Shown here piece after piece: positions 1-20,000 of a DNA stretch of 20,000 nt. Every line of letters begins with the position of its first letter. Within the stretch, counting starts at the first letter, position 1. The DNA comes from Asterionella formosa (lineage: Eukaryota): NCBI GenBank assembly GCA_002256025.1, contig NKIB01012388.1:60424-80423 (forward strand). The letters run 5' to 3'. The notes under the pieces were generated by a model. The model did not search any database. It had not been told where the DNA came from and worked only from the letters and a program-made list of their open reading frames with translations. Made by a program: the position numbers and the translations under genes.

Positions 1-1139
1 AATCTTGACGACCTTCTAGTCGATTCTTTGTCTTCTTCTTTGTAATAATGATTACATACCAATGCCTCTCCAAAAAGCTTGCGAAAACCGAGCATGCTAT
101 CAACCTTGTTCTCTTTGCAGAAGTGTTAAAATGCTAGCATGGCATTTAATTCTCTGACTGAAATGAGGAATTCAAATTCTATACATCTGCAACGCCGATT
201 ACTGGTACAGCCGCCACAAAAAAACGCTAGTCAAATATGATCACCCAAATTAACTATTTGGGTGGCCCAATATGACGAATTTAGCTACGTATATAATTTA
301 AGGGTATGACATCACATAAAAAAATATGATGCATCTTTCAATATCTATGAACGGAGTGAACTAAAATAGTTTCGACAAATTCCATAATTACTTTAGGAAC
401 TCACATAATTTTTGGGGCAAACTGATAATATATTCTGGCGATACGAAGAAAAATTTGTTCAGTTATAATCTATATTGGCTATACGCTACTTTTCTCTACA
501 ATTCACAACATTTCCATTCACAAATATTCTTCGCTCCGACTAGCATTAATTCTGTTCGTTCACTCCCATTTTATCTTTTCTTTGATCACATTAATACCTC
601 AAGGATATAATTTCAACATTGCATTTTCAGACACTTTTATGCAAAAATTGTATTCTTTCCTAATACTAGAGGTGGCCAATGAAAAATTCTGCAAGTAAAA
701 ATTATCATGCATATAGGATCAAGGGTATTGTACGCTAAGTGGCACAGGATTTTCGTATATACTATGATAAATTTTCGATCAAAACTATGATCAAGGTATC
801 CAATAACTATGATGATTTATTAATATTCTACCAACCTTGAATTATGACGAGAATGAGAAAATTATGATCACACAATGTATATCAACTGATCAACAACATT
901 TCTCATCAATATCATAAACCTTCTCATATTATTTTCACTTCTCGTGATTCCCAAATGTAAATTATTACTACAACGCATCCTTAAATCAGCTCAACTCTTT
1001 GCTATCATGTGAATTGTTTCATCGTAAATCTATCTTAAACATGATCGTAAATCTAATCACAAGCATCGTTCAAAATAGATTGAAATGGATCGTGATTTAA
1101 CTATCAAATTTAGCAATACTATCTATGATTCTACAGGCT

Positions 1140-1860
1140 AGTGACCCAACGTTTCTCTCTCTACTTGGCTCAATGTATATTGTTCCTATCCCGCCCTTTT
1201 CTTCCTCTATTCTGAATCTTGTGCCAAGCAGCGCTTCTGCTCTCTCCTTGCTATTAGTGTCATTCTGAACTCGCCGACTGTTCCATTGTTTGATTGGTTT
1301 TATTGTCCTTTGCAGTTACAGTAAAAATGAGAAGGAACGACTTGTTAGTTTGTCATTTTACACTGACACAACATCACGCCATTCCATTGTATCCTCGTGC
1401 TTCAGCCACTTAGTACTTCAAATCAAAGCAACAAATAAGTAAGTTTCAGGTCTTCAATGTTGTCGAATAAAACTTACCGATTCATTTTCGTTCGCTTAAC
1501 GTGGAGAATAGGCAAATGTGTCCGTCAGTTATGTTCCAACAGAAGTAAATAGGTCCAACGACAAGAACACTTACCAATTTTGTTTTCTTTTACATTGGTG
1601 CTCCCGAACAAGCAAAACGAGCTACTGAATCAACTGAGAAAAATGGAAATGTGCGTTTTGCTAACGATTTGTTGTTGTCCTGCCTCCCAATGATTGTCAT
1701 CCAAGTACCACATTGATGGCTTCATTACCTTAAACATACTCCATCCTTCGAAGGCCCAATGTGTCGAAGCCACAATGTTTTTCATTATTTCATAAACTTT
1801 CCTTTTAAAGTGCTTTACTACGATATTTCTTTTCATGAAGCAGGCATTGTTTGTTAACAT
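1140..1860 (-). pseudogene. Possible small multi-exon gene remnant, unknown product
   Basis: ORF 1630-1860 is followed on the minus strand by two GTAAGT donor-like sites (~1574, ~1477), a CTAAC branch-like site (~1348) and a purine-rich coding-like tail. Weak. Confidence 0.25.
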
Positions 1861-2344
1861 GACAGAACGATTTCAAATATATTTGCCATGTACATAGTTA
1901 TAAAATTTGTAAATATATAAATATATCAAGTGTCATACATATATAAATTCAAAGGCATTCTCAACATGGCACGTCTGGTACTGTTGAGATGATCATATTT
2001 GCAAATAGATAATTCGAATATATTCAATGCACCATATGTCCATTGCTTTCCACAACTTCGTGTACTGGTACTGAATTTTAGAAATTTGTTTGCATCAATA
2101 TTTTCTACATCCGTTGGAACTAATTATTTAGACCATTCAATTGGTGTACTAAGTCATAACCCATTTGTGTCATTATTTATATGCAAGGATTTTGGTAGCA
2201 AATTGTTAAAGCCCCTTTTTTGGGCGGGAGTTCTTCATGTGTACCGGTACATCATACGACAATAACATTTTATCATATATATACAGAGTACCAGTAGCAG
2301 GTAGGAAGTGATATACTGGGGGTACCAGGTAGTCACAGTACCAG

Positions 2345-2800
2345 GTAGTAAGCGAGCAATAGAACACCATATGTTCATGACTGTTGCTACTGCAGTGGGA
2401 CCACAGTAAATCATCATAGTTTTAGGATCGTATGATCATAAAATTGAAAAAGGATAGTCGGAGTAGTAAGCAAGCAACAGAACACCATGTGTCCATGACT
2501 GCTGCTACTGCAGCGGGACAGTAAATCATCATAGTTGTAGGATTGTATGATCATAAAATTGAAAAAGAATAGTTGGAGGAGTAAGCGAGCAATAGAACAC
2601 CATATGTTCATGACTGTTGCTACTGCAGCGGTACAGTAAATCATCCTACTTTCAGGATCATATGATTGTAAAACTGAAATAGGGTAGTCGGAGGCCGAGT
2701 AGTAAGCCAGCAACAGAACACCATATGTTCAGGACTGTTGCTACTACAGTGGGACAGTAAAGCATCATAGTTTCAGGATTGTATAATCATATATTCGAAA
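2345..2800. repeat. Tandem repeat, ~118 bp unit, ~4 copies
   Basis: The anchor AGAACACCAT occurs at 2361, 2479, 2594 and 2715 (periods 118, 115, 121), and the whole unit is conserved between copies. Confidence 0.95.
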
Positions 2801-3009
2801 ACAAGATATACTATTACTCAAACTCGGTTCTGATTTTGTATATGATAATGTAAATAGCACTGTTGATCCTATGGTGTCATATCTAGACAGCGTAAAATAT
2901 TATATGTAGTGGCTGATGATTCATTTAATTGTAGCTAGCAACACCTGATTTTAAAATCATCATCGAACTTTAAGTAAGACAACAAGGACAACAGTTATCT
3001 AGTAGTACA

Positions 3010-5440
3010 ATGTCTTCAAAAAACCATAAAGAGGTTCATGGAAACAAGCGACATGTAGCAAATACTGCCGGTATGGAACAAAGAAGCAAGTACCAAAATG
3101 AACTAACAAAGAAAAAGCGAAAAGGTGATTATCCAAAGGAACCCAATCGGCAACAGGGAGTTAGTGGGGGTACTACCCCCATCGTCGTTGGGGACACCAG
3201 CAGCTACTAGTACAAAGGAACCCGTAATTGATACTGAAAGCAATGATGACGTTTCTTTTTCAGTTGTTGATAAAATAAAAATGGCTCCTGTCGATGAAAT
3301 AATAACTCTCAGATGCAGATGGACAACATGGTACCATATCATAAATATCCTAATCGCACGGACCAACAAGTACATGAAAAACTGAGGGAAAAACTTGCCA
3401 AAGGATATGATCAATTGGTCAATGATCTCAGTCACTACAAAGGCCGTAATTCGGTTCCTGAGTATTGTGTCTCCCAATCCAGCTAATGGCAAATACGCAA
3501 CAGCAAACGAGTGGTGCCGTGTTATATCGCATAATCCTATTATGCCTGCACTAATAAATCATTATTTTGGTGGTGACTTAAAAGGATTATTTGGTGCAAA
3601 TCCATTTGAGGTTCTTCATCAATTACTACTTGGAATATTTAAGTACATTTTGGAATCATTGTACAAATATCGGACTTTCCCTGAAGAATGATCATGTTTT
3701 TTTAAAAGAAAATCATCAGATATTCCAGAGAATATCTCCGATTGTTAAACGTATCACTGAAACAACAGACTCTGCTTTTCTTGATCAAGAGCAACCGAAG
3801 AAACGGGCAAAGACCAAAAAGGACACGCACACCAGTTACCAAAAATATCTACAATGGCAAAAATCAAGTCCCAACACTTGTACCAGCACCAGAAATGTAT
3901 TTTCGAAACTATACTGTACTTCGAACAAAGTGCTAGACATATCAATAGTCATTTGGAAAGGCAGAGCGATCGTGATATTCCAACATTTTCATACAGATCT
4001 GGGATGACATCTTTGTCAAAAATGTCAGGGCAAGGCAAGAAATTCCCGGATTATGTCTATTACTATTTTTTCAATGGGTGGAATGATGGGTTCAGAGAAC
4101 ATGCACCTAGAAAAGGATTTCACATTGCTGTTATGATTATGTATATCTATCTATGACACTTTATTCATACCGCAGTATACATCAACATGTATTGATATTT
4201 GAGAGGAAAGGGTTAAGAGATTTATGTCAGTTAGTACTAAGATTTTGATTGGTCCTCCCCAACGGGAAAGGATATCTCAAATAAGTTTGCCTTACGAATG
4301 GCAAAATTGAATGGGATGAAACATTACCCTCATCTGATTAGGAAGTTCGCTCGGTTCTCCTCTTAATTTCTTTGGTGGATATTTGGAGTTTTTTTTAAAG
4401 ACAAATTAAAATGAGACCAAGTAGGCGTGTCAATGGAAAATTACATCGATTAAAGCATGACATTTTAACAAGATCATATGAAACAAGGCAGTTTTCCTTG
4501 GCACGAAATTTTTTTTGCAAGTGATACGTTACATACAGAAAAAAACAGAAGAAGATGAGTAAAGAACATATCAATGTAACTGAGGGTATTTCAACAGAAA
4601 TTCATTTCGAAGGAATGATTCCGGATACAAGGATGTTGCCAAGTACTAGTACCTCCCCTGATAATTTGGGAATATCGCCTACCAAGATCCATTCATCATC
4701 CCTTCCTCTTAAAGTTCAATTTTCTGCTTCATCATCAAATGGTCTATGGACTATGGCAGGTGTCCCAAATAAGATTGGGCATGTATCACGGAGTAAAGAT
4801 ACACCCTTGCTTGTCTCAATTGGTTCATCCTGATTTACCAAAGGGGGCCAACTACATAAAGAGCATTGCTAATTCAGCAATAGAAATAGCAAGAATAAAA
4901 AGTCTTGAAGATGGGGTTGGGCCTGGTGCTGTTTCCATTGTAAAGATTGACTTTTATTATCATGTTAAAATTGAAAGCAACATTTCCGGCCAAACTACTA
5001 TTTTCAGATGCCATGATCCGAAATGGAATAATGATTCAAATGCAGGAATCTCTGGTCGTGAATGGTTTGACTGGGTCTAAGTGAACTGAGATAAAGGAGA
5101 TGGATCAAGTTCCTACACAGTTCAGTTCCTGCAAAACTACTTCTTTGGGGAAATGTTATTCTCTCCAACACAACAACCATTCTCTTAGCGTGTATTCATT
5201 CCTTGAAAAGTTCAACTGAAATGAAAATTCATAAATGTATGTTTTTTGCAAGAGGAGACACCTTATGCAATGATACAACTGAATTGAGCGTTGTTGAATT
5301 TCATAACATACTTTCGGCAGCATTTGTTGTACCTGCTTTGAAACAACAGGAATCAAGGAAATCTCTGAAACCGCAAGATTTTGGAACAGATACGAAAAGA
5401 GAATTCTTATGTTGCCATGCATGCCTCCACATCATTTATG
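3010..5440 (+). pseudogene. Degraded Plavaka/CMC (EnSpm-related) DNA transposase, frameshifted and probably internally deleted
   Basis: Colinear motif fragments in different frames: FGGDLKGLFGANPFEVLHQLLLGIFKY (EVLH at 3608-3619, matching the D/ExLH..LG..K motif); RQSDRDIPTFSYRSGMTSLSKMSGQ (from 3959); KLNGMKHYPHLIRKF followed, after a frameshift, by GSPLNFFGGYLEFFLK (~4304-4400); FRCHDPKW...REWFDWV (to 5077); VPAKLLLWG (~5125); VVEFHNILSAAFVVP. Multiple stops and frameshifts. Family recognised from memory of Plavaka-type proteins. Confidence 0.75.
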
Positions 5441-7070
5441 GAAATTTTTTTTTGCCATTACTTTCTAGTTGCAATAGAGTTTCCAATACTTTCACAATTG
5501 TAAACGGTCCACATGACCATCCACTATCATCTTCTGGTTGAAATAACATGGAATCATGTTCAGTGGCCATACTGATCTGCAATGGTGCTTTGGTGCCAGT
5601 ATAGAAAGATTCCGATAAACCAATTTCTTCAGGTGTATGGTATTCTTGTGGAAGATAGCTATCCTGTATCGGTGATAAACAATTCCAATTGTGTGCAGCA
5701 CCCAGGGATGATTCAGTACTTATGGGCAAGGTGAAATACTTGATCATAATGTTCATCCAAACTTTCATCTTTTCCTGGATCATGGACTTGACATAATCCA
5801 TCATTTATAGCAAAAAGATTATGCACAAAAGGGTTGTTTTCCTCCTCATCTGATCTTTTGCAATAAACAATTAGCACATACAGTAGTTACTGTCATGATG
5901 AAGTGGATGACAATCACCTTGGTATAAATACTGTTTGTTATTACCCATTTCTGGTTCTCGTCTAGATCAAATATAACCTTTACATCAGTTGGATGAAGTT
6001 CATGAGTTATATAATTGATCATAGAGCAAGGTAATTTTTTCAAGGTCCCAATATGCAAGATCTTTAAAATCTGAAGATGATTTTTTGATACCTTTGACTC
6101 CATAAAACACAGAGGCGTAATTGCATATTTCTTGTGGGGTACGTGTGTACAAATCTTTCCACAATTTTAGTTGCCCATGAGTTTTTGGCAAACTCAAGGA
6201 AAATGCAGTTTGCTTTGGTATGATAACTCTACACATTTCACATGCTGACTCTTCACAAAAGTTGGCTAGCTGCCTTCGGGACTGTTCTCGATGATTTTAC
6301 AGAGAAATTTTTTTTCTTCCATGTATGATTTGGAAAAAGATTCAATTGTTTTCTTCAAACTTCATTCCTGACTCAGTGCATCAACTGCCTAAGCCAGCAT
6401 GAATCACATATCTGTCTGCATTGATCTTTTTGAATTCGAGGTCTTGATCTAGCGCAGACTTTTTCTTGAATATCTTTTCTTTTGAAAATGCAATAGTTTC
6501 TCTGCTTTCATGATGTTCATCTTGATGTTCTGGACGAATAGTGAGATATATTTTTGTTTTGCAACTTTTCAACCATTTCTACTTCGGAAGTGATGTCTGC
6601 CACATTTCCGCCGGTATTTTCATGCATCGCATGAGCTTGTTCATCAAATGAATGAGAATCACTGAGTTCTTCTTCAAGATCGGCGATGGCAGGAGAATGA
6701 ACACCTCCGACACTGGATGGAACTGTGACTCTGTAGGAATAGACGAGTCTTCATCCGTGAAGAACAACTGTTTGGGTTTCCTTGGCTCTTCAAAAGCAAT
6801 CTTTCCTTCTTTTCAATCTCTGCCACTATTGAATCGGGATACTTGATTCATTATTTATTCTGGAGTATTATGAATCTGTTCAAATTCATTTGTTGTTTGA
6901 GCGTATTCAAAGGAATCTTCGATTGATTTCATAAGAAGGTTCTTCGTCTTCTTTTTCGAAAACATAAAGACATGTCGTGTGAACGACGGAAGAAAGTCAC
7001 GTTTCTTGTTTGATTGATCCTTTCCATGAAATTCATGAAATCCATGAAATGCCATTTGGAAAGTTGTCAA
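5436..7070 (-). pseudogene. Degraded gene with a C-terminal Ulp1/SENP-like (peptidase C48, clan CE) cysteine protease domain
   Basis: ORF fragments 6855-7070, 6579-6767, 6381-6572, 6000-6236 and 5436-5804 all share one frame, suggesting a single ancestral ORF. The C-terminal FQPEDDSGWSCGPF (5502-5543) matches the Q-x(n)-CG-x-F oxyanion/catalytic Cys motif. Upstream frameshifted pieces (MINYITHEL..., VIVIHF, YVLIVY, FVHNLL) lie where the His and Asp strands are expected but are degenerate. Confidence 0.55.
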
Positions 7071-7137
7071 AGGGCCAGAAGATTATGATGTAAAACAGTG
7101 GAAGGGAAACGCGCAGCTTTTTGCGGCGCTTGTGGAG

Positions 7138-8256
7138 TTGCAACTGGTGTGACGGTAACTGAGTGTAGTAATTGTTGAACAGAGCACAGTGTAATATGCA
7201 TGTTCCGCCAGTGTAGTGTTTACGCAATACATATGCCGGTATATCTTATGGCTATGACAAGGAAAAACGACACAACGATGAACGTGATGGCTGGTTGTTG
7301 AGGATACCGGTATGTGATATGCATCAATCCATATCACAAATCATATTACAGTGATGTTCCTCTCCACGCACGCATCTGTATACTTAGATCATATTCACAG
7401 TATAATGCTATCATGTTAACTATTTATTTTTTCTGTAAACATTTAAAGTCGAATATAAATATTAAGTAACATTCTTTTATGATTAATCAACCTTTTTTCT
7501 ATGACAAGACCACTTGCGTCCATATTTTATCGCATTTCATTATCATTGTTCTACTTTAACATAATCATATTTTGATTAAAAAGATATCATAAACATTTTA
7601 AAAAATCATCATAGTTCTATGATCAATGTATCATAGCTATGTGATATACTTTATTCAATATTACGTATCATATTTTGGTGATGTATTGCAACTGGTGTTA
7701 TGGTTACCAAGTGTAGTAATTGTTGAACAGAGCACAGTGTAATATGCATGTTCCGCCAGCGTAGTGTTTACACAATACATATGCCGGTATATCTTATGGC
7801 TATGACAAGGAAAAACGACACAACGATGAACGTGATGGCTGGTTGTTGTGGATACCGGTATGTGGTATGCATCAATCCATATCACAAATCATATTATAGT
7901 GATGTACATATTTACGCATCCATATACTTAGATCCTATCCACCATATAATACTATCATATTAACTGTTGGCTTTTACTGTATACATTAAAAGTCGAATAT
8001 ATATATATATATATATATTAAGTAATATACTTCATGATTAATCAACCTTTTTTCTATGATGTACTGATAACACTTGCGTACATATTTTATCATATTTTAT
8101 TATCATTGTATTATTTTAACATTTTCATATTTTGATCAAAATTATATCATTAAAATAATAATAAAATCATAGTTCTATGATCAATGTCTATGATCAATGT
8201 ATCATAGCTATGTGATTTATTTTATTCAATATCAAGTATCATATTTTGGTGATGTA
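7138..8256. repeat. Direct tandem duplication, ~550-570 bp, 2 copies
   Basis: CAACTGGTGT occurs at 7141 and 7689. Both copies end GTATCATATTTTGGTGATGTA (7685 and 8256). The duplicated ORF translations MIWIDAYHIPVS... confirm the match. Confidence 0.95.
7997..8018. repeat. (AT)n microsatellite
   Basis: About 11 AT units, present only in the second copy of the 550 bp duplication. Confidence 0.9.
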
Positions 8257-8401
8257 TGCATCGATGTAACCCTATCGTGATATCACATTATCATCTTATC
8301 AATCATTCAATGTTGATTGGGAACTGTATTCTGCATCGTACTACGGAGTATGATATTATAACACGCACTTTAGTAGTAGCAACGTCGCTGCTGTAATGTA
8401 C

Positions 8402-8932
8402 ACAAGTCGACAGTGTACGTACATACATGCTAAGCAGGTTTGAGGCAACGGAAAGTGGTTCCAACGAGCAAATGACGATATGCATACCTTTTTCCAGCGG
8501 CAAACCGCAATGATGAAGGATACTTGTCCCTCTATTGATGAGGGTGACACGGACACCGACTTTTCCAGGAGCAAACAACAATGAAGAGACCCATTTGCGG
8601 CTCTATTGATGGTAACAAAGATGCGGACAAGTTCAAAAGCGAATACAAGAACAACATACCAATGAAAACAAGTCTACAGTGTGTGCACGCACTCGCTAAG
8701 CAGGTTTGAGGCAACAGACAGTTGCAACATGCAAATGACAATACGGATGTCAAATTATTCCTGCAGCAAACCACAATGGTAATGACGAAGGACATTTGTC
8801 CCTCTATTATTGATGATACAAATATCAGGCGGGTTGTCCATGAGCAAACAAAAATGAAGTGAGCCATTTGTTGCTCTATTGATGGTAACAAACATGCAGA
8901 CAAATTCAATAGTAAATACAAGTACAGTATCC
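8402..8932. repeat. Diverged tandem duplication, ~268 bp, 2 copies, with internal sub-repeats
   Basis: GCTAAGCAGGTTTGAGGCAAC occurs at ~8429 and ~8695. GCTCTATTGATGGTAACAAA occurs at ~8600 and ~8873. A GCAAAC..AATG...CTCTATT sub-motif appears twice per unit. Confidence 0.85.
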
Positions 8933-9759
8933 CAAATGCGGAAACAAGCGATATAAAAAAGAAATTGTAATCAGAATCATTCTATAGCCATAACTGTGTG
9001 GATAGCAGTCTGTTACATTTTCCTATCTCCTTCTATGCTGAATCTCAATTGTAGATGTAGTATCATGTGAGAACTGAAAATGTCAACAAGAAAAAGTAGA
9101 ATGTGTTCATTTACAAGTTGATTTGCGAGATTGTCATGTTGGTGGTTGACAGAATGGATTTACTATTTGCGCTGTGTGCGGAACCATTCCAAGTTCGAAT
9201 GATTTCTTCTATGTAAACTCTTAATTGAATGATTATGAACCTAGGTTCACTGCACATGATGATGATTAATCAAAGATATAATGATCACTTGACCCTCAAT
9301 TGAAGACGATATCGCAAACAATCATTCCACTTGTCATCGGTTGTTTTTCGTTGTTGTTGCAAAAATCGGAGTGATGACAGATGGAAATGACAAGCCAAAT
9401 TACATTACTTTAGCTGGTACATTATCCTACCAAGAAGTTCAAATACAGGAATCTAATAGGAACAATACATATAATAATTAAATATACATAGTCAAAAGGG
9501 TTACTATTGAAATTACAAGGGCATTTATCAAAACTATTAGATGATATAACGAAATATTATGATCAGATGATCACAATTCTATGATGCATCATGGAAATTT
9601 GATAGCTTTCATTTGTCACTGTTTTCCTTGCGCACAACTTCTCATATGGAAGTGCTGATTCAAGAACGGAATCACAAGTATTTGAATCATAGTTCTTGGC
9701 GGTCTACTAAAATCTCAAGTGGTGCTGGACAGGGTTTTTGACTGGACTTAGAACATTGT

Positions 9760-10483
9760 TTAGCAAACTGGTGGAGTTGGGACCACAGTCTCTTTGGCCT
9801 TTACAATGTTCTTTTTCTTGGAGATCAAAGTTTCTTGATCGATGTTCTTATGCCCCTCATTGTTAATGTTGGGCAAATGTGGTGAAGGTAGGACCGGAAC
9901 ATCAATTTTTCTCATGGAGTCATCCCTGTTGGAAATGCCAAAAGTAGGGTGTTGAAAAATGTGCATCCTTTTTGCACTCTCTTTCACACTCTTGTTCCTG
10001 GTGAAATGCGTCTTGCTATTCTTATTCGTCAAATCTTCAATTGACGATGGGTAAAACACTCATTTGCATACTGCAACCACCCCTGACGAAATTGGTGGTA
10101 GGCTGCATCAGCCTGATAGAGCAAGCTTGAAATAGCTAGTTGCTGTGTTAGTGACACCCTTGAAACTGCCTTGCGAGCTGAAACTTTGAGTGGTGATTGC
10201 TAGGCGTGAACCAAAAGTCTCCTGCTAGGTCAAATTGCTTGGAATCCGGTTCGGATACCTTTTTCCTTTTTATGGCAGCTGGTTTAGAGTCTGGTTTCGA
10301 TACTTTTTTGCTGGGACTTGCGGCTGGTTTGCAGTCCAATTCAGACTCGTTGTAAGGATTAGTTACAGGCCTTGACACTTTTTTGCCAAGTATAAAGGCA
10401 AGTTTAAGAAAGACTACTACAGTACTACGGCGCTGATCACAGAATCCAGTGGTACATAAGCTACAGGGACCTCCGGGTCCCAA
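9760..10483 (-). pseudogene. Coding-like remnant with KKVS.PDSKPAA low-complexity repeats; function unknown
   Basis: Adjacent minus-strand ORF pieces 10148-10483 and 9760-10059 contain repeated KKVS/DxKPAA peptides. No recognisable domain. Confidence 0.3.
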
Positions 10484-11315
10484 TAGTTAATAAATCCTAA
10501 AAACGACTGATTCACCATGACGAAAGGCGCTAGCCAAGCGGTCAACCAGGCAAAGAAAGAACAACTCATACAAGTGGGACAGCACCATCAGATGGTAATG
10601 AGATCCGACAGAAAGAGAATGCAGAAAAGGGAGGAGATGGAAAAGCAAACTAAGATTAATGCAGGAGCGGTGAAAACCAGCGATTGCATGGATGTTGATT
10701 CGGCGTTTTCCACAATACTACACATAGTTGGGGAATTCACAGCAATGGAATTAACACAACGCAAACTGAAGAAGAACCAGGCAATGACATTAACAAGAGA
10801 AAAGAGATGAAGAAGCTTAATAACTTTTTCGCTACACTGGGCGCTATTATAGTGCAAGAATAAGAAGAATACAAGAATTGCGATATGACAAACATTAACA
10901 AGAGTAAAGAAGAAGACAGAGAAATGAAGAAGTCACTGATGATGAAATTGCGCCTGCGCTGGATAGGCTTCTCAAAGCAATAATTTTTGTGATAATGACG
11001 ACAACGACAAAAAAATGAGTTGGAAGCCCTGGAATCACCAATTGTTATGGAGACCTCAAATTGAATCACCAGAATTGGGGCCAAACGGGAAATCTTTAAC
11101 CCAATCCACACTCGCCATCCAATTCTCCGGCTGACACAAAAAGTGCAGTCATAGAGAACTGAACCAAGAACAAAGCTGCCAGAATTATTTTTTTAAACTA
11201 CTTCTACACGATGAAGTGACTACCAACCAATTCCACCGCCCCGCCTTATATGGGCCATGGAGCGCAACGACAGCAACTCTAGAAATAGAAAAGTAAGAAT
11301 GCGCTATAAAAATGA

Positions 11316-12996
11316 TTAATTTATAGTTACAGGCATTGATGCAACATCTCGACTCCTGGCTGTTGACTTCGCAGCGTTGTAAGCAGCTGCCTTGGATGTG
11401 ACGTCATTGGTAGCATCTTCCTTGGGAGTAGCCTTGGCAGAAGGCTTGAGTGCGACAGAAGTCGCAGCAACAGTTCTTCGAGGAGCCTTCGCCCTCGTCT
11501 TTGCAGCTTTTTTGGAACACCCTTCTGTGACACTCGGGATTGTGTTGATACTGCTGTAACTATAGAAGCAGCCTTCTGTAAAGCTCCTCTCTTCGCACGC
11601 TTTCCTAACATATAAGGCAGGAGAAGGAGCTTCCAAGCGGGCATACTCTGACCTGATAGCTGCCTTCGCATTCATCACCTAGTCTGTCAGGCGATGAATG
11701 GACAGCATAAAAAGAAATCTGTGAATGAATAGTAAATGAATATGAATACAGCATATATACTAAACAAACATACCTTTTGCTTGCTTGTAGATGAAACTCT
11801 CAATTGGAAGAGCCATCGAGTAAACATAGGCTTGCTCTTCCAATTGATGATCAAGAAGATCATAATGAGGGACTGAAAGAAGACTCCCAGACAAATTTTT
11901 TTCCAACGCACGATGGGAAAGGTCTTGAAATTGGCTGGTTCTGTCATATCAGGTCCATAATTGTATGAATCAACTTCGCCATGCTCTTGTTCCTCTCATC
12001 ATGAAGAAGGCCTTCAAGAGAATAATTGATCATGTCCATCCAAGGAATAGGATTGCAGTGTATAAATCCCAAGGACTTATACCACTCAAATACAATGCCC
12101 AGCACCTGCGCGAAAACTGGTTGATGTTGGGAAGGACATCCTGAGTATGCACAGTTCCAGGCCTCCTCATTGATACACAGACAAGTAGCAGCTTGAATCA
12201 GCAGTTGACAAATGCCACGTTCGTTGTACTTGTGTAAATCATGGGTTGAGTTATAATGACTTGTCACTAGATAGTGAATACAAGCAATAGGAGTTGGAAA
12301 CTCTTTTTGCTCCACAACAACCAAAGCTACGGGCTTGAACTTCTTTTCCAAGTTCTCCCTCTCTTCAATGGTAATGACGAAGTTGCCATGAAGTTTCTTC
12401 TGTAGCTGGTTTGCGTATAATGCTTGGTTGGTAACGACTGAATTCCAATCATTACCAAAAGATTTGGATAAGAAATTCATAATCTCATTGATCTCCAAAG
12501 GGATATTAGAGGTGGCAAAGGTTTCAAGGGGAATTTGGGGGGTGATTCTAACTTTCCACTTGTACTGCTGGTGCCTATCATCAGCATTAGGGTCACGTAC
12601 ATTGATGTGACCAATGTACAATCTTCCTAGAGCCTCAAGACTTTTGATCACATGAGTGAAAAAAGCAAGAAAATAGAGCAGTGGATAATCCACGTGAGTC
12701 CTCTATCCCTCGTGGATCAGACTCATGTACTCAGGACTAAAGGGGACCAACCAATAGCGTTGAGGGAGAAAGGACTCATTCTTATTTGCGTTGATCAATC
12801 GAAGATAGAGTTTCTTCAATTGAGGATCTCTCTGGAAATCCTTGAACATCCCAATCTCAAGTAACTTGTCCACACTGCTGTCGCAAGTACTCTTAAAATG
12901 GTTAGCAGTGAAAGGAACACTGAAGTTTGTCTTGAAATGGTAATGAGGATACATAGTATCATCATATGATCCTCGAAAGGACAGAGAGCATTGCAC
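11316..12996 (-). pseudogene. Disrupted gene encoding a GNAT-fold acetyltransferase-like domain followed by a Lys/Ala-rich low-complexity tail
   Basis: ORFs 12703-12996 and 11944-12693 are in the same frame, separated by one TAG. They contain ACIHYLVT (beta4), YNERGICQLLIQ (motif A-like, RGIC at 12208-12219) and FEWYKSLGF (motif B-like, 12064-12090). A probable GTATGT...CTGACAG intron at 11773-11684 links to the 11316-11678 fragment. Confidence 0.6.
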
Positions 12997-13430
12997 ATCT
13001 TTTCTGGTCTGTTCTTCAGCGAGAAAGAAGTCTCGAAGAGAGAAAGGAAGGAGAGAATAGGAGAGTAACGCAATTGTCGCGAAAACGTGCGATTGGTAGA
13101 GAAAAATCGAGTCATGTGAGGACGGCTTGCAGTTTTACTGTGCCGGAAAACAGGCAGACAGCCAGTAATAGATGCAATATTTTTGTGTCCAAATCCGACC
13201 TGCGTCTAGTACCTAGATAAATAGTACAAGACAAATACTCAGAGTACTATAGACTATACAATACCTGGTACTTGTTTTTGCGCATGATTTACCTCAATCG
13301 CTGCTAGCTACTAGAAGTAGTAGTAGAACTTCTACTGTCATGCCATTCAGTAACTGTAGAATTTTGAAGGCGATGATGCTTGGTTACTAGTAGTGTAGCA
13401 ACTAACCGGTAAACCGGTAGACTACCAACA

Positions 13431-15270
13431 ATGGCCATTTTCAATATCAGCCAAAGGGAAAATGTCCACTTTTGCTAATAATGGTGTAACAAATCAGTGA
13501 TTGTTCGAGATCCAATTCCTATAAATCTCTGGTAGTAAGTTATTTCGGAAATCATGTAAAAACATATTCCGGAGCTGTCTCAGCCCGAGGCTTCCTCTGC
13601 ATCTGAAAATGAAAGCGACAATGCAGTCTCTAGTATTCCTGGAGCAGAGAACAGCAATTTCCCCTCCATTGATGAGGGTTAAAGTCTCATTTTATCAACT
13701 GATGGTAAGAAAAACATTTCGACTATTTTTGATATTAAGGATATTGAATAGAGTTTCTTCAATCTGAGTTCGAGAAAAGTAGAAAGGAGATTGAAGAGCT
13801 CCACGAAGTAACAGAGAAGCAAAGACTGCAACTTTCTGGTGGCATGGCATCGGAAGAGACAAGAAGCATTGGACCCGAAATGTTAGTCAATGGGTCAAAC
13901 TTGAACTATTCCCAAAAGTAAAGTTTATCACAGGTGATATTGACCTTGATGAAAGGGGGCCAACTAGTCTGGCACTCTCATTTCGTGCTCACTTTGCAAG
14001 GCTGATCATGGGAACTGATAAGGACTTGAAATCAATTTGGCAAACTGATAAGTATCTCGAGTCAATTTGGCAGACATATAAGAATGATATTAATAAAGTG
14101 ATGTCTGAAAAATAAATTCCATTGTTACCACTCTCAAACATGCCTTTGCTAGTAAGTAAACAACTTGACTTGGTATGCCTGATTTCTTCTTGACTTGTTA
14201 AACATACTCCTTGTTTACTAACAAATCATTCCATTCTTATCTACAAAATTCATGACTATTTCGTGATGGTATGCACATTCATCTGAATAGGTATACCATA
14301 TCCAACAGCCCTTGTGTTTCTATTCAGGAGCCAAGAATCATCCTTTCTGCGTCCTTCTAGTTGAATAATTTTATTCCAGGGTTGGGCGAAAGCTGTCTTG
14401 GAAACGACAGTGTGCTAAGAAGCATGTCAGTGACTTTGTAAGTGTTTCTGACGAGGTATAATTGTTGGGATGTCTGGTTGCATAAGGCAATGATGTACTA
14501 AGGTCATGAAGATGATGCTCCTGCACCAAAATACGTTTTTATCGTTACTGGAGGACAGGGAGAGAGATATTGGCGGGGCTGGGATGCAAAGGGATATACC
14601 AGGTTCAACATTCTGTATGACATAGTAGTTGTTCATCAAGGACAACTGCCATGAGCAGACAGTTGGAGATCAGCTTTAAGTCCAATCTTCTTGTTCTGGC
14701 TGGAGTTCCACAAGGTAAGTCACGTCGGGGAATAGAACAAAGTGGAATGTTTAATTGATGCTCATGGAAAATATTGCCTAACTGATGGACATTTTCATTG
14801 AAGTTATGCCAAGGCGGAATAACAGTGTGTCTGCCATTAGAGTTCGTAATGATCTAGTGGCCATTTCTCTTCCAGTTATCACAACTCCGGCATCTTCCAT
14901 CAGTGGATTGACTCCACAAGAAGTTATCTCAGGAAGAACTTCAGCAATAACAACTGGTAGTACTAAGAGTGCAATGAGTTCCAAGAGTGCAAATAGTTCG
15001 AACGTGATTATTCACTTTCCCCCAGACCAAGTCAAGGGTGCCATAGATTGGTACTTCCAAGAGATGAAGAAAAAGATGTATGTGGAGATGGGGATGAAGA
15101 AAACGAGTGAAATATAGAAGGCTTGTATTGACCAGAACATTGCACCCCCAGAACGTTTTGGAGACGAAATTAAAGAAGGGATGATGAATGATAAGAGCTA
15201 CATTAGAAAATTCGAGGAGGTTGCAGCAAAGGACAAGAGGAAATACAAAGTGGCAACAAAGCAAGATGAG
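13431..15270 (+). pseudogene. Degraded intron-containing gene of an uncharacterised family, probably a transposon accessory ORF
   Basis: Frame open at 13795-14115: WVKLELFPKVKFITGDIDL...IWQTYKNDINKVMSEK. Later pieces are SWKRQCAKKHVSDFVSVSDEV (SDE at 14447-14455) and APKY...RGWDAKGYTRFNILYDIV (GW at 14577-14582), then the Ser/Thr-rich ORF 14785-15117. Introns: GTAAGT at 14152 with TACTAAC at 14217 and an apparently mutated acceptor (~14246); GTAAGT at 14715 with CCTAAC at 14777 and AG at 14803. The start ATG at 13431 is tentative. Confidence 0.55.
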
Positions 15271-15271
15271 G

Positions 15272-16452
15272 TGACATCTCAATTTTGACTCACTACGGCG
15301 ACATGCATTGAATGATAAAATATGCATGCAACAGCTGTTCCTACACGAATTTAGGAATTCGATCTTTGACAGCTACTGGTACTCATCGTTTGTTTCTTTT
15401 TCTATTTTGTACTAGCTAGAGTTATCGATGTAGAATATTTGTAGCTGCTCTGAAATGGAGAAGGCCATTAAGGCACATCTCAATTTCGACTTACTTTGGC
15501 GGCATGTATTGAATGTTGAAATATGCAACAGCTGTCCCTTAACAAATTGAAGAATTCAATCGTTGACAGCTGCTCATCCTTTGATTCTTTCTCTATATTG
15601 TGATTGCTATAGATATTGCTTTGGACTATTGCTAGCTACTCCGAACCAGAGAAGGCCATTGCGGAACATCTCAATCTCGACTCACTACAGCGACATGCAT
15701 TGAATGTTAAAATATGCAACAGCTGATCCTAAACAATTTCAAGAATTCGATCTTTGATAACTACTCATCCTTTGCTTCTTTTTCTATGTTGTACTTGCCA
15801 GAGTTATCAATTTAGACTATTTGTAGCTACGTCAAAACGGAGGAGAAGGCCATTGAGGCACATCTCAATTCTGACTCACAACGGCGACATGCATTGAATG
15901 TTAAAATATGCATGCAACAGCTGTTCTAAACAAATTTACAAATTCAAGCTTTGACAGCTACTGGTACTCATAGTTTGCTTCTTTTTATACATTGTACTTG
16001 CTAGAGTTATCGCTGCAGACAAGTTGTAGCCGCTCCAAACCGGAGAAGGCCATTACAGCACATCTCAATTTTGACTATGTTAAAATATACAATAGCTGTT
16101 TCTAAACATTTTTAAGAACTCAATCGTTGAAAGCTGCTTATCCTTTGCTTCTTTCTCTATATTGTATTTGCTAGAGATATCGCTGAAGACAAGCTGTAGC
16201 AGCTCCGAACCGGCGAAGGCCATTGCAGCACATCTCAATTTCGACTAACTACGGCGACATGCATTGAATGTTAAAATATACAACAGCTGTTTCTAAACGA
16301 TTTTACGAATTCAATCGTTGACAGCTGCTCATCCTTTGCTTCTTTTTCTATATTGTAATTGCTAGAGATATCGCTGAAGACAAGTTGTAGCCACTCCGAA
16401 CCGGAGAAGGCCAGTGCGGCACATCTCAATTTCGACTCACAATGGCGACTTG
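15272..16452. repeat. Satellite-like tandem array, ~190 bp unit, 6 copies plus a partial seventh
   Basis: The anchor ACATCTCAAT occurs at 15274, 15475, 15666, 15860, 16060, 16230 and 16421 (periods 201, 191, 194, 200, 170, 191). Confidence 0.96.
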
Positions 16453-18670
16453 CAAGGCTCAACGTTTCTTTATTTCTAATCTGGCAGGGTACAGTAAACT
16501 CTACAATCAACAATGACTAAACAATGTGTCTACAACATTAAGTACTACTACTATGTGTGCTGAATTTTACTGTGTGAATCTTCCTCTTGCATGTGTTGTT
16601 CTTTGCCAGTTCAGATCAAAGAAATATGTTGGAGCGGAAAAAATAATAAGTGAATTGCAATTGGTGACTCTTTCGTTCATTAAATGGTGAAAGCAGCATA
16701 ATTTCGCTTTTATCCTATCGCGATGGCTAGTTGGACAACATATATTGTCACAAACACACAAAAGCATTGCTGTGATCACCTAATTATTCGAGAAGTGAAA
16801 TTAATTTTTGTTCAACCCAAATAAATTTCGGGAAAAGTAACATAATATTTTCGAAAAGTTCCATAAGTTTTTAGAAAAGTAGCATAAATATGTCACTTTA
16901 GACATAAATTCGAAAAAGTGCCAAAAACAGAAAGGCATCTTTGATGTTGATTACCCTTTCAAATCCTATCCGCTTTAAAGCTTGTTGAAATGGTCTTTAT
17001 TCCTTCCCAGAGGCTGGGTCTCTCTTCCATAGACTCTTATGTGCTCGTAGTACTACCTAGTACCAATTACTTTTTCTCTGCTGCTCTGCTTCTAGCCTTC
17101 CTCCTAGATAAACTGATTGACCTTGTCAAATAATACACTGTTTCCTCAATTGACAATCTAAACTCAAATTAAATTATAAGCTAAACGAAATGTTTCCTTT
17201 CCATGCATCTTTGCTTCCCACAAAGTTTTTTTAAGATTCTCTTCAAATTTCCATTAAACATTTCCATAGAAATCTTCAATCTTTGATCTCGTTAGACAGC
17301 TGATTGTTGTAGCAATGATGTATTCGACTCATTGGATTACAATCGAGTCCACAATCTTTGTGACTTGGGCTAATGTTCTTGACAAAGTACTTGAGTACGG
17401 GATTTACTGTACCAGGTACCGTTACCGCCTACAACTGGAGCAAATTTGTACCCTCGTTGTTTACATGCATGATCATCAGCGAGGACATGTCAAGAAAGCC
17501 AGCCTAACTTCATCCGGTAGGCATGGGACGAGTGATTGGGAGTGAGTCGAAACTGAATACCAGTGAGTGCGTCCTGGTACTACAGTACCGTACCGGTAAT
17601 TGATAAAAGTGTTTACCTGACCTTCTTCATGATACATACGGAGAGAAACAATTTTGGCTATCTTGGAAAGCGATCGTGGCTGGCGCATTCATCGCCTATC
17701 TAATACAAAGATAACCATTCATCTTTGTATTATATACCTGTATATATCATACAAATTACCAGTAGTAAAACGCTACGTATATACGTGTGTGAAACCAGCA
17801 GTCCGTACCTGGAAGATGTCTAGGGGTACCAGGTACCGGTGCCTTGTACCAGTACTCCGAGTTTCCTTCTAAAAGAGGCATTTGCATGCAACCGTCAATT
17901 ACATATCATGCATCATGGCCACTGTTTAACAGGAAAAAAGACCTGTTTACCTGGTATAACGTATCTTAAAATGAATATAAACTCCATGCATAGGTATGTA
18001 TATGAAAAAAATACACCAGCAAAGAAACAGTTTTCTTTCGCTCTACTGTGTGGTGCCTGTAACCTGGTTTGGTAGCTGCAAGTAGGTAACCGTGTACACC
18101 ACGTACTCACCTATTTAGAATTGTACCTTGTTCCGGGTAGGAGCACCAGTAGTCTACGTAGCACATCGCTCAAGATCTGGTAGCTGAGTACGTGTGTATC
18201 AGTTTCTCTTTAATATTCATTAATGAATAGCAGAGCAATAGAATTCACTTTTGTCGATCCCACAAAAGTATATGTCCGTTAGAGAGCCGGTATTAATAAA
18301 TTCGTTTCGACCGACCATTTGATTGCTAGTTAAGAAAGCGTTATTCAATGTATTCTTTCTTTAGGAATGCTATTGATTTACCGTCATTCCAAGTGAATAC
18401 ATATATGGTATGTCATTGGGCACTAACAGCTTTTGCGCAAACATACGGTGTACAAAAACGCTTGGATTTAGCGCCAATTTTGTGTCAAGATTTTTGGCGG
18501 CGGATTTTGACTTGACAGTAGTTTTTGTTCGCGGTATTTTGTACAACCAGATCTGCTCACTTTTCCACAAGTTGTGTTCCGACTCTTGCACCCGCCCTTC
18601 GACTTTTATCGTTTCTACCACTGCGTATAAACGGAGACGATCTAATCTAGTGAACAAAACTTAATTACAG

Positions 18671-18876
18671 GTAAGCCTGGAAGCCCGGCCGTGTTACCCG
18701 AATAAGGCAGGGACCCTTTTCCTTTGTAAGGTGCACCTAGCTTGACGTATTCTGATACTTAGCGGATTTGATCAAGTTGCTGGCGACCGTCACCTAGCTA
18801 AGCCCTTTACTATCACCGTAGTTGGAAAGCTAAATAATAAACTCAATCTTTCGTTTCCAACTCGTTCCTTTCGCAG
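18671..18876 (+). other. Putative 5'UTR spliceosomal intron of the SIT gene
   Basis: Donor CAG|GTAAGC at 18671. Branch-like GCTAAA at ~18829. A pyrimidine-rich tract ends TTCCTTTCGCAG| at 18876, 16 nt before the ATG at 18893. Predicted from sequence only. Confidence 0.55.
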
Positions 18877-18892
18877 AAGACTGGATACACAA

Positions 18893-20000
18893 ATGGGTGA
18901 CGAAATTGAACTTACCTTCGACGCTGCCAACGGAGCTACAGCCGTTATGCACCACGCTCCCGTCGAAATTCATGCCAATCACATTGACGGGAATGTGAAC
19001 CCTTTCAGCGCTCATGTCCCTGATGATGACGAAGAAGCCTCTGTCGGGGATGATGACATGGACCATACGTTGCCAATTGCGGATGAATACGGTAACCCTA
19101 TGCATTACCCTAACGAAGGAAAGGGCAAGTCGCTGGAATCCGGGGAGAAGAAAAAGGAGGCTTCTCGTTCTGTAATTGGGGCAGGTATTGAGTCTTTCAA
19201 GTACCTGTACTCGTGTGGCCTTTTGATCTTCTCTGTTGCCGTGGTCATGGCTGCTATCTTCACAAAGCAGACGGGAGGTACCGCAGACCGTGGCATTCCT
19301 CCTGTGGTTGCCTTCTTCCTCTTCTGGTTCCTCATCATCTGGCTCGCGATGATGGAGGGAGGACAGGGTGCTCTTGTCGGTCTTCAACCCATTGACAAAG
19401 CTCTCTATGCAGAATCCCATCCACGTGCTTTGAAAAACACTACCCTGGCCCATAAGGGAGACAACATGGAGCGATTCATTGTTGGGCGTCAATTTCTTGT
19501 TGTCCTCGTGGTTTTCCTTACGAATATGATGTCGTCACCGATCAAAGGTGCCAGTGTTTTTGGCATGTCCTCGGGTGCTTGCGATGTCTTTCTTGCTAAC
19601 GGTGTCGCCGTAATCTTGACTGTGATCATGATTGGTCAGTTGACTGCTCAGGTTAACGCAAGTAATTGCTTACTTGACTTCATCAACAACTATTTCATGT
19701 TGTTCACCACCTACGTCTCACTTGGCATTGAATTCTCCGGTCTCTTGCACTCGGTGTACCTTGTTCAGATCTTCTTCTCCAAGCTCACCGGAAAGCCAAT
19801 TGACTCTAATGAGCCACCCCGAAACGCCATGCAGAATCTGTTTTTCTGGGCCCGCGTCTTGCTGTCCCTCGCTGTTCTCGGATATGCCTTTGCTGTTACT
19901 CTTGGAGCGCTGTTTGCTGGAAAGACTACCATGTGGGACGGCATCCCATCGGCTGTCTCTGTCGTTGTCTTCTTCCTGCTCATGGCCTTTGTTGGAATGA
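18893..20000 (+). CDS. SIT: Silicon (silicic acid) transporter, SIT family; 5' part, runs off the window end
   Basis: Hand translation from the ATG at 18893 is open to 20000: MGDEIELTFD...FKYLYSCGLLIFSVAVVMAAIF...WLAMMEGGQGALVGLQPIDK...HPRALK...HKGDNMERFIVGRQFLVVLVVF...GQLTAQVNASNCLLDFINNYF...IEFSGLLHSVYL...SNEPPRN...FFWARV...TTMWDGIP...FFLLMAFVGM. The diagnostic EGxQ motif is at 19355-19366, GRQ at 19484-19492 and a CMLD-like CLLD at 19667-19678, among several hydrophobic TM segments. The ORF is probably absent from the supplied track because it has no stop in the window. Confidence 0.97.
   Translation, partial: MGDEIELTFDAANGATAVMHHAPVEIHANHIDGNVNPFSAHVPDDDEEASVGDDDMDHTLPIADEYGNPMHYPNEGKGKSLESGEKKKEASRSVIGAGIESFKYLYSCGLLIFSVAVVMAAIFTKQTGGTADRGIPPVVAFFLFWFLIIWLAMMEGGQGALVGLQPIDKALYAESHPRALKNTTLAHKGDNMERFIVGRQFLVVLVVFLTNMMSSPIKGASVFGMSSGACDVFLANGVAVILTVIMIGQLTAQVNASNCLLDFINNYFMLFTTYVSLGIEFSGLLHSVYLVQIFFSKLTGKPIDSNEPPRNAMQNLFFWARVLLSLAVLGYAFAVTLGALFAGKTTMWDGIPSAVSVVVFFLLMAFVGM

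What the first reader, a model, noticed from the sequence alone, without database searches (positions are those of the whole stretch)
3010..15270. Candidate giant diatom transposon carrying a Ulp1-like protease and a GNAT acetyltransferase as cargo
Seen in the sequence: transposase remnant (+), Ulp1-like remnant (-, tail-to-tail), GNAT-like remnant (-) and an FPKVKFI/SDE/GW gene (+), all similarly decayed and interspersed with tandem repeats over more than 12 kb. Established: Ulp1-like proteases are carried by some Mutator-like and CACTA DNA transposons, and GNAT enzymes include lysine acetyltransferases. Inference: these genes form one multi-gene element whose deSUMOylase plus acetyltransferase cargo could modify chromatin and counter silencing. 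I do not know of this combination being described for diatom Plavaka/CMC elements.
Basis: partly seen in the sequence, partly recalled or inferred. Interest (0 to 1): 0.8.

Follow-up and report, generated by a model that had tools for sequence, protein, structure and literature searches.

The report
Two nested diatom Plavaka transposons
This stretch of a diatom genome is not one giant transposon but one broken jumping gene inserted inside another: the inner one carries a possible SUMO-protease gene, the outer one a probable acetyltransferase gene that may help it escape silencing.

Summary
The four genes are real but do not form one element. The window holds two abundant, unrelated-at-DNA-level Plavaka (CMCT) DNA transposons, one nested in the other. 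E1 (688-9615; family ends CGTCTG..CAGACG, 2-bp target duplication in 5 of 6 end pairs checked) carries a Plavaka transposase, an unknown gene and the Ulp1-like gene. E2 (184-16946; ends CATCT..AGATG) carries the GNAT-like and FPKVKFI genes plus its own Plavaka transposase, deleted here but intact (955-codon frame) in a 12.9-kb metagenome contig with no E1 sequence. None of 28 E1-selected stretches holds the GNAT or FPKVKFI gene. GNAT is supported by a language-model search (0.95), motifs and purifying selection on shared variants (omega about 0.2), not by Pfam or a fold. The C48 call rests on motifs only; profile tests failed. The joint 'deSUMOylase plus acetyltransferase cargo' is therefore not supported. 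What remains is a GNAT-bearing Plavaka element, a variant of the accessory-gene Plavakas of fungi and red algae; anti-silencing is inferred. This scan already noted both families on other pieces of this genome.

The parts
184..607 (+). Left end of outer element E2 (terminal repeat CATCT...; PlavakaB-like)
   Evidence: 40 of 40 scored matches cover about 180-610, 476 candidates; matches L164:105-524 at 92%
688..9615 (+). Inner element E1, Plavaka family with ends CGTCTG..CAGACG; this copy lacks the outer 2 bases on the left and 6 on the right
   Evidence: homology to other copies starts at 688 and stops at 9615 with unrelated flanks; 531 exact matches to the end pattern, 0 in the reversed control
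2345..2791 (.). 115-bp tandem array, part of E1
   Evidence: also in E1 copies C11255, C13386
3010..3457 (+). 5' piece of E1's unknown upstream gene (not transposase)
   Evidence: consensus of this region continues into a separate gene before the transposase
3457..5445 (+). 3' half of the E1 Plavaka transposase; first two catalytic Asp and the C(2)C motif lost in a ~2.9-kb deletion at 3457
   Evidence: sister-copy frames hit PF18759 at 36.1 and 32.9 bits, cut-off 26.3
5441..6960 (-). E1 Ulp1/C48-like gene remnant (motif-level call); its 3' end lost in a ~0.75-kb deletion at 5445
   Evidence: His, Asp and Gln..Cys motifs in C48 order in the consensus and in P0071; profile tests negative
7138..8257 (.). 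548-bp tandem duplication within E1, single in the other E1 copies aligned
   Evidence: D3
9613..11683 (-). Low-complexity Lys/Ser/Ala/Pro-rich 3' part of the E2 GNAT-like gene, cut off at the E1 junction and interrupted by the third repeat
   Evidence: matches L164:7154-8233 and on; reading frames in L164 and L005
10371..11323 (.). Third, unrelated ~950-bp repeat with an AT-rich tail and an 11-bp target duplication (non-LTR-like)
   Evidence: 269 candidates, 44 matches listed; empty site in L164; duplications at three other copies
11684..11773 (-). Predicted GT-AG intron of the GNAT-like gene (82 nt in L164); splicing not shown
   Evidence: sequence of L164; no joint across it in the contigs laid
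11774..13150 (-). E2 GNAT-like exon (acetyl-CoA motif A and motif B in order), frameshifted here
   Evidence: ESM Atlas 0.95, 10 of 10 best family hits GNAT; open in L164 (594 codons) and P0001
13452..15270 (+). E2 FPKVKFI/SDE/GW gene, three predicted exons, no family match; possibly the second, DNA-binding protein of the element (inference)
   Evidence: no Pfam, NCBIfam or PHROG match at E<0.05
15274..16454 (.). 191-bp subterminal tandem array of E2
   Evidence: present in E2 copies
16933..16946 (+). Right terminal repeat of E2 (...AGATG in the family; one change here)
   Evidence: 323 exact matches to the E2 end pattern, 0 in the control

Best explanation
A dead, nested insertion of two different Plavaka cut-and-paste transposons. 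Shown: E1 (about 12 kb when whole) = unknown gene (+), Plavaka transposase (+), Ulp1-like gene (-), ends CGTCTG..CAGACG, 2-bp target duplication. E2 (about 13.5 kb when whole) = own Plavaka transposase (+), GNAT-like gene with a long low-complexity tail (-), FPKVKFI gene (+), 191-bp array, ends CATCT..AGATG. Inferred history: E1 jumped into an E2 copy; a deletion at the junction removed about 6.6 kb of E2 (its whole transposase) and brought the Ulp1-like and GNAT-like genes into one run; further deletions and a third repeat followed. Inferred function: each element is mobilised by its own DDE transposase; the E2 GNAT is a working accessory gene of the active lineage, most likely a lysine acetyltransferase that helps the element stay expressed (chromatin or self-acetylation), by analogy with chromatin-enzyme cargo of fungal and red-algal Plavakas. 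Confidence is for the two-element anatomy; the acetyltransferase-against-silencing step alone is about 0.3.
For: Separate termini with unrelated flanks. Intact E2 in L164 with a 955-codon transposase frame (PF18759 51.1 bits), GNAT and FPKVKFI genes and no match to the E1 consensus core. E1 and E2 transposases only 24-27% identical. GNAT or FPKVKFI sequence in 0 of 28 E1-selected stretches of 5 kb or more; E2 transposase sequence beside GNAT/FPKVKFI in 7 of 14 other E2 loci. 1 of 40 E1 ends taken from the top of the contig-ordered list is flanked by E2. Where E1 lies in E2, the points differ: about 627, 5500, 8417 and 11967 on L164, in both orientations. Shared variants are mostly synonymous in the GNAT core (8 S: 6 N, omega 0.22, Fisher p 0.005) as in the E2 transposase (8:3, omega 0.11), while private variants are neutral (omega 1.07, 1.16).
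Against: E1 sequence lies in or within 1 kb of E2 in 7 of 14 other GNAT/FPKVKFI loci, more than a uniform spread would give, and in C13413 and C12547 in the same orientation as here. E2's target duplication was not recovered: 0 of 3 end pairs match exactly, so that 184 and 16946 belong to one copy is inferred. Only 10 of the 28 E1 stretches reach E1's right end. GNAT has no Pfam hit, no significant score against a host-GNAT profile (2.9 bits, E 1.8) and no relative under 76% identity. Shared-variant counts are small.
Confidence: 0.92

Rival explanations
1. One giant element carries transposase, Ulp1-like protease, GNAT and the FPKVKFI gene together.
For: All four lie in one run between E2's two ends in this window; Ulp1-like, GNAT and FPKVKFI occur in the same order in C13413/C9454.
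Against: Internal E1 termini at 688 and 9615; intact E2 without E1; 0 of 28 E1 stretches with GNAT; in C13413 the junction is at another base and E2's own transposase remnant lies between; copy numbers differ several-fold.
Confidence: 0.03
2. The E1-in-E2 composite arose by nesting but then moved as a unit on E2's ends, or E1 prefers E2 as a target, so the two cargoes travel together more than by chance.
For: E1 in or beside E2 in 7 of 14 other E2 loci; same orientation in two of them.
Against: Junctions differ in every locus mapped; the window's E1 and GNAT parts are no closer to C13413 (84.2%, 83.6%) than to other copies; 1 of 40 E1 ends lies in E2; repeats cluster anyway (established knowledge) and long old copies were chosen.
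Confidence: 0.1
3. The E2 gene is a GNAT-fold protein without a chromatin role (acetylates a small molecule or the element's own proteins, or is catalytically dead), and the E1 gene is not an active C48 protease.
For: Nearest language-model hits are generic viral and bacterial GNATs, not histone acetyltransferases; no bromodomain or other chromatin reader found; C48 profile tests negative; selection on the C48-like region is weaker (omega 0.47, p 0.015).
Against: Both genes show some purifying selection on shared variants; the Gln and the Trp-Ser-Cys-Gly motif persist in relatives down to about 35% identity; Plavaka cargo elsewhere is chromatin-directed (passages). This rival concerns function only and is compatible with the two-element anatomy.
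Confidence: 0.45

Closest known systems
PlavakaA and PlavakaB DNA transposons of Agaricomycotina (CMCT clade; PMC12730594, passages read)
   Same: PF18759 transposase with C(2)C and H(3-4)H between the second Asp and the Glu; E1 has a 2-bp target duplication and ends one base off PlavakaA's TGT..ACA; E2's ends are one base off PlavakaB's CATCA..TGATG; accessory genes carried.
   Different: Host is a diatom; cargo is GNAT-like and Ulp1-like, not TET/JBP; E1 ends CGT..ACG; placement in A or B rests on termini, no tree was built.
Giant Plavaka elements of red algae with PAG1-3 (bioRxiv 10.1101/2025.02.11.637652, passages read)
   Same: Large (17-19 kb there, about 12-13.5 kb here), multi-gene, tandem arrays next to an accessory gene, mostly degenerate copies, cargo proposed to modify chromatin or DNA.
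   Different: PAG2 is an adenine methylase/SET protein and PAG3 a ParB/2OG oxygenase; no SET or methylase Pfam match in E1 or E2 frames; a GNAT is not among the cargo in the passages read.
Ulp1-carrying Mutator elements (Kaonashi/VANDAL; review PMC13317346, passages read)
   Same: A DNA transposon carrying a candidate Ulp1/C48 domain as accessory gene; anti-silencing proposed.
   Different: Different superfamily; those domains are recognisable Ulp1, whereas the E1 domain does not score against PF02902.

Membership tests
Plavaka transposons (CMCT) | PF18759 transposase domain | tested here: met
   E1 sister copies 36.1 and 32.9 bits; E2 intact frame 51.1 bits; cut-off 26.3. The window's own fragments do not hit.
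Plavaka transposons (CMCT) | D-D-E triad with C(2)C and H(3-4)H between second D and E | tested here: met
   Read in the E1 consensus and in stop-free E2 copies L105, L111, L114, L164; residues assigned by motif, definition from PMC12730594.
PlavakaA | 2-bp target site duplication | tested here: met
   E1: matching dinucleotides in C12322, C522, C2077, C899 and across C704/C13386; C949 does not match (both ends lie inside other E1 sequence): 5 of 6.
PlavakaA | Termini TGT..ACA | tested here: not met
   E1 termini begin CG in 27 of 40 ends, TG in 7, CA in 3, other 3: CGT..ACG, a one-base variant.
PlavakaB | Termini CATCA..TGATG | tested here: not met
   E2 termini are CATCT..AGATG: four of five bases agree.
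PlavakaB | 2- or 3-bp target site duplication | tested here: inconclusive
   0 of 3 old end pairs match exactly (TA/TT, TC/TT, AA/TA); TA precedes 11 of 18 distinct left ends.
PlavakaA / PlavakaB | Position in the transposase phylogeny | not tested
   No reference Plavaka sequences were fetched; no tree built.
GNAT acetyltransferases (PF00583 clan) | Profile match | tested here: not met
   No Pfam or NCBIfam hit; not among 40 PF00583 matches in the genome; host-GNAT profile 2.9 bits, above all 500 shuffles but E 1.8.
GNAT acetyltransferases (PF00583 clan) | Motif A (acetyl-CoA loop) then motif B | tested here: met
   Both aligned in order by the host-GNAT profile; language-model neighbours score 0.95, 10 of 10 in the family or clan, 144 of 256 features shared.
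GNAT acetyltransferases (PF00583 clan) | GNAT fold | tested here: inconclusive
   Single-sequence model pLDDT 37; fold searches not usable.
GNAT acetyltransferases (PF00583 clan) | Acetyl transfer to lysine or histones | not testable with these tools
   needs an assay
Ulp1/C48 peptidases (PF02902) | Profile match | tested here: not met
   No Pfam hit; the 4 PF02902 matches in the genome are other loci; hhalign against them probability 3.7%; no PDB sequence match; Atlas lead 0.82 only.
Ulp1/C48 peptidases (PF02902) | His-Asp-Gln-Cys catalytic motifs in order | tested here: inconclusive
   Candidates present in order in P0071, matched by eye to the host Ulp1 alignment; only the Gln..Cys stretch is aligned by programs, and 1 of 500 shuffles scored higher.
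Ulp1/C48 peptidases (PF02902) | Clan CE fold | tested here: inconclusive
   Model pLDDT 31, not searched.

The most novel reading that the evidence does not exclude
E2 is a recently active diatom DNA transposon that encodes its own histone/lysine acetyltransferase (an orphan GNAT with a long basic low-complexity tail) and uses it, perhaps targeted through the FPKVKFI protein and the 191-bp array, to keep its copies out of silenced chromatin. No GNAT cargo of a eukaryotic DNA transposon turned up in the paper searches made here.
Probability: 0.3. Interest if true: 0.7.

Novelty: new variant of a known kind. Interest (0 to 1): 0.4.

Why it matters
The headline combination is an accident of nesting and should not be pursued as such. 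The useful remainder is E2: an intact, testable 13-kb Plavaka element whose GNAT-like gene has been under purifying selection. If it acetylates histones it would add acetylation to the known transposon counter-silencing tools (TET/JBP, SET, VANC) and extend accessory-gene Plavakas to diatoms. The termini and target duplication found for E1 (CGT..ACG, 2 bp) also widen the described Plavaka end motifs.

Tried and rejected
Pfam on 20 window fragments: only the silicon transporter hit. Homolog searches: GNAT, longer proteins none, near length 6 hits all 76-91% identical; FPKVKFI middle exon, longer proteins only, none; C48-like region 64 hits among cluster representatives, all short unnamed fragments of at most 184 aa. 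IMG/VR: no GNAT relative. PDB sequence searches: nothing meaningful. Both AlphaFold jobs failed for lack of alignment depth (pLDDT 31 and 37); Foldseek gave no E<=0.001 match (several GNATs at E about 0.1 among unrelated folds) and VIA-align's best rows (Z 7.4, T-fold) come from an unreliable model, so neither counts for or against. RNA: contigs of three RNA-library runs and one run of unrecorded kind cover E2, X1 in all 30 bins, but no joint skips the predicted introns; DNA carry-over is as likely, so expression is not shown. Rejected: 'CG' as E1's target duplication (filled versus empty sites place CG inside the terminus); a PHD-like Cys-rich domain after the GNAT core (probably the off-frame reading of a low-complexity exon past the intron); window and C13413 as duplicates of one composite. 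The tail of the GNAT gene shows no purifying signal (2 S: 9 N). Paper searches: plavaka+transposase 13 listed; diatom+transposon+Ulp1 1; DNA transposon+GNAT+acetyltransferase+accessory gene 1, bacterial; diatom+EnSpm+CACTA+transposable elements 0; 3; 3; plavaka+diatom 2 listed, neither on diatom Plavakas by title and abstract start; 20 of 36 listed, none relevant by title but the red-algal preprint. The library lacks most subscription papers and Repbase; supplements (including the red-algal TE table and the fungal Plavaka sequences) were not read.
Full report
Setting. The window is G000:C12388:60424-80423. A silicon transporter gene starts at 18893 (PF03842), so the host is a diatom.

Two modules, not one. 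Searches of the own genome gave 644 and 436 first-look candidates for the transposase and Ulp1-like stretches but 75 and 103 for the GNAT-like and FPKVKFI stretches (only 40 candidates are scored each time). Long stretches around copies aligned to the window in two blocks: 688-9615, and 184-607 plus 9613-16946. Of 29 stretches chosen for the first block, the 28 of 5 kb or more hold no GNAT or FPKVKFI sequence; 10 of them include the block's right end (L082 was under the size limit of that tally).

Element E1. Homology starts at 688 and ends at 9615 with unrelated flanks in other copies. The end pattern has 531 exact matches and none in the reversed control. Of 40 ends taken from the top of the contig-ordered list, 27 are preceded by CG, 7 by TG, 3 by CA; filled and empty sites place this CG inside the terminus, giving CGTCTG..CAGACG with a 2-bp duplication outside it in C12322, C522, C2077, C899 and across C704/C13386, and not in C949, whose two ends lie inside other E1 sequence. 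The consensus encodes an unknown gene, a transposase and a minus-strand gene. Frames from sister copies pass the Plavaka cut-off (36.1 and 32.9 bits), and the D, D, C(2)C, H(3)H, E motifs given for this clade in PMC12730594 (passages) are readable. The window copy has lost about 2.9 kb at 3457, including the first two Asp, and about 0.75 kb at 5445: it is dead, and 3010-3457 belongs to the upstream gene.

Element E2. Its ends are CATCT..AGATG (323 exact pattern matches, control 0). The consensus of genome copies revealed a second Plavaka transposase, absent from the window. A scan of metagenome contigs with it returned 4 loci; L164 (12,916 bp) runs from the left terminus through a 955-codon transposase frame (PF18759 51.1 bits), the GNAT-like gene and the FPKVKFI gene into the tandem array, with no match to the E1 consensus core. 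Short contigs of the own genome match L164 at up to 99.9%, so the family is young in part. The two transposases share only 24-27% identity over two segments. In the window L164 positions 525-7153 are missing and E1 stands in their place. E2's target duplication was not recovered (0 of 3 old pairs exact).

Results against this reading. E1 sequence lies in or within 1 kb of E2 in 7 of 14 other GNAT/FPKVKFI loci (C9454 counted with its near-duplicate C13413), twice in the window's orientation. But the insertion points map to about 627, 5500, 8417 and 11967 on L164, in both orientations, three others lie outside or apart, and the window is no closer to C13413 than to other copies; only 1 of 40 E1 ends is flanked by E2. 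Repeated independent nesting fits best; a mild target bias is not excluded.

The cargo calls. GNAT: language-model neighbours score 0.95 and all ten best family hits are GNAT; motif A and motif B are aligned in order by a profile of 20 host GNATs, above all 500 shuffles but not significantly; Pfam, NCBIfam and PHROGs give nothing; the fold failed; relatives found are all 76% identical or more. An 82-nt GT-AG intron in L164 would join the GNAT exon to a long Lys/Ser/Ala/Pro-rich tail; the frameshift in that tail in L164 is absent from L005 and from contigs of runs X1 and X2. I put the GNAT fold at about 0.85. Ulp1/C48: His, Asp and Gln..Cys motifs fall in the right order (motif order checked against host Ulp1 genes) and the Gln..Trp-Ser-Cys-Gly stretch persists in distant fragments, but every profile test was negative and the Atlas gave only a 0.82 lead; about 0.6. 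The FPKVKFI gene has no family match; a role as the second, DNA-binding protein that CACTA-type elements carry (recalled) is an inference.

Selection. Among 20-29 copies, private changes are neutral in most regions (omega 1.07 GNAT core, 1.16 E2 transposase, 1.17 C48-like), whereas changes shared by three or more copies, CpG-type transitions excluded, are enriched for synonymous ones: E2 transposase 8 S: 3 N, GNAT core 8:6 (p 0.005), FPKVKFI exon 1 6:4 (p 0.008), C48-like 16:26 (p 0.015); the GNAT tail (2:9) and FPKVKFI exon 3 (1:4) show no such signal. The counts are small, but the cargo genes appear to have been functional in the source lineages. CpG sites in the window's E2 part have changed about 3.7 times as often per base as other C/G sites (28 of 89 CpG; 61 of 1427 others), consistent with methylation of these copies. 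Expression was not shown.

Mechanism. Shown: two terminal-repeat elements, each with a DDE transposase, one nested in the other and then eroded. Inferred: the E2 GNAT acetylates lysines, in chromatin or on the element's own proteins, to favour expression (about 0.3 for a histone-directed, anti-silencing role). There is no ground for joint action of the protease and the acetyltransferase beyond co-occurrence in one genome.

Comparison. Fungal Plavakas carry TET/JBP genes and fall into A and B types by termini (PMC12730594, passages); red-algal giant Plavakas carry SET/methylase and oxygenase genes beside tandem arrays (bioRxiv 10.1101/2025.02.11.637652, passages); Ulp1 cargo is known from Mutator elements (PMC13317346, passages). 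PMC5751038 (two passages) lists C48 protease as an accessory domain of DNA transposons. No paper on diatom Plavakas or on a GNAT cargo appeared (listings only); Repbase, subscription papers and supplements were not seen. Earlier notes of this scan describe both families separately on other pieces of this genome; they are unchecked and were read after my anatomy was worked out.

Verdict. Observation partly confirmed, single-element interpretation not supported. New variant of a known kind, interest 0.4, carried by the intact GNAT-bearing E2 family.

Noticed in passing
window 10371-11323: A ~950-bp repeat family (269 candidates) with an AT-rich 3' tail, no terminal inverted repeat and target duplications of about 9-14 bp; looks like a non-LTR (SINE-like) element.
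   Followed up: partly
window 18893-20000: Silicon transporter gene (PF03842), about 1.9 kb downstream of the nested transposons; a myosin-like gene lies upstream of the window (L050:1568-4915, named from the sequence by recall).
   Followed up: no
G000:C7262 (L070) and C8526 (L045); C1439 (L073): Gene-less E2 derivatives: ends plus long ~190-bp tandem arrays (7.5 and 4.8 kb) and a ~1-kb miniature; the left-end family has 476 candidates against 75 for the GNAT.
   Followed up: partly
L100, L117, L118, L119: Further Plavaka families in this genome, only 68-77% identical to E1 or E2 in short stretches, some with long open frames; their cargo was not examined.
   Followed up: no
window 620-660 and 16983-17257: Short pieces of other repeats: one between E2's left end and E1, one just outside E2's right end (also found inside an E2 copy in C10963).
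   Followed up: no
E2 loci C13413, C12547, C14808, C13386, C1063, C2873, C14085: E1 sequence lies in or next to E2 in 7 of 14 loci, at different points; clustering or a mild target preference, untested against other repeats.
   Followed up: partly
P0052, P0056, P0067, P0026, P0070: Diverged fragments (33-54% identical) of the C48-like protein, showing at least one related element family elsewhere; useful seeds for a deeper alignment.
   Followed up: partly
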